From a virus, in the IMG/VR virus record IMGVR_UViG_3300026473_000011, positions 1 through 64,000 of that record: a stretch of 64,000 nt of DNA; one strand, written 5' to 3'. Under the pieces are notes generated by a model. It did no database searches. It was not told where the DNA came from and saw only the letters and a program-made list of their open reading frames with translations. The position numbers and the translations under genes are program-made. Positions 1-64,000 of this stretch are shown here, one piece after another; within the stretch, counting starts at the first letter, position 1; each line of letters begins with the position of its first letter.

Positions 1-146
1 CCATCAAGGTCAGGGAGACAGAAATGCTCCCGTCACAGGCCGGATATACGAGTGCAAGTGTTTCAGCCAAACCAGATCAAAAAAATCTCACGCAAAGTGG
101 AGGAGTCCATATACGTTCATACAGACATCGCAGCAAGGAGACCCAA

Positions 147-353
147 ATGGCAGCTACCAACATCACAACGCAGACCGAACAGAATTACGACCGCTTCATC
201 ACCGAACTGACCGCGCTCACCCGCAAATACGGTGTGGCGATCCAGTCGGTCGGTGGGGTTTACCTGGCTGATGAGCGAGGTGAATTTGACAAGCTCACTT
301 ACACAGCCGACATCAGCAGTGGCGACCTGTACCCGAATTTCTCGAACAACTAA
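147..353 (+). CDS. Small phage-associated hypothetical protein (68 aa)
   Basis: AAGGAG RBS before ATG 147; MAATNITTQTEQNYDRFITELTALTRKYGV. Confidence 0.7.
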   Translation: MAATNITTQTEQNYDRFITELTALTRKYGVAIQSVGGVYLADERGEFDKLTYTADISSGDLYPNFSNN

Positions 354-386
354 GGGCAAGCCGAACAGATTTTCTGCAGGGGAAAT

Positions 387-884
387 TCAGTGAATCGCTC
401 CGCCATGAACCAGCTCACGCACAGCCTTGTCCGGAAAGACTGCACCTTTGTAAAGCGGGCCACAGGGCGTACCTGCCAACCTGAGCGACAACCCAACCGG
501 ATCGATTGATCCATCCTGGTCGCGGTAGCCCTCTGCCAGATACACGAACTCGTTCATCACGCCTAAAACGCTGCGGTTGGCGGTCTTGGCATAGACCACC
601 TCACCCATGCCATTGATTTCTGAATCAATGAATTCGGCTGGCATGTCGAGTGCTCGCAACACTTCTCGCAACGCAATCGGGAATCGCTGCGCAAGCGTTG
701 CAGCCGGCGCCAATGGCAACAACACAGGCAACAGCGTTCTCTCATTGACCACAAGCGCCATTTGGGGCTTCCAAAACAGCGCAGTGGCATACCAGTTACC
801 AAGGCGCGTTGTACCGGCCCGAGGCGCTTCAAGCTCCGGCTTGATGCGATCGAGAAGCTTCTTGGTGCAGTGAAGACTGAACAT
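387..884 (-). CDS. Hypothetical protein, DUF6933-like
   Basis: 165 aa with CTKKLL, LGNWYA and YAKTANRSVLGVMNE motifs; family recalled, not searched. Confidence 0.65.
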   Translation of the reverse strand: MFSLHCTKKLLDRIKPELEAPRAGTTRLGNWYATALFWKPQMALVVNERTLLPVLLPLAPAATLAQRFPIALREVLRALDMPAEFIDSEINGMGEVVYAKTANRSVLGVMNEFVYLAEGYRDQDGSIDPVGLSLRLAGTPCGPLYKGAVFPDKAVRELVHGGAIH

Positions 885-947
885 GCCGGTCTGAGTTCAT
901 GGTTGGGACTTACCCATGATTTTGACGCAAGCCTATGTTGACCACCA

Positions 948-2207
948 TCATTGGGCTACTGGATCGGGAAGCGCCGCTTCGCTGGCCTCAGAAAACTTCA
1001 TGCCGTCGTCTTCGCGCACTGCCTGCTGACCGGTGTAGTCCTCCCAGCGCTTGATGATCACATCCACGAACTTGGGATCGAGTTCAATGAGACGGGCGTG
1101 ACGCCCAGTCTTCTCACTGGCGATCAGGGTGGTACCGGAGCCACCGAACAGGTCCAGAACAATGTCCCGGCTCTTCGATGAATTCTTGATGGCCCGCTCG
1201 ACCAGCTCGACCGGTTTCATGGTCGGGTGCAAGTCATTGACCCGGGGCTTGTTGTAGTTCCAGATGTCCGACTGGTCGCGGTCTCCACACCAGAAGTGGT
1301 CCGAGCCCTGCTTCCAGCCATACAGGATGGGTTCGTACTGGCGCTGGTAATCCGCGCGTCCGAGTGTGAAGGTGTTCTTGGACCAGATGATGAAAGTTGA
1401 CCACTTGCCGCCTGCCTTGATCCAGGCTTTTTGCAGGGTGTGCAGCTCAGATGAGCTCATGCACACATAGCAGGCGCCCTTGGTGACCACAAGCAGGTTC
1501 AGGCAGGCGTCATAGAGGAACTGAAAGAACCCCTCACCCAGATCGTCGTTCATGATGCGCCGGTCTTTGCCACGCATCTTGTCCTTGACACTGTTGCCGT
1601 AGTCCACGTTGTAGGGTGGATCGGTGAAGGCCATATCAGCCAATTGGCCACCCATGAGGCGCTCCACATCCGACAAGACGGTGGAGTCACCACAAAGGAG
1701 GCGGTGGTTGCCGAGAATCCACAAGTCCCCAGGTCTGGATACCGGGTCTACTGGTGCTTCTGGGATTGCGTCATCCTCAGTCAAACCACCGCCTGATTCG
1801 TCGCCGTTCAGAAGCTCTTCGAGCTCCTTGTCGGTGAAGCCCACCAGGTCAAGATCAAAGTCGGCCGCTTTGAGTTCAGCCAACTCGAGTTTTAGGAGTT
1901 CATCGTCCCAACCTGCGTTCTCGGCCAGACGGTTGTCGGCCAGGATGTAGGCCTTCTTTTGCTCGGGTGTCAGGTGCCCCAGTTCAATGACCGGCACCTC
2001 CTTGATGCCCAGCTTGCGTGCTGCCATCAAGCGGCCGTGCCCCGCGATCAAGCCCTTGGCACCGTCCGTGAGGATCGGGTTGGTCCAGCCGAACTCGGTG
2101 ATCGAGGCCGCGATTTGCGCCACCTGGGCATCGCTGTGGGTGCGGGCATTGCGTGCATAGGGGACGAGCGCGTCCACTGGGACCATGCGGATCTCAGGAT
2201 GATTCAT
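948..2207 (-). CDS. ParB-like N-terminal domain fused to an N6/N4 DNA methyltransferase
   Basis: ParB-like PYARNARTH, IAGHGR, LADNRL; catalytic DPPY; SAM-binding DLFGGSGTT; HPTMKP. Confidence 0.92.
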   Translation of the reverse strand: MNHPEIRMVPVDALVPYARNARTHSDAQVAQIAASITEFGWTNPILTDGAKGLIAGHGRLMAARKLGIKEVPVIELGHLTPEQKKAYILADNRLAENAGWDDELLKLELAELKAADFDLDLVGFTDKELEELLNGDESGGGLTEDDAIPEAPVDPVSRPGDLWILGNHRLLCGDSTVLSDVERLMGGQLADMAFTDPPYNVDYGNSVKDKMRGKDRRIMNDDLGEGFFQFLYDACLNLLVVTKGACYVCMSSSELHTLQKAWIKAGGKWSTFIIWSKNTFTLGRADYQRQYEPILYGWKQGSDHFWCGDRDQSDIWNYNKPRVNDLHPTMKPVELVERAIKNSSKSRDIVLDLFGGSGTTLIASEKTGRHARLIELDPKFVDVIIKRWEDYTGQQAVREDDGMKFSEASEAALPDPVAQ

Positions 2208-2224
2208 GGGGGTGACCGGTAAAA

Positions 2225-2473
2225 TTGACCGCAAAACGAGAATGTCTTGCAGTGCAGATCAAAGTAGTTCGCGGGGTTCTGGCCCGCAAAAGCCCGACTG
2301 AGGCCACAGCATCCGGAGCAGGCTTTACGCCGCTGGTTGCTGGGACCTATGAAGTGGGATCAGAAATTCATGGCCGTCTGGAGGTTCTCCGCGAGGGAAA
2401 ACCGATCGTGTACCTACCGCTTGAGAAGCTGGTGGAGTACGAGGCCGCAGGGGAAATCGAAGTTCATCGATAG
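2225..2473 (+). CDS. Small hypothetical protein antisense to the phage operon
   Basis: 82-aa ORF filling an intergenic gap; start uncertain. Confidence 0.4.
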   Translation: MTAKRECLAVQIKVVRGVLARKSPTEATASGAGFTPLVAGTYEVGSEIHGRLEVLREGKPIVYLPLEKLVEYEAAGEIEVHR

Positions 2474-2753
2474 GATTCAGACATCGTCAGAAGACGTCGA
2501 TGTCATCGACTGTCTTTGACCCCTTCCCAACTCTATTCCGACTGTTTCGGGGGATTTCCGAGGTGTCATCGACTGTGTGTGACTGTCATCACTGTCTTTG
2601 CACTCGTGTGTCCACCGTAGACGAAAATGTAGCTGCAAATCGGCCAAATGTTGCAGCGTGTTTTGGCCCCAAAAACCGCGCATTCCCTTTTCGATTTGAA
2701 TTGCGCCGCTCATGCACGCCAAAACACGCTAATTTCCTCTCTGGTTCAAATCC

Positions 2754-3149
2754 TCACTGTTTCGGTTGCGCGGCCTGCCTGTTAAGCAGATCGGCCACCA
2801 CTTGCATGTCCCGCTTCCAGCGTCTCCACGCAGTGGTGCGGTCACAGGCAAAGCGCTTGCTGATTTCCACCCAGTCAAATCGCTTGGCCCGCATCCACAC
2901 CAGGTGCCGCTCATCGAGTTCAAGCATCTGTACCCAGCGCATGACTTCGAGCATCTGCTCCACATCCTGTGGAGATGGAGGTGCCATGCGGTACACCCTG
3001 TGCGGATCCGGGTACGTGTCGTTTGGCAAGATCACAATGGGCCAGGTGCTGGCGTAGCCCTGCACCGCCACGCGTGGCAGGCGCCTGGCGGTTCTGGCCG
3101 CATCGACAAAGCGCTCGGCCACCGCTTCGACTGTCCAGACTTCAACCAT
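2754..3149 (-). CDS. Phage HTH regulator, DUF6362-like
   Basis: WTVEAVAERF N-terminus; C-terminal HTH WVEISKRFACDRTTAWRRW; GGAGG RBS. Confidence 0.75.
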   Translation of the reverse strand: MVEVWTVEAVAERFVDAARTARRLPRVAVQGYASTWPIVILPNDTYPDPHRVYRMAPPSPQDVEQMLEVMRWVQMLELDERHLVWMRAKRFDWVEISKRFACDRTTAWRRWKRDMQVVADLLNRQAAQPKQ

Positions 3150-3366
3150 GGCCACCTCCCTTTTGCTGACCATGGCCTTGGCCGTAGAGCCGCTCGCCAA
3201 TGCTGCGAATGGGTTGGCGCTCCAGGAAGTCCAGGCGCTCGTCATCATGGGAGATGACCAGGATGTGCTGATCGCGCCACCCCTGGCGTTTGGTGGCTTC
3301 GACATCCATGGGAGTGGCCTGCATGCGTCCAAGGGGCGATGGGTAACGTGCTGGAGGGATCTTCAT
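3142..3366 (-). CDS. Small phage hypothetical protein (74 aa)
   Basis: Overlaps the next gene; GGAGG RBS; follows the primase. Confidence 0.7.
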   Translation of the reverse strand: MKIPPARYPSPLGRMQATPMDVEATKRQGWRDQHILVISHDDERLDFLERQPIRSIGERLYGQGHGQQKGGGHG

Positions 3367-3424
3367 ACCTGCCCTCCAAACGAAATATTCCGATGCGCCG
3401 CTGGGAAGTCAAAAACGGACTTGT

Positions 3425-3540
3425 ACGGTTTTGACAATGGGTCTGACGCTTTTGACGGTACAAAACACTCCTTCTCTTTATGCGCGTCTACGCGCCCGCG
3501 TAAAGAACCAATGTAATGACTCGTCAGTTGTGTCGAAGAG
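3425..3540. other. Putative replication origin downstream of the primase
   Basis: Three TGAC boxes on the left, inverted CGTCAG/TGTCGA on the right, central imperfect IR TCTTTATGCG...CGCGTAAAGA (3475-3506). Confidence 0.4.
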
Positions 3541-3575
3541 CCAATATCTGAAACCTTTTTCATTGAAATTTCCTC

Positions 3576-5894
3576 TCAATCATCGTTGTATGGATAGGAC
3601 CGGGCAGGCAAGGAAGTGGGCTGTTTGAGGTCGATCCCCTGATAGCCACGCACGCCCATGGAGTTGCGCCACTTCTCGAACCGTCTGGCCAGCAAGGCGT
3701 CCGAGAACCGGCGTTGCGTGCCTATGTACTCACCACTGAGTTCGGCCCACTGCTTCCAGTCGTTGAAGAGGGTGGCTGTCAATGCCTTGTGGTTGACGCC
3801 CAGGTTGCAGCGCTCACTCATCCACCGCCCCATGGCGTCCTCGGCCTCGAAGTACTCTTCGGTCGCACTCACCACGGACTTGGGCTGGACCAGGCCCTGG
3901 GTTTGCCAAAGCAGGCAGCCCTGCACCGCCCAGGCCATGATTCCGTCGCGCTCGGCAAGCAGCTTCTCGGTCAAGAGCGGATCGCGCTTTTCTGGAGGGA
4001 CCGTGATCGTGAAAGGGATCAGGTGCATGCGGCGGCGCATGGCCTCGTCGATGTTGCGAATCGCAGGCTTGTGATTGCCCGCGATGAGCAGCTTGAACTG
4101 CGGCCGGTAGGTGAAGAAGTCCTGGTGCATCAGGCGCGCAGTGATGTCGTCACCCCCCGTGATCGCCTTGATCTTGGATTCGTTCCAGCGCCTGCCTTGC
4201 TCTGTCTCCGTTGCCGAAACAAAGCGGGCACCACGCAGTCCTGCCAGATCAGTGGGGTGCCGGTCCGAGCGCGATTCCATGAAGGTGTCCATGGGAGCGT
4301 TTGCGGCATAGTCGCCCAGCACCGTGGAGATCACGTTCACAAACACCGACTTGCCATTGGCCCCTGTGCCGTACAGGAAGAAGAGCGCATGGGTGCTGAT
4401 GTCACCCGTCAGGCAATACCCCACCACGCGTTGCAGGTAGTCCTGGAGTTCTTCATCGCCCCCAGTGACGTTCACCAGAAAATTGCGCCAAACCGGGCAA
4501 TCGCCTTGCGGCGTGGCCGTGGTGACCTTGGTCATGCGGCGGTCCCGATCGTGTGGGCCACGTGCACCAGTGCGCAAGTCCACAATGCCACCAGGCGTGT
4601 TCAAGAGCCAGACGCTGGAGTCCCACTCTTCAACCGTGGCGCTGTGACGGGGCTCCGAACGCACAATGCGCTCTATCGCCGAGATCGTTCCAGAGCTGGC
4701 CAAGCGACCTTTGAGCTTGGTGCCATCCGCTTGTACCGAAGCAGCCCTGCAGATCAAGCGACACAGGTGCATCACATACAAGGCTTTGTCGATGTTCCAG
4801 CGCACACCATTCCACACGAGCCACTTGCTCCACGGCGCGCAGTAGCGCCAGTCCTCGGCGAACTGGTGAGAAAAGGCCATGGCCAAGCCATCTTCGTTCG
4901 TGTAGTCGATGCCGTCGACCAACTGCATGGGCGCATGCACATCGATCTGACGCACCACAGGAACTCTCTCGCCAACGGCCAGAAATCCCGTGATGTCAAA
5001 GCCGTCCTGCACAGCATCGGCCACATCCCAGCCTTCGGGCTTCTCTGCCGGGGGCTGCAAGATCACGCACGACTTGGCCCCCGCCTGCATGATGGCTTGT
5101 GAGGCATGGTCGGCGTATTGCCAGCCAGGCTTATCCCGGTCTGGCCAGATCAGTACGTGCTTGCCAGACAAGGGCGACCAGTCGGTTTTTTCGACGGGAG
5201 CGTTGGCTCCATGCATGGCTGTGGTGGCGCACACCCCCAGATCAATCAATGCCTGAGCGCACTTCTCGCCTTCCACCACCACGACCTGCTCAGCCTTGAG
5301 CATGCCCGGCTGGTTGAACAGAGGACGCGGCTCTGGAGGAGCCATCTTGCGACGGCGCACATCCCAGGGCCTGAATTCTTTGCGCCCGGGTTCGGGGTCG
5401 TAGCGGTAAACCACAGCGATGAGTTTTCCGCTGGCGTCCTGGTAATCCCACTTGGCCGTTGAAGGGCCAAGCTCATCCACAGCAGGTGCTTTGGCTTTAC
5501 TGGCTGCCACGCTGCTTACGGGCATGGCTGAGGCACGGCCAAGCCAACTCTTGGCCCGCTCGAGCACCTGGGGAAATTGGACCTGCACATCGAGGCTGTA
5601 GTAACGGGCGATGAGGTCGAGGATGTCACCGCCTTCACCCGTGGCACGGTCGGTCCACAAGCCAGCCTTAGGGCCAGAAAGCAGGAGTTCCAGGCTGTCA
5701 CCGGGACCACCCATCACATCGCCGACCAGGTACTTGTTCTGGCGACGTTTGCCCGAAGGCCAGATATCCAATACCAACAGGCCAAGTTGTTCGTTGAGGG
5801 CTGAGCGGATTTCATCTTTCTCGCGCGCCGTGTCCGTACCGCCCTCAGCAGCCTTACGCGCTTGGCCGCTGGGGACATCGTTGAAATCAAGCAT
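3576..5894 (-). CDS. Phage/plasmid primase-helicase, P4 family (TOPRIM + D5-like SF3 helicase)
   Basis: TOPRIM VVEGEKCA and WPDRD; Walker A GTGANGKS; ITGGD and AMRRR motifs. Confidence 0.92.
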   Translation of the reverse strand: MLDFNDVPSGQARKAAEGGTDTAREKDEIRSALNEQLGLLVLDIWPSGKRRQNKYLVGDVMGGPGDSLELLLSGPKAGLWTDRATGEGGDILDLIARYYSLDVQVQFPQVLERAKSWLGRASAMPVSSVAASKAKAPAVDELGPSTAKWDYQDASGKLIAVVYRYDPEPGRKEFRPWDVRRRKMAPPEPRPLFNQPGMLKAEQVVVVEGEKCAQALIDLGVCATTAMHGANAPVEKTDWSPLSGKHVLIWPDRDKPGWQYADHASQAIMQAGAKSCVILQPPAEKPEGWDVADAVQDGFDITGFLAVGERVPVVRQIDVHAPMQLVDGIDYTNEDGLAMAFSHQFAEDWRYCAPWSKWLVWNGVRWNIDKALYVMHLCRLICRAASVQADGTKLKGRLASSGTISAIERIVRSEPRHSATVEEWDSSVWLLNTPGGIVDLRTGARGPHDRDRRMTKVTTATPQGDCPVWRNFLVNVTGGDEELQDYLQRVVGYCLTGDISTHALFFLYGTGANGKSVFVNVISTVLGDYAANAPMDTFMESRSDRHPTDLAGLRGARFVSATETEQGRRWNESKIKAITGGDDITARLMHQDFFTYRPQFKLLIAGNHKPAIRNIDEAMRRRMHLIPFTITVPPEKRDPLLTEKLLAERDGIMAWAVQGCLLWQTQGLVQPKSVVSATEEYFEAEDAMGRWMSERCNLGVNHKALTATLFNDWKQWAELSGEYIGTQRRFSDALLARRFEKWRNSMGVRGYQGIDLKQPTSLPARSYPYNDD

Positions 5895-6126
5895 GCGCAC
5901 CTCCCGTTTGAGATGCATCTGGGTACTTGACCTGCTCGGCTGCGTACCTCACTTGCCATTTGTGAAGTTCCCGGATCCGATAGCGCACCATGCGATTGAT
6001 GGAGTAGTACGGGATTCCCAACTCAGCGCGCTTGCGGGCATCGATGAAGTAGTACAGCGGTAGGTTCAGTGCAGCAGAAGCCTGCTCGGCCGTGACAAGA
6101 AAGTCCTCCGCGAAGTCAGCCGCCAT
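5887..6126 (-). CDS. Excisionase-like DNA-binding protein
   Basis: TAEQASAALNLP...IPYYSINRMVRYR winged-HTH pattern; start could be further upstream. Confidence 0.65.
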   Translation of the reverse strand: MAADFAEDFLVTAEQASAALNLPLYYFIDARKRAELGIPYYSINRMVRYRIRELHKWQVRYAAEQVKYPDASQTGGAHA

Positions 6127-6248
6127 ATGTGCTGGCTGCCTCTTTGGAGAAATCATTGGTTTGGTTTTTTTCATGAAAACAGTCATCCCTGCAGACGGCT
6201 TTCGTCGTCTGCATCAGTTGGTTGGTGAAGGTTGGAAGGACGCTCAGC

Positions 6249-6689
6249 TCAATAAATTGGCTGGGCATCCAGTTGCATACGAACGCTTGGGTACTTGCTG
6301 CGTTCGTGTTCTTGAACCATGGCCTCGACATAGGTCGTGACCACGGCGTTGATCAGCTGCAGAGCTTCTTGCTGGGTGTAGCTCGACAGCGGGCGATCCA
6401 TTCCGATCTCGCTGGCAGCTTCGCCCAAAGGCTTGAGGCACTGCTGCATGGCGGCGAGTTCTGCTTCAGTCGGATCTATCACGCCCACTCCCAAGTCTGC
6501 TGCCGTCGGCAATGCGCCCTCGCGTTCGAGGTAGCGCACACCGGCCGCGTAAAGCCGATGGAAACAATCTTGGCAACGCCTTGAGCAGAAGATCCAGTCG
6601 ATGGGATATCGCTTGGGATGCCCCACCTTGAAGCGCAGATCCACATGGCCAAATCCTCTGGCCTGACGGGAACACACCCAGCACTTCAT
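6249..6689 (-). CDS. Zn-finger phage protein, DUF6511-like
   Basis: MKCWVCSR...FCSRRCQD. Confidence 0.7.
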   Translation of the reverse strand: MKCWVCSRQARGFGHVDLRFKVGHPKRYPIDWIFCSRRCQDCFHRLYAAGVRYLEREGALPTAADLGVGVIDPTEAELAAMQQCLKPLGEAASEIGMDRPLSSYTQQEALQLINAVVTTYVEAMVQEHERSKYPSVRMQLDAQPIY

Positions 6690-6701
6690 GCAGCCTCGCC
6701 A

Positions 6702-7385
6702 TCACTGCGCCCATGCAGGTCGGCCCTGCACGTTGCCGGGACGGGGGGTGTAGCTGACCCCCGACTGGGGGGCTTGCGCCGCAGTTGTGGGTACGGCAGT
6801 CGCTGGGGCCCCGCCAGATCCATGGCCACCACCGGTGCCCCCATCACGTTGCAGTTTGGCTTGCATCAGGTCGGCGTACTCTTTGTGATCGGGCTCAATC
6901 ACCAGCCGGATGATGTTGCGGTACTCGCCTTGGCCATCTTTTTCAATACCGATGCGCGCGGCAAATTCAGCACCATCGAGGTCACCAAAGCTGCGAATCT
7001 GGCGAGCGCGCTGTGCTTCGGGTGAGTTGTCATAGGGGTGGATGTTGCGCGAGCTGTTGAGCACCGCCTTGATGAAGCTGCGCCCCATCTGCGCCCAAGT
7101 TGGCCCCTTGTTGGAGTGCAGGCCCACATTGCTCCAGATCTTGCGCTTGGCAAATGGTCCCGTGAGCAGCACGAATTCGCAGGACAGGAACACTGCCCCC
7201 GTTTCATCCGACGCCGTGGCATAGCCACCCGTCCAGCCCTTGCTGGCGTCGTCATGGCCGCCGGGTTTGATGGCCATGCGCACCAGGGCCTGGGTGCCTT
7301 TTGGGATCAGGTTGAACTCGCCTTGCTGGGCATCGGCGTTATTGAAATCAGACCATGCAGCCTGGTGGTGGTTGTCGTGGTTCAT
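6702..7385 (-). CDS. Putative ssDNA-binding protein (DUF669-like)
   Basis: DFNNA...LIPKGT N-terminus; low-complexity tail ending RPAWAQ; located in the replication operon. Confidence 0.7.
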   Translation of the reverse strand: MNHDNHHQAAWSDFNNADAQQGEFNLIPKGTQALVRMAIKPGGHDDASKGWTGGYATASDETGAVFLSCEFVLLTGPFAKRKIWSNVGLHSNKGPTWAQMGRSFIKAVLNSSRNIHPYDNSPEAQRARQIRSFGDLDGAEFAARIGIEKDGQGEYRNIIRLVIEPDHKEYADLMQAKLQRDGGTGGGHGSGGAPATAVPTTAAQAPQSGVSYTPRPGNVQGRPAWAQ

Positions 7386-7439
7386 TGAGAAATCTCCTTT
7401 GATTGGTGGTGTTTGGGTGAAGATGAAGGCTTTGGGCGC

Positions 7440-7925
7440 TCAGAGCTGGACATCACCTACCCAGCGGATCTGGAAGGTGGGCTCGGTGATGAGTTCCTTG
7501 CGGGCGGGCTGAAATGCCGCGCGCAGCAGTGGGTGCCAGCGGGCGTAGTCCTGCTCAGCCACCGTGAACTGAACCTGCATGAAGTCCTGTACGCGGTCAC
7601 CTGCAACGACCATCCGTTCAGCGATTTCAGACAGGTGCTTTTGGTCCCAGACGATTTCTTTGGGCTGAGAGACATCGATCTGCAGGTCACCGTCGTCGAT
7701 CCGGAACCTTGCCGCTTCGTCCTGACCCAGGGTTGCGGCATGACGGATCTGGTCGGCATAGCGAGTTTCCATGCCCCGATTGATCCGGCCACGCATTTGC
7801 AGCGTCCAGTCATGGAGCTGCTGCACAGCGTTGCTGAAATGAACCAGTTGGTCTTTGGGCAGACGGCTGATCTGGCTCTCGGAGAGGTCAGGCAAAGCCG
7901 CCTGCTGCAATTGAAGGTGATTCAT
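7440..7925 (-). CDS. Phage hypothetical protein (161 aa)
   Basis: AAGGAG RBS before ATG 7925; PKEIVWDQ motif. Confidence 0.7.
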   Translation of the reverse strand: MNHLQLQQAALPDLSESQISRLPKDQLVHFSNAVQQLHDWTLQMRGRINRGMETRYADQIRHAATLGQDEAARFRIDDGDLQIDVSQPKEIVWDQKHLSEIAERMVVAGDRVQDFMQVQFTVAEQDYARWHPLLRAAFQPARKELITEPTFQIRWVGDVQL

Positions 7926-7936
7926 GGGGTGACTCC

Positions 7937-8206
7937 TTAGGCTGTTGCTCGTTGTGATGTGGAGACGTGCTGGACGCAGTTCTCGAAGGCGATCACGGCA
8001 TTGAGGGGGTAGTTCACCCGCTTGCCCAGCTTCAAGTAGTGGGGACCGCGCCCTTCCATTCGCCAACGTTGAAGGGTCTTGGGGCTCATTCCCCATCGCG
8101 AAGCCAAATCGGCTTCGCTCAGGACTTGCCGTGGGTGCATGTATGGCTCTGAGGCCATGACGCTCAAGGGGTTGAGCGTTGAAAGCGCTGGTGTTGCTAG
8201 CAGCAT
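7937..8206 (-). CDS. AlpA/HTH_17-type DNA-binding protein
   Basis: LASRWGMSPKTLQRWRMEGRGPHYLKLG; AAAGGAG RBS. Confidence 0.85.
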   Translation of the reverse strand: MLLATPALSTLNPLSVMASEPYMHPRQVLSEADLASRWGMSPKTLQRWRMEGRGPHYLKLGKRVNYPLNAVIAFENCVQHVSTSQRATA

Positions 8207-8262
8207 TGGTCACTCCTTTCAGAGAGTTGAGGGACAACGCTGCTATTTCAGAAAATCAATAG

Positions 8263-8316
8263 GGAACTGATAAGGAACTGATTAAGGAACTTTGGCGATA
8301 ACTCCAGTTCCTTAAT
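8263..8316. promoter_or_regulatory. Operator array upstream of the early operon
   Basis: Three direct GGAACT repeats plus a perfect 11-bp IR, ATTAAGGAACT (8281-8291) / AGTTCCTTAAT (8306-8316). Confidence 0.6.
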
Positions 8317-8440
8317 AACTGCCGACATTCAGCGGACATGACACATGAGATGCGTCACCCACCCGGCTGCGCAAGTCGGAGGGCTGATGTGGCGTGAAAA
8401 GATCCGTCGGAAAGCGCTGGCCGACGGACTGAGGATGAAT

Positions 8441-9181
8441 TTACAAATCGAAAGCGTAAGCAGCAGCAACCCGGTCCATCGCTTGCAACTGGTCGGGGCG
8501 ATTCAATGCGACAACAGCCCGGGCAAAAGTCTGTAAGTCGGCTTGGAGTTTTGCGGGTAACTCAATCACTTGCCCCGGCTGCAGAAGTGCTGACAACTGC
8601 ACAATGTCAGCCAGGTGCTTGTTGATCTTTTTGGAATCGATGACTTCGCCCTGCTTGACGCGGTCGCTCATCTCCATCCACGCCACCGCCTTCAATGGAA
8701 TCAGTCGGTCCTCGCCCACCCAGGACGGCATGCCGTGCTTGTTTTTTCGACCGGTGAGCACGAACTGGTAATACTCATCGTCAAGCAAGATGGCCGACAG
8801 GCTGGAGACCTGCTCGTCCATTGGGATGGGCGTCAGATGCCCTGGAGGCACAAAGCTCAAGCCGTCCGGCACCCGAGAAAACAGCTCCAGCATGAACGGA
8901 AAATCGTCGTCCAGCGGTTTCTGGAAACGGTACAGACAGGGCTTTTTCTCAGGATCGCCTTCTTTTTGCTGGTAACCACCAGCTTGCACGAATTCCCAGA
9001 ATTTCTGTCCAAAAGCAGGTGTCAAGACCTCTACGTGCAAAACGATGTCCAGATCCTTGGTGCCTCGAAACGGCACACCCGCCTCTTCCATGGTGATTGA
9101 GGCGGCCGTCCCGCCGATCAGCACGTACTGGTTCTCGAAGTCTTTGAACCACTCTTGAAAAATTGCCTGCCCTCTCACCAC
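8441..9181 (-). CDS. Nucleotidyltransferase-fold protein (AbiEii/MenT-like toxin candidate)
   Basis: LIGGTA...RGTKDLDIV signature; LKA and KHLAD motifs. Confidence 0.75.
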   Translation of the reverse strand: MVRGQAIFQEWFKDFENQYVLIGGTAASITMEEAGVPFRGTKDLDIVLHVEVLTPAFGQKFWEFVQAGGYQQKEGDPEKKPCLYRFQKPLDDDFPFMLELFSRVPDGLSFVPPGHLTPIPMDEQVSSLSAILLDDEYYQFVLTGRKNKHGMPSWVGEDRLIPLKAVAWMEMSDRVKQGEVIDSKKINKHLADIVQLSALLQPGQVIELPAKLQADLQTFARAVVALNRPDQLQAMDRVAAAYAFDL

Positions 9182-10176
9182 AAGAACTTCTCCTCAATCT
9201 CATCGAGCGCCATCTGGATCCGGTCGTCACGGTTGTCCCTCAAGCTGAGCCACAAAGACAAAGGATCCACGGTCTTTTCCTTCGCTTGCATGCCGGGCTC
9301 ATAACGCCACACCTGCACAGCAATGCCATCGGCAATCTCACGGGGCTCGAAGAATATACCTGCCTGCTTTGCCCGCTGCTCATCCTCGGCCGTCAGGGCC
9401 ACAACTTGCTGGCGCGGTTCATTGAGCATGGTCAGATGAGCCAAGGCGCTCTCCCCAGCCCAACGCGCGTCCGTCACTTGCACAATGCGCTTTTCGTAGG
9501 TCCACAAGGTTCTGAGAACCGGTGTGCGCAAGTGGGGCTTGGCCCTTTCCCAAAGATCACGGCGGGTACTTTGGAGCTTGAGGTATTTGGCCCGGCCTCG
9601 CACTTCCAGTTCAAACAGTTCGAATTGCAACAACTCGCGCACAGCCCGTGTGGCCGTCATCCCGGCATAACCTAGCGCTGCAGCTTCTTCAAACGGATGC
9701 CAGGTTTCCGAGACCGGATGGTGATTCAAAAACCAGATCAACAGCGCCTGAGTGGCAGGGCTAAACAGTTCCTGCTCCCTACGAGGTTCAGCGCCAAAGC
9801 GCTCGGTCAAAATCAGGCCCAGCTGCGGTGCGAAAAGCTGCCTGTCAGGAACCACAAAGGCCACACCGTGCGCAATCAGTTGCTTGCGCTCACCGGGGGC
9901 AATCTCTGGCAATGCGATGATGACTGGCGCATCCAACAACTCACGCAGCAGTTTGGTGTGTTGGCTTATTTGCTGAGCAGCCAGTGGCTGATGCCCTTTG
10001 ACACAGGCCAGTGTGATCGGTTGTCCCAGCAGCTCGCCGGTCAACACGTCATAGGTTTCTTGAAGGAAATACGTCAGCTCAGCGGTTCTTGCGCTGCTAG
10101 CCACGCGCACGGCTTCCCCTCCGATGACCTGGTTCAAGTACCGGACGGTTTGCTGGAGAAGCGCTTTATCTAACAT
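9175..10176 (-). CDS. Winged-HTH partner of the NTase (AbiEi-like antitoxin/regulator)
   Basis: HTH AAALGYAGMTATRAVREL; AGESAL and VDPLSLWLSL motifs; overlaps the NTase start. Confidence 0.7.
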   Translation of the reverse strand: MLDKALLQQTVRYLNQVIGGEAVRVASSARTAELTYFLQETYDVLTGELLGQPITLACVKGHQPLAAQQISQHTKLLRELLDAPVIIALPEIAPGERKQLIAHGVAFVVPDRQLFAPQLGLILTERFGAEPRREQELFSPATQALLIWFLNHHPVSETWHPFEEAAALGYAGMTATRAVRELLQFELFELEVRGRAKYLKLQSTRRDLWERAKPHLRTPVLRTLWTYEKRIVQVTDARWAGESALAHLTMLNEPRQQVVALTAEDEQRAKQAGIFFEPREIADGIAVQVWRYEPGMQAKEKTVDPLSLWLSLRDNRDDRIQMALDEIEEKFLW

Positions 10177-10181
10177 ACGGA

Positions 10182-10231
10182 CAGAATCTAACATTGTTAA
10201 TGTTAAAAGTCAAACTCTATGTTAGATTCTG
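10182..10231 (-). promoter_or_regulatory. Sigma70 promoter bracketed by a 13-bp inverted repeat
   Basis: TTGACT-N17-TAGATT on the minus strand (10213-10185); IR CAGAATCTAACAT / ATGTTAGATTCTG. Confidence 0.7.
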
Positions 10232-10234
10232 CTC

Positions 10235-11209
10235 TCAAAGGCTTGACGGCTCCGCCCAGACCAGCCGATACAGCCCCAGCCTGCGCTGCCGACTGACCAG
10301 TTGTTCATACGCATGCAATGGCCCCTCGTAGGCGGGATCGCCTCGGTTTGCCGCCTTCAGCTTGAACACGTCCATGGGCTTTTCGCTATCGAGTCCTGCC
10401 GCTCGCATGATGAATTCCGACGATTGAGCCCGATCACGGTGCGCCCACAGGGCTTCAAACACCCGGGTCTGGGCATCGGTCAAACGAATGGGGCCGTGCG
10501 GCCAGTCCTCCAGGTGCACCCAGGCGAAGTCTTCACTGAACGGCCCATGGACAGTCACGCTCGGGATGCCATCTTGCAGGGCATCGGCTTTTTCACCCCG
10601 GTCCGGATCGAGCAATCGCAATGCCAAACCGTGCAAGGCAAACCGGTCCTCGAGCTGCCACCAAGTAGCCATCCCCGCCAGAGGGTCCAATGGTTGTCGC
10701 ACCAACGGCCGTGGCGTGATGACCCAGCTTTGGCTGCGTGGCTCAGGTCCATGAAAAATCCGCAGCCCATGACGCTCGACCAGATCGATGCGGCGAGCCA
10801 GCACCACCGGCCGCTTCTTGTACCGACCAATGTCCCACACACCATCGACGATGTGGGCGGTGCTTGCTTGTGGCGAGATGTCCAGTGCGCCACGCAGCTT
10901 TCGGATCAGCCATTCATCGTCCAGGCGCCAATTGCGCTGACTGGCTGGATCCAGGGCAAACGGACCACAGTCCGGGCACTGCACCATGAGCCCATCGTCC
11001 GTCCTGAAGATCGGTCCACGGTAAAGGCCACAGAAAGCGCAAAGTGCATCCTGGCTGTTGACCACACCGGGTACAACGGCCTTCACCTGTTTGAGAACCT
11101 GTAGAGCCGCAATTTCTTCATCGTGCAGGCTGCTCTCAAAGGATGCACTGCCTCGCACGAACATCAAAGCGGCCAAGCTGATGGCTTGCTGATTGAGGGT
11201 CAACTCCAT
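10235..11209 (-). CDS. Hypothetical protein with Zn-ribbon and C-terminal wHTH-like region
   Basis: CAFC...CPDC; 324 aa; GAGG RBS. Confidence 0.7.
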   Translation of the reverse strand: MELTLNQQAISLAALMFVRGSASFESSLHDEEIAALQVLKQVKAVVPGVVNSQDALCAFCGLYRGPIFRTDDGLMVQCPDCGPFALDPASQRNWRLDDEWLIRKLRGALDISPQASTAHIVDGVWDIGRYKKRPVVLARRIDLVERHGLRIFHGPEPRSQSWVITPRPLVRQPLDPLAGMATWWQLEDRFALHGLALRLLDPDRGEKADALQDGIPSVTVHGPFSEDFAWVHLEDWPHGPIRLTDAQTRVFEALWAHRDRAQSSEFIMRAAGLDSEKPMDVFKLKAANRGDPAYEGPLHAYEQLVSRQRRLGLYRLVWAEPSSL

Positions 11210-11216
11210 TCACACC

Positions 11217-12458
11217 TCACTCGAACAAGTTGCCGTCCATGGTCGCAGGCTCCTCCTGCTCTCGTGCTGTCTTGAGGACCTGCTGCGCCTTCAAGATGCC
11301 CAACTGGACCAGATAGCCCTCAAGTTGGGAACGCAGCTTCTCATCGAACTTGTGCAGGTTCAGTCGCCCCTTGCTGGTGATCTCCACACTGACCACCTGG
11401 CAGCGGCTTTTACCCCGCATCGGCGCCAGATAGAAGTTGAGAACAGCAGCTTGGATCGTCCAGCCACGAGCGAGCGGATTCTCAGCAACGAAGTAGTCCT
11501 GCAGCAGCTCCGTCACGCAGCGTTGATCGCTGGACGCACTGGCCGTACATTCCATCTTGAGTCGTCCGCATCCACTGACCACGGTCACGCTTTTGACCTG
11601 CAATCCGACGAATCCGTCATCAATCGCCTGCGGAATGTTCAACCCCAAGCGCAACGTGGACAAGTTCAGGCGCGGCGTCTGGATCCGCTGTGCATCGGCA
11701 TCCACACCAAGCAGGTGCTTGGCGAAGGCCTCACACAACATGGCGTGGTACTTGGCCCCGCCACGGATGATGGTGCGAGCGACTCCGGTGGCCTGTGCGT
11801 ATTCCAGCACCATGTGGATGTTCGGGCTGCCCACCCTACGCTGCAGCTGACTGCCCTCGAATTCCAGTTTGGCCGTGGCCAGGTCCTTGGCGTGGATGGA
11901 GACCAGCTGCGTACCGCGCGCCCGGTCCAACACATTGACCACGCAAACCTCGCCACAACCCAACTCCCGCTGATAAAAGCCTTTGATGGCATCACCGAAT
12001 GAAGCGATCGACTCCTCGTCACGCTTGATGGTTCCCTTGAGCCCCAGGTCATGCTGCTGAGCTTGTTGACCGTGGTGGTCCAGGTATTCGATCTCGGCCG
12101 CCGCCTCAAACAGTGCCGGGTGATGGACGTACAGCCAGAAGGCCCGGTGCAGGTCGTTCTTGCAAGCGATGAGTCCCATCAATTCGGTTGGTCGGTCATG
12201 CGCAGCCTGAAACATGGCCTGCTTGCCCAAGGGATGGGCCAGCAGCGTGCTGGCGTGCAGTCCAGCCACGATGCGGTCGCGCATAGCGGCATTCGGATGC
12301 AGCTGAATCAAGCCAACCAGGCTCTTGGAGGCTTGGATCGAGTCATGCCAGATCCACCCCTCGGGCATAGGCAATGTGTGGCGTTCGATGAAGGTTTTGA
12401 GGGTGTCGTCGACAGGCAGGTTCAGCAAGATGTCGGCGTAGGTCTGAGTGCGGCTCAT
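11217..12458 (-). CDS. Hypothetical protein (413 aa) divergent from the recombinase
   Basis: Long ORF with AAGGAG RBS, 7 bp from the next gene. Confidence 0.75.
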   Translation of the reverse strand: MSRTQTYADILLNLPVDDTLKTFIERHTLPMPEGWIWHDSIQASKSLVGLIQLHPNAAMRDRIVAGLHASTLLAHPLGKQAMFQAAHDRPTELMGLIACKNDLHRAFWLYVHHPALFEAAAEIEYLDHHGQQAQQHDLGLKGTIKRDEESIASFGDAIKGFYQRELGCGEVCVVNVLDRARGTQLVSIHAKDLATAKLEFEGSQLQRRVGSPNIHMVLEYAQATGVARTIIRGGAKYHAMLCEAFAKHLLGVDADAQRIQTPRLNLSTLRLGLNIPQAIDDGFVGLQVKSVTVVSGCGRLKMECTASASSDQRCVTELLQDYFVAENPLARGWTIQAAVLNFYLAPMRGKSRCQVVSVEITSKGRLNLHKFDEKLRSQLEGYLVQLGILKAQQVLKTAREQEEPATMDGNLFE

Positions 12459-12750
12459 TCGTTATCTCCTTTGTTGTTGTTTGTTTTGGCAATGAGGCGT
12501 CTCAACCCCCTAATCTGAAGACCTGGGGCTTGGGATGAGTTTTGCCGGATTGCTGGATAAATATACAGCTTTTTACAGCTTTGTCAAAACCGCTTATCCA
12601 AGCCGCTTGGCTGTTGGCCTTGTCTCAAAAAATCCAGGATTTATGCGGATTTCCAGCTCGTGTCCCTCAATGGCCCGCCAAAACACGTTACCTCTGGAGG
12701 GGCTCGCTCATACGATTTATGGACGGTTTTTTCACCAAATTCCCCCCCCC

Positions 12751-12990
12751 ATGACAGATCACCTGAACCCCTCCACAAGCCACCTCGGCAAACGCTCTGA
12801 AAAGAGCGGTTTTCTCTCCCTGTCGCAGATCAGTGAACTGATGGCGCAAGGCGCTGTCAGTCAACACCAGATGCTGAGTGAAGCCCACAGCAGTCAGGTT
12901 TACGCCACTGATCTCGATGAGTTCGTGGACTTCCATGCTTGGCAGAGCGTGAATGTGAACCCGTCTACACAACAAGGAGTTCAAGCATGA
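12751..12990 (+). CDS. Small hypothetical protein
   Basis: Stop overlaps the next start (ATGA). Confidence 0.4.
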   Translation: MTDHLNPSTSHLGKRSEKSGFLSLSQISELMAQGAVSQHQMLSEAHSSQVYATDLDEFVDFHAWQSVNVNPSTQQGVQA

Positions 12991-13469
12991 AGCAGCGATC
13001 CATCACCCCACGCGAACAGCGCAGCCTCGACCAACTCAATGCCATCCAGCGCAAGGTCGCAGCCCTTGACGACTTGAAGATGCCCGAGCTCTGGAAAGTC
13101 TGGGATGTGCACTTTCCGCGCCGCCCGGTTCACCCCAACCGCAAGTTCTTGACATCTCGTCTGTCTCACCGATTTCAAGAACTGGTCTTTGGCACCCTGC
13201 CACAGTCCACCCGGGAAAGGCTGGCCGACTATGGCCAGCAACTCTCCAAGATCAAAAGTAAAACCCCACTCAAAGCGGTGGCCATGCCCGGCGCAACACT
13301 GGTGCGGGAATTCGACGGCAAGGAATACAGGGTTCAAGTGCTGGCCGACGGTCGCTACGAATACAACCGGCAGATTTACGGCAGCTTGTCGGCGATCGCC
13401 AAGACCATCACCGGCACACAGTGGTCCGGACCTGCCTTTTTCGGCCTCAAAGCCAAGGGGGAAGCATGA
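12987..13469 (+). CDS. DUF2924-like protein (recombinase-associated)
   Basis: PGATLVREFDG...SLSAIAKTITGTQWSGPAFFGL. Confidence 0.88.
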   Translation: MKQRSITPREQRSLDQLNAIQRKVAALDDLKMPELWKVWDVHFPRRPVHPNRKFLTSRLSHRFQELVFGTLPQSTRERLADYGQQLSKIKSKTPLKAVAMPGATLVREFDGKEYRVQVLADGRYEYNRQIYGSLSAIAKTITGTQWSGPAFFGLKAKGEA

Positions 13470-14809
13470 GCATGCTGACGCCCAAACGCTGCGCGGTCTA
13501 TTGCCGTGTTTCCTCTGACGAGCGACTGGACCAATCGTTCAACTCCATCGATGCACAACGCGAATCGGGCTTGTCCTATGTCCTCAGTCAGCGAAACGAG
13601 GGCTGGGTCCCTGTGCAAGACACCTACGAGGATCCGGGCTACTCGGGCGGGAACATGGAGCGCCCAGGTCTCAAGCGCTTGATGGCTGACATCAAGGCAG
13701 GCAAGGTGGACATGGTGGTGGTCTACAAAATCGACCGCCTCTCCCGCTCCCTGGCTGACTTCGCCAAGATGGTCGAAGTTTTTGACAAGCACCAGGTCAG
13801 CTTCAGCTCGGTGACCCAGCAGATCAACTCGGCCACATCAACCGGGCGACTGATGCTCAACATGTTGCTGTCATTTGCTCAGTTCGAACGTGAAGTGACC
13901 GGCGAGCGCATCCGCGACAAGATTGCCGCCTCCAAGCGCAAGGGGTTGTGGATGGGTGGCGTAGTGCCGCTGGGCTATCGGGTTGAAGACCGTCAACTGC
14001 TGATTGATCCTCAAGAGTCAGAAACCGTGAACTGGATCTTTGACGCATATGTCAGCACAGGCTCCACCACGCTCATGATCCAACAAATGAAGGAACAAAA
14101 CCGCTTGACGAAATCAGGTCGGCATTTCTGCAAACAATCACTCCACAAGGTCCTGAAAAACCGGGTGTACCTCGGGATGATTTCGCACAAGGGGCAGTTC
14201 TACGCTGGGGCCCACCAGCCCTTGATTGACCAGGCCAAATGGGACTGCGTGCAAGAGATGATGGCACGCACCAGCGAGGCCAAGAACCAGGCCACCTGGG
14301 CAATGAAGGCGCGCACCGAGTTCCTATTGCGTGGTCTGATTTACAGCTCCGGCGGTGACCTGTACTTGCCAATGGCGACACAAAAAAAGTCAGGCAAGGT
14401 CTATCGATACTACGTGCACAACAAGAAGATGCACGAAGGTGCCAGCCAGAGCAGCATCCCGAACCAACCGGCTGAACCCCTCGAGCAAGAGGTGACGAAA
14501 CAGGTGCTTGATTTCCTGCGCTCGGGCACGATGCTCACCCAATACTGGCAACGTATCCAGTCCATCAACCCTGGCATTCCAGAACCGCAGGCGGTCGTGC
14601 TCATCTTGCAGCGCACGGCGAAGATTTGGGATAACTACTTTGATCAGGTGAAAAGCCACATCATCCGAAGTCTGGTGGAGCGGGTCACGCTGCATGAGGA
14701 CGATACGGTTGAGGTCAGTTGGCGCACGGATAACTGGATACCGCTACTGGAGACCATGAAGCCCAGAACAACGGGTGCAGAGATGTTGGAACTGGAGATG
14801 CCCGCATGA
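13466..14809 (+). CDS. Large serine recombinase/integrase
   Basis: YCRVSS catalytic Ser, DRLSR, FAQFERE, PLGY. Confidence 0.95.
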   Translation: MSMLTPKRCAVYCRVSSDERLDQSFNSIDAQRESGLSYVLSQRNEGWVPVQDTYEDPGYSGGNMERPGLKRLMADIKAGKVDMVVVYKIDRLSRSLADFAKMVEVFDKHQVSFSSVTQQINSATSTGRLMLNMLLSFAQFEREVTGERIRDKIAASKRKGLWMGGVVPLGYRVEDRQLLIDPQESETVNWIFDAYVSTGSTTLMIQQMKEQNRLTKSGRHFCKQSLHKVLKNRVYLGMISHKGQFYAGAHQPLIDQAKWDCVQEMMARTSEAKNQATWAMKARTEFLLRGLIYSSGGDLYLPMATQKKSGKVYRYYVHNKKMHEGASQSSIPNQPAEPLEQEVTKQVLDFLRSGTMLTQYWQRIQSINPGIPEPQAVVLILQRTAKIWDNYFDQVKSHIIRSLVERVTLHEDDTVEVSWRTDNWIPLLETMKPRTTGAEMLELEMPA

Positions 14810-15240
14810 TGGAAACGGCTGCCAGCAAAGTCATGAGCGACGACAACTTTCGAATCACCACGCGCGTCCCATTCAAACTCAAACGCCGACCGGGTATCAA
14901 AAAAGTTGTGATGGCACCTGAAACGGCCGAAGGTCACTTGAATGGCGAGTGCATGGACAAAAGCAACCAAATTGCCTTGCTCCAAGGGCTCGCTCGAGCA
15001 CACTACTGGCAGCGATTATTGGATTCGGGCGAGGTCCGCAGTGGATCAGAAATTGCCAAGCTGGAGGGACTTGACCCGAGCACAGTCAATGAACTGCTGA
15101 GGCTGACACTCTTGGACCCGTCTTTGGTGATGGAAGTCCTCGAAGGGAGGCAGCCTCAAGAGGTCAGCATGATGTGGTTTACACGGAATGCGCTACCCGA
15201 TTTGTGGCATGAACAGTTGAAGCCAAGGCCAACCACCTGA
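14806..15240 (+). CDS. Recombinase-associated HTH protein
   Basis: LARAHYWQRLLDSG...EIAKLEG...LRLTLLDP; ATGA overlap. Confidence 0.8.
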   Translation: MMETAASKVMSDDNFRITTRVPFKLKRRPGIKKVVMAPETAEGHLNGECMDKSNQIALLQGLARAHYWQRLLDSGEVRSGSEIAKLEGLDPSTVNELLRLTLLDPSLVMEVLEGRQPQEVSMMWFTRNALPDLWHEQLKPRPTT

Positions 15241-15406
15241 AAATGTGTCAGCCCTGCGCTGTCTGCCCATCTGACAATTTGGCGATGACTGCCTTCCGGT
15301 CAGTTTGATTGCATCCCTAAGGAACCATTCATGTGTTTGATAAGCATGGAAGAACCATCAATGCGGTTTAAATAGGTCAACTAATCACCACAACTTGGTC
15401 GACCCA

Positions 15407-15730
15407 TCAGATGCCTTCGAGTTTGCGTAAGAGTGACGGATGTTGACTCCTTGCCTCTTCAACCGCTGCAGATATTGCAGTCAGATTCTCGGATTCGCAA
15501 GCCTTCACGAGCATAAGTATCGTTCCGCGCAGATCATGCACCTCCTCCATCGAAGCCTTCTTTGGCTCAGGAAGGTACTCTCGATTCCAAGAGACGCCGC
15601 GCAGTGCCTCTCGCGCTCGTAGTGAAATCCAATCCAGTCTTTTTGTTTGTTGCCGAGCTGCATTTGCAATCCTCGAAATATGGTCTAGCGCATCGCGCAG
15701 GAGAGCAATTTCTTCATCCGAATTCATCAT
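15407..15730 (-). CDS. Hypothetical protein (107 aa)
   Basis: ORF with GGAG RBS. Confidence 0.55.
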   Translation of the reverse strand: MMNSDEEIALLRDALDHISRIANAARQQTKRLDWISLRAREALRGVSWNREYLPEPKKASMEEVHDLRGTILMLVKACESENLTAISAAVEEARSQHPSLLRKLEGI

Positions 15731-15812
15731 CTGGATCTCCAGGGGCAGTTTAGCTGAGCTTCAGAGTTCGCCTGAAGGATTGGAGCGCAAATCCTCAAAC
15801 CAGCCTGCGACA

Positions 15813-16736
15813 TCATGGAACGTTCAGTACAAACAAGCCCATCCAACCTTGCGGCACTGACTGCACATCTACCGGATTCATTGCCCCCATGAATGCGCCT
15901 GTCCAACCGCTGAAAACTTGCTTGTACATAAACCCGCGACCATCAAATACTTGATTAGTTGTCAGTGTGAGTGTCGTCGAATAGACGTAGGCATCTTCAA
16001 TGGCGTCATTGAAGTACCGCTCGCCATTTCGAGAAGGATCTTCTTTCATTGTTCGCGTGATGAAATTTGCATCGTCGCCAAACTGACCTGGCTTACTCCA
16101 GAAAAATTTCCAATACCCATTTCCATAGCCTACCAAGTAACACCGCGTTGGTTGTGGCAACGGTGCAAACTGAGGAACGACACCAAAATCCGAGATATCA
16201 GAAATCTTTGCTTGCATGTGAATCGCACCCACAAACACCGCACTGATCTCATTTCCATTTTTATGGGTGGCTACTGCTCTGGCTGTGGCTACATCTGCAC
16301 CTTGAACTGTTCTGTTCAGGAACTCAAGAAGATCACTACAGAGCTTCTGATCTGGGTTACCTTTCCCAAGATAGATATCAGGCGTGGGGTACGCCCGCTG
16401 CCCGCGAAAGGAAAGCATCTCGAAAACTTGGATGAATTTATCTTGCTCATCCTCATTTTTAAAGACCAATTCAGACACGCCGCCACCTTGGTCAGACCAC
16501 GTGAAAGCACTTGCATTCTGATATTGGGAAATTTTCTGAAATACTTCACTGATAGCGGATGGAAGCGCAAATCGCAATAAATTTGTATCCCCGGACTTGA
16601 GGCATTGAATTTGCATCAAATCAGCCAGTACTGTGATCAGGAATCCATCATTATTCCTAGAGCTCACTGCCATTTCTTTGGCAGAATTTACTCCAGAGAC
16701 AAATGTTTGCTTTGCTTGCTCTCGTTGTCGTTCCAT
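15813..16736 (-). CDS. Hypothetical protein (307 aa)
   Basis: AGGAG RBS before ATG 16736; no recognised motif. Confidence 0.65.
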   Translation of the reverse strand: MERQREQAKQTFVSGVNSAKEMAVSSRNNDGFLITVLADLMQIQCLKSGDTNLLRFALPSAISEVFQKISQYQNASAFTWSDQGGGVSELVFKNEDEQDKFIQVFEMLSFRGQRAYPTPDIYLGKGNPDQKLCSDLLEFLNRTVQGADVATARAVATHKNGNEISAVFVGAIHMQAKISDISDFGVVPQFAPLPQPTRCYLVGYGNGYWKFFWSKPGQFGDDANFITRTMKEDPSRNGERYFNDAIEDAYVYSTTLTLTTNQVFDGRGFMYKQVFSGWTGAFMGAMNPVDVQSVPQGWMGLFVLNVP

Positions 16737-17006
16737 AGTCACTTCTCCTTCATGCCGGGAAAACATCGTTGAAATATCCAAGGCTAGACCATCGGCCAGG
16801 GGCTGATTTGGGGTTTCTTGCCCTTCTTGCGCGCAGCAGAGATTGTCTGGAGCCGGTTCGCTCGGGGTATGGCCTGCCCGTTTCCCAGTGGAACACACTT
16901 TGAAATGAAAAACCGAGCAGCTTGTTGGCCGACAATTCTTTTGAGACGTCCCGAGCATCACCCGATGGGACATTCCACTGAGTGATGTGTGACTTCAGAC
17001 TTAGGA

Positions 17007-17300
17007 TCACCGTCTAGGAGCTGTTTCATCCCGAATTTCAGTGATCTGCACCGATTCGTCGTAATCAAAGTCGTCTGAATTGGCCCCCTCTGTCCAGTAC
17101 TCCCTTGCGTCAAATGGAACCCCGTCGAGATAGACATTCATGATGGTGTGTCGATACATACGAGCCGACATTTTTACCTTTTCCATTTGCGTATAGGCAT
17201 CGTACTCGTCGTCTGCTTCAACTATGAATTTCCAAGCCTCATTTCGTCCAAGTGGAATGTCGTTGTTGGTTTTATTGTGGATGACGTAACTCAGGATCAT
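17007..17300 (-). CDS. Hypothetical acidic protein (97 aa)
   Basis: Starts 10 bp after the upstream stop. Confidence 0.55.
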   Translation of the reverse strand: MILSYVIHNKTNNDIPLGRNEAWKFIVEADDEYDAYTQMEKVKMSARMYRHTIMNVYLDGVPFDAREYWTEGANSDDFDYDESVQITEIRDETAPRR

Positions 17301-17310
17301 TTTTAATCTT

Positions 17311-18285
17311 TCATTTGGTTTCGTATATATTTCTGAAGTAACCTTGCCTTGACCACTTACCTGGACTTCCCATTGGGTCCCAGCAGGTTGTCCGAACGCG
17401 CGACCCCACAAGCTCTTTGGCTTTTTTGGTCACTGCCCCATCCCTGTCAAAGGTTGCAGTTTTCATGTGGCGACGAGTTCCATCAGCGAGGACCAGAACC
17501 GTGCAAAACGACCCTCGAATCATTACGCGCTCATTCACCTCGATCAATGTATCGGGTGCAGAAAGCGTGGCCACACTGCTGTCTTGTTTGGCAGCGGCTA
17601 CCTCGATTTGGTACCGCGCTTCACCCTCTTTGATCCGGGCTTCGAGTTGATCGATCTTCGTTTGTTGCTTAGATCGCTCGACTTCCAATCCCTCGACTGC
17701 GCTGATGGCTTCTTTGGCTACCTTTTCCATCCGATCAGCTTTATTGCGGGCCAACTCGGCCTCCTCCCTGGCCATTTCCAAGTTCTTAATAAGTCGAACG
17801 GTATCAGCACGAGCTTGGGCGGCAACGCTTTCAAAACGCGCAATGTCCTTGCGAGCAATGCTCGAACTCATGTATTTCAAAAGACCGGCCGAGTCAGCCA
17901 AACGTCCCTGCACATAGAGAGGATGCATTTCCAGGAGGTGCTCAACAGTTAGGAACCCATCCTTCCGGAGTGCTGTCATTGTGTTTGATAGACCCCACTC
18001 AGTATCCCTGTTTCCTCTCCAAACGGTAACAAGAACTGGAGTCATGTCTTGTGGGTTATGAGCCAGGACGAAATGTCCTTGATACTCTTCTGAATTTTCA
18101 TTTCTTGGATCTCGAAACTTAGCATCCACATGAAATCGATCGGGGTACCCAGGGTCGCCCCCCAAATCCTTAATGATCTCCAGTTCCAGCGTCTGATTAG
18201 CATCAAAATGCATGCCAAAGCGAAGCGGCAGTGAATCAAAATTTGCGTGACTACTTCTGATCACGCGGACTGTAATGGTGCGCAT
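17311..18285 (-). CDS. Unknown protein with a central coiled coil; paralogue of 20791-21840
   Basis: Shared motifs DSLPLR.GMHF, PVLVTVWR, TRRHMKT, CWDP...PGKWS.QGYFRN. Confidence 0.8.
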   Translation of the reverse strand: MRTITVRVIRSSHANFDSLPLRFGMHFDANQTLELEIIKDLGGDPGYPDRFHVDAKFRDPRNENSEEYQGHFVLAHNPQDMTPVLVTVWRGNRDTEWGLSNTMTALRKDGFLTVEHLLEMHPLYVQGRLADSAGLLKYMSSSIARKDIARFESVAAQARADTVRLIKNLEMAREEAELARNKADRMEKVAKEAISAVEGLEVERSKQQTKIDQLEARIKEGEARYQIEVAAAKQDSSVATLSAPDTLIEVNERVMIRGSFCTVLVLADGTRRHMKTATFDRDGAVTKKAKELVGSRVRTTCWDPMGSPGKWSRQGYFRNIYETK

Positions 18286-18327
18286 GTTTTCCTCTTGCCT
18301 TTCTATTGATTAAGTGCCTCTCACTGC

Positions 18328-18990
18328 TCAATGGGCCTGAGGAGCAGGGACTACGGGTTGCTCGTGATGCCGCCATGCCCTTCCTCTCCAAGCTGGATCT
18401 CGCCAGGCAGCAGGATGCATGCGTTTGATAGTTTGAAGCCCCGGAATCACCTGCTGAATGGCCACTTCAACCAGCGATCGGAGGGGAGGATTGATTTCAA
18501 AATCATTGCCTTTGGTACAGCAATTCATCACCTGGTCACCAGATCTGAACGTGGCTTGGAGCCGATCCTGGAAATTTTCTTTCCCTCCTTGTGCCCAAAC
18601 AGCTCGAAAGATTCGGTCGCGATATACCGCTGTGCTACTGCCCAATGAGCATTGATATTGAATGGCGTTCAGCAGAATCAAGCCATACTCGCCTAACCTT
18701 GTTGGGTCAAATGCATCCGGCAAGTACTTACGAATCATTTCACCCGTAAACCCTTTCGCGGGGCCGGGTGCATCAACAAACTCGTCGTTATGAGGTGACT
18801 CCAGCACAAGGATTAGGCAAGGACCTACTGCCCTTTGTCCGACTGGGCACCTCAATGGAAACAAAGATTGACCAATGATTTCGGCCAAAGTACCTACGTA
18901 CTGATCAGGGCAGGCTCTTTGTTCAAACGGACGGCCTTGCAAAGCCACTGCGCCATCCACGATCCGCTCAAATTCGACAGCTTTTACCAT
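18328..18990 (-). CDS. Uracil-DNA glycosylase-superfamily-like protein
   Basis: ILVLESPH (motif A-like), LLNAIQYQC, MHPAAW (motif B-like). Confidence 0.55.
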   Translation of the reverse strand: MVKAVEFERIVDGAVALQGRPFEQRACPDQYVGTLAEIIGQSLFPLRCPVGQRAVGPCLILVLESPHNDEFVDAPGPAKGFTGEMIRKYLPDAFDPTRLGEYGLILLNAIQYQCSLGSSTAVYRDRIFRAVWAQGGKENFQDRLQATFRSGDQVMNCCTKGNDFEINPPLRSLVEVAIQQVIPGLQTIKRMHPAAWRDPAWRGRAWRHHEQPVVPAPQAH

Positions 18991-19022
18991 TTCGCACTCC
19001 TAAGTCTTGTTGCTCTAGAAGT

Positions 19023-19136
19023 TGCGAGATCCGTGCCAACGAGGAATTTAAATTAAACCCTTACGAATCAATAGGTTACGAGAGTTTTTCCAGAATTTGA
19101 ACGTAAATTTATTTACTTTAATGTAAATTTTTTATG
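19023..19136 (-). promoter_or_regulatory. Sigma54 promoter with IHF site and upstream activator sites
   Basis: TGGCACGGATCTCGCA (GG-N10-GC, 19038-19023); AATCAATAGGTTA matches WATCAANNNNTTR (19066-19078); palindrome GTAAAT-TT-ATTTAC (19103-19116) with an imperfect copy at 19123. Confidence 0.8.
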
Positions 19137-19138
19137 AT

Positions 19139-20668
19139 TTAAACGCTTGGACCATCTTCCATTCCCAGCCGCTTCATCCAGTTTGAAAGTGTCTGGTGAT
19201 TGGTGAATCCGAGTAGCTTCGCCGCCCCTGCTTTGCGCCATCCGGTTTTTTGAAGTGTCTGCTTGATGCAGTCGCGGGCAATTTCATCCAGGTAGTCTTG
19301 CAAAGTAAGCCCATCACTAAGAACTGGCCGATGGAATGAATTGGTTTCATTGGAAACAGGCAGTAATGCCGACTGAATATCCTGCCCCGTCAGTTCAGCT
19401 CCTTGGGACCATATCACCGCGCGCAGCAACGTGTGATAGAGCTCACGCACATTGCCAGGCCATGCATAGCTCTGAATCGCCCTCGCGGCTTCTTTGGTCA
19501 GGTGTTTTTGTTGAGCCTCCGGCTTACCGGCTGCATCTGCATTGATATTGCCCAGGAAGTGCTGAGCAAGTAGCATCACATCGCCTGTCCGGCTGCGAAG
19601 CGGTGGCAGCTGAAGAATGCCAACTGCAAGACGGTGAAATAGATCTTCCCTGAATCGACCCGCCGCCACATCAGCGGCCAAATTCCGGTGAGTTGCGGCC
19701 AAAATGCGCGTATTGATTGGGACAGGCTTTGATTGCCCCATGGGTGTAATCTCTTGAGACTGCAAGGCTCGCAGAAGGCGAACTTGTGTATCCAACGGCA
19801 GATCTCCTACCTCATCAAGGAAGAGCGTTCCACCAGATGCCTCCAGAAAACAACCTTTTCTGTCATTGGTGGCACCTGTGAACGCCCCCTTTTTATGACC
19901 AAACAACTCCGAGTTAGCCATCTCTGGAGATATGGCTCCGCAATTCACAGCGATAAAGGGACGATCTGCTCTTGAGCTTGCTGCATGAATCGCCTCTGCG
20001 AACAACTCTTTGCCCGTACCGGTTTCGCCAAGAATCAAGACTGGAACATCGTATGCAGCAATGCGTCGGGCCAGGCTAATCTGATCCGCGACAACCTGAC
20101 TTCGGTGAATAATTTTTTCGAACTCTGGCGCAAGCAACTGAACGGCGCCTGTGAGTCGGTTAACCCGATCGCCGGTGCGCTGCAGGTACTCGGGTAAGAA
20201 GTCGTTAGCAAGATCGAAGGGGAAATCGACCGTCTCGACACCTCTCTCTCTAGATGTCTGGATCAGCTTGGCTGGAAAGCGAGTTTTGGCCAGAATGATC
20301 CAAATGGCCGCCATGGCTGGCGTGCCAGGACTTAGGTGAAAAGTCAGTGAAACGTCATCATGCGGGAGACCAGCTTGACTGAGATTTGAGCTGACCTGGG
20401 TATAAATATCCGAGTAATCAATTGGGCTGACTAGATCGACGCTATATAGATCAATCGCCGAGGCTTGGTACCCAGTGATTGACTCGAGCCAGACGCAGAA
20501 ATTCCGGCTGCGTTCAAAGTCATAGTTGGACAACAGATAGACCCTGTCATACAGGGGTTGGCCGAGCAAGGCTGTGGCAATCGGCCCTAGATCCGCACCT
20601 CTCCTGCTCTCGGCGCACTCGTGATCAGCTGCACCGATCCACGCAACAAGCCAAGACTTTGAGTTCAT
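19139..20668 (-). CDS. Sigma54-dependent activator (bEBP) with an RtcR/CARF-like N-terminus
   Basis: [29 protein letters not shown]-terminal Fis-type HTH; N-terminal [10 protein letters not shown]. Confidence 0.9.
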
Positions 20669-20790
20669 TCTTAGAATGATATGCTAACAAGCCACTCCGT
20701 TGCGGCTGGAGCCGACTCTCAAAATTCAGTTGCCAATTGAGATGAGCGATTCAGTATGAGGCTGTTGCCTCACATTAACTAAAGGTCATT

Positions 20791-21840
20791 ATGCAAATGA
20801 AAAAGTCGAATGAGGCGAAGGGAACCAGTTTGAGTGATCTTGGAAAGCTAAGGAATTCTCTGAAAAGTGCTGATTTTCAAGAGCAGATCAAGCTAAAGGT
20901 CAGTCAATCACCTTTGCTGGTGGTTCACGTGCCAAGCCAGGAACATGCCAACTGCGACTCCCTTCCGCTGCGGTATGGTATGCATTTTGAGACAGACTCG
21001 ACGATTACTCTGAGTCGAATCACTATTACAAACAAACCCCAGAAAAACACAGACCGCATTAGCCTTGACGCATATTTTCTGGATTCAAACAACAAAGAGC
21101 AGTTTGGGCACTTCATAGTTGGCGCTCGCAGGGGCTATGACGAACCGGTTCTCGTCACAGTTTGGCGTCACGATGCAGACACGGAGGAGCATCTCTCTGA
21201 TGTCATGCGGAGCCTCCGGGAATGCGACTTGCTCTCACCTCAGGCTCTAATGGAGCTTCACCCCGATTACATCAGCGGAGACATCTCCAAGCACGCAGAC
21301 CTCGTGATGATTCTTGGGAAGAGGATGAGTGACGAGCAAATTAAAAAAATGGGAGAGGCTGTTAGTGCATCAGAACAAAGGACAAACGCGGCGATTGCAG
21401 AGCGGAATCAAGCACTGGAAATTGCCGAGACATTGAAGGGGACGGTTCAGCAGCTGAATGAGGTCAACGCCACTCAAAGCAGCACCATTGCAGAGCAGAG
21501 ATCAACCATCCAAATGCAACAGATGGACATTGATCGACTCAAGCGTGAGCAACAAGCAGCACAGAGATCGGACAGTCAAGTCACCTTGTCTCCACCGGAT
21601 CTACTGGTGGATGTGCTTGAGAGACAAATTTATCGAGGATCGAGCTGCACAATCCTTGTCATGGGCGACAACACCCGACGGCACATGAAGACAACGACAT
21701 TTGACCCAACTGGATCAGTGACCGCGCATGCAATAAGTCTGAAGGGCAAGCGTGTTCGTATTTCTTGCTGGGATCCAATTAGTCAGCCTGGAAAGTGGAG
21801 CAGCCAAGGCTATTTCAGGAATGTGTATGCCGTTGAATAA
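20791..21840 (+). CDS. Unknown coiled-coil protein; paralogue of 17311-18285
   Basis: Same conserved N- and C-terminal motifs as its paralogue. Confidence 0.8.
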   Translation: MQMKKSNEAKGTSLSDLGKLRNSLKSADFQEQIKLKVSQSPLLVVHVPSQEHANCDSLPLRYGMHFETDSTITLSRITITNKPQKNTDRISLDAYFLDSNNKEQFGHFIVGARRGYDEPVLVTVWRHDADTEEHLSDVMRSLRECDLLSPQALMELHPDYISGDISKHADLVMILGKRMSDEQIKKMGEAVSASEQRTNAAIAERNQALEIAETLKGTVQQLNEVNATQSSTIAEQRSTIQMQQMDIDRLKREQQAAQRSDSQVTLSPPDLLVDVLERQIYRGSSCTILVMGDNTRRHMKTTTFDPTGSVTAHAISLKGKRVRISCWDPISQPGKWSSQGYFRNVYAVE

Positions 21841-22140
21841 CTCACCTGCCGACTTGTTTATGCAGCGATTACTGACCGTGGAATTCTGAAACTGAATTCA
21901 TGCTAACTGGTGCCAAGCGTTCTTACCGGGTTCAACTCCCCTATGCCTAGCCACTGGCAAGGTCCAACCCAATCGCCGGAACCCGCTTGATTACTTGCTC
22001 ATGCTAACGGACACGTCCACAAGGCGACAGAGAAAAAAGAGAGAAATGTGGTCTCTGAGGACAAAAATCGGGGAAATCTGACCCGTCGCGTCCACAAGAA
22101 AAAACGCGGAGGCCCGCAGAAACAGGGCCTTCCGGGAAAG

Positions 22141-22170
22141 AAAAAGGGGGACAGAGAAAATCTGTCCCCC
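22141..22170 (-). terminator. Intrinsic terminator-like hairpin
   Basis: 10-bp stem GGGGGACAGA / TCTGTCCCCC with a 5-nt loop, followed by a T-tract on the minus strand. Confidence 0.7.
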
Positions 22171-22322
22171 GTGTGTGGTGGTGGATGGTTGACCACTAGA
22201 AAATTCTCTCTTCGTACTCAAGCGTGCGTGGTAGCAAATGAGCGGTAGTAGATCATAAGCCACTGGACTTCCGGGAGGAAGTACGCGTGAATGCAGCTCC
22301 GTTATCTTAAGGAGCATGCAAA

Positions 22323-22730
22323 GTGAGCACAAGCCTAACTGAAATCGAACTTGCAGCTCGATGGGCCATGAGTCCCAAGACCCTCCAGCGCTGGCGTTCG
22401 ACACACCGGGGCCCTGAATACCTCAAGCTTGGCAAGAAGATTCAGTACCCGCTGGCGGCCATCGAGGATTACGAGAACCAAATCAGAACCAACATTGCGT
22501 TCGCAGGTGCCGAAGAAATTTTGCTCTTTCTCCAGCAAGCTGGCCAAGCTGACCTCGATCAGATCCGCGCTGCATGTCTGGGCGGCAAAAAGTCACGCGG
22601 CCAAATCCAGAATCACCTTTATCGGTTGACGCGCTGCACACCACCTCGGATCAAGGCCACCATGCTGGCACTGGAACCGAGCTCTCCGGTCATGACTGTC
22701 GTCTACAGCCTTTGCTCAGACGATGCTTAA
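22323..22730 (+). CDS. AlpA/HTH_17 protein with a C-terminal extension
   Basis: LAARWAMSPKTLQRWR...GPEYLKLG; AAGGAG RBS with GTG start. Confidence 0.75.
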   Translation: MSTSLTEIELAARWAMSPKTLQRWRSTHRGPEYLKLGKKIQYPLAAIEDYENQIRTNIAFAGAEEILLFLQQAGQADLDQIRAACLGGKKSRGQIQNHLYRLTRCTPPRIKATMLALEPSSPVMTVVYSLCSDDA

Positions 22731-23361
22731 TCGGCCGCTGTCCTCACAAGATCTTGCCGATCGATGGGGCATTCCCACAGGCACCTTAGCCCTTTGGCGG
22801 CAACACGGAAAAGGCCCCTGCTTCATTCAAGTCGGAAGACTGATCCGCTACCCCGTTGCTGAAGTCGAGGCATTTGAACGTCGGATGAAAAATGAACGCT
22901 CCTGGAGCAAACGCATCTCAGTCACTGCATTAATGGAAATGCCGATCAAAAAGATTGGCCGCTTGCGGCGATCCAAATTTTCTGAGAAGAAATCACAAGC
23001 CATCATCCAGACCTACCTCACCCACTTGTCCGACCGTCAGCCTTCCTGCTGCCAGCGAAAAGCCATTGATGACTTCAGAACCCTAATGACGCTCAGCATC
23101 ACCTCCCGCGATTCCGACGAGATTGAACTAGGAGACCACAGGGAAAATTTGACGCCTGAAGTACTTTTTGTCGACTTGATCAACAACCTCGAGAAAACAA
23201 GCGCTCTGGTCAACGCTGTATTGGATCAGGCATGCAGCAAGTTACGCCACCTCAATCGCCCCGAACTTCTACGGGCGGTCGGCAACTTCGGCGACATGGT
23301 CACACGCCGCAGAGTCAATGCACTTCTCTTTCATAACTTCAAATCCGGCATTAGGAATTGA
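22723..23361 (+). CDS. AlpA/HTH_17 protein with a C-terminal extension
   Basis: LADRWGIPTGTLALWRQHGKGP...IRYP. Confidence 0.7.
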   Translation: MLNRPLSSQDLADRWGIPTGTLALWRQHGKGPCFIQVGRLIRYPVAEVEAFERRMKNERSWSKRISVTALMEMPIKKIGRLRRSKFSEKKSQAIIQTYLTHLSDRQPSCCQRKAIDDFRTLMTLSITSRDSDEIELGDHRENLTPEVLFVDLINNLEKTSALVNAVLDQACSKLRHLNRPELLRAVGNFGDMVTRRRVNALLFHNFKSGIRN

Positions 23362-23432
23362 ACCGACGTCCACACATCCGAATCAGATGTCCCCTCGGCC
23401 ATGTGGATGTCGTTTTGCCGATTCGGCCGAAT

Positions 23433-24548
23433 TCAATTTGACAGCTCATAGCTCGTGCTGCGCCCGCCACCAGGCGCTTTCTTGAGCACCCCCAGCTCCA
23501 GCAACTGAGTGATGTCGCGCAATGCGGAGTCGGGCGAGCATTTGGCGATGGCAGCCCACTTGCTGCTGGTGAGTTTGCCTTCGAAGCCATCGAGCAAACG
23601 GTTGATCAGTTTCACCTGCCGCTCGTTCAGTGGCGTGCCTGCCCACCGTTGCCAGAAGCGCGCCTTGACCAGCACCGCATCCAGAGTGGTTTGCGCACTG
23701 TCCAGAGCGCGCGCCAATGTGCCAAGGAACCACGACAGCCAACCGGTGACGTCGAGTGTGCCTTTTTGTGTGCGTTCGAGCACATCGTAGTAGTCCCGAC
23801 GATCCCGTTGGATTTGTGCAGACAGGCTGTAAAAACGTTGTGGACTGCCATCGGCGCGTGCAAGAAAGAGGTCTCCCACCGCTCGGGCGATGCGACCGTT
23901 GCCATCATCAAAGGGGTGCAAGGTCACGAACCACAGATGCGCCAAGCCCGCTTTGATGAGTAGCGGCTCGCCCGTTTCCTCGTTGGCCCAGGAGAGAAAG
24001 CGCTTCATTTCGTCAGGCAGACCCCGCGCGGGTGGTGCCTGAAAGTGGACCTTGCGCCGCCCTGTCGGGCCAGAGACAACTTGCATTGGCCCATCGGCAT
24101 CATCACGCCATTGGCCGACCGCGATTTTGCTCATGCCGGAGTACCCGGTGGGAAACAGTGCCGCATGCCAACCGAACAGTCGATCAGAAGTCAGCGATTC
24201 GCAGCTGCGTGTGGTGGCGTCAAGCACCATCTCAACCACGCCTTCGATGTGCCGATCCACCGGTGCAACCGCGCCAATGTCCACGCCCAGACGGCGTGCG
24301 ATGGACGAACGCACAGATTCGACATTGAGCACCTCGCCTTCGATTTCACTGGTCTTGACCACATCTTCTGTCAACGCAGCAAGACTGGCCTGGTCGCGTA
24401 ATGCCAGCCCTACGTCTGCCAAACGACCCAGCAATACACCTTGAGAACGACTGACATGCGCCAACAGCCCGGCCAGAATTGACAAGTCGTAACGCCAGTT
24501 GGGCCAGCTGTCGGTCTGCCAGATGTAGAGTTTTTCTCCGCTATTCAT
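23433..24548 (-). CDS. Fic family protein (DUF4172-like N-terminus, C-terminal HTH)
   Basis: HPFDDGNGRIAR Fic motif; TSEIEGE inhibitory-type motif. Confidence 0.92.
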   Translation of the reverse strand: MNSGEKLYIWQTDSWPNWRYDLSILAGLLAHVSRSQGVLLGRLADVGLALRDQASLAALTEDVVKTSEIEGEVLNVESVRSSIARRLGVDIGAVAPVDRHIEGVVEMVLDATTRSCESLTSDRLFGWHAALFPTGYSGMSKIAVGQWRDDADGPMQVVSGPTGRRKVHFQAPPARGLPDEMKRFLSWANEETGEPLLIKAGLAHLWFVTLHPFDDGNGRIARAVGDLFLARADGSPQRFYSLSAQIQRDRRDYYDVLERTQKGTLDVTGWLSWFLGTLARALDSAQTTLDAVLVKARFWQRWAGTPLNERQVKLINRLLDGFEGKLTSSKWAAIAKCSPDSALRDITQLLELGVLKKAPGGGRSTSYELSN

Positions 24549-24566
24549 GCGGCAATTAAACACCCA

Positions 24567-24611
24567 ATTTCCCGCAAAAACAAGTCATAGACCGCATTTT
24601 TTGCGGGAAAT
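24567..24611. promoter_or_regulatory. 14-bp inverted repeat upstream of fic (putative autoregulatory operator)
   Basis: ATTTCCCGCAAAAA / TTTTTGCGGGAAAT. Confidence 0.55.
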
Positions 24612-24875
24612 AAGTTAAATATTCACCGCAATCAGTCCTCGATGCACGGTCAATGACTGAGTTAATTAACTCAACAAAGCACAAATGGGGAAATGGCCGT
24701 CCTCCTCTTTGCCGATCATTGTGGGCAATTCTGTATCACCTAAGCTGCAAATAGTCTTCTGGATTTGAACCCACATCTACAAGTCGTCTGGCTAAGTGCA
24801 TCTTCAACACCCCGCCTAAATCGGACTCTTTCCACACTTAATGGCAATATGGACTAACTATCACCGGAGACCAAA

Positions 24876-25490
24876 ATGAACGATCAAAGTCACAGCGCCA
24901 CCATGGAGGACAAACAGCGTTATGTGGCGCTGGACCTTGAATACAACCAACCCAGCGGGACCATCATCCAAGTTGGCGTCGCCATCGGTAGCGCTTCGCA
25001 AAACCAGCAACAGTACATTGTCCGGCGATGGAATCTGCAAGTGGATGAGCCCATCACCGAGTTCATTACACAACTCACGGGCATCACCAATGAAGACTGC
25101 AGTGCAGGCGTGGGCCTCGCGCAATGTGCGCAAGAGCTTGGAGACCTACTGCGTGAGCAAGACGTATTCGTCAATCCAGTCACTTGGGGTGGAGGGGACT
25201 CGGCCGACCTGCTACGGGCGTTCGCTCAAGCGCAGATCGAGTTTCATCATTTCGGCCGTCGCTGGATTGATGTAAAGACTTGGACCACATTGCTGTCATT
25301 GGCGCGAACGCCCACTGCCACAGTTCAGCATGGCGGCTTGTCCAAGGCCATGGCGCGCTACAAGCTTCAGTTCGTGGGCAAAGCCCACCGCGCTGATGTC
25401 GATGCGTTTAATACGCTGCGACTGTTTTTTGCCATCCTAGATCGTCAGCGCACCCTTGAAGGATGCGCCGCACAGATGAAAAATCTTTAA
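24876..25490 (+). CDS. DEDDh 3'-5' exonuclease
   Basis: ALDLEY (ExoI), WGGGD (ExoII), HRADVDA (ExoIII). Confidence 0.85.
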   Translation: MNDQSHSATMEDKQRYVALDLEYNQPSGTIIQVGVAIGSASQNQQQYIVRRWNLQVDEPITEFITQLTGITNEDCSAGVGLAQCAQELGDLLREQDVFVNPVTWGGGDSADLLRAFAQAQIEFHHFGRRWIDVKTWTTLLSLARTPTATVQHGGLSKAMARYKLQFVGKAHRADVDAFNTLRLFFAILDRQRTLEGCAAQMKNL

Positions 25491-25555
25491 ACGAAAAGTG
25501 CGCAGCGACACAACTTCAAACCCGGCCGGGAGAATTGAACCCAAATCCACAGCTA

Positions 25556-25864
25556 TCACTTTTGGCTAGCATGCAACGGCTGTGCATGGAGCTTGATTCC
25601 CAGTGCAGCAGTGACTTTCAGGATAGTGGCGAAGCTGGGGTTACCTTCCCCTGACAACGCCTTGTAGAGGCTTTCCCTACCCAGACCCGTATCGCGCGAA
25701 AGTTGCGACATGCCCTTGGCTCGGGCAATGGTGCCCAGCGCCTTGGCAATAAAGGCGGCATCATCACCCGCCTCTTGCAGGCAAGCTTCCAAGTAAAGTG
25801 CCATGTCCTCATCCGATTTGAGGTGTTCTGCACTATCCCATTTCCGTAGCTTAAGAGCAGTCAT
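25556..25864 (-). CDS. Addiction-module antidote (Cro/C1 HTH), orphan
   Basis: WDSAEHL...IARAKGMSQLSRDTGLGRESLYKALSGEGNPSF. Confidence 0.9.
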   Translation of the reverse strand: MTALKLRKWDSAEHLKSDEDMALYLEACLQEAGDDAAFIAKALGTIARAKGMSQLSRDTGLGRESLYKALSGEGNPSFATILKVTAALGIKLHAQPLHASQK

Positions 25865-25930
25865 CTGCCACTCCTTCATTTGACGCTCCAGATCTCGCAG
25901 CGTGCAATAGACCCGAAAGCCTGAATCAAG
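25865..25930 (-). pseudogene. Remnant of a RelE/HigB-type killer gene
   Basis: Translates LDSGFRVYCTLRDLERQMKE, resembling the GYRVYF segment and C-terminus of addiction-module toxins. Confidence 0.5.
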
Positions 25931-25934
25931 GCAA

Positions 25935-25964
25935 ACTGTATCAATTGGGATACATTGATGTCAA
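25935..25964 (-). promoter_or_regulatory. Toxin-antitoxin promoter with a palindromic operator
   Basis: TTGACA-N18-TACAGT on the minus strand; TGTATC-N6-GATACA (25937-25954). Confidence 0.65.
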
Positions 25965-26278
25965 TCCCACCGAAACGGCAAAACCAACTTCATCACCTCA
26001 ACATTAAAGAAGTCTTTAATTTGCCAGCGCACATTCAAGAGCTCTTTAAAAAGCCTATAGCACTGACCACAATGCTGCCCAAAAGCTGTGCTACGGACTG
26101 AGCGTCGCGATGGAGCTCCAAGTGCACTGCTACGGTGTACCGGCTGGCCATGCCATAGTGGGCTCCACCCCTACAGAAATTGCCATTAGATTGGCATGTA
26201 CTACTCATGCAACTCATTGACATGTATGATTTTTTCTGTAAAATAAGTGTGAAGTAACCACCCCCATTGGAAGCAGGC

Positions 26279-26938
26279 ATGAAGGTCGTTGACAGGCTTC
26301 GTAGATCCATTGCCCAACGTCATGACCGAGTGATTCTTCGCTCAGAATTGACGGGGATGTGCAGCCCCTCCCAGCTCACCAATGCTTTGACTCAGCTCAT
26401 CAATGAAGGATCCCTGATGCGGGTGAGCTCCGGGGTCTACTCCAAAGGGAACATGAGCTCTGAAAATTCAGCTCTCTCGCCCTCTGGAGTTCAAGACATA
26501 GCGGCAGAAGTCTTCAGAAAATTAGGCCGTTCCATTAAAAGCGTCAGAACTGAATCAGATCCCAACCATGCAGTAGTTGTCATTGACGGAGGAAGTCATC
26601 GACTCAGCCGCAAATTCAAAATTGGCGATACCAAGATCGAATACTCGAGTCCGAAAACCACATGCCAAGCCCCCATCAATCTCCCCGATGACGTGGATGC
26701 TTTGCCCAAGAAAAATGTGAGCGATTTTGTCTACAGATTCGCACAGTCACGTCACGTGACTTTCAAGCGCTCTGGACTGGACCAGTGGGCAGAGGCAGTT
26801 ACCCGTGCTGCCGGAGACGACGTGAAGCTGGATGAGACCGGCAAGCTTCTGGTCACCCTTAAAAAGAAGCATTTCATCAATGGACGGCAGATGGCTCGCT
26901 TGATGACAAATCATCTGAGAGAGCACCATCGTGCTTGA
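26279..26938 (+). CDS. wHTH (DUF6088/AbiEi-like N-terminus) protein; putative antitoxin
   Basis: ALTQLINEGSLMRVSSGVY; overlaps the fic start. Confidence 0.6.
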   Translation: MKVVDRLRRSIAQRHDRVILRSELTGMCSPSQLTNALTQLINEGSLMRVSSGVYSKGNMSSENSALSPSGVQDIAAEVFRKLGRSIKSVRTESDPNHAVVVIDGGSHRLSRKFKIGDTKIEYSSPKTTCQAPINLPDDVDALPKKNVSDFVYRFAQSRHVTFKRSGLDQWAEAVTRAAGDDVKLDETGKLLVTLKKKHFINGRQMARLMTNHLREHHRA

Positions 26939-27704
26939 TCCATTTGGTGACTTCGAAACCCGAGGCTATTTACAAAACGTTGAAGGCCTCAAAAACCTGG
27001 ATGAAGTCAAGGTGTTGGAACACACCTTCTTCGAGGCCAACCTGGAAGACGCATTCCATTTTTTGAGGGAAATTAAGGGAGCACTGACCTACAAGCACTT
27101 CCTGAAGGTCCACTACATTCTGTTTAATGACTTCTACCCATGGGCGGGGCAAGACAGATTGCAGCTGGGCGTGGGCTCCCTCGTCGAAAAAGGGAATTTT
27201 CAATTTGAAGAGTCGTCTATGGCACAGCGCGCCGTCGAGTGGGGCCTGGAAATGGGAAACAACCCGGCAGTGTTGACCAAAAAGCCTGGCGTGGTGATGG
27301 GGCAGTTTGCATGGGGCCACCCATTCCTTGATGGCAACGGGCGAACAATGTTGCTTGTTCACACAGAGCTATGCGCTCGAGCCAACTTCTCGATTGATTG
27401 GACGAACTCCAAGAAGGCAGACTACCTCCAAGCTTTAACCAATGAGCTGAGAACGCCGGACAAAGGTCTGCTGGATGCCTACTTCCAGCCGTTGATTCAG
27501 AAATTGCCCGAACGAAAAGTTTGGATTGAGCACATCAAAACTTTGTCTGGACTAGATGGTGCAAATACTGAAGACGACAACATGTCGTACACCGCTGATG
27601 ATGCGCTGGCCAGACAGCGCTACGAAGAGGCCAACAAGCTGAGAAAAAGAAGCCTGCAAGGCCATCCGAATCCAGCAAGTGAGATTACCTCTCGGGACGT
27701 CTAA
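26931..27704 (+). CDS. Fic family protein (FicT-like toxin candidate)
   Basis: HPFLDGNGRT; FNDFYPWAGQDR. Confidence 0.88.
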   Translation: MLDPFGDFETRGYLQNVEGLKNLDEVKVLEHTFFEANLEDAFHFLREIKGALTYKHFLKVHYILFNDFYPWAGQDRLQLGVGSLVEKGNFQFEESSMAQRAVEWGLEMGNNPAVLTKKPGVVMGQFAWGHPFLDGNGRTMLLVHTELCARANFSIDWTNSKKADYLQALTNELRTPDKGLLDAYFQPLIQKLPERKVWIEHIKTLSGLDGANTEDDNMSYTADDALARQRYEEANKLRKRSLQGHPNPASEITSRDV

Positions 27705-28830
27705 AGTCGAAGCGAACTACATATGACGATGGCAACATTTCGCTCTGCTTGTAGAGTTCATCTGCAAGCATTGGGCGCAATTCAAACGGTTTTCCAGTAG
27801 CGTCGAAGAACACCAGATAGAAAAAATATGCTCTTTGGTGTTCTTTTGAGATAGAGACTATGTGTTCGTTATCTGACAAGAAAAAACGGTGACCTTCACC
27901 ACCGGGAAGCTTACCAACTGCCTTGACCTCGATACATCGTTGTAGCTTTGGCGACGAATGCGACAGAAAGTCATAGCCATAGCCGGGCCGATCTCTCCGA
28001 TCTTCAATTTTTAAGACAAGTTCCGGCTGGCCAATTCCTACTAGACGCTGCCGTTCCCATTCGAGTGCATACGCCTCCGCCATCTTGCCGATTCGGTCTC
28101 GCTGATTCTGAATATCTTCGAAATTGACCTTGCGATGGAATTTCCTCTTCGGTACAAGGACTGTTGCCACCGATTTTCGGTCATCGTTTCTGAAATAGGT
28201 TTGGTACAGGAACGACATGAACTTTGGATTGCTCCATGTTCGAGTGGTCTTGTTCGAAAACTTGGCAACCAATAGCGAGTGTTGATATTCGCTGGACGAA
28301 CGATCATCGCCAAAACCAAGCGCCGCCCCGAGCATTGCCAGATGATCTGCACTACAGACATTAAGGAAACGGTCAGGGAAGTACAGACTCAGAATCTTGG
28401 CTTTGAACATCTGAGACAGCGGATTCTTGTCAATTTCACCAAAATCCAACTGAGATGCTTGTCCAAGCCGAATTAGCTGCAACACAGCAGTCTTTACGGA
28501 ATGAAACGCATCGTCTTTTGTTTCTCCAAATCGGCGAACGAAGCGATATTTCTTTTGAGGATCTGTTTTTGTTTTCCCGAAGTAGATACCGAACTTCTCA
28601 GAAGTTGCCCCTTGGATATTTGCCCACGGCCTAGTTTTAGCTTCAACATGTGCACAAAACGTCGGTCGCTGATGACCAATGACGTAATCGTCGAGTTCTA
28701 GGCGTGGAAGTCTCCCCAAAGGAAACGCTTTGAGAAATTCACCGCGCGCTTGAGCGGCAACATCCTCACGGGTCACGTCATAAGTGCTCTCAAAGGCACT
28801 CAAATGCACTGCATCGAATCTAAGCATCAT
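27685..28830 (-). CDS. Putative nuclease with a C-terminal DUF3883/NOV_C domain
   Basis: IGKMAE...GYGYDFLS...IEVK...FFLSDNE, a PD-(D/E)XK pattern. Confidence 0.7.
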   Translation of the reverse strand: MMLRFDAVHLSAFESTYDVTREDVAAQARGEFLKAFPLGRLPRLELDDYVIGHQRPTFCAHVEAKTRPWANIQGATSEKFGIYFGKTKTDPQKKYRFVRRFGETKDDAFHSVKTAVLQLIRLGQASQLDFGEIDKNPLSQMFKAKILSLYFPDRFLNVCSADHLAMLGAALGFGDDRSSSEYQHSLLVAKFSNKTTRTWSNPKFMSFLYQTYFRNDDRKSVATVLVPKRKFHRKVNFEDIQNQRDRIGKMAEAYALEWERQRLVGIGQPELVLKIEDRRDRPGYGYDFLSHSSPKLQRCIEVKAVGKLPGGEGHRFFLSDNEHIVSISKEHQRAYFFYLVFFDATGKPFELRPMLADELYKQSEMLPSSYVVRFDFRRPER

Positions 28831-28966
28831 TTATCCCATCATTATTTAGACGGCTAGATTAGCGTACGACTCGGTTTTTCTCACAATCTTGTTGTGTTAG
28901 CAAAATTACGGTTTTTTGATTTGATAATTTTTCGACTCAATTGATCAAGCAGCGTAGACCTGCAGG

Positions 28967-30139
28967 CTACCTTGGCTCTCCATATGCCTCACCCGTAAGC
29001 AACATTAGCGACAATTCTGGCTTTGATTGGCGAAGAGCTTCAATCGACGCAACATAGCGTCTCGGCTCAGCGTGTGGAATGGCTACACCGTACTTTGCAT
29101 TCCAATCTGATGGACGCATCTCGAAGCATGCTAGGCCGGTACCCAGGGTAATGAGCTTGCTACCCAGCGGCGTCATAACCAGCCGACACCCACCCAAAAT
29201 TGTCATGCTATTTTGGTAACGCGTCATCGCTCCTAGGAGCTGCCGATAGGCTTCGAACGGTTGAGACTCCTGTGCATATAGGATATTAGCCGTCGGCGTC
29301 TTGCGACTATCAAACAGCGACTCCCGGTATTCAACAAGAAGGCGATCGGCACGGCGCGGGTCCTTGGATGGATGCGGCACAACAGGACAAACCTCAGCCT
29401 CTGCCGGAATCGAGCCAGCGATCTTCTGAAGTTGGTTGACCCGCCCTTCGCCAAGTACCGGAAACCACACTAGAGGCCAGTCTTGCACGCTTTCTAGCTG
29501 CCAAGTCGCGAAAAAACCTGGGATATTAACAAGGTCGTTGCTTGGGTCTTCGGCTCGAATTTGTCCATCAAGTTTGGCATCCTCAGCAACTAACACTTGA
29601 AAGTTGACACCGTTGGCATACAGGGGGTGGGTGCCCCCTTCCACAATCACTTTGCTAGGCACCAACTTTTGCAGGATGTTAGTAAGAAGCGCGAGGTAAG
29701 TTGCCCGTGGCAATGAACTGACGTCCAAAATGATGTCCGTCTTACCGTCGATCTCATCAAGGACGGCCTTTACCCTCTGGCGTAGCACGTCACTAGCACT
29801 TGTTTCTTCCTCGTCTTTCGATCGCTCGATGGTTACAGAGACTGTTTGACCCAAAGGTGTAAATACCGCTTCGAGCGCGACTGCGTTCTCCTGCGTCAGC
29901 GTTTCGACATCTTCATCCAGTTCGTAACCGTCAAAACCGAGCAGCAGCAATTTGGCACTCACGGTCTGCCTCCTGCCCCCCTGCTGTCCCCTCACGAATT
30001 CGCGCATCACCGACTGCGCTCGCACATCAAAGCCACGACCAGCGATGTACAGCAACTGGACCGGCCGATCCTTAAGCAGGTCATCCCACAGTTCGTGAAC
30101 GCCATCGCCGCGGCGAAAAACATAGTGATCCCAAAGCAT
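28967..30139 (-). CDS. Hypothetical alpha/beta protein, last gene of the PRTase/ATPase operon
   Basis: 390 aa; ILDVSSLPR and TPLGSK motifs; 1 bp from the upstream gene. Confidence 0.75.
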   Translation of the reverse strand: MLWDHYVFRRGDGVHELWDDLLKDRPVQLLYIAGRGFDVRAQSVMREFVRGQQGGRRQTVSAKLLLLGFDGYELDEDVETLTQENAVALEAVFTPLGQTVSVTIERSKDEEETSASDVLRQRVKAVLDEIDGKTDIILDVSSLPRATYLALLTNILQKLVPSKVIVEGGTHPLYANGVNFQVLVAEDAKLDGQIRAEDPSNDLVNIPGFFATWQLESVQDWPLVWFPVLGEGRVNQLQKIAGSIPAEAEVCPVVPHPSKDPRRADRLLVEYRESLFDSRKTPTANILYAQESQPFEAYRQLLGAMTRYQNSMTILGGCRLVMTPLGSKLITLGTGLACFEMRPSDWNAKYGVAIPHAEPRRYVASIEALRQSKPELSLMLLTGEAYGEPR

Positions 30140-30140
30140 G

Positions 30141-32054
30141 TCAGCTCGTCTCCAGGCTCTTGCGGTTGGGCGTAAAACGTCGCTCCATCCATTTCATTAG
30201 TTCACCTGCGGTGACGTCTCGCCACCCCCCCATCTGCAGCGGAAGACCGAAATGAGCACAGAGTGAGCGATTGAGGTAGAAAACTGTTCCGCTATCGCGC
30301 GACCCAGTGGCCTGACTTTCACGCTGCACCAGGAGGTTTTCTGCAGCACATTCGGCTAACACGCGTTGCAAGGTCAGCCCTGGCGTGCCAAACGCGCCGG
30401 GAGTGGTCAACTTGGCTAACTCTGCGCGTGACAGACGAACACCCGTCACACCGGGAGCGTAAGGCGCATTCGGTGCAAACGTCTGCTCGTAGCAGAACGC
30501 ACCGATAGAATCCACTAATCTTTGAGCACGGGTGCCTTCGGTATGTGATTTAGGAATGAAATCACGCCTGCGAGCGGCGGCCTCACGTAGCAACTTATCT
30601 TGTTCCACCGGGGAAAGAATAGGCTCAGATTTACGCAACACCTGCTTGGCCTGCAGGCCAACATAAAGCGCTGCGGCAAGCCCCAGCAGTTCCTCTACAT
30701 TGTTCGTCGCCATAACGCACAAACGGTCGAATCCAAAGTAATAAGGTATACCCAGCTCTTCGTGCATGAATAACTCTGCAGCGTTGCGAACCTGGGAGCT
30801 ATCGCGGTCCTCGAGCTCCTCCTCGGTCAAAGTCAAGTCCAAGGACATTTGGCGTTTCGATTCATCTCGCACCAGCAGAATTCTTGTAACGTAGAGTTCA
30901 AGCAGTGATTTCAGGTTCTGATCGGTCGTGTACTGGTCCGCACGTGCCAACCACTGGGCATAGCGCTGATTGGATTGATGACGCTCAACTTCACTACGGA
31001 AGCGTTCAATACCCTCGGCAACCTGAGCTCGCACCTCACTGCTTACCAATTCGTCGCGCAAACATTGCGTGAAAGATCCCACCGGTACTGCGTCCTGATT
31101 TTTCATACGCCGATCCAGGATATTCTGCGCATAGGAGACGAATTGGTTCACCCCTTTGGCATCGCTCCACATCCTGTCAAGGTTGTATTCACGCAGATCG
31201 CGCCCCTCGCGGGCACCCTGTGAGAGTAGTTCAGTGCCGAGTGCAACGGTACGTTCTGCTAACCAGATTGGGAGGGCGGGACGCATTACAGTCAGCTCGT
31301 CTACCAGAAGCGCCCTTTGCTTACGACGCAACTTGTGCATGTCATCGACCATCAGGAGCCGCTTAGCGGCAACAGCCCGCCCCTCATGGACGAAAATAAC
31401 GGACTGCAACCAAAGTACGCCTTCAAATCGGAACTGAACGGGTAGCGCCATGTTGACAGCTCCCGTGAACGTGTCTAACTGAGCATAAACCTGTTGCTCG
31501 TGCTCCTCGGCCCAGGTCGCCAACTCCAAAGCGTTCGTTATTGCCGGGATGCCCTTTAGGCCATCCAGGGCAGAATGGTCGAGTGACACTTCAGCCAATT
31601 GCTCAGGAGTACTAAAGCCCAGCAACGCCCCCAAGCTGCGTAGCGTTCGCAGCACAATTCGACAATCCAGCAGCGCGCGGAAAAGGCCCTCGTGCTGCAG
31701 GCTTTCACTGGCAGGCAGATCGGCATACCCCGATGCGCAACTAAGATACACACCCAAAAGCTGCGGGCTTTCGCCTTCGGTTAGTAGTCCGCGATTCAGT
31801 AGTTTTTGGAAGGACTCTGACAATTCGGGACGATTGCGAGAGTGCCAGAAAGCACGTAGCGCGGACGGAGTGAATGCCCGCAGCAAAGTGGTCTTACCAG
31901 CACCAGGTGTGCTGCGAAACACGTGAACCGCACCATCGAATGCATCTTCGGCCAGTTTTTCTAAAATCTTTGGCGAGAAAAGACGTACAAACTCCATATC
32001 CGAAGTCGTGCGCTCAGACATTCGCTCCAGGAAAGGATTAACGTTGTATGCCAT
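30141..32054 (-). CDS. P-loop ATPase, ORC/CDC6-like
   Basis: Walker A STPGAGKT; Walker B LLMVDD; N-terminal NPF. Confidence 0.75.
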   Translation of the reverse strand: MAYNVNPFLERMSERTTSDMEFVRLFSPKILEKLAEDAFDGAVHVFRSTPGAGKTTLLRAFTPSALRAFWHSRNRPELSESFQKLLNRGLLTEGESPQLLGVYLSCASGYADLPASESLQHEGLFRALLDCRIVLRTLRSLGALLGFSTPEQLAEVSLDHSALDGLKGIPAITNALELATWAEEHEQQVYAQLDTFTGAVNMALPVQFRFEGVLWLQSVIFVHEGRAVAAKRLLMVDDMHKLRRKQRALLVDELTVMRPALPIWLAERTVALGTELLSQGAREGRDLREYNLDRMWSDAKGVNQFVSYAQNILDRRMKNQDAVPVGSFTQCLRDELVSSEVRAQVAEGIERFRSEVERHQSNQRYAQWLARADQYTTDQNLKSLLELYVTRILLVRDESKRQMSLDLTLTEEELEDRDSSQVRNAAELFMHEELGIPYYFGFDRLCVMATNNVEELLGLAAALYVGLQAKQVLRKSEPILSPVEQDKLLREAAARRRDFIPKSHTEGTRAQRLVDSIGAFCYEQTFAPNAPYAPGVTGVRLSRAELAKLTTPGAFGTPGLTLQRVLAECAAENLLVQRESQATGSRDSGTVFYLNRSLCAHFGLPLQMGGWRDVTAGELMKWMERRFTPNRKSLETS

Positions 32055-33160
32055 CAGAACTCCCGATGACGGCTGACCCTAGGGAACAGCCCGTGCGGCT
32101 TGAACTGTTCCGGCCCCCACAAAATATAAACCGAGTTATTCGGCGTGTTGTGTCCCAAAACCACTGGCAATGCACATCCGGCGAAACCCAGACTAGCCTC
32201 ATTTGTCCCGCCTACGAGGAAGTGCTTATCGACCACACTACTGTTGGAGTAGGCAGGATTAGCAAGTAGCGCTTGCAAAGCAAGATTGACATTGTTGGTA
32301 AGCGAGACCTCAGGCTCGATTGGACACAGCACGCGCACTTGCAGAGGCTTGAAGCCATGATCCGTCGTGAACCGCTCTGACCAATATTCAATGTGGTCAA
32401 TCGCCTGACGGGTTGCGGTGTAAAGCATTAAGAACACTTCATAGTGCGACGGGTCAACCATGCCACTCTGATGTAGCCGTTGGTAGATCTTTGGCAATTT
32501 TCCCTTGAACCGGCGAGAAGTACCGTCGTATCGGATGTAGGTATTGCCGCTACCCGAGAAGTCATCTAGTAACCAGATCAGATTGAAGTGTGGAGCATCT
32601 GACACGAATCCAGCGTGTGTCAACGATACTTTCAACCCTTCGAGCATGTCTTCAGCCTTTTCATCACCCAGCTCATAGGCTTGCCAGATCTGCTCGTTAC
32701 TGATCTCTCCATCGCTAGCACGCCGCAATTCGTTGGTTCTCGCACCATCGCTCAAACCTAGATAAAGAGATGTCAAGCGCAGCTGCTCAAAACGTCGATG
32801 ACGAGCAATTTCCTGGACTCTGAAGGAGGGGATCTCATGTTCTTCAGATACTAATCGGATACGCTCCTGCACGATCCAGTCGCGGTAAGCAGTTCGCACC
32901 AAATGGGAAAACTCGGTATCAGAAATGAACACCAAGTGTTCCATGACCAGTTGCAAAGCGGCCTGCCGATCCTGAGGTTCGAACTGATGAAGCCATAACG
33001 CCAAGCTCTCAATGAAGCGACGCCCTGGCCCGAAACGCTGGTAATGGTCATATTTGAAGTCGGCTAGGAGTTGCAGGGTAGGCAACACCTGTGGGACGAT
33101 TTCCAAATCGTCCCAACCCATAACCTTGGCCAGTAACTTGGCTGCATTCTGGTCATGCAT
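32054..33160 (-). CDS. Phosphoribosyltransferase-like protein (conflict-type, PRTase-CE-like)
   Basis: PRPP loop WLLDDFSGSGNT; HNTPNNS; LFPR. Confidence 0.75.
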   Translation of the reverse strand: MHDQNAAKLLAKVMGWDDLEIVPQVLPTLQLLADFKYDHYQRFGPGRRFIESLALWLHQFEPQDRQAALQLVMEHLVFISDTEFSHLVRTAYRDWIVQERIRLVSEEHEIPSFRVQEIARHRRFEQLRLTSLYLGLSDGARTNELRRASDGEISNEQIWQAYELGDEKAEDMLEGLKVSLTHAGFVSDAPHFNLIWLLDDFSGSGNTYIRYDGTSRRFKGKLPKIYQRLHQSGMVDPSHYEVFLMLYTATRQAIDHIEYWSERFTTDHGFKPLQVRVLCPIEPEVSLTNNVNLALQALLANPAYSNSSVVDKHFLVGGTNEASLGFAGCALPVVLGHNTPNNSVYILWGPEQFKPHGLFPRVSRHREF

Positions 33161-35138
33161 CGTCAGCAACTCCGTTGTCCCGCGCCTCAGGAAGATCCAG
33201 CCGAAATACGCCACCATCCTCTAGCGTAATTCGATCCAAGTACCACAGCGTAGCATCGACATCACGCTTCTCCGCGGGCGCAAGCTTCCAAGCCCGGTCT
33301 AGTCGGCGCGAAGGCATGTCCACACTTAGCGAGTATCGGTGCTCGAGCAACGCGGCATCATTACCCGGCCACGCCCCCTGATCACCCAAAGTCAGGATTT
33401 CGTAGGGGTCGACCTTGTTCTTCTGAATGATGTCGGCCACAAGAGCAGACTTGCTGACTCCTTTAGCAAGAATATCGACCGAATGCTTGCTCCGAACCAT
33501 GGTGGAGAGATCGAGACCCGCTTGACGCAGAGCGTCGGCGATAACAAACCACATACCATCGGTCGTCAACCCTTCGGAAAACCGGACGCTGACCTGGTAG
33601 GGATGCGTAGTTCGATGTGTCAGGATTGGCACCCCCATCGACTTCAGACGTACCACGATGCGCGTCACATGACTGAGAAACTCGCTGGTCTCAGTCGAAG
33701 GTACTGGTGGCGTATCCGCTGCAGCAATCCAGCCCCCGTTGTATAGACCCAGCTTGATTCTAGGCAGGACGTCGCGCGGCATAACTTCTTCTAGGCAGGT
33801 CTGAATCGACCCTCCTCGACCAGAGGCAATGCCGACCACTACACCTGCACGTGCCAAACGTACCAGATGCTCCACGATACCGAGCGGCGGCGGCAATTCC
33901 TTGGTCTGAGAACTGCAAAGTGTGCCGTCATAGTCGAATACCAAAGCTTTGAAGCGCTGCGCACGAATCGTGTCAGCAAAGGCTCTTGCCGCACGGCGCA
34001 TGGTTCCATGATCTCTCCGAGAAGGCCAATGCGCCCCTAGAACCTCATACTTGGATTGCTCCTCCGCTGGGCCTGCCGGCTGTGGCAACGGGATGACATC
34101 ACGCAGATTCGCATAATGAATCTCTCTACCGTAGGTTGGCACCTTCGGCCGCCCTGGGTCGACACCGAGTTCGCGACCGACTGCTGCAACTAAATGCATC
34201 TGCGCTACAAGGCCAGTTATCAGATGAACCGGATCAGAGCCAGATAGCGGCATCGTCAGTGTCGGAATTTCACTAGGAAACTTGCTGCGCATTTCGTTCC
34301 ACAGCTGGCCCAGAGATGGTTCGACCAGTGCCAAGATGGCGCAATCCTTCGGTCGCTGCGCTAACCACAAGTGTCGACCATGAGCAAACGAACGAAGATC
34401 GGCCAATTGAGTGTGCAGAAGCGCGCCCTCTGACAGCTTAGATTCCAAGTCAGTGGCTACAGCTCTCAGCAGCGGCGAATAGACGACCGTGAGTGCACCA
34501 CGTTTAACCGCCTCGACAACGAATGGCCGGGCTACCCCAAGCCATTCTTGAACAGTCTGTTCACCCAATCGCAATTCTGTGACATTCGACGGCATGAGTT
34601 GAGGACGGCCATTGAGCTCCCCGTATGCTCGCGCCACCAGCACAGCGTCGAGCAACAGACTGTTGGTAGCAAGGTAACCATCCTTCTTCTCCAACTCAAA
34701 AACGTACGGCTTCACGCCCGAAAAATCCTGAACATGCTCCATAAGTGGGCTGTTCTGCCGATTAGTCAGCACATGCACCGTACGCGAACTGAAGCGTCGT
34801 GCGCGCTCAAGCGCCTCCACAATGTCGGGGTTTTTACCTTCAGCCGATATAAGAAAGACTGGGCTAGAGGAAGCCAATGATGGCGAGCAGATGATCTCCA
34901 GCGGTGTCGAGGGCCGAGAGACTCGGCCGGTGTAGGCTTCATGCAAGCTGCACAACAGGGATGCCACAGTGAAGGATCCTCCCGAACCCACACCGATCAT
35001 GCTTGCTTCAGCGGTACTGGCGATTGCTAGTTTTAGCGCTCCGATGTCGGCGGCGCACGCCGCCGAGTAGGTATTACCCAACTGTGCGAGTTCACCCTCA
35101 TAGTGGTTGGGCGACAACGCTGCTCCGTCAGCAATCAT
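33153..35138 (-). CDS. SIS (sugar-phosphate isomerase) domain + Cof-type HAD phosphatase fusion
   Basis: GSGGS and ISAEGKNPD; HAD motifs DYDGTL, ASGRG, GVSK, GDQG...ND. Confidence 0.8.
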   Translation of the reverse strand: MIADGAALSPNHYEGELAQLGNTYSAACAADIGALKLAIASTAEASMIGVGSGGSFTVASLLCSLHEAYTGRVSRPSTPLEIICSPSLASSSPVFLISAEGKNPDIVEALERARRFSSRTVHVLTNRQNSPLMEHVQDFSGVKPYVFELEKKDGYLATNSLLLDAVLVARAYGELNGRPQLMPSNVTELRLGEQTVQEWLGVARPFVVEAVKRGALTVVYSPLLRAVATDLESKLSEGALLHTQLADLRSFAHGRHLWLAQRPKDCAILALVEPSLGQLWNEMRSKFPSEIPTLTMPLSGSDPVHLITGLVAQMHLVAAVGRELGVDPGRPKVPTYGREIHYANLRDVIPLPQPAGPAEEQSKYEVLGAHWPSRRDHGTMRRAARAFADTIRAQRFKALVFDYDGTLCSSQTKELPPPLGIVEHLVRLARAGVVVGIASGRGGSIQTCLEEVMPRDVLPRIKLGLYNGGWIAAADTPPVPSTETSEFLSHVTRIVVRLKSMGVPILTHRTTHPYQVSVRFSEGLTTDGMWFVIADALRQAGLDLSTMVRSKHSVDILAKGVSKSALVADIIQKNKVDPYEILTLGDQGAWPGNDAALLEHRYSLSVDMPSRRLDRAWKLAPAEKRDVDATLWYLDRITLEDGGVFRLDLPEARDNGVADDA

Positions 35139-35743
35139 GCAGTTGCGGCCGCCCGTTTGGAGTCAAGCTTCGTACTCATCTTCGATGTCTTTTTAGCTAC
35201 AACCGAATGCTTGGCGGCACTCTTGCGTGCAGGGCGTTGCATTGCATACACCGCACGAAGCTCCATCAACATCACCCCCAACATGTTCTCCCCCTTTCCT
35301 CCTACCTCACCCCAAAGTCGATTAACGGCGTTGTTGACGGTGCCCGCCTCCACAAGCCTGGCCTCACCGGTGGACAACAGAAGCTCACGCAGGTCTGCGT
35401 GCTGGTCGAACTTAGCACGCAGCACCGCACGCATTCGGTCGAATTTGATCTGAGCCCAATCGGGCACCACATCCCAGACATACAGACCGTGTGCCGCCAT
35501 CGCGGCCAGGGCAGGAGTCGGCGCGTTGAGAATCCACTGGCGTACCGCCGGTTTGATCGCCTTGCCTGCCTGATATGCGTGTTCCGAGGTTGGGTAAACC
35601 GTCCCCTCAAATTCCACAGGACACCTAAACAGATTACTGAAGGCGCCGAACGGCTTCTCGTTTGCGCGGTAAAAACGAATTTCCTGGACGGCAATGCTGT
35701 CGGTGGCTGGGCGTTTGCGCGCTGTCTGCGGCGTCTTAGTCAT
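35135..35743 (-). CDS. NADAR family protein
   Basis: FSNL...YPTSEHAYQAGK...AKFDQH...LLSTG...LVE...WG...GENMLG. Confidence 0.92.
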   Translation of the reverse strand: MTKTPQTARKRPATDSIAVQEIRFYRANEKPFGAFSNLFRCPVEFEGTVYPTSEHAYQAGKAIKPAVRQWILNAPTPALAAMAAHGLYVWDVVPDWAQIKFDRMRAVLRAKFDQHADLRELLLSTGEARLVEAGTVNNAVNRLWGEVGGKGENMLGVMLMELRAVYAMQRPARKSAAKHSVVAKKTSKMSTKLDSKRAAATA

Positions 35744-35937
35744 TGGAGGGATTCCTTGGAAGATTGTTCGGGGCTCAGCCCCAACACGCGGCAGTGATTG
35801 ACGATCAAAATTTCCAGCAAGCTGGTTAAGCTGCGGTGGTCATGCTCTGCCGCAGCCTCTGCTGCGGCCTTAATCTTTGGATCAATCCGGACAGTGATCG
35901 TGGCAGTCTTGATCTTGGGACGTCGCATGATGATCAA
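35740..35937 (-). CDS. Ribbon-helix-helix regulator
   Basis: KTATITVRIDPKIKAAAEAAAEHDHRSLTSLLEILI; ATGA overlap with NADAR. Confidence 0.8.
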   Translation of the reverse strand: MIIMRRPKIKTATITVRIDPKIKAAAEAAAEHDHRSLTSLLEILIVNHCRVLGLSPEQSSKESLQ

Positions 35938-36200
35938 TTGTCAATGTATGAAAGGGGAATGTGAGCGCTTAAATGTACTGCATTTTGCGGTACATAAAAG
36001 TACACATGTCTTTCGCAACGGCAATGATTCTGAAAGATTTGTATTTTTTGAATATTCACCAACACCTCCAGTTCCCCAAAGATTTATGACAGCTTGATGT
36101 GTTCAAGTTCAGAAGAAATTCTTTAAAAATTGGATGCACTCCTCAAAACAAAGATCTTTGTGTCACTCCTTGGTCAAATTTGAGCATTCTGTGCAGTTAA

Positions 36201-36237
36201 AGTACATCATATCATCATAATGATGATATGATGTACT
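36201..36237. promoter_or_regulatory. Perfect 37-bp palindrome (probable WYL operator)
   Basis: AGTACATCATATCATCAT-A-ATGATGATATGATGTACT. Confidence 0.75.
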
Positions 36238-36275
36238 GGAAATTAGCCTATCTGCAAGCAAAGGTTATTACTGGC

Positions 36276-37166
36276 ATGAAAGCCCAGCGCGTCGAGAACT
36301 TGAGTCACGCCCAGCGCGAGCGACTGGCCTACATCGACTTTCGCCTGTACTTCCTCGGTGAAATCGGTCGTCCCGACCTGATTGAGCGTTTCGGTGTGGC
36401 TCCGGCAGGTGCGACGCGCGACTTGGCGCTTTACCGTGAAATCGCGCCGCAGAACATCACCTTTGACGGTAGAAATAAGATCTATCGCATTGGGCAGGAG
36501 TTCGCCCCAGTGTTCGACCACGCACCTCAGCGCGTGCTGTCAGCGCTGGCTCTTGGCTTTGGCGATGGCGTGAACGGGACAATGCAGTCCTTGCTGCCGT
36601 GTGAATCACCCACTTCCTTGAGCAGCCCAAAAATGGATGCGCTGGCCCCAGTCTGCCGGGCGATCCACGCCAACCGGCCAATCGCCATTCGCTACCAATC
36701 GATGAGTAGTGGAAAGACCGAGCGGATCATTGTGCCATTTGCCCTCGTGGATACCGGTCTACGCTGGCACGTCCGCGCCTTTGACCGCAAGAGCGGAGAG
36801 TTTCGGGACTTTGTCGTCACCCGTATCGAAGCGCCGACGCTGCTCGACGAGGAGCCACGGGCCAACGAACGTCCGGATAACGATATCCAGTGGACGCGCA
36901 TCGTCGAGCTGGACTTCGTGCCGCATCCTCGCCTCGAGCGCCCTGAGATCATCCAGATGGACTACGGGATGACCGACGGCTCGATTCGGATGCGCGTGCG
37001 CGCAGCTGTAGCAGGCTACATGCTGTTACGCTGGAGTGTGGACTGCTCGTCCGACCACCATCTCAAGGAAGAACAGTATCGCCTATGGCTCAGCGATCCG
37101 CTTGCGCTTTACGGCGTAGAAAATGCAAAGCTCGCGCCAGGATATCGATCACCAATCAGTATTTGA
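36276..37166 (+). CDS. WYL-domain regulator (CapW/BrxR-like)
   Basis: wHTH RLAYIDF...ATRDLALY; YQSMSS...RWHVRAF...FRDFVVTRI. Confidence 0.9.
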   Translation: MKAQRVENLSHAQRERLAYIDFRLYFLGEIGRPDLIERFGVAPAGATRDLALYREIAPQNITFDGRNKIYRIGQEFAPVFDHAPQRVLSALALGFGDGVNGTMQSLLPCESPTSLSSPKMDALAPVCRAIHANRPIAIRYQSMSSGKTERIIVPFALVDTGLRWHVRAFDRKSGEFRDFVVTRIEAPTLLDEEPRANERPDNDIQWTRIVELDFVPHPRLERPEIIQMDYGMTDGSIRMRVRAAVAGYMLLRWSVDCSSDHHLKEEQYRLWLSDPLALYGVENAKLAPGYRSPISI

Positions 37167-37204
37167 AGAAATAACAAAATACGAATCGAAAAGAAAATAA
37201 AACT

Positions 37205-38751
37205 ATGACTAGTATCCAACAACGCGCCGAACTACAACGCCGCATCTGGCAAATCGCCAACGATGTACGTGGGGCAGTCGACGGCTGGGATTTCAAACAA
37301 TATGTACTCGGCGCCTTGTTTTACCGCTTCATCAGTGAAAACTTCGCCAGCTACATCGAAGGCGGTGATGACAGCATCCAATACGCCGAGTTGACAGATA
37401 GCGTGATCACTCCAGATATCAAAGACGATGCGATTAAGACCAAGGGCTATTTCATCTACCCCAGCCAGTTGTTTGCCAACGTGGCTGCTAACGCTAACAC
37501 CAGCGTAAGCCTGAATACCGACCTTGCTACCATCTTTGCCGCCATTGAAGCGTCCGCCAACGGCTACCCCTCCGAACAAGACATCAAAGGCCTGTTTGCT
37601 GACTTTGACACCACCAGCAACCGCCTCGGCAACACTGTCAAAGACAAAAATGCCCGGCTCGCCGCAGTGCTCAAGGGCGTAGCCGAGTTGGACTTCGGCG
37701 ACTTCGACGCCAGCCATATCGACCTGTTCGGCGATGCCTATGAATTCCTCATTTCCAACTACGCTGCCAATGCCGGTAAATCGGGCGGCGAGTTTTTCAC
37801 GCCGCAACATGTGTCCAAGCTAATTGCCCAATTGGCGATGCACAAGCAAACCAGCGTCAACAAGATTTACGACCCCGCCTGCGGCTCCGGCTCGCTGCTA
37901 CTGCAAGCCAAAAAGCACTTTGACGCGCACATCATCGAGGAAGGCTTTTTTGGGCAAGAAATCAACCACACCACTTACAACCTGGCGCGGATGAACATGT
38001 TCTTGCACAACATCAACTACGACAAGTTCAACGTTCAGCTTGGCAACACCCTGATCGACCCGCATTTTGGTGATGACAAACCCTTCGATGCCATCGTCTC
38101 TAACCCGCCCTATTCGGTGAAGTGGATCGGTTCGGACGATCCCACTCTGATCAACGATGAGCGCTTTGCCCCGGCGGGCGTTCTGGCTCCCAAATCCAAA
38201 GCCGACTTTGCCTTTGTGCTGCACGCGCTGAGTTACCTCTCGAGCAAAGGTCGCGCCGCCATCGTCTGCTTTCCCGGTATTTTTTATCGCGGTGGGGCCG
38301 AGCAAAAGATCCGTCAGTATCTAGTGGATAACAACTACGTCGAATCCGTGATTTCGCTAGCGCCTAACCTGTTCTACGGCACAACCATCGCCGTGACCAT
38401 TCTGGTGCTATCCAAACACAAAACCGACACCACCACCCAGTTCATCGACGCCAGCGGCCTGTTCAAGAAAGAAACCAACAACAACGTTCTGCTGGACGCG
38501 CACATCGAACAAATCATGGCCGTGTTCGACAGCAAGGCGAATGTGGATCACGTTGCCCAATCTGTCCCTTTCGAGAAAGTGGCCGCCAACGATTACAACC
38601 TGTCGGTCAGTAGCTACGTCGAAGCCCGCGACAACCGCGAAGTCGTGGACATCAAGTCACTCAACGAGAAGATTGCAAACATCGTAGTGCGACAGACGGA
38701 GTTGCGAACGCAGATTGATGCCATCGTTGCGGAGTTGGAAGGAGAGGAAGC

Positions 38752-38755
<4 letters not shown>
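37205..38755 (+). CDS. hsdM: Type I R-M methyltransferase subunit M
   Basis: [20 protein letters not shown]. Confidence 0.97.
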
Positions 38756-39973
<1,218 letters not shown>

Positions 39974-39974
39974 G

Positions 39975-41183
39975 ATGAGCAAAACGCTAACCGAAATCGC
40001 TCAACAGCTGGGAGCCGCCGACAAAAAGATGCAGCTGATCTATGCCTTCAACGGCATGGGCAAGACGCGCCTGTCGCGGGAATTCAAGCAGCAGATTGCG
40101 ACCGAGGCCGACGGCGATGAAGACGCCGATCCAACCGCGCTGTCGCGCAACAGAATCCTTTATTACAACGCGCTCACGGAAGATTTGTTTTACTGGGATA
40201 ACGATCTGGCGGGCAATGCCGAGCACAAACTGAAAATCCAACCAAACTCGTTTACCGACTGGGTGCTGAAGGATCAGGGGCAAGACCAGAACATCATCAC
40301 AACCTTTCAGCGTTACACCAGCGATAAGCTCACACCGCGATTCAATGAAGAATATAAAGTCATAGGCAATGACGACAAGGAAAGCACCGTCAAAGCCTTC
40401 TCTGAAGTAACTTTCTCTCTTGAGCGTGGCGATGATGAACACTCCGGAAATTTGAAAATTTCCAAGGGCGAAGAAAGCAATTTCATCTGGAGCTTTTTCT
40501 ACACGCTGATTGAGCAGGTAATTGGCGTTCTCAATGTTGCCGAGCCGGAAGAACGCGAAACAGACCAATTCGATCAGCTGAAATATATTTTTGTTGATGA
40601 TCCGGTTAGCTCACTGGATGACAATCATTTGATTCAGTTGGCCGCGGATTTGGCGCAGCTGGTCAAATCAAACGAATCCAGTGTCAAATTCATTATCACG
40701 ACGCACAATCCGCTTTTCTTCAATGTGCTTTGCAATGAGTTTGGTAGCGATGAAAAAACCGAGCGCTACAACTGGAAGGCAAAGTGGTTCAGCAAGTCAC
40801 GGCTGGAGAAAAATGCGGACGGCAGTCTTCAATTGGTAGAGCAGCCAAACGATTCTCCGTTTGCGTATCACCTGCATCTGCTATCGCTGCTTGAAGAGGC
40901 AATAAAAAGCGGTCAGATCGAAAAATATCACTTCAATCTTCTCCGGAACATTCTCGAAAAGACGGCAACATTCCTCGGATACAAAAGGTGGGAACACCTT
41001 CTGCCGGAAACAGACGACGGCTTGCCCAACCCGTACGCAAAGCGAATTGTGAACTTCTCAAGCCATTCGAAACATGCTGCCGAAGAAGTGTCACCACTGA
41101 AACCTGAAGAGAGACAGGTTCTGGAAAAACTGGTCAAGCACGTTGTCGAGCAACATCGATTTTGGCAGGAAAAAACCACATGA
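39975..41183 (+). CDS. prrC: PrrC-like anticodon nuclease (ABC ATPase + HEPN)
   Basis: [33 protein letters not shown]; LRNILE...SSH; located between hsdS and hsdR as in EcoprrI. Confidence 0.85.
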
Positions 41184-44100
41184 TCGAATACAGCACCATC
41201 GCCGAATCGAAACACTTCATCGTCCTGGACAAATACACACAGGAATGGAAAGTCGCAGAAAGTTACCAGAGCGAAAGCGATCTAGAGCGGGAATTTGTTC
41301 AAGATCTGGTCAATCAGGGTTACGAGTATCTACCCGGCCTCAATACGCCTGAGTCCCTGCTTGCAAATGTACGCGTGCAGCTGCAAACGCTCAACAACAT
41401 GCAGTTTGCAGATGGCGAGTGGTTGCGTTTTGTCGAGACCTGGTTGGACAAGCCTAGTGATGGCATCGTTGAGAAAACCCGCAAGATTCACGACGACTAT
41501 ATCCACGACTTCGTCTTTGACGATGGGCGCATCCAGAACATCTACCTGCTGGATAAGAAGAACATCGCCCGCAACAAGGTGCAGGTGATCAAACAGTTCG
41601 AGCAGACTGGCAGTCACGCCAATCGCTATGACGTGACGATTCTGGTGAATGGCCTGCCGCTGGTTCAAGTGGAGCTAAAAAAGCGCGGCGTCGCGATTCG
41701 TGAGGCTTTTAACCAGGTGCACCGGTACAGCAAGGAGAGCTTTAACAGCGAGCATTCTTTGTTCAAGTATCTGCAGCTTTTTGTGATCTCCAACGGTACC
41801 GACAGCCGCTACTTCGCCAACACCACGGCACGCAACAAGAACAGCTTCGACTTCACCATGAACTGGGCGAAGGCGGACAACAGCCTGATCAAGGATCTGA
41901 AAGACTTTACCGCCACCTTCTTCCAGAAGCACACCCTGCTTAATGTGCTGCTGCATTACTCGGTGTTTGATGTCAGCAACACGCTGCTGGTGATGCGCCC
42001 GTACCAGATTGCCGCCACGGAGCGCATTCTGTGGAAAATCAACAGCGCGTATCAAGCCAAGAACTGGAGTCAGCTTGAGGGTGGTGGCTTCATCTGGCAC
42101 ACCACCGGTTCGGGCAAAACCCTGACCAGTTTCAAGGCGGCGCGTTTGACCACGGAGCTGGACTTCATTGACAAGGTGTTTTTCGTGGTGGACCGCAAGG
42201 ATCTGGATTACCAGACCATGAAGGAATACCAGCGCTTTTCACCCGACAGCGTGAATGGCTCGGACAGCACCTCCGGGTTGAAACGCAATCTGGAGAAGGA
42301 CGACAACAAAATCGTCGTCACCACCATCCAGAAGCTCAACAACCTGATGAAGAGCGAAACCGACTTGCCGATCTACGGCAAGCAGGTGGTGTTCATTTTT
42401 GATGAATGTCACCGCAGCCAGTTTGGTGAAGCCCAGAAGAACCTGAAGAAGAAGTTCAAGAAGTTCTATCAGTTTGGCTTTACCGGCACGCCGATCTTCC
42501 CGGAAAACGCCTTGGGCGCAGAAACCACTGCCAGCGTGTTTGGCCGCGAATTGCATTCTTATGTGATTACCGATGCGATCCGTGATGAAAAGGTGCTGAA
42601 GTTCAAGGTGGATTACAACGATGTGCGCCCGCAGTTCAAGGCCATTGAAACCGAGCAGGATGAGAAGAAACTCAGCGCGGCGGAAAACAAGCAGGCTTTG
42701 CTGCACCCGGACCGTATCCGCGAGATCACGCAGTACATCCTGAACAACTTCCGCCAGAAAACCCACCGTCTGCAAGCGGGCAATAAAGGCTTTAATGCCA
42801 TGTTCGCGGTCAGCAGCGTGGACGCAGCCAAGCTGTATTACGAGTCGTTCCGGGATCTGCAGAAAGGTAGCCAAACGACACAGCGGCCATTGCGAGTGGC
42901 CACCATCTTCTCGTTTGCGGCCAACGAGGAACAGGATGCGGTCGGCGACATTCAGGACGAAAGTTTTGATGTCTCGGCCATGAACAGTAGCGCCAAAGAG
43001 TTTTTGAGCGCAGCCATCGCGGACTACAACGCGCTGTTCAAAACCAACTTCAGCGTGGACAGCAACGGTTTCCAGAACTATTACCGCGATCTGGCCAAGC
43101 AGGTCAAAGCCAAGGAAATCGACCTGCTAATTGTGGTAGGCATGTTCCTGACCGGCTTTGACGCCCCCACGCTGAATACCTTGTTCGTGGACAAAAACTT
43201 GCGCTACCACGGGCTTATGCAGGCTTACTCGCGTACCAATCGCATTTTTGACGCCACCAAAACCTTTGGCAATATTGTCACCTTCCGCGATCTGGAGCAG
43301 GCGACAGTCGACGCCATTACCCTGTTCGGTGACACCAATACCAAGAATGTGGTGTTGGAGAAGAGTTACAAGGAGTACATGGAAGGCTTTACCGATGCGG
43401 CCACCGGCGAGGCGCGGCGGGGATTTTTAGAGGTGGTAAAGGAACTTGAGCAGCGTTTTCCTGACCCTGCAGCCATTGAAAAAGAGGCAGACAAAAAAGC
43501 CTTTGCGAAACTGTTTGGCGAATATTTGCGCGTTGAGAATGTGCTGCAAAACTACGATGAATTCGCCAGCCTGAAAGCCTTGCAAAGCATCGATTTGACC
43601 GATCCAGCGGCGGTGGAAGCGTTCAAGGCCAAACACTATTTGAGCGATGACGATCTGACATCACTGCAAGCTATAACGCTCCCTGCTGAGCGGAAAATTC
43701 AGGATTACCGCTCGACTTACAACGATGTGCGCGACTGGCAACGCCGTGAAAAAGCAGGGACTGAGAAGGATAAATCTGCTATCGATTGGGATGATGTGGT
43801 CTTTGAAGTGGACCTGCTTAAGTCACAGGAAATCAATCTGGACTACATCCTTGAACTGATCTTCGAACACAACAAAAAGATCAAGAGCAAGTCGGACCTG
43901 GTGGATGAAGTACGCCGGGTGATTCGTGCAAGCCTGGGTAATCGTGCCAAAGAGAGCTTGCTGGTCGACTTCATCAATCAGACTGATCTGGACCAGATTG
44001 GCGACAAGGCCAGCGTGATCGATGCCTTCTTCACCTTTGCGCAAGCGGAGCAGCAGCGTGAGGCGCAAGAGCTAATCAGTGCGGAGAACTTGAATGATGA

Positions 44101-44287
44101 GGCGGCACGTCGCTATATCGCTACTTCACTCAAGAGAGAGTTTGCCAGCGATAGCGGCACGGAACTGAACGCCGTGTTGCCCAAGATGAGCCCACTGAAC
44201 CCGCAATACCTTACGAAGAAGCAGAGCGTGTTCCAGAAAATCGCCGCTTTTGTGGAAAAGTTTAAAGGCGTGGGTGGGAATGTCTAA
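41180..44287 (+). CDS. hsdR: Type I R-M endonuclease subunit R
   Basis: RYDV...VELK nuclease motif; HTTGSGKT; DECH; QAYSRTNR. Confidence 0.97.
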
Positions 44288-44308
44288 AAGGCTTCAAGGG
44301 GAATTTTT

Positions 44309-45250
44309 ATGACATTGAATTTAGCGCAAACCGTACTTAGCTACTTGAAGGCTCGGCCGGATGAGAAGTTGACTGCCCGGCAGATTGCCGAGTGGATTTT
44401 TGCCACGTTCCCAGAGGAATGCCAAGCGAAGAAACAGAGCAGCCAGTTCGTGACCACTGACGCTGAGCTGGTGCAACAGCTGGTCGCAGAAATTAGCTCG
44501 CAGCGTCCGCGTTTGCAAAGACGACACCCAGAGTTGAAGACGACCGAGGGTCGACCGCGCAAATACTATTACTCGGAAAAATCTGACATTGCCGAAGTCG
44601 CGGCGGCTGAGAGCGTAATTGCAGCCTCAACGGCTGAGAGTGGTGATGTCAAGCTCGGTGAACATTCCTTGTACCCCTTACTATCGTCATACATGTGGGA
44701 AGAGTTCGGTATCTATTCGAAGCGCATCGACGAAAAGCGATCGTCGAATAAAAGAGGGCCCAATGGCAACCGTTGGCTCTACCCGGACGTGGTCGGAATG
44801 GAAGATTTGGGCGCTGATTGGCATCAAGAGGTCCGAGATTGCGTGAATCAATATTCCGATAAGCGCACCAAGCTGTGGTCGTTCGAGGCCAAGCTGTTGA
44901 TTAACCGATCGAATGTTCGCGAATGCTTCTTTCAGGCTGTTTCCAACTCGTCATGGGCCAATTTCGGCTATCTTGTCGCAGCGGAAATTGAAGGCCAGGA
45001 CACGCTCAAAGAATTGCGAATGCTGTTCGCAGCGCATGGTATCGGCCTGATCAAATTAGATGCTGACAACCCGACTGAAAGTCAGGTGCTGATTCCAGCC
45101 CGTGAAAAGGACGAGATCGATTGGGACATGGCCAACCGCCTGGCAACAGAAAATCGGGATTTTCTGAAATACGTGACGCTGGTAAAACAGTTCTACCAGA
45201 CCGGTGAGGCGCGCCCGGCGGATTGGGACGTTCCGGAAATGAAGGACTGA
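44309..45250 (+). CDS. HrgA-like (COG2958) wHTH + PD-(D/E)XK protein
   Basis: NRWLYPDVVG...SFEAK...FFQAVSNSSWANFGYLV. Confidence 0.8.
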   Translation: MTLNLAQTVLSYLKARPDEKLTARQIAEWIFATFPEECQAKKQSSQFVTTDAELVQQLVAEISSQRPRLQRRHPELKTTEGRPRKYYYSEKSDIAEVAAAESVIAASTAESGDVKLGEHSLYPLLSSYMWEEFGIYSKRIDEKRSSNKRGPNGNRWLYPDVVGMEDLGADWHQEVRDCVNQYSDKRTKLWSFEAKLLINRSNVRECFFQAVSNSSWANFGYLVAAEIEGQDTLKELRMLFAAHGIGLIKLDADNPTESQVLIPAREKDEIDWDMANRLATENRDFLKYVTLVKQFYQTGEARPADWDVPEMKD

Positions 45251-45254
45251 CGGA

Positions 45255-45545
45255 CTATTCCAAATGGCCGATTACGTCGAGACGTTGGTCACCGCGCTGA
45301 AATACGCCGAACCATGCATCGCGCGAGTCAGCATGCACGCGACCAAGCAACAACGCGAATCCCTCGCTGTCGCACCCCTTCGAGGTGGCAAAGTCGGTTG
45401 TATCGAATTTAGCTTCGCGCACCTGCGTCGTGGCCACAGACTTCATGGCCGATTCGAATAAGTTGAGCAATTTTTCTTTCAGATCGACATCGATGTTGCG
45501 AGCGATGACGTCGTCGATGATGGCACTCTTGAATCTGTAGCTCAT
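45255..45545 (-). CDS. Hypothetical protein (96 aa)
   Basis: AAGGAG RBS. Confidence 0.55.
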   Translation of the reverse strand: MSYRFKSAIIDDVIARNIDVDLKEKLLNLFESAMKSVATTQVREAKFDTTDFATSKGCDSEGFALLLGRVHADSRDAWFGVFQRGDQRLDVIGHLE

Positions 45546-45656
45546 TTCATACTCCTTTAATCGTGCTGACATGAACGCTCTTTTGCACGCCAACACCAAG
45601 TTCTTCAGAAGACTCTAGGATCAGGTGTTGCTTCGTCGCCAATAGTTCTCCGTAAT

Positions 45657-46154
45657 TTATTGAAGAGTTTTTGACTCGCGCTCATACCACCGCTGAATTT
45701 CAATGAGCATCAACGTAGTCTGCGCAGCATCCCTGCTCAGTTGCTCGCAGCTCACTTCTCCCGCATCTCCTGAGGGAGCAGGTAGAGGGTCGGAGCGGGC
45801 TGGAGCAACTCCGGCGGGAGCTTCGGGAACGGCGGACAGATCCCTGCCACCGGATGAGGGGATGTTGCACACCCCGCCAGCGCGACTGTCAGGCTGGCGA
45901 TCAGCCAGCAGCTTTGACCTTTTTGTGTATTCATTTGAGATTTCCTGCGTGATTTGAGATTGGGTCAGCCGCACATCGGCTACGTGCTGCTCTTGCATGG
46001 CCTGGGCCTGCGCGATCTTTTGCTTCTCGGCATCCCAAGCTTTCTGGACACGGGACTCCCCCATCTGCACTCCGCACAACAACGCCATGAGCAGCAGGAG
46101 TGCTTCCAGGATGTGCGACCAGTTGGCCAGCAAGAATCGGGGGAGCCAGTTCAT
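45657..46154 (-). CDS. Rz-like inner-membrane spanin
   Basis: N-terminal TM segment then a coiled coil; follows the endolysin. Confidence 0.8.
   Translation of the reverse strand: MNWLPRFLLANWSHILEALLLLMALLCGVQMGESRVQKAWDAEKQKIAQAQAMQEQHVADVRLTQSQITQEISNEYTKRSKLLADRQPDSRAGGVCNIPSSGGRDLSAVPEAPAGVAPARSDPLPAPSGDAGEVSCEQLSRDAAQTTLMLIEIQRWYERESKTLQ
45752..45934 (-). CDS. Rz1-like outer-membrane lipoprotein spanin embedded in Rz
   Basis: Lipobox LAGC; Pro-rich CPPFPKLPPELLQPAP; alternative reading frame. Confidence 0.8.
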   Translation of the reverse strand: MNTQKGQSCWLIASLTVALAGCATSPHPVAGICPPFPKLPPELLQPAPTLYLLPQEMREK

Positions 46155-46615
46155 GCAGTGCCTCCGTCCAAGTCCAGCAGGTTGTGCTGCTTGATCAGGC
46201 CAACGACCTTGTCCGCATATGCGGGGTCGGTCGCATAACCCGCCTGCGCCAGTGCCTTGGCAAAACCCTGGGCCGTGGTGCAAGCAAAGCAGGCCTTGTA
46301 GCGGGGGTTGCGCTTGAGGAACGCGGCGTGGTCATCGATGCTGGCCTGCCAGCTTGGGTACTTGCGCCAGAGAGCTGGCACCACCACCCACTGCCCTTTG
46401 ATGAACTCCTTGGTATTCAGGGTCAGGGTCTGGCCGCGCCAGAGGCTGTCCGCTTTGATCCCAAAGAGGTTGTTGCCATTCTTAGCCAATCCAGACTCCC
46501 CCCAGGCGGACTCAAGGGCGGCCTGTGCGATCGTGATGCTGGCGGGAACACCCGTGGCTTTGGCTGACGCGATGGCGGCCGTGGTGAGCCGCATGATGAA
46601 TTCACTGGGATTCAC
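46151..46615 (-). CDS. Endolysin, glucosaminidase (GH73/FlgJ-like)
   Basis: AQAALESAWG, NNLFGIKA, GYATDPAY. Confidence 0.93.
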   Translation of the reverse strand: MNPSEFIMRLTTAAIASAKATGVPASITIAQAALESAWGESGLAKNGNNLFGIKADSLWRGQTLTLNTKEFIKGQWVVVPALWRKYPSWQASIDDHAAFLKRNPRYKACFACTTAQGFAKALAQAGYATDPAYADKVVGLIKQHNLLDLDGGTA

Positions 46616-46995
46616 AGCATCTCCTTCACGTCCTTGGCCACCTCGTCAATGGAGTCGTCGCGGCGCTTGTCAATGAAGGCAAAAGTCCAACGCACCATAG
46701 CCCACCCAGGCAGGCCACAGGCAAAGATCAACCCACCCAGGGCGCACAGCCCCATGGTTGAGAAGGCCCAGTGGTGCAGTCCGAAATGCTCGACGGTAAT
46801 GGCGCCGCCACCAATGCTGGACACCACGGTACTGATCAGGCCCACGGCCCACTCCCGTTTGTTGCGTGGCGGGGTCATCAGCATGACCACCACCGCAGCC
46901 AAGGTGGCTCCACTGGCGGCTGCGGCTGCAGTTCCACCCAAGGCCTTATAGGCCACCGCTGCTCCGGCGACCCCGCTGCTTGTCGGTTCTGGCAT
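46612..46995 (-). CDS. Holin
   Basis: MPEPTSSG; 2-3 hydrophobic segments and a charged C-terminus; upstream of the endolysin. Confidence 0.8.
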   Translation of the reverse strand: MPEPTSSGVAGAAVAYKALGGTAAAAASGATLAAVVVMLMTPPRNKREWAVGLISTVVSSIGGGAITVEHFGLHHWAFSTMGLCALGGLIFACGLPGWAMVRWTFAFIDKRRDDSIDEVAKDVKEML

Positions 46996-47005
46996 TCGTT
47001 TCTCC

Positions 47006-47038
47006 AAAAGAAAAGCCGCCAGGGCGAACCATGGCGGC
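47006..47038 (-). terminator. Terminator-like hairpin between the radical SAM gene and the holin
   Basis: GCCGCCA-N10-TGGCGGC followed by TTTTCTTTT on the minus strand. Confidence 0.6.
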
Positions 47039-47075
47039 AAAGAACAAGAAATTGATATGGATTGGTGAGTCAGGC

Positions 47076-48497
47076 CTATGCGGCAACGACTTCAATCGGA
47101 AACGTTTTTCGTTTGTGCAACGTCGGGACAACTGTCTCCATGTCACCCCCCGTTTCTACGAAATCCAGACTGATGACCTCCAAACCGGGATGCCTGCTTC
47201 CTCGGATGGCATCTGCCTCAATTCGCGTCAGGATCAGGCCCTGGGTCTGGTAATACAGCGCAGCAGCCATGACCGCCAGGTTGTGCGAGAACGAGTTGTC
47301 ACAAGCGTGGCTCCAATAGTCGCCCTCAAGGAACAGACAGGCACCCTTGCACAACTGCACCACAGGGCAGCTTGGACATTCATGGCGCGTGCTGAAGTGG
47401 TAGGCCGTGTTGAGTGCAATGTCGTCAAACAGTTCAACATGCCCGATCCTGTGCTTCGTCGAGGCACTCATGTTCTGGCATGTCATGACATTGCCCTTCA
47501 TGTCCACCGCGATCGAATCATCCCGGTCCATACCGCATTTCTGGCCCAGGGAAGCCAGCGGTCTGGACTGGGCTTGCGCGCGCATGAATTCATCGACCTT
47601 GTCGCGCATCGTCCCCACAGCCATGCCCGAGCCGGTCACCAGCTCCCAGAACATCTGGTGGCGATAACGGTCGTGATCTGCCCCTTCCAGAGACAGCGAC
47701 ATGCCCCCCTGGTCATAAGGCAGCATCACCTCTTCGGTGGCCAGCACAATGGCCTGAACTGGCAGGTCAAGCTTTTCAGCGAAGAAATGCCGAACGGCCT
47801 TGAGGGACTGGTTGTGCCGGTGCAGCACTGTGTTGAAGCTCATCCGGTCCAGTGGCATTCGCCGGGACACCCAGCGCTTGATTTGGGCCAGCTTCTCGGG
47901 GTCTTCCAGCGGATCTGGCCCTCGGAAGGACTGCGCAGGGCCGTCATGTGACAGGCCGATCCCGATGTCCAGCGCCTCCACCCAGGCCAGCTTTTCATCA
48001 TCAAAGAGCGAGCCGTTGGTCACGATGGACAACTGCGCATTGGGGTAACGCACCTTGACGGCTTCACCCAGTGGCTTGAGCAGCTTCCAGTACACAAAGG
48101 GCTCGCCACCCCAGAACTCAATCTTTACATCTGCGCCCTGCCCGTCCGTGCCTCCGGCAAACCAGCCTTCAAGCTGCTGCATGAATGGAGCGACATCTTC
48201 AGGGTGACCGTCGATGTCATGGGGTTGGTGGGCCTGAGAGCAGTACTGACAGGTGTAGTTGCACTTGAGGCCCAGCTGCAGTTTCAGGTGCCGGATGGCT
48301 CTCGATTTCCCTGTAGGATTGCTCGGGTGATGTACATGCCAGAACGGCTGCCATTGCATGTCCTGCTGCTTGGGGAACGCCTGCGGGAGGGGCAAAGCCT
48401 CCCCACTGTTTTTCCACACCAAGCTGGAATAGTTGGGATCGTAGAGAGCTTGCCGTTCAAAGCCATTGCGCCCATTGAGAGTGAGCGTGAATGTCAT
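47076..48497 (-). CDS. Radical SAM/SPASM domain protein
   Basis: CNYTCQYC (CxxxCxxC), FWGGEP, TNG, SHDGP; SPASM KCG...GNVMTC...CPSCPVVQLCKGAC...C. Confidence 0.93.
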   Translation of the reverse strand: MTFTLTLNGRNGFERQALYDPNYSSLVWKNSGEALPLPQAFPKQQDMQWQPFWHVHHPSNPTGKSRAIRHLKLQLGLKCNYTCQYCSQAHQPHDIDGHPEDVAPFMQQLEGWFAGGTDGQGADVKIEFWGGEPFVYWKLLKPLGEAVKVRYPNAQLSIVTNGSLFDDEKLAWVEALDIGIGLSHDGPAQSFRGPDPLEDPEKLAQIKRWVSRRMPLDRMSFNTVLHRHNQSLKAVRHFFAEKLDLPVQAIVLATEEVMLPYDQGGMSLSLEGADHDRYRHQMFWELVTGSGMAVGTMRDKVDEFMRAQAQSRPLASLGQKCGMDRDDSIAVDMKGNVMTCQNMSASTKHRIGHVELFDDIALNTAYHFSTRHECPSCPVVQLCKGACLFLEGDYWSHACDNSFSHNLAVMAAALYYQTQGLILTRIEADAIRGSRHPGLEVISLDFVETGGDMETVVPTLHKRKTFPIEVVAA

Positions 48498-48703
48498 GGC
48501 GTGGGCTCCTCAAACGCGATGGGATAGGCCTCACGGCAGACCTGGGACGGGTCAACGCCGGGCATCGTTGCCAGATTGAATGTGTGACGACCTGAGGCTT
48601 TCCCCTCAGAATTAGTGACCAATACGGTCATCACCAGGCTCGACGCATCGACCTGTACGACCTTGACCTCGTAGCCCGGTCGGGTTTGAAGATTGAGATT
48701 CAT
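48494..48703 (-). CDS. Small hypothetical protein (69 aa)
   Basis: ATGA overlaps on both sides. Confidence 0.7.
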   Translation of the reverse strand: MNLNLQTRPGYEVKVVQVDASSLVMTVLVTNSEGKASGRHTFNLATMPGVDPSQVCREAYPIAFEEPTP

Positions 48704-49413
48704 TGATTTGACTCCATGGGATGGACTTGGGCGTGCGCCCGGATCTGTTCGGCTGACCAGGTTTGGTCACCGCCAGAGTCGTCACGGTGGGTGAAGCGGA
48801 CATTGGTAACGATGGCGACCTTGTCGCTTGCGGGATCGAACAGCGGAAACGTGGAATGCTCCAGATAACCCGGAAAAATGAACAACGCCCCTGGAAGGGG
48901 CGTCTGTGCGAAGAGCTTGTTTTCGTGCCGGAGCATCCAGTTGGCCTGCACTGGTCTGGGGTCGTGAAAACACAGGGCGCCAGGCATTCCGACTTCATTG
49001 CGTCCCTCTGTTGGACCTAGATGAACCCGGGGGTAATAAGTGGCCACCAATTGGTTGCCGACATGTCGGTGCGGGATGGCCCACTTTCCCAAACCGCGCT
49101 GGCGGTTCACGAAGGTGTTGTAGGTCATGGCCAGATCAGAAGGCTCTAGCGAGGGATACGCTTGCCGTACATAGCTGGCGACTCTGTCCTCGATGCAGGC
49201 CAGCAATCGCAGTAGTTCTGCACTGGGCTGCTCGCGCATCATCGACACCGTGTCAGCACGATGTGAAAGCTTCGCAGCGTTCTGGGTGTGGCGCTCGTAA
49301 AAACGCTCGGCTTGCTGCGTCAACGACTCGCGCACATCCTCAAGCTCATCAAGCTGATCGATCAGAACGTGGCTGGGCCACAGGCTCAGCAACCGGGGTG
49401 AAGGGGGTGTCAT
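48700..49413 (-). CDS. Putative Fe(II)/2OG oxygenase (TIGR02466-like)
   Basis: PHRH...TYYP...GALCFHDPR...PGALFIFPGYLEHS. Confidence 0.82.
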   Translation of the reverse strand: MTPPSPRLLSLWPSHVLIDQLDELEDVRESLTQQAERFYERHTQNAAKLSHRADTVSMMREQPSAELLRLLACIEDRVASYVRQAYPSLEPSDLAMTYNTFVNRQRGLGKWAIPHRHVGNQLVATYYPRVHLGPTEGRNEVGMPGALCFHDPRPVQANWMLRHENKLFAQTPLPGALFIFPGYLEHSTFPLFDPASDKVAIVTNVRFTHRDDSGGDQTWSAEQIRAHAQVHPMESNQ

Positions 49414-50204
49414 CGTGTCAGATCTCCATCAAGAATCATCTGTACTGGGTGTTTGCGGCCATAGAACCGGTTCGGTCGGTAGGTTCTGCTGGGGTGGTCA
49501 AACTCGATCCAAGGCCAGACACTGAAATGCATGCTGCAGCGGCTTCCCATCCAGGAGTCCCGATTGACCAGCGTGTGTTCGTAACCCGAGCAGTTCATCC
49601 ACAGGCATTCACCGAGGTTGAATTTCAGATCACCTACGCCATCGATGGACAAGGCCACACCGGACGATACCGCCAGACAGATGTCCAGCCGGATCTCCTC
49701 GAAGACCGAGGTATCCCGGTGTGGATGAACCAGGGCCTCATCGCGTGGGTTGGGCGGGACCAGAACCGTCAGACGCCCGGAGCCAACCGTGAGCGTGAAC
49801 TGATCAAGCATTGCTCCGATCTCCAGGTAACACCCGACAGGCGAGCGATGCACAAATGCCAGATGGTCTGCACCGCTAAAGCGGCCTGGGTTTTTACAAA
49901 GATAGGGGTCCATTGCGGTCACGGGCTGCCCCGTATGCGCCAGAGACAGATTGCGGAAATAACCTGGACTGGCCTCACTGACCTGAGTCTCCCAGACCTG
50001 CGAATCGAAGCGATCGAACGCCATAGCAAAAGCTTGCTCTAGCCGACTGGGAACCTCGACGCCAGGCACAGCTCGGATCGCCACGAGCTGGTCCAGCGCA
50101 GAGTCGGATACCGCCGCTACGGCTGATTCAAAGTCTGTCTCTTGCCGCAAGTACGCGGCCACCGTCATGTGATTGGGGATGCTGTCTGCATGTACCTCCC
50201 ACAT
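49410..50204 (-). CDS. Putative Fe(II)/2OG oxygenase, Asp/Asn beta-hydroxylase-like
   Basis: HxD...H triad: VHPHRD...IRLDI...GECLWMN...EHTLVN...R. Confidence 0.62.
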   Translation of the reverse strand: MWEVHADSIPNHMTVAAYLRQETDFESAVAAVSDSALDQLVAIRAVPGVEVPSRLEQAFAMAFDRFDSQVWETQVSEASPGYFRNLSLAHTGQPVTAMDPYLCKNPGRFSGADHLAFVHRSPVGCYLEIGAMLDQFTLTVGSGRLTVLVPPNPRDEALVHPHRDTSVFEEIRLDICLAVSSGVALSIDGVGDLKFNLGECLWMNCSGYEHTLVNRDSWMGSRCSMHFSVWPWIEFDHPSRTYRPNRFYGRKHPVQMILDGDLTR

Positions 50205-51007
50205 CAGCTCACCTCTACCGAGGCACTGACCTTGTGGCTGAAATACTTGAATCCGACCTTGATCAGCCCACGGTCCTGAGCCGACAGGCCAAGGGCCATC
50301 CAATTGAAGTGCGCCTCGCCATCAACGAGGGCCACCTTGGTCTTGGGCAGAAATCCTGCTTCACATTCAAGGTAAAGGACGCCACTGCGTGTCTCAACCG
50401 CAGGCATGCCATTGGTCTCGTAGACCGGCTGGATCAGACGCACGCTACAGGGAACGGTTGCCCCAGCTGCACAAGTGACAGGCACATCCAGTTCGAGGGA
50501 TGGGAGAACTGCGTTGTAGAGCGAGACCCGCGAGCGCACTTCCACGAACTCGGCAAAGCCCTCTGGCGACATAGATTCGGGTGAATAGACAAGTACCGCC
50601 ACTTCCTCAATTGGGCTGTCCTCAAAGGGCACAAAAAACAGCACCGTACGCGGATGCAGCGGTCGCCCCAACAGGAACGGATTCTTGTGCAGGTTTGTCT
50701 GCGGGAACACCGAGTGCAAATGACCCAGATCGTCCCAGCCAAACCGAGCTTCAAGGGCCCAGTTGGTGTGGATGCCCCAGTGCTTGCCTAGGTCGGTGTG
50801 TGACTTGATGGCTTGCGGATCGAAAACAAAGGGGCGTGAGCCATATTCCTTTTCGTGGGTCTCCGGGTGAATTCGCCACGGTGTCACGGTGATCGTCTGA
50901 GCCTGCACATCGCGCTCGACACGGTAACTCACCGGAAAAGCGCCAAACGATTCGGCCGGCGACGGGATATTGAACAGCCGTCCGCCAACGGTGCTGCTGT
51001 CAGTCAT
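50204..51007 (-). CDS. Hypothetical fibre-associated protein (267 aa, beta-rich C-terminus)
   Basis: AAAGGA RBS before ATG 51007, 11 bp after the fibre stop; TGATG overlap downstream. Confidence 0.75.
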   Translation of the reverse strand: MTDSSTVGGRLFNIPSPAESFGAFPVSYRVERDVQAQTITVTPWRIHPETHEKEYGSRPFVFDPQAIKSHTDLGKHWGIHTNWALEARFGWDDLGHLHSVFPQTNLHKNPFLLGRPLHPRTVLFFVPFEDSPIEEVAVLVYSPESMSPEGFAEFVEVRSRVSLYNAVLPSLELDVPVTCAAGATVPCSVRLIQPVYETNGMPAVETRSGVLYLECEAGFLPKTKVALVDGEAHFNWMALGLSAQDRGLIKVGFKYFSHKVSASVEVS

Positions 51008-51018
51008 GGTGATTCCTT

Positions 51019-52035
51019 TCAGCAGTCCGTGCTGCAGTTGCAATTGCAGTTGCAGTTGCAATTGGTGCGGCAATTGAAGGCTGTGTTGCCGCAATTGCAG
51101 TTGGTGTAGCTTCCACAGTTGCAGTTGCAATTGCAGGCTCGATACCAACGGTGGTACTCGCCGCCACCGATCTCGTCTTGAGCCAGGTAATAACCGTCGT
51201 AGTTCCACGCAATGGATGGGACGGCGTTGTAGGCGTAGGTCGTCCCTCCGACACCGTCGTACTGACCTGAATTCGCACAGTAGTTGAATCCCAGACCCCA
51301 GGTCCACCAGCTGGTATTGGAGGGCTTGAAATAAGCATTGCCTGCGCAATTTCCCGTGGGCAGGATGCCGTTGCAATTGCCTGTCAGGTCGTCGTAGTAC
51401 TGGTTGCTACGTCCCATCTCGCCAATGTCCTGGCCATCGTTCAGTCGATATCCAGTGTTACGTGCGTTGTCTGCAGCACCGGACTGCGATGAATAGATCA
51501 CAGCACCATTGGCCATGTACAGCGAGCCGGTCATCGTGTCGCCCGCCTTGGCCAGACGACTCGTGAGGTCAATGGGTACGGTGGCATTGCCAGTGGCATC
51601 CGGTGCGTTGCCATTGACTGAGCGCACGAAGGCCGTGGAGTCATAGCCATCGAGCTTGTCGGCGTCTGCCGCCTTGGCGGTGATTCCTAGGTATGCGGCA
51701 TTGTGGTTGTGGCCCAACGAGGCATAAGCCGCATCATGGTTGTGCCCGGCCAATGCAAAGCCGGTCGAGTCGATGCCATCGAGCAAATCTGCATTGGCCA
51801 CCTTGCCCACCGTGGCCGACAGGTCGATGACCATCTTCCAGGAGGCCGGGCTCACCACCGTGAGGATGTAGAGCTTTTGCTCATCGGTCCTGAAGCATGG
51901 CATGCCCAGCTGCAAGTTCACAGTCGGGAATGCCGTTCCACTGCAGAGTGACAAGGCAGTCTTGTCGTTATTCAGGATCTGCGAGAGCGAATCCGAGAGC
52001 GTCGTCGAGGATGGGATTTCGGTGTAGTTCTGCAT
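51019..52035 (-). CDS. Tail-fibre-like protein with a C-terminal (Asn-Cys)n tail
   Basis: Fibre motifs ADLLDGIDS/ADKLDGYDS, GHNH x2, VRSVNG, KAGDTMTG; ends CNCNCNCGSYTNCNCGNTAFNCRTNCNCNCNCNCSTDC. Confidence 0.85.
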   Translation of the reverse strand: MQNYTEIPSSTTLSDSLSQILNNDKTALSLCSGTAFPTVNLQLGMPCFRTDEQKLYILTVVSPASWKMVIDLSATVGKVANADLLDGIDSTGFALAGHNHDAAYASLGHNHNAAYLGITAKAADADKLDGYDSTAFVRSVNGNAPDATGNATVPIDLTSRLAKAGDTMTGSLYMANGAVIYSSQSGAADNARNTGYRLNDGQDIGEMGRSNQYYDDLTGNCNGILPTGNCAGNAYFKPSNTSWWTWGLGFNYCANSGQYDGVGGTTYAYNAVPSIAWNYDGYYLAQDEIGGGEYHRWYRACNCNCNCGSYTNCNCGNTAFNCRTNCNCNCNCNCSTDC

Positions 52036-52046
52036 TTGGTTTCTCT

Positions 52047-53237
52047 TCAGTAACCCTGTGCGACCCAGGAGATGGCACCCGTCACGCGGGTGCCGGAGGT
52101 GTTTTCAAGAACAGCGGTGAAGCCAGTGATGGAGACCGTCCCCAGGATTCGTGGAACGGCGATGGTGGTGCCACCCTTGAAGGTCAGCGTGACTTCGGGT
52201 GCCACCCGGAACTGCCGGGCAAAGAGCACCACCACGCCACTGGCGGCCGTGACCACCTGCGCCGTACCCCGGTCAAAGACATCGGGCACGTCCACCGTTA
52301 CGCGCAGGCCATCGATGTAGCCCCGGTCTGCATTACTGGAGGTCAGGATTGCCCTGAACAGGGCGCGCTGGTAGGTGTAGTCGCCCTGGATGAAATCCCG
52401 GAAGTTGGTGTACCCGGGCGGATGGCCGGACTCCAGGATGTCCATGAAGTCCTGCTCCGTGATTTCCGTATTGGCCACGATCATGTCGCTGATGACGCCA
52501 TTGGCCCGGCGCCGGTATTGCTCGGCAAGGTTCAGCGCTTCACTGAGCTTCAGAGTCTGGGCCCGCCGCAGTGCCTCGGCGATGGCAAAGCCTTCGCTGA
52601 TGGCCAGGCGGTAGGCAACCGTGCGCCCCAGCGCCTCGGCAAAAGCGAACGACTCCGAGACCCGTTTGACCTGCGAGCGGGCCAACGCATCACTCATGGC
52701 AAAGCTCTCGCCCTGCGGCTTGGTCAAGGCCTTGGCTGGCTTTTCTGCAAAGTTCAGGTTTTCTGCAACCCGCAGGATGTAGGCAATGAGGTCCGTGTAG
52801 GTCTCGGCCAGCGCCAGCGATTCAAACTTGCGGAGCACCAGTTGCCTCGCCAGCTCTTCGGCCACCTGAAACACCTCGAACACAGCCTTGGTGCCAGAGC
52901 GGGCGTACTTCTCGGCGAAGGTCAGCGACTCCACAAAGCGCAGCACGAAGGCGATCAGGTCGGTGTAGGTCTCCACAAAATTCAGCGTCTCGAACTTGCT
53001 GAGGGTCACCGCACGGCTGGCTTTTTCCGAGAAACTCAGGCCCTCGGAGCTGCTCTTGATGCCCAACTTCTGGACCAACTCGACAAAACTCAGGTCCGTG
53101 GCCACGCTCAGGGCGTAGACCGCTGGATAGGCACTTGACCAGTTCTTGCCTGCCGTGGCGCTGCTCCAGGCGAACTTTCCCGAGGTCCAGTTGTAGTTCG
53201 CCCCCGGGGCGCTGGAGACGTTGACAGTCTCGGCCAT
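52047..53237 (-). CDS. Tail-associated protein with internal repeats
   Basis: Repeated E-x-L-x-(F/L)-x-E units; ETYTDLIA occurs twice. Confidence 0.75.
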   Translation of the reverse strand: MAETVNVSSAPGANYNWTSGKFAWSSATAGKNWSSAYPAVYALSVATDLSFVELVQKLGIKSSSEGLSFSEKASRAVTLSKFETLNFVETYTDLIAFVLRFVESLTFAEKYARSGTKAVFEVFQVAEELARQLVLRKFESLALAETYTDLIAYILRVAENLNFAEKPAKALTKPQGESFAMSDALARSQVKRVSESFAFAEALGRTVAYRLAISEGFAIAEALRRAQTLKLSEALNLAEQYRRRANGVISDMIVANTEITEQDFMDILESGHPPGYTNFRDFIQGDYTYQRALFRAILTSSNADRGYIDGLRVTVDVPDVFDRGTAQVVTAASGVVVLFARQFRVAPEVTLTFKGGTTIAVPRILGTVSITGFTAVLENTSGTRVTGAISWVAQGY

Positions 53238-53250
53238 CTCACGCGCCCGA

Positions 53251-53697
53251 TCAGCTCATGGTGAAGGTGAAGACGGCCGTGAGGCTGTCATCAACCCCCT
53301 TGTTGACCACCGGAAAAACCACCCTGTCGAACATGATGCCCGCTGCAGCCGCATTGAAGACCCCCGCCTCCGTGAGAGCCCCGGTGGCGTCGCCTGCCGC
53401 ATAGCTGGCCGTGAAGGTGAACACCTTGGTGCCAGCGGTGTGGGCGTAAGTGGCCACGTTGCGCTTGATCTCGGTCACCAGCGCCGTCTGCGTGGCGGCA
53501 GCAGCGGTGGTGCCAGTGCCCACCGCGATCCAGCCCATGACGCCCGGGCGGCTGCCCGCGTTGCCAATGGCGTCGGCCACAAAGTCGAAGCCGCCATTGA
53601 CAATGATGTTGTCCTTGTGGACCACTTCGACCTCGCCCGTGGGCTTGGCCAGCACCAGCGTAATCGAGCCTTTGATGCTCATGCCCTCTTCCATCAT
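53251..53697 (-). CDS. Phage tail/baseplate-type structural protein
   Basis: NIIVNGG...IAVGTG...LTEAGVFNA. Confidence 0.8.
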   Translation of the reverse strand: MMEEGMSIKGSITLVLAKPTGEVEVVHKDNIIVNGGFDFVADAIGNAGSRPGVMGWIAVGTGTTAAAATQTALVTEIKRNVATYAHTAGTKVFTFTASYAAGDATGALTEAGVFNAAAAGIMFDRVVFPVVNKGVDDSLTAVFTFTMS

Positions 53698-53781
53698 GGG
53701 TCATTCCCTTTCTTTGGGGTTTGCAAATGAAATGGGCGCCACACCTTGCGATGCAGCGCCCGTGTTTGGGGAATTCCCCGT

Positions 53782-56700
53782 TCAATAAAGCTTGAGTGCC
53801 GTGTATCCGGCCGTGGGTGCCAGTGCCTTGCTGGCACTTTGCACATCACCGCCCATCTTTCCGACAAAGAGCCTGCGCTCGGTGGCCGTCTGGCATACGC
53901 CCAGGCAGATCCGGTCGCTGACGTTCACGGGGTATGGCACCACGATTCGGTTAAAGAGCTGGTCCTCCAGGAAGAAGGAACCCGCCACCGCATCGAAGCC
54001 AACCAGCAGGCTCACACCCGTGCCAGTGGCAGTCCAGATGACCGAGGTGGTGATCTGGTTGGGGATGAACCAGAAACTCACATGGAAGATGCCGGGGATG
54101 CTCACGGCCCAGGAAACCCTGGTCGTGTCCTTGACCAGCACCCCGCTGCCGTAGCGCCCGTCGCCATAGCTCACCCCAACGGCTTCCCCGCCACCCGGAC
54201 TACCGTACCCCGACAGCGCCCCGTTGAGGCGCCAGCCGTACAGTTCGTCTGCCTGCAGCGCATCCTCACGCGCCATCTGAAACCGCGCCTCGATGCTCTT
54301 GAGCGCACCGTCGTAGGTCCACTGCCGCTTGGCCGCATTGCTGCTCCAGACGTAGTTGGCCGTCAACCAAGTCTCCCGGTCGTCCAGCGTGGCCCCGATG
54401 CTGGCCAGCAGCGTGTTCTGCGCCCGGTAGCTGGTGGGCAGGTTCACCTCGAAGAGGTACTCCGACTGCGTCACACCGCTGTCCATGCGCAGCACATCCT
54501 CACTGTTGACCGACTCGACCGAGGCAAAGTGCTTCACACCGGGGAACCGGGTAGCCTGCGCATCGATGGTCACCAGCAGGTTGGCGTTTTGCGGCTGGGC
54601 CACCACGGTGGAGACAAAGGTAGCCTCATCCGAGTAGATGCCGGGCGATGCGATCGCCTTGATCCAGAAACTGCGCTCACCGTCAAAGCCCGAGGGCAGC
54701 GTGAAGCTGCTGGACTTGACCTCGGCAATGAAGATCGAGGTGTCCCAGGCTGTGCCTTCGCGCAGCTCATAGGCCACCACCTCCGGCTCGGCATTAGGCA
54801 GCCACCGAAACTCCAGCCGGTTGGCCGACTGCACCACGTCGAACTGTCGCACCGACGCAGGAGCCAGCAGAGTCAACAGAAAGGTGGTGACGTGCTGGCT
54901 GTACTTTCCAGAGGTGTCGAAGGCCCGGATGAAGTAGTTGTACTGGCCCGATTCGCTCTGGTCATGCACGAGTTGGGTGCCAGCGGTCTGCCCAACCAGA
55001 GTACCCGCATCCCAGCCCGTGCCAACGCGAACCTCGTACCCGGCCAGATCGGCATCGGTGTTGGCGCTCCAGCTCAGCAGCAGATCGCTCGTGCGGCGCA
55101 GGACCACAAAGTCCTGCACATCATCGGGCGGCTGCAGCTTGCCCAGGATGGTCTGGCTCAGGGTGGCCGAGGCTCCAAGCTTGCCGGAGACCCCCACCGC
55201 CCTCACCGTGAACACATAGTCCCCGGTGTCGGCGTTGCGGACTTCCAGATAGGTGCCAGAGACCCGAGGCAAGGTGACGGTGTTGCCGCCATTGACCCGA
55301 TAGCTCACCTGGTACTCCAGAGACCCGAATACCTGCTCCCAGCCCACCTGGATGAGCACGAGGGCCTGGTCTTTGACACGGTACAGGCTCTCGGTGACTG
55401 CCAGCCCCGTGGGGGCCAACGGCGTGGTGGAAAGCACCGTGATGTCCCGTGGCTGCAGGGCCAGACCCTGCTCGATCGCGCCGTACTTTTCCGGGTTGTG
55501 AGCCAGTGCCGTCACTTCGTGGATGCCCGGCTCGCTTTCGGCGACCTGCACCACCCTGAACAGTTGGACGTCGACCTGCGTGGAGGCCAGCACCCAGATG
55601 GCCCCCACCTGTGGGGCCGTGGAAAAAACACTGGTCACGCCGACCGTGCGGCCAGACAGGGAGCCGACTTGGCGCTCCTCCACTGACCCCGTGGGCAACA
55701 CCACCGAGATGCGCCAGGAACCTGTCGGCAAATCCTGGTCCAGCGTGACGCTGGTGGTGGCGGCTGCCGCGATACGACCACCCAGCCTCAAGCCACCACG
55801 GCTGACATCTGCCACCTTGATCACATCACCCGGGCGCACCACTGCACCTTCGAGCCCGGTGCGGAAGGTGATGATTTCCGATTCGGACTGCTCCGAATAC
55901 AGCAGCCACTTGCCCACCCGGTTGGCCTGGCCCCGGGAGGTGCAACCCATGGCCACAACATCGGCCTGCACAACGCCGTAGCGGGCAATACCCGCCATGT
56001 CCTCGACGTATTCCACCTTCTGGCGGTAGAAGTCATCCGGGTCGGTCCAGCTGACCAGGGCTACGGTGTGCCGTGCTTTGGCTGAGGACCCCTGGTAGGC
56101 GAATTCGCCATCGATCACATTGGCGGCCGTGAACTGGTAGACCGGATCCTGCGGCGCATCCTGGGTGACGGTGATGGCACCGCCCGACCAGTAAGCCATG
56201 CCCCGGAAGATCGAGGCCATGTCCTGCACCACTTTGTAGGCCTGCTCGCGGCTTTGCAGGTACAGGTTGCAGGTGAAGCGCGGCTCATAGCCGCCCAGGC
56301 CATTGGGAACCAGCTCGTCACAGTAACGAGCCACCCGGTACAGCGCCCACTTGTCCACCTGCGACTCGGGAATGAAGCTGCCCAGTCCGTAGCGGGTACT
56401 GGTCACCAGGTCATAGAAACACCAGGCCGGGTTGTCCGTCCAGGCCACCTTGAAGGTGCCGTCCCAAACCCCGGCATACGACCGGGTCTCGGGGAAGTAG
56501 TTCGAGGGGATCCGAACGCGCAGGAGCTTCAAGTCATAGCTGCGCCTTGGGATCGAGGTGAATTGGGATGCATCCACCCGCAGGGCCATCAGGGCGCTGT
56601 TTGGGTAGCGCAGCTTGCTCTCGATGACCTCGGTGTAGGACTCCAGAAACGTCTTGTTCTGCAGGCTGGTCTGGGTCGAGTCGGCCGTGATGCGGCGCAG

Positions 56701-57291
56701 ACGCACATCCCAGGGGCCCGTGCCAGTCAACGGGATGTAGTAACTGCGCTGGTAGCGGGAAGTGGTTTTTCCCGAGACCGTGTCCGAGAGAACCTGCACA
56801 AAGCCTGCGCCGTGCGCCTGCACATCGATGGCGTAGCTGACCGAGGTGCCGTTCAAGTCTCCGTTTGTCGTGTCCTGCAGCGTCAGGGTCGGGATGCTGA
56901 CCTTGATGCGCACGGCATCCACATCCGGGTCGTTGATGGTTCGCACCACCGGCTGGTTGGCCTTGCATTCGACCCCCACGGCCACCTCGTTTTCGACTGA
57001 AGAAAAGCCAGGGATGTAGCCTTGCTGCTGGGTGCCGGGACGGGTTTCGAGCGTGACGCCCGTGAAGTTGTAGCTGCCATCGGGATTCTGGATCGGGGTG
57101 TCGTCCAGGTAGACCGACTGCAAGTCAGCGGCCAAGCCTTCGATCTCCCCCTCGCAGACGAGGTCCACCACCCGGGCATAGGCCTTGGAGCGCAGGCTGT
57201 CGGGCGCTTCCTGCGCCACACGGGCGCTGCCGCCACCACTCTTGCCACCACCTCCTGCGCCGATGATCAGAGAAGCGCCATGGGTGCTCAT
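53782..57291 (-). CDS. Host-specificity/central tail tip protein (lambda J-like)
   Basis: GAGGGGK, DLVCEGEIEG, WTDNPAW, EPRFTCN, GCTSRGQA; FN3-like repeats. Confidence 0.95.
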   Translation of the reverse strand: MSTHGASLIIGAGGGGKSGGGSARVAQEAPDSLRSKAYARVVDLVCEGEIEGLAADLQSVYLDDTPIQNPDGSYNFTGVTLETRPGTQQQGYIPGFSSVENEVAVGVECKANQPVVRTINDPDVDAVRIKVSIPTLTLQDTTNGDLNGTSVSYAIDVQAHGAGFVQVLSDTVSGKTTSRYQRSYYIPLTGTGPWDVRLRRITADSTQTSLQNKTFLESYTEVIESKLRYPNSALMALRVDASQFTSIPRRSYDLKLLRVRIPSNYFPETRSYAGVWDGTFKVAWTDNPAWCFYDLVTSTRYGLGSFIPESQVDKWALYRVARYCDELVPNGLGGYEPRFTCNLYLQSREQAYKVVQDMASIFRGMAYWSGGAITVTQDAPQDPVYQFTAANVIDGEFAYQGSSAKARHTVALVSWTDPDDFYRQKVEYVEDMAGIARYGVVQADVVAMGCTSRGQANRVGKWLLYSEQSESEIITFRTGLEGAVVRPGDVIKVADVSRGGLRLGGRIAAAATTSVTLDQDLPTGSWRISVVLPTGSVEERQVGSLSGRTVGVTSVFSTAPQVGAIWVLASTQVDVQLFRVVQVAESEPGIHEVTALAHNPEKYGAIEQGLALQPRDITVLSTTPLAPTGLAVTESLYRVKDQALVLIQVGWEQVFGSLEYQVSYRVNGGNTVTLPRVSGTYLEVRNADTGDYVFTVRAVGVSGKLGASATLSQTILGKLQPPDDVQDFVVLRRTSDLLLSWSANTDADLAGYEVRVGTGWDAGTLVGQTAGTQLVHDQSESGQYNYFIRAFDTSGKYSQHVTTFLLTLLAPASVRQFDVVQSANRLEFRWLPNAEPEVVAYELREGTAWDTSIFIAEVKSSSFTLPSGFDGERSFWIKAIASPGIYSDEATFVSTVVAQPQNANLLVTIDAQATRFPGVKHFASVESVNSEDVLRMDSGVTQSEYLFEVNLPTSYRAQNTLLASIGATLDDRETWLTANYVWSSNAAKRQWTYDGALKSIEARFQMAREDALQADELYGWRLNGALSGYGSPGGGEAVGVSYGDGRYGSGVLVKDTTRVSWAVSIPGIFHVSFWFIPNQITTSVIWTATGTGVSLLVGFDAVAGSFFLEDQLFNRIVVPYPVNVSDRICLGVCQTATERRLFVGKMGGDVQSASKALAPTAGYTALKLY

Positions 57292-57881
57292 ATCGGGATC
57301 TCATCCACATCAATGCCCGCGCTGATCACGGCCGAACCGACGATGAGGCGGCCGTAGCCCACCGGTACAGGGTGTCCCTGCGCCGTGGTGTTGACCGCCC
57401 CGTTGAAGACATAACTGGGCTGGTTGCCTGGGCGCTCGGACGGGTCCTGCGCCTTGGCCGTTGGAGCAATCATCTGGGCCACACCACCCAAAATCATGGA
57501 AGTGCCCACCGAATACAGCGTGGCCTGAGACAGAAATGAACCTGCTGCGGCCCAGCCCATCGGGTTCCACCATGACACGGCGATCAGCGCAGCACCCAAA
57601 AGAATCTGGCCCAGACCGTTGCCTCCTGCCCCGGATACGACCGGGGCGATGGTGATGCGTTGCTGGCCACTGGGCTCGTGCAACCGGTCCAGGCTCAAAG
57701 CATCACGCCCGGCCAGTACCCGGTAGCCCACCCCGCGCTCACCCGAGGCCACCAGCTCCCGCTCGAAGCCGGAAAAGTTGGCACAGAGGGCTCGCACGGC
57801 CTCGGCGGCTGAAGCCACCGCCATCTTGTGGCGTCGCCCGAAGCGCTTGCCCAGTTCACCGAGAAGAAGGATCGTGACCAT
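57288..57881 (-). CDS. Tail assembly protein (lambda I-like)
   Basis: EAVRAL...NTTAQGHPVPVGYG. Confidence 0.92.
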   Translation of the reverse strand: MVTILLLGELGKRFGRRHKMAVASAAEAVRALCANFSGFERELVASGERGVGYRVLAGRDALSLDRLHEPSGQQRITIAPVVSGAGGNGLGQILLGAALIAVSWWNPMGWAAAGSFLSQATLYSVGTSMILGGVAQMIAPTAKAQDPSERPGNQPSYVFNGAVNTTAQGHPVPVGYGRLIVGSAVISAGIDVDEIPI

Positions 57882-58587
57882 GCAAGAACTCGTGTCTCAG
57901 TGTGTGGGTGGTGATCTTTTGCCAATAGCCGCCATAGACATCGCGACTGGAGAGTCTTCCCTGCAGGTGGTGCAGGATCAGACCATCGCCCAGGTAAATG
58001 GCCGCGTGATTCGGTACAGGCGAAGCCACCTGCATGAGCAGCACGTCCCCGACGTCCATGTCGTCTGAACTCACAGCAGAGAACCCTGCTGTTTCAAAGT
58101 TGTCCAAATAGAGATTCCCGCCGCGCTTCCACCACTCGTCAAACCGGGTGAAGTCCGGCAGATCAATGCCCCGCTCCTGGTCATACCAGTCCCGGATCAG
58201 GGAGTAGCAGTCGAGCACGCCATGGGCCCACTCGCGCCCAACCAAGGGAGCAACGTAGCCCTGAGGCTGCAACTCGATCCACTGACTGGCCGGGAAACTC
58301 ACGATGAACCAGGGCAGTGCCGTGGCCTCGCATGCCACACGGTCAGCCTGACTGGGTTCGGCAGGCAAATTCGGGTGGGAGTGAAACACCCCCACGATCT
58401 CGCCAAGCTGGTCAGCGCGCACATAGTCCTCGGGGTGGATCACGAACTGATCCGTCCCCACGCCGATGTTGCGGCACGGGACATAGGTCTCACGGCCCTT
58501 GCGGATGACCAGCAGGCCACAGGCCTCGCGGGGAAACTCCCGCGCAGCGTGGGCCAGCGCCAGCGTCTGGTTAACTTCAAGCATCAT
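57856..58587 (-). CDS. Tail assembly protein (lambda K-like, JAB + NlpC/P60)
   Basis: EACG, HSHP...PSQAD, DCY, NHAAIY. Confidence 0.93.
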   Translation of the reverse strand: MMLEVNQTLALAHAAREFPREACGLLVIRKGRETYVPCRNIGVGTDQFVIHPEDYVRADQLGEIVGVFHSHPNLPAEPSQADRVACEATALPWFIVSFPASQWIELQPQGYVAPLVGREWAHGVLDCYSLIRDWYDQERGIDLPDFTRFDEWWKRGGNLYLDNFETAGFSAVSSDDMDVGDVLLMQVASPVPNHAAIYLGDGLILHHLQGRLSSRDVYGGYWQKITTHTLRHEFLHGHDPSSR

Positions 58588-59288
58588 CGGATCAACCCCG
58601 CTGCAGGAAACCCGCCGAAGGGCAGCTCGGCATTTGCCCCAAAGCGTTTCTGGCAGGAGATCAGGCGTTTGCCACAGGCGTCCTGCGCACGCGAGCTCAC
58701 GGTCTCGTCATTGGCATTGAAGTACGCGGTGCCGCTGTAGCCGCACTCCGATCCACGGTACTGCCAAGGGCAGACGTTCTGCACGATCTGACGCCGGGGC
58801 AGCGACACCCCTTCCAGATCAAAGGCAGCGGCCAATTCGAACTCGACCACATCGCGGGTTTCTCGCGACTTTCGGTCAATGAAATACACATCGTCGGCAA
58901 ACTCGGCTGAAGGGTCGGCCGTGGGGTTGGCGCCTGAGGCAAAGTTCACCGCATCCAGGTACTTCAAGAGCGTGCGCTTGCGGGTGACCTTGGCCCCCAC
59001 CAGGTCCTGGTAGGACAGGATGAGCGCGGTGATACTGCCCGTGACGTTGGCCACCTTGAGCTTGGGGCGCGGCACCTGGCCGTTGCCGTTGAACTCGAAG
59101 CCTTCGGCCTGGATGGGGAACGGCTCATAGGTGTTGCCCTGCCAGACCACCTGGCGGCGCAGCTCGTTGGTTCCTGCATGAAACCGCACCACCCCCTCGT
59201 TGAAGAGAGCGAGGTCCAGTACAAAGAGCTCGATGACCGCACTCGGAGCCAGCTTCTGAATTTCTGAGGTGATCGATTGGCTGGTCAT
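58584..59288 (-). CDS. Minor tail protein (lambda L-like)
   Basis: CPWQYRGSECGY...DACGK...C..RF...PFGGFP. Confidence 0.94.
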   Translation of the reverse strand: MTSQSITSEIQKLAPSAVIELFVLDLALFNEGVVRFHAGTNELRRQVVWQGNTYEPFPIQAEGFEFNGNGQVPRPKLKVANVTGSITALILSYQDLVGAKVTRKRTLLKYLDAVNFASGANPTADPSAEFADDVYFIDRKSRETRDVVEFELAAAFDLEGVSLPRRQIVQNVCPWQYRGSECGYSGTAYFNANDETVSSRAQDACGKRLISCQKRFGANAELPFGGFPAAGLIR

Positions 59289-59623
59289 GACAGATCAAAC
59301 ACCTGCCGGAAAGTGGCGTGGATGTTTTCCAGATTGGGTTCTTCGATGCTGCGGCTCCATTCCTCGCAGAGGAACTTGCCCGCAATGCCGCTTGGGGTGG
59401 TCCAGTCAAAGGACTGCACCGCGCCCCGTGCGCGCAGAAAGTTGTCGATCGCAGCCGCGTCTGCCGTGGACTTGCCCCGAAACTCGAGCGACCAGACCTC
59501 GGGCTGGGTGTTGATACCGTAGGCCAGGCGCTGCTCGTACCCGTCCCCAAAGGAAACCTTGCGGACATTGGGTTTGACGGTGAGGGATGCCCCGATCGAG
59601 GCGATCCATGTGAATGTCGCCAT
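59285..59623 (-). CDS. Minor tail protein (lambda M-like)
   Basis: FGDGYEQR...GIN...FDWT. Confidence 0.92.
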   Translation of the reverse strand: MATFTWIASIGASLTVKPNVRKVSFGDGYEQRLAYGINTQPEVWSLEFRGKSTADAAAIDNFLRARGAVQSFDWTTPSGIAGKFLCEEWSRSIEEPNLENIHATFRQVFDLS

Positions 59624-59647
59624 ACTGGCCTCTCAGTTCTTTTCCAA

Positions 59648-62095
59648 TCAGCCCATCCTTCGAGGATCCAGCAGCCCTCCTGCTCTCTTCTGGTTGAGCA
59701 ACTCCTGGCGCACCGCGCTGGAAATCGCCCTGCCCAGCTCCTTGCCCTCGCCCGCGTTGGTGGTCACCCCGCCCTCGACCACATTGACCGAGACGTTGAA
59801 GACATCCCCGCCCCCAGACGAGGTCTGGCTCATGGTCACCGGGATGGATCGGCCGTCTGGCAGCGGCACATAGGCCTCGGCCATGGAGCCCTCGCCAAAG
59901 ACTGCGAGCTGCGGCGTGGTGGCCACCCCGCCACTGGCGTACGCCCTCAGCGGCAAAGGGCCCGAAGAGGTCATGACCCCGCCATCTGCAAAGCCGAACA
60001 GGCTGCCGAGTGCTTTGGCCATGGGCAGCGTGACCGCACGCTGGATCTGGATGCGGATCAGGTCCGAGATGATAGAGGTGGCCAGGGACTTGAAGTCCAG
60101 CTTGCCCGTCATCACGAAATTGGTGAGCGCATCGGTCATACCGTTGAACGCCTTGGTGGTCACCGCCTCCATCTGCTTGCCCACCTGCTCGGTTTCTTCA
60201 CCGAGGGTGCGCAGTGCCTTGGCAAAGCCTGCGCCCGGGTCCGAGAGTTCCAAGGCACGCTGGCCCAGTAGCTTCGCGCCATCGGCAGCCTGTCGGGCCG
60301 CCTCTTCAATGCGCCGGAAAGATTCGGCCAACTTGTCGTTGCCCGGGGTGGCTTCCACCATTTCCCGGGCCTTGGCTGCAAAGTCAGCCAGCTCGTCCGC
60401 ACTGGACTTGCGCGCAGCGGACAGGCGCCTCAGGGCATCAATCTCACTGATCGAACCGGTCTCGCGCAGGACCTTGATCTGCTCTTCCGTGGCGCGCAGT
60501 TGGCCCTGGCTCCTGGCCACCTGCTCCTGCAGGTCCTTGAGCGTTTCGCCGGGCAGCTTGATTTCCCGTTCGAGGTTGGACTGCTGGGCTTCGCGCTCAA
60601 GCTTTTCCCGGCGCAGGGTGATCTCCGAGAGCTTGTCCTGGAGCTTCAATTTGTCCTGGGTGGTCTTGGCCACGGTGGCCAGGCCCCGTTTCAGGATCGA
60701 CTCTTCCTGCGCATACAGCTCGGCAAGCCGGTCCGTGAATTCCTGCTGAGCGTTCAGCCGTGCCTCGCTAGCTTCACGATAGCTGATGTAGCCCTGTCCC
60801 TCGTACAGATCGATGATCTTCTGTCGGTCCTTCAAGAGGCCCGTCTCGACATCCGTCAGCCCTTGCAGCTGCTTGATGTCGCTCTCGATCTTGGCCATGG
60901 CCGCAGCAGTGAGTGCGCCCGTGGCCGAGTTGTAGTTCAGTTTGGGCTTGGCCGCCTCACCTGCTGCTTCGGTCTCACCCCGGTTGATGGCATCGAACCG
61001 TTCCTTGACCGCATCCGCCAGCAGCGGCATCTTCCACAGGTCGACATAAGTCTGGTTGGCCTTCTCAACGATCGCATTGCGTTTTTCCAATGCGGTCCTG
61101 AGGGTGGCCTGGTTCTCCTCGGAGAACGGGTTCAGCCCCTTGCCACCGGCGAGGAATGTGCCCAGGAGTTCAATGTCAGCCCACACCGCCTCGAAGCTGC
61201 CCATGACCGCCTTGGCCATCTGGATCACACCGCGCAGCGCATCGATCACGATCGCAATGCCGTAGGCCGTGTCCTGCGCCCAGGTCTTGAGCGTGCCATC
61301 GTCGCGCAGCTTGACCATGGCGTCCGCCGTGTTGTGCGTGCCCAGCATCACGGCTTTGAGTTCACTGACCAGCTCTTCTAGCGCAGGCAGTGCCGCCGTC
61401 ACGATGGTCTGTGCCACAAAATTGTGCTCAGCCCGCATCCGGCCCATGGCCTTGGAGGCTTTCTCGGCCGACTCGATTTCGGCTTCGGTGAGCCGGATGT
61501 TCAGATCCTGATTGGCGGCCAGGTCCTTGAGGAAGGGCAGCAGGCCTGCGCCGGACTTGCCGAACAGTTCGAGCGCAATGGCCGTCTTGCCCGCCCCGTC
61601 CTCAAAGTTCGAGAGCTTCAGAGCAATGTCGTTCATCACCTCCGCCGGATCGCGCAGGTTGCCCCCTGCATCCTTGGCCTTCACGCCCAGAAACTGCAGG
61701 GCCTGCGAGGCGCCTTTGGTCTCATCGTCCACCCCGGCCAGCCCCTTGGAGAGCTTGGTCAGGCCCACCCCGATCTGCTCCATGGCCACCCCTGAGATGG
61801 TGGCCACGGGTGCAAAGCCGGACAGCGCGGTGGCACTCGCCCCAGTCTGCTCAGCCAGGTCCTGCAGGGCGGCCACAGTTTCGAGCGTGTGCATGACCAG
61901 CTCTTTGAGCGCCCCCACCGATTCCACGCCAATGGCGATGGCAAAGGTGGTCTTGGCAACTTCGGCCACCTTCTCCAGGGAACCACGCATGGATTCGGCG
62001 TGGCGCTCCAGAAGCAGCGCACTCTTGCCAAGGTCTTCCCGGAAGTCGGCCGTTTCTGCAGCGAGTTTGACGACCAGGGAGCCGATATCAGCCAT
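59648..62095 (-). CDS. Tail tape measure protein (815 aa)
   Basis: Long helical ORF; lambda-type C-terminus FVMTGKLDFKSL, FADGG, GEGSMAEAYVPL. Confidence 0.93.
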   Translation of the reverse strand: MADIGSLVVKLAAETADFREDLGKSALLLERHAESMRGSLEKVAEVAKTTFAIAIGVESVGALKELVMHTLETVAALQDLAEQTGASATALSGFAPVATISGVAMEQIGVGLTKLSKGLAGVDDETKGASQALQFLGVKAKDAGGNLRDPAEVMNDIALKLSNFEDGAGKTAIALELFGKSGAGLLPFLKDLAANQDLNIRLTEAEIESAEKASKAMGRMRAEHNFVAQTIVTAALPALEELVSELKAVMLGTHNTADAMVKLRDDGTLKTWAQDTAYGIAIVIDALRGVIQMAKAVMGSFEAVWADIELLGTFLAGGKGLNPFSEENQATLRTALEKRNAIVEKANQTYVDLWKMPLLADAVKERFDAINRGETEAAGEAAKPKLNYNSATGALTAAAMAKIESDIKQLQGLTDVETGLLKDRQKIIDLYEGQGYISYREASEARLNAQQEFTDRLAELYAQEESILKRGLATVAKTTQDKLKLQDKLSEITLRREKLEREAQQSNLEREIKLPGETLKDLQEQVARSQGQLRATEEQIKVLRETGSISEIDALRRLSAARKSSADELADFAAKAREMVEATPGNDKLAESFRRIEEAARQAADGAKLLGQRALELSDPGAGFAKALRTLGEETEQVGKQMEAVTTKAFNGMTDALTNFVMTGKLDFKSLATSIISDLIRIQIQRAVTLPMAKALGSLFGFADGGVMTSSGPLPLRAYASGGVATTPQLAVFGEGSMAEAYVPLPDGRSIPVTMSQTSSGGGDVFNVSVNVVEGGVTTNAGEGKELGRAISSAVRQELLNQKRAGGLLDPRRMG

Positions 62096-62109
62096 GTTGC
62101 TTGCCTACG

Positions 62110-62454
62110 TTATGCGCGAACTTTGTGCGCGAACATGGCCTTGAAACGGGCCACATTGAGCTGGGTTTCATCTTGAGGTTGTTGAGGTTTCGGCTTTTCG
62201 AGGAACGGCATGAAGTCCTCAGGCTTGAATGGCCCTGTATCCTTGGCCCGGTGGGCATTGGCAAAGGTGGAGGCCACCACACCACTCCTGTAATCAGCCC
62301 GATAGTCCCCAAAGGGCTCGAGCTGGTAGTACGCCATCCACTCGGTCAGCTCATCCGAGCCCATCGATGCGAGCATCCCGCGCACCGGCAGGCCTAAAGC
62401 CAGCGCCAGCCGGAACACAAAGCACCGCGAGGGATGGGCGATCAGGCGTTTTTT
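62110..62454 (-). CDS. Tail chaperone T (-1 frameshift extension of G)
   Basis: Open -1 frame from the slippery A AAA AAC into LALALG...ELTEWMAY...PFG. Confidence 0.82.
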   Translation of the reverse strand, partial: KKRLIAHPSRCFVFRLALALGLPVRGMLASMGSDELTEWMAYYQLEPFGDYRADYRSGVVASTFANAHRAKDTGPFKPEDFMPFLEKPKPQQPQDETQLNVARFKAMFAHKVRA

Positions 62455-62780
62455 GCGGCGTCCACCTGATCGGCGCCAATGCCGTTCAGGCGCTGGGACA
62501 CGGCAAAAACCCGGTCCAGCGCCTTTGCGCTCTTGCCGCCCAGGGCGGTGATGTCAGCGTCGCTGAAAAGACGGTTGCCGCTTTCATCACACAGGGTCAA
62601 GGACACCAGGCGGGCGCGGACGTTCTCAAGGCGGCCTTCCTTGCCAATGAGGCTGGCTTCGAAGGCATCGCGGTCGGTACCGGTCATGGTTCTCACCTGC
62701 ACCTCGCCGCCCCACTCGGGCACGGGCACGGTTTCACGGGGCAGATCGTCAGATTGGAGGATTTGTTCACGGGTCAACAT
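62442..62780 (-). CDS. Tail assembly chaperone G
   Basis: LTREQIL...VPEWGG...AAKNA. Confidence 0.88.
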   Translation of the reverse strand: MLTREQILQSDDLPRETVPVPEWGGEVQVRTMTGTDRDAFEASLIGKEGRLENVRARLVSLTLCDESGNRLFSDADITALGGKSAKALDRVFAVSQRLNGIGADQVDAAKNA

Positions 62781-62792
62781 GGGTCTGTCTCC

Positions 62793-63203
62793 TTAAGCCT
62801 CGGTGATGTCGCCATCGATCTCGATGGTCACGGAGGCCTGCACCACCGCATCCACACCGCCTTGCACGCTGAAGTGCGTGACATAGCCGTAGAAAGTCCA
62901 GGTGGCGGGGTTGGTGTCGGTGAAAGTGATCTTGAACTGGCGACGCACGCGGTTGGCGCGGTCGGTTCTCAGGCCCTGATGGACCAGATCGTCGGGGTTG
63001 TAGTGCAGGGTCAGAGACAACTGACCCTCGTCACGCAGGCCCACACGCTTTTCCTTGGCGGTGGAGGCCAGATTGGTGACGTCGATCACGGCGGCCTGCC
63101 CACCAGGCCCCTGGAACGAGACCACGTTGGGGATGGTTTCAAAGGCGGTGGCGCCAAACCGGGCAATGGCAATGCCCTGCGCGGTGATTGCGGTGCTGCT
63201 CAT
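62793..63203 (-). CDS. Major tail tube protein
   Basis: IDVTNL...GLRDEG; position in the operon. Confidence 0.87.
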   Translation of the reverse strand: MSSTAITAQGIAIARFGATAFETIPNVVSFQGPGGQAAVIDVTNLASTAKEKRVGLRDEGQLSLTLHYNPDDLVHQGLRTDRANRVRRQFKITFTDTNPATWTFYGYVTHFSVQGGVDAVVQASVTIEIDGDITEA

Positions 63204-63219
63204 GCATGCGCTCCTTGTT

Positions 63220-63570
63220 TCACGGTGAACCCACCGTCCGGTGGTAGGTGTAGTCCACGCTCACCCGGTACAGCCGGGCCTGATCTTCAAATTCGGACAG
63301 CCCCATACGCACATCGGCGACGGTGCTCTTGTCGGCCAAAAGCGCAGCCAGGACTTGGTCTTGCAGGTACAAGGCCTCCTGGTACGTTCTGGCATAGGTG
63401 TCGACCTGCACGCGCACGCGCTGCAAGCCATGCGGCCCATCAATGCCGAAGATGTGCTCCTGCACGATGGGCGTGTAGACGATGGCCGGGTACTGGGTGT
63501 TTTCTGCAGCGACGAGCGCGTAGACCTCACCACCGGCCAGATCCTTGATGGCATCAAAGAAGTCCTGCAT
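63220..63570 (-). CDS. Tail terminator (DUF3168-like)
   Basis: YPAIVY...RVQVDTYA. Confidence 0.82.
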   Translation of the reverse strand: MQDFFDAIKDLAGGEVYALVAAENTQYPAIVYTPIVQEHIFGIDGPHGLQRVRVQVDTYARTYQEALYLQDQVLAALLADKSTVADVRMGLSEFEDQARLYRVSVDYTYHRTVGSP

Positions 63571-63572
63571 GG

Positions 63573-64000
63573 TTATTTCCTGTACAGGTTCTTGGCTTCC
63601 TGCTCAATGCGCTCACTCAGCCGGTCCTTCATGGCCTGCGCCGCTTCGCGCCGCTTGGCCTCCAGGGCTGGCCGCAGGAATGGCCGCGCGCGCATCTTGC
63701 GAGTACCAAACTCCACGAAACGCCAGTACCAGGCATCTTGGGAGAGGTTGCCCTTCTTGCCTTGCTTGCGGAACTTCTTGCCGTGACGTACCGTCACGAA
63801 GAAGGTCTGGCGCGTGAGGCTGGAGAGTTCTGGGATCTGTTTCATGATCACCGAGCGCCTGAGCGTTCCGGGTGGCGGCTGATTGGGTCCCAGAACCTCG
63901 GCCGCCTTGGGCGCCCGCAGACGGGCCTCGTCGCGGATGACCTTGGCTCCGGCATAGACCGAGACGCGCAGGCCGTTCTTCGCCACCCGGTCGGGCAATT
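63573..64000 (-). CDS. HK97 gp10-like tail component (5' partial)
   Basis: AWYWRFVEFGTRKMRARPFLRPA. Confidence 0.9.
   Translation of the reverse strand, partial: LPDRVAKNGLRVSVYAGAKVIRDEARLRAPKAAEVLGPNQPPPGTLRRSVIMKQIPELSSLTRQTFFVTVRHGKKFRKQGKKGNLSQDAWYWRFVEFGTRKMRARPFLRPALEAKRREAAQAMKDRLSERIEQEAKNLYRK

What the first reader, a model, noticed from the sequence alone, without database searches (positions are those of the whole stretch)
47076..52035. Candidate RiPP-like maturation cassette for a phage tail fibre: (Asn-Cys)n fibre + two oxygenases + radical SAM/SPASM
Seen: inside the late tail operon, a fibre-like gene ending in NC repeats is followed by five genes with overlapping stops and starts (267-aa unknown, HxD..H oxygenase, HxH..H oxygenase, 69-aa protein, radical SAM/SPASM), then a hairpin and the holin. 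Established: SPASM radical SAM enzymes form Cys thioether crosslinks in peptides and proteins (QhpD on QhpC, PapB, and NxxcB, which links Cys to Asn). Inference: the fibre C-terminus is the substrate, so the virion carries a crosslinked or hydroxylated tip that could affect receptor binding, stability or metal binding. I know of no characterised example on a virion protein.
Basis: partly seen in the sequence, partly recalled or inferred. Interest (0 to 1): 0.93.

Follow-up and report, generated by a model that had tools for sequence, protein, structure and literature searches.

The report
Radical-SAM cassette for cysteine-tailed phage fibres
A freshwater prophage, like many unrelated phages, pairs a tail-fibre protein ending in alternating Asn-Cys residues with a radical-SAM enzyme of the peptide cross-linking kind, so it probably modifies the tip of its host-binding fibre in a way I found described in no paper.

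Summary
On the minus strand, after a lambda-like tail operon, lie a 338-aa fibre ending in 13 Cys and 11 Asn-Cys (last 39 residues), a 267-aa protein, two 2OG/Fe(II)-type oxygenases, a 69-aa protein and a radical SAM/SPASM enzyme. A terminator-like hairpin and the lysis genes follow.

- Forward: 121 of 128 related radical SAM loci with at least 4 kb upstream have a same-strand ORF carrying an (xC)n run of 3 or more. In 109 the run is C-terminal; in 12 a Hint self-cleaving domain follows it. After de-replication, 26 of 30 enzyme clusters are positive.
- Reverse: 37 of 38 NCNCNCNC-tailed ORFs with at least 3.5 kb downstream have this enzyme downstream.

Only the tail and the radical SAM are constant. 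The oxygenases, p267 and p69 are optional. The tail is kept at the protein level (8 synonymous, 0 non-synonymous changes against L007).

The enzyme has the full CxxxCxxC and 7-Cys SPASM signature but reaches no curated maturase cut-off. Thioether cross-linking of the fibre tip is the best reading. It is inferred, not shown. Six literature searches found no paper describing it. This scan has noted the same kind of system before on other DNA.

The parts
51019..52035 (-). Side tail-fibre-like protein, 338 aa, with a modular N-terminal half and a C-terminal domain ending in the Cys tail
   Evidence: ORF. It lies after J, p148 and p396 in a lambda-like tail operon. Its N-terminus is 35% identical to Achromobacter phage JWF gp028. 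639 relatives matched; the 120 listed are all unnamed and without Pfam. The relative P0039 shares the N-terminal half but has a different NC-tailed C-domain.
51022..51138 (-). Cys-rich tail, last 39 residues: 13 Cys and 11 Asn-Cys in blocks. It contains the conserved layout NCNC-G-x-x-(F)-NC-x-x-NCNC(xC)n.
   Evidence: invariant N/C columns in 21 tails. Protein-level conservation.
50204..51007 (-). p267: two-domain protein. Residues 169-267 form an invasin/intimin-type bacterial Ig-like domain. The N-terminal domain has no identified fold. Function unknown (fibre partner or chaperone inferred).
   Evidence: AF2 model pLDDT 77, pTM 0.73. VIA-align Z 10-11.5, rmsd about 2 A over about 90 residues. 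The family is present in at least 80 of 135 loci.
49410..50204 (-). oxy1: 2OG/Fe(II)-dioxygenase-like protein with an invariant HxD...H and Arg. It matches no Pfam family.
   Evidence: Invariant H162, D164, H210, R222. Foldseek top hits are all 2OG oxygenases, TM 0.3-0.45, from a mediocre model of pLDDT 65. 0 of 7 members hit Pfam. The family is in 13 of 135 loci plus RSP15.
48700..49413 (-). oxy2: putative 2OG-Fe(II) oxygenase of Pfam family PF13759
   Evidence: The window copy scores 25.2 bits against a cut-off of 27. 16 of 20 family members match PF13759, best E 2.6e-18. phrog_81 E 2.8e-12. The family is in at least 77 of 135 loci.
48494..48703 (-). p69: small protein of unknown function, translationally coupled to the radical SAM
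   Evidence: ATGA overlaps on both sides. No Pfam, NCBIfam or PHROG hit. Atlas hits are at chance level. The family is in 26 of 135 loci.
47076..48497 (-). Radical SAM/SPASM enzyme, 473 aa, of the phage family phrog_1802
   Evidence: phrog_1802 E 5.3e-53. TIGR04085 SPASM 34.1 bits against a cut-off of 27. Invariant CxxxCxxC and 7 SPASM Cys. PDB profile hits: 8vpo 1.3e-20, anSME 6e-16, CteB 1.5e-14.
47006..47038 (-). Terminator-like hairpin (7-bp GC stem plus U-run) between the cassette and the lysis genes
   Evidence: -19 kcal/mol, z -1.96, 4 of 200 shuffles fold as well.
46612..46996 (-). Holin-like membrane protein (probable true ATG at 46996; the ORF listing starts it at the TTG at 47040)
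   Evidence: The phrog_1024 match starts at residue 16. GGAG precedes the ATG. A GTGA overlap joins it to the endolysin.
46151..46615 (-). Endolysin (glucosaminidase)
   Evidence: PF01832 E 2e-40. phrog_3513 E 2.6e-58.

Best explanation
The fibre's C-terminal (Asn-Cys)n tail is the substrate of the co-transcribed radical SAM/SPASM enzyme. During late gene expression in the host cytoplasm, the enzyme most likely abstracts a hydrogen from a side-chain carbon of the Asn, Ala or Asp residues that alternate with Cys. It then joins that carbon to a nearby Cys sulfur held on an auxiliary Fe-S cluster. This would give several non-reducible thioether (ranthionine-type) staples within or between the chains of the fibre tip. 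In this lineage, two 2OG/Fe(II) oxygenases probably add hydroxylations as optional tailoring. p267 (Ig-like C-domain) and p69 are accessory, perhaps a fibre partner or chaperone and an adaptor.

Shown: the gene layout, the enzyme signatures, the two-way co-occurrence, and protein-level conservation of the tail.

Inferred: that the tail is the substrate, the type of bond, the roles of the accessory proteins, and that the modified protein sits on the virion.
For: 1. Forward test: 121 of 128 radical SAM loci with at least 4 kb upstream carry a same-strand ORF with ([NADSGQTV]C) repeated 3 or more times within 7 kb upstream. 109 are terminal and 12 are followed by a Hint-like domain. The median distance is 1441 bp. 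Only 4 ORFs elsewhere in the same loci have such a terminal motif, out of 10,189 stop-to-stop ORFs of 80 aa or more examined. Four of the 7 misses carry shorter or variant Cys tails. After de-replication, 26 of 30 enzyme clusters at 70% identity or more are positive.

2. Reverse test: 37 of 38 NCNCNCNC-tailed ORFs (65 aa or more, with at least 3.5 kb downstream) have the enzyme family downstream on the same strand. That is 27 of 28 distinct tails.

3. The pair travels on at least 6 unrelated carrier bodies. One has a Phage_T7_tail domain plus collagen repeats. It also occurs in different phage types: a lambda-like siphovirus here, Ackermannviridae RSP15, JWF-like siphoviruses, and a 229-kb contig.

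4. Domain swaps keep the tail. P0039 has the same N-terminal half and a different C-domain but still ends in NC repeats.

5. Hint-fused relatives (P0027, JWF gp028) would self-cleave to leave nearly the same C-terminus that the window encodes directly.

6. Translational coupling runs from p267 to the radical SAM.

7. The enzyme has a full SPASM signature. Its best named NCBIfam hits include the thioether maturases PapB and QhpD (the top hit is a nif11-like peptide maturase), and solved CteB is among its PDB profile hits.

8. The residues alternating with Cys are Asn 64.5%, Ala 19.3% and Asp 9.8%, out of 737 dipeptides in 114 distinct tails. NxxcB makes a Cys-Asn beta-thioether and tolerates Ala, Gln and Asp as acceptor (PMC9389541, passages). 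The window tail holds 7 NxxC motifs.

9. There is precedent on whole proteins: QhpD on QhpC, and CrpC on CrpA (PMC13692751, abstract and passages).
Against: There is no biochemical or proteomic evidence of any kind.

The enzyme reaches no curated equivalog cut-off: PapB 58 against 340 bits, QhpD 52 against 453, SCIFF 34.5 against 425, TIGR04463 24 against 525. The bond type is therefore open.

By profile, the anaerobic sulfatase-maturating enzyme, which does different chemistry, matches as well as CteB and over the full length (6e-16 against 1.5e-14).

No RRE or PqqD-like domain was detected.

Tail composition does not track oxygenase presence (Asn fraction 0.69 with the oxy2 family against 0.65 without). 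Nothing ties the oxygenases to Asn specifically.

Oxygenases that need O2 sit beside an O2-sensitive radical SAM. This needs explaining, although QhpD-type enzymes work in aerobes (recalled).

Two bacterial homologues (L058, L073) sit next to ABC-transporter and HlyD genes with no tail ORF nearby.

Many loci are close relatives, so the raw counts overstate independence (one search gives the de-replicated figures).
Confidence: 0.6

Rival explanations
1. The radical SAM does act on the Cys tail but with other chemistry. Options include oxidation of Cys to formylglycine-like aldehydes as in anaerobic sulfatase maturases, alpha-carbon (sactionine) thioethers, or C-C or C-O cross-links.
For: anSME (4k36/4k37) matches the family profile over the whole length at E 6e-16, as well as the thioether maturase CteB at 1.5e-14. 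No thioether equivalog cut-off is reached. JWF's homologue was annotated 'anaerobic sulfatase-maturating enzyme' in one record.
Against: The tail lacks the C/S-x-P/A-x-R sulfatase motif (motif recalled; tail read). TIGR03942 scores 37.7 against a cut-off of 349. The restricted Asn/Ala/Asp set next to each Cys fits an acceptor role with a beta-carbon. Gly occurs once in 737 positions.
Confidence: 0.15
2. The (xC)n tail is a metal- or Fe-S-binding or disulfide zipper that holds the fibre trimer together. The enzymes act elsewhere, on other residues of the fibre C-domain or on p267.
For: Alternating CxC motifs are typical metal ligands, and trimeric fibre tips can bind metal through HxH repeats (T4 gp37, recalled). 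The Dieter et al. discussion suggests CrpA may bind metals (passage). Outside the runs, the tail has a conserved non-repeat layout.
Against: This does not explain why a SPASM radical SAM accompanies the tail in 121 of 128 and 37 of 38 cases across unrelated carrier bodies. The tail and the enzyme are the only constant parts.
Confidence: 0.12
3. The tail is a recognition tag or a releasable core peptide. The product would be a small secreted Cys-rich peptide (a phage-borne RiPP), and the fibre-like protein only a carrier.
For: Some phages encode three tandem small (93-116 aa) NC-tailed proteins, which resembles multiple RiPP precursors (L147, L153, L154). Bacterial homologues sit beside ABC-transporter and HlyD export genes.
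Against: No protease or exporter is present in the window cassette. Carriers include bona fide fibre domains. Hint variants cleave after the tail, not before it. The cassette lies between the tail and lysis genes.
Confidence: 0.05
4. The enzymes are auxiliary metabolic or host-takeover genes unrelated to the fibre, and they lie there by chance of phage genome mosaicism.
For: phrog_81 is filed under 'moron, auxiliary metabolic gene and host takeover'. Published notes treat phage radical SAM genes as metabolic or antibiotic genes (PMC12801897 passages).
Against: The two-way co-occurrence holds across unrelated backbones. The genes are translationally coupled within the fibre operon.
Confidence: 0.03

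Closest known systems
CrpC/CrpA of Methanococcus voltae (Dieter et al. 2026, PMC13692751; abstract and passages read)
   Same: A SPASM radical SAM enzyme with three [4Fe-4S] clusters modifies a neighbouring Cys-rich protein, not a short peptide, with ranthionine-type thioethers.
   Different: It is archaeal and cellular, and the function of CrpA is unknown. The window enzyme scores only 24 bits against the TIGR04463 cut-off of 525 (the tie of CrpC to TIGR04463 comes from earlier scan note e1-5846371, not from a call of mine). CrpA motifs differ (a CPLVL-type motif is mentioned in the passage). The paper has 0 mentions of phage or tail.
NxxcB/NxxcA streptococcal RaS-RiPP (PMC9389541, passages read)
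   Same: It makes a beta-thioether between Cys and an Asn three residues upstream. The acceptor may also be Ala, Gln or Asp, which is the same residue set that alternates with Cys in the phage tails. NCNC contains overlapping NxxC motifs.
   Different: It acts on a short secreted peptide with a leader, in a quorum-regulated operon. No NxxcB model was among the 25 best NCBIfam hits. The register of any link in the fibre tail is unknown.
QhpD/QhpC of quinohemoprotein amine dehydrogenase
   Same: A SPASM radical SAM installs Cys-to-Asp/Glu thioethers in a protein subunit in aerobic Proteobacteria, alongside an oxygenase step (as described in PMC13692751; the oxygenase step is recalled).
   Different: TIGR03906 scores 51.7 bits against a cut-off of 453. 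QhpD uses an RRE and a leader. The substrate is an enzyme subunit, not a virion part.
CteB / PapB ranthipeptide (SCIFF) maturases
   Same: CteB (5wgg) is the closest solved thioether maturase by sequence and matches over residues 64-385. PapB is the second-best NCBIfam hit.
   Different: All scores are far below the curated cut-offs. The substrates are short peptides from anaerobes. The PapB Cx3D register does not fit an NC repeat (inference from the sequence).
C-terminal self-cleaving domains of phage fibres and Hint domains
   Same: In 12 related loci, and in P0027, the Cys run is followed by a Hint-like domain beginning with Cys (JWF gp028: Hom_end_hint 47.5 bits against a cut-off of 32.1). 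This would expose the tail as the new C-terminus.
   Different: The window's fibre has no Hint domain and ends directly after the tail. Cleavage is inferred, not shown.

Membership tests
Radical SAM superfamily | CxxxCxxC cluster motif and a SAM-binding core | tested here: met
   C79, C83 and C86 are invariant, and W129-G-G-E-P133 is invariant in 17 sequences. PDB profile hits to radical SAM enzymes reach E 1e-20. Pfam PF04055 for the single sequence is just under its cut-off (26.5 against 29.5).
SPASM subfamily | C-terminal 7-Cys motif for two auxiliary [4Fe-4S] clusters (C-x9-15-G-x4-C ... C-x2-C-x5-C-x3-C ... C) | tested here: met
   TIGR04085 scores 34.1 bits against a cut-off of 27. C321, G335, C340, C374, C377, C383, C387 and C399 are invariant. 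Cluster binding itself is not testable here.
Curated thioether maturase equivalogs (PapB NF047865, QhpD TIGR03906, SCIFF TIGR03974, TIGR04463, CcpM TIGR04068) | Whole-protein score at or above NCBIfam's curated cut-off | tested here: not met
   The scores are 58.3 against 340, 51.7 against 453, 34.5 against 425, 24 against 525 and 43.8 against 500. It is not a member of any of these families. It works like them only by inference.
Anaerobic sulfatase-maturating enzymes (TIGR03942) | Curated cut-off, and a substrate motif C/S-x-P/A-x-R | tested here: not met
   37.7 bits against 349.45. No such motif is in the fibre tail (the motif is recalled).
RiPP system | A short precursor with leader and core, a recognition element (RRE/PqqD-like), and usually a protease or exporter | tested here: not met
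   The substrate candidate is a 338-aa fibre. No PqqD/RRE, protease or transporter family was found in the six cassette proteins. The system is RiPP-like in its enzyme only.
2OG-Fe(II) oxygenase, Pfam PF13759 (oxy2) | Pfam gathering score and conserved metal-binding His residues | tested here: inconclusive
   The window copy scores 25.2 against 27 bits. 16 of 20 family members match, best E 2.6e-18. H115 is present in at least 90% and H186 is invariant.
2OG-Fe(II) dioxygenase fold (oxy1) | Double-stranded beta-helix with an HxD/E...H triad and a 2OG-binding basic residue | tested here: inconclusive
   H162, D164, H210 and R222 are invariant in 7 sequences. All top Foldseek hits are 2OG oxygenases, but TM is 0.3-0.45 and the model pLDDT is 65. 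There is no Pfam hit. A specific Asn beta-hydroxylase kinship was not seen.
Phage tail fibre | Encoded in the tail module after the tip protein, with homology to known fibres and presence in virions | tested here: inconclusive
   Position after J, p148 and p396. The N-terminus is homologous to JWF gp028. Other tail carriers have Phage_T7_tail and collagen domains. The window's own fibre has no Pfam or PHROG hit. Virion presence is not testable here.

The most novel reading that the evidence does not exclude
Many tailed phages of Alpha- and Betaproteobacteria, and other phages too, enzymatically staple the tips of their host-binding fibres. A dedicated radical SAM family would install thioether cross-links on a portable (Asn/Ala/Asp-Cys)n tag. 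The tag can be moved between fibre bodies or exposed by a Hint self-cleaving domain. This would be RiPP-type chemistry applied to a structural virion protein and decorated by optional oxygenases.
Probability: 0.5. Interest if true: 0.9.

Novelty: new variant of a known kind. Interest (0 to 1): 0.8.

Why it matters
Enzymatic cross-linking by radical SAM/SPASM enzymes is known for small peptides and for two cellular proteins. I found it described for no virus particle.

If the fibre tip is stapled by thioethers, that would explain how a tip with 13 cysteines survives oxidising fresh water. It would also define a portable tag and enzyme pair that evolution moves between fibre bodies.

The radical SAM genes seen in phage host-recognition regions, which are now labelled hypothetical, metabolic or 'antibiotic', would get a function. 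The module is frequent: at least 577 viral stretches and 159 genome stretches matched. It also occurs in cultivable phages (JWF, 2-1, RSP15), so the question can be tested directly.

Tried and rejected
1. Complex prediction of the radical SAM (alignment A6) with three 4Fe-4S clusters, SAM and the 80-residue fibre tail (A5): score 0.00 in two runs, controls not run, verdict 'no answer'. It counts neither for nor against binding.

2. Hairpin in the 35-nt gap right after the radical SAM: not better than shuffles. The consensus terminator scan also missed it, because the loop is longer than the scan allows. The real hairpin lies 3' of the gap.

3. p267: Foldseek against the PDB gave only Ig-domain matches with TMq of 0.30 or less. 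The wide VIA-align search covered only residues 168-267, so the N-terminal domain remains effectively untested. Atlas hits scored 0.80, a weak lead only. Pfam hit 1 of 23 members, weakly.

4. p69: no family in Pfam, NCBIfam or PHROGs, and atlas hits at chance level.

5. No specific assignment is possible.

6. Link between tail composition and accessory enzymes: none clear.

7. Precursor-like Cys-rich ORFs near the bacterial homologues L058 and L073: none found.

8. Literature: six searches found no paper that links Cys-repeat fibre tails with a radical SAM.
- PMC2938197 (passages): tandem 2OG dioxygenases in cyanophages, and operons with tail-collar proteins.
- PMC7029224 (passages): radical SAM cassettes in the pelagimyophage host-recognition cluster, not interpreted.
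- PMC12801897 (passages): a radical SAM maturase called an antibiotic gene.
- PMC3556154 (passage): the Hint domain is a TerL intein, which is irrelevant here.
- PMC9959647 and PMC9228384 (passages): nothing on the module.
- Searches for RSP15 and JWF papers gave no virion proteomics. The JWF characterisation paper (Dreiseikelmann et al., cited in PMC9228384) is not in the library and may hold virion mass spectrometry.
Those of PMC13692751 (MS/MS data) and PMC2938197 (gene neighbourhoods) may bear on the comparison.

9. Rows dropped before counts.
- Forward test: 39 of 167 loci with less than 4 kb upstream were set aside; 13 of these were positive anyway.
- Reverse test: of 117 strand hits, 36 short ORFs (under 65 aa, mostly AT-rich repeats) and 15 internal runs were set aside, as were 28 of the 66 tail ORFs with less than 3.5 kb downstream.

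10. Slip: one search included a junk 3-residue row and a mis-set start. The alignment was redone.

Full report
WHAT IS THERE. On the minus strand the window carries a lambda-like siphovirus tail operon: major tail protein, chaperones, tape measure, minor tail proteins and a 1169-aa J protein (phrog_31, E 0). It is followed by p148 (phrog_5417, and phrog_4176 'tail fiber protein'), p396, and then the reported genes:
- a 338-aa fibre-like protein (52035..51019)
- p267 (51007..50204)
- oxy1 (50204..49410)
- oxy2 (49413..48700)
- p69 (48703..48494)
- a 473-aa radical SAM/SPASM enzyme (48497..47076).

A holin-like protein and a glucosaminidase endolysin follow. The window belongs to a 73.4-kb IMG/VR virus record with one copy of the enzyme. 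The closest genomic relatives are prophages in Hylemonella and Limnohabitans assemblies. GC content rises from about 0.50-0.53 to about 0.60 at 46 kb, and the first 45 kb look like a host defence island.

CHECK OF THE OBSERVATION. The fibre's last 39 residues hold 13 Cys and 11 Asn-Cys dipeptides. The fibre-to-p267 junction is an 11-nt gap with a ribosome-binding site. p267 to oxy1 overlaps by one base (TGATG), and the next three junctions are ATGA overlaps. The hairpin is real but displaced. The 35-nt gap after the radical SAM folds no better than shuffles. A 7-bp GC stem with a U-run lies at 47038..47006 (4 of 200 shuffles fold as well), followed by GGAG and an ATG at 46996. That ATG is the likely true start of the holin-like gene, because the phrog_1024 match begins at residue 16.

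The tail is not a plain microsatellite. TRF reports two short imperfect hexamer arrays. Asn and Cys codons are mixed across 21 homologous tails (AAT/AAC 60/92, TGT/TGC 65/139). Changes against relatives in the last 48 codons are mostly synonymous: 8 to 0, 12 to 3 and 19 to 5.

THE ENZYMES. The radical SAM matches the phage family phrog_1802 (E 5.3e-53). In 17 diverse relatives the CxxxCxxC motif, the WGGEP motif and all seven SPASM cysteines are invariant. The SPASM domain model passes its cut-off at 34.1 against 27 bits. No curated maturase equivalog comes near its cut-off: the best are a nif11-like peptide maturase at 63.8 against 518.7, PapB at 58.3 against 340, and QhpD at 51.7 against 453. 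Against solved structures, the family profile finds 8vpo (1.3e-20, core only), the anaerobic sulfatase maturase (6e-16, full length) and the thioether maturase CteB (1.5e-14, full length).

oxy2 belongs to Pfam PF13759. The window copy is just under the cut-off, but 16 of 20 family members match. oxy1 has an invariant HxD...H plus Arg, and its structural matches are all 2OG oxygenases, from a mediocre model. It has no Pfam home. p267 has an invasin/intimin-type Ig-like C-terminal domain (Z 10-11.5) and an unassigned N-terminal domain. p69 matches nothing.

THE CO-OCCURRENCE TEST, FORWARD. Relatives of the radical SAM were collected from annotated phages, IMG/VR (at least 577 stretches, best 80 kept) and GTDB genomes (159 stretches, best 80 kept). 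Of 167 loci, 128 have at least 4 kb upstream. Of these:
- 109 have a same-strand ORF within 7 kb upstream ending in a run of at least three [NADSGQTV]-Cys dipeptides.
- 12 more have such a run followed by a Hint-like domain.

That makes 121 of 128. Elsewhere in the same loci only 4 ORFs have such an ending. The seven misses are:
- RSP15 (fibre ends NCQCGN)
- L080 (ends ...PCACGQGK)
- L148 (a YC/SC repeat)
- L152 (...ACNCAGGACDCG)
- two bacterial loci where the enzyme follows HlyD and ABC-transporter genes (L058, L073)
- one rearranged contig (L015).

After clustering the enzymes at 70% identity or more, 26 of 30 evaluable clusters are positive.

THE CO-OCCURRENCE TEST, REVERSE. Of 117 strand hits, 66 are ORFs of at least 65 aa with the run within 12 residues of the C-terminus. 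Another 36 are short ORFs in simple AT-rich repeats, and 15 are internal runs. Of the 38 tailed ORFs with at least 3.5 kb downstream, 37 have a member of the enzyme family downstream on the same strand. That is 27 of 28 distinct tails.

WHAT IS CORE AND WHAT IS OPTIONAL. Across 135 loci that have both tail and enzyme, the accessory families occur as follows. These are lower bounds, limited by ORF calling:
- p267 family: at least 80 loci
- oxy2 family: at least 77
- p69: 26
- a second radical SAM: 20
- oxy1: 13
- another oxygenase family: 13
- none of these families: 19
- any oxygenase: 80.

Only the tail and the radical SAM are constant. The tail sits on at least six unrelated protein bodies, from 84 to 900 aa. 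They include one with a T7-type fibre N-terminal domain and collagen repeats and sets of three tandem small proteins.

The window fibre's own relatives show module swapping. P0039 has the same N-terminal half and a different C-domain that still ends in NC repeats. P0027 has the window-type C-domain and tail followed by a Hint-like domain. JWF's fibre has the same arrangement, with a Hint domain above the Pfam cut-off. Self-cleavage at the Hint cysteine would leave the Cys run at the C-terminus, which is what the window encodes directly. This step is inferred.

HOW IT MOST LIKELY WORKS. The constant pairing, the operon coupling and the enzyme class point to the tail as the enzyme's substrate. 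The most likely reaction is thioether formation between Cys sulfur and a side-chain carbon of the alternating residue. In 737 dipeptides from 114 distinct tails that residue is Asn 64.5%, Ala 19.3% and Asp 9.8%, and Gly only once. NxxcB makes a Cys-Asn beta-thioether and accepts Ala, Gln and Asp in place of Asn (PMC9389541, passages). An NC repeat is a string of overlapping NxxC motifs, and the window tail has 7. Whole-protein substrates have precedent in QhpC and CrpA (PMC13692751, abstract and passages).

A plausible benefit, which is inference, is a redox-inert, protease-resistant fibre tip in oxic fresh water. The oxygenases would add optional hydroxylations, but their target is unknown, and tail composition does not track their presence.

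The bond type is open because the sulfatase maturase is an equally good structural relative and no equivalog cut-off is met. A metal-binding role for the tail is not excluded and could coexist with modification.

COMPARISON AND NOVELTY. The system works like the SPASM thioether maturases but is a member of none of the curated families (see the membership test). It is not a RiPP system in the strict sense: there is no short precursor, no RRE, no protease and no exporter.

Six literature searches found no description of it. The nearest remarks are radical SAM cassettes in the host-recognition cluster of pelagimyophages (PMC7029224, passages) and dioxygenase arrays in cyanophages (PMC2938197, passages).

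This scan has noted similar systems before on other DNA. Notes e1-5846371 and e1-6219347 describe NC-type tails with a radical SAM and 2OG oxygenases, and others describe CXXX-type repeats. These are AI notes, not independent evidence.

I rate this a new variant of a known kind: known enzymology on a new class of substrate, in a new biological setting. Interest is 0.8. Confidence is 0.6 that the radical SAM cross-links the tail by thioethers. I judge it more likely than that (my estimate, not a computed value) that the tail is the enzyme's substrate in some way.

Noticed in passing
L058:6407-9332 and L073:5774-9362: Two bacterial homologues of the radical SAM (41-43% identity; Sulfuritalea and Sulfuricella MAGs) lie directly after HlyD-like and ABC-transporter genes. 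They have no phage genes and no Cys-tailed ORF upstream. This may be a secreted-peptide cousin of the phage system. I identified no precursor.
   Followed up: partly
L001:3838-5289, L003:3847-5289, L053, L054, L056, L057, L059-L061, L063, L129, L144; protein P0027: In 12 loci and in P0027, the (xC)n run is followed at once by a Hint-like self-cleaving domain that begins with Cys. In JWF the domain is above the Pfam cut-off. Cleavage would expose the Cys run as the C-terminus. A thioester intermediate next to many thiols could also allow ligation chemistry.
   Followed up: partly
L147:5477-6428, L153:5570-6510, L154:5570-6510: Some large phage contigs encode three tandem small proteins (93-116 aa), each ending in NCNCNCNC or NCNCACNC, upstream of the radical SAM. 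This resembles multiple precursors.
   Followed up: no
L023:7296-8303 and 19 other loci: A second, shorter radical SAM/SPASM-like gene sits between the p267-like gene and the main radical SAM in 20 of 135 loci.
   Followed up: no
window 50204-51376 (minus strand): the ORF listing gives a 390-aa TTG ORF that overprints the fibre tail in another frame, reading the NC repeat as (LQ)n. This is an artefact of the repeat. p267 starts at the ATG at 51007, behind AAAGGAA.
   Followed up: yes
window 1-45600: The first 45 kb have lower GC (about 0.49-0.58, against about 0.60 in the phage part) and carry a type I restriction HsdR (41162-44287) and other defence-type genes noted by first readers. The phage part starts near the lysis genes at about 45.6 kb, so the 'virus record' includes a host or island flank.
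   Followed up: no
window 52047-53697 (minus strand): p396 and p148, between J and the fibre, are conserved with the fibre in related loci. The C-terminal part of p396 matches JWF gp027 (34-38% identity), so they probably belong to the same fibre or baseplate attachment set.
   Followed up: partly
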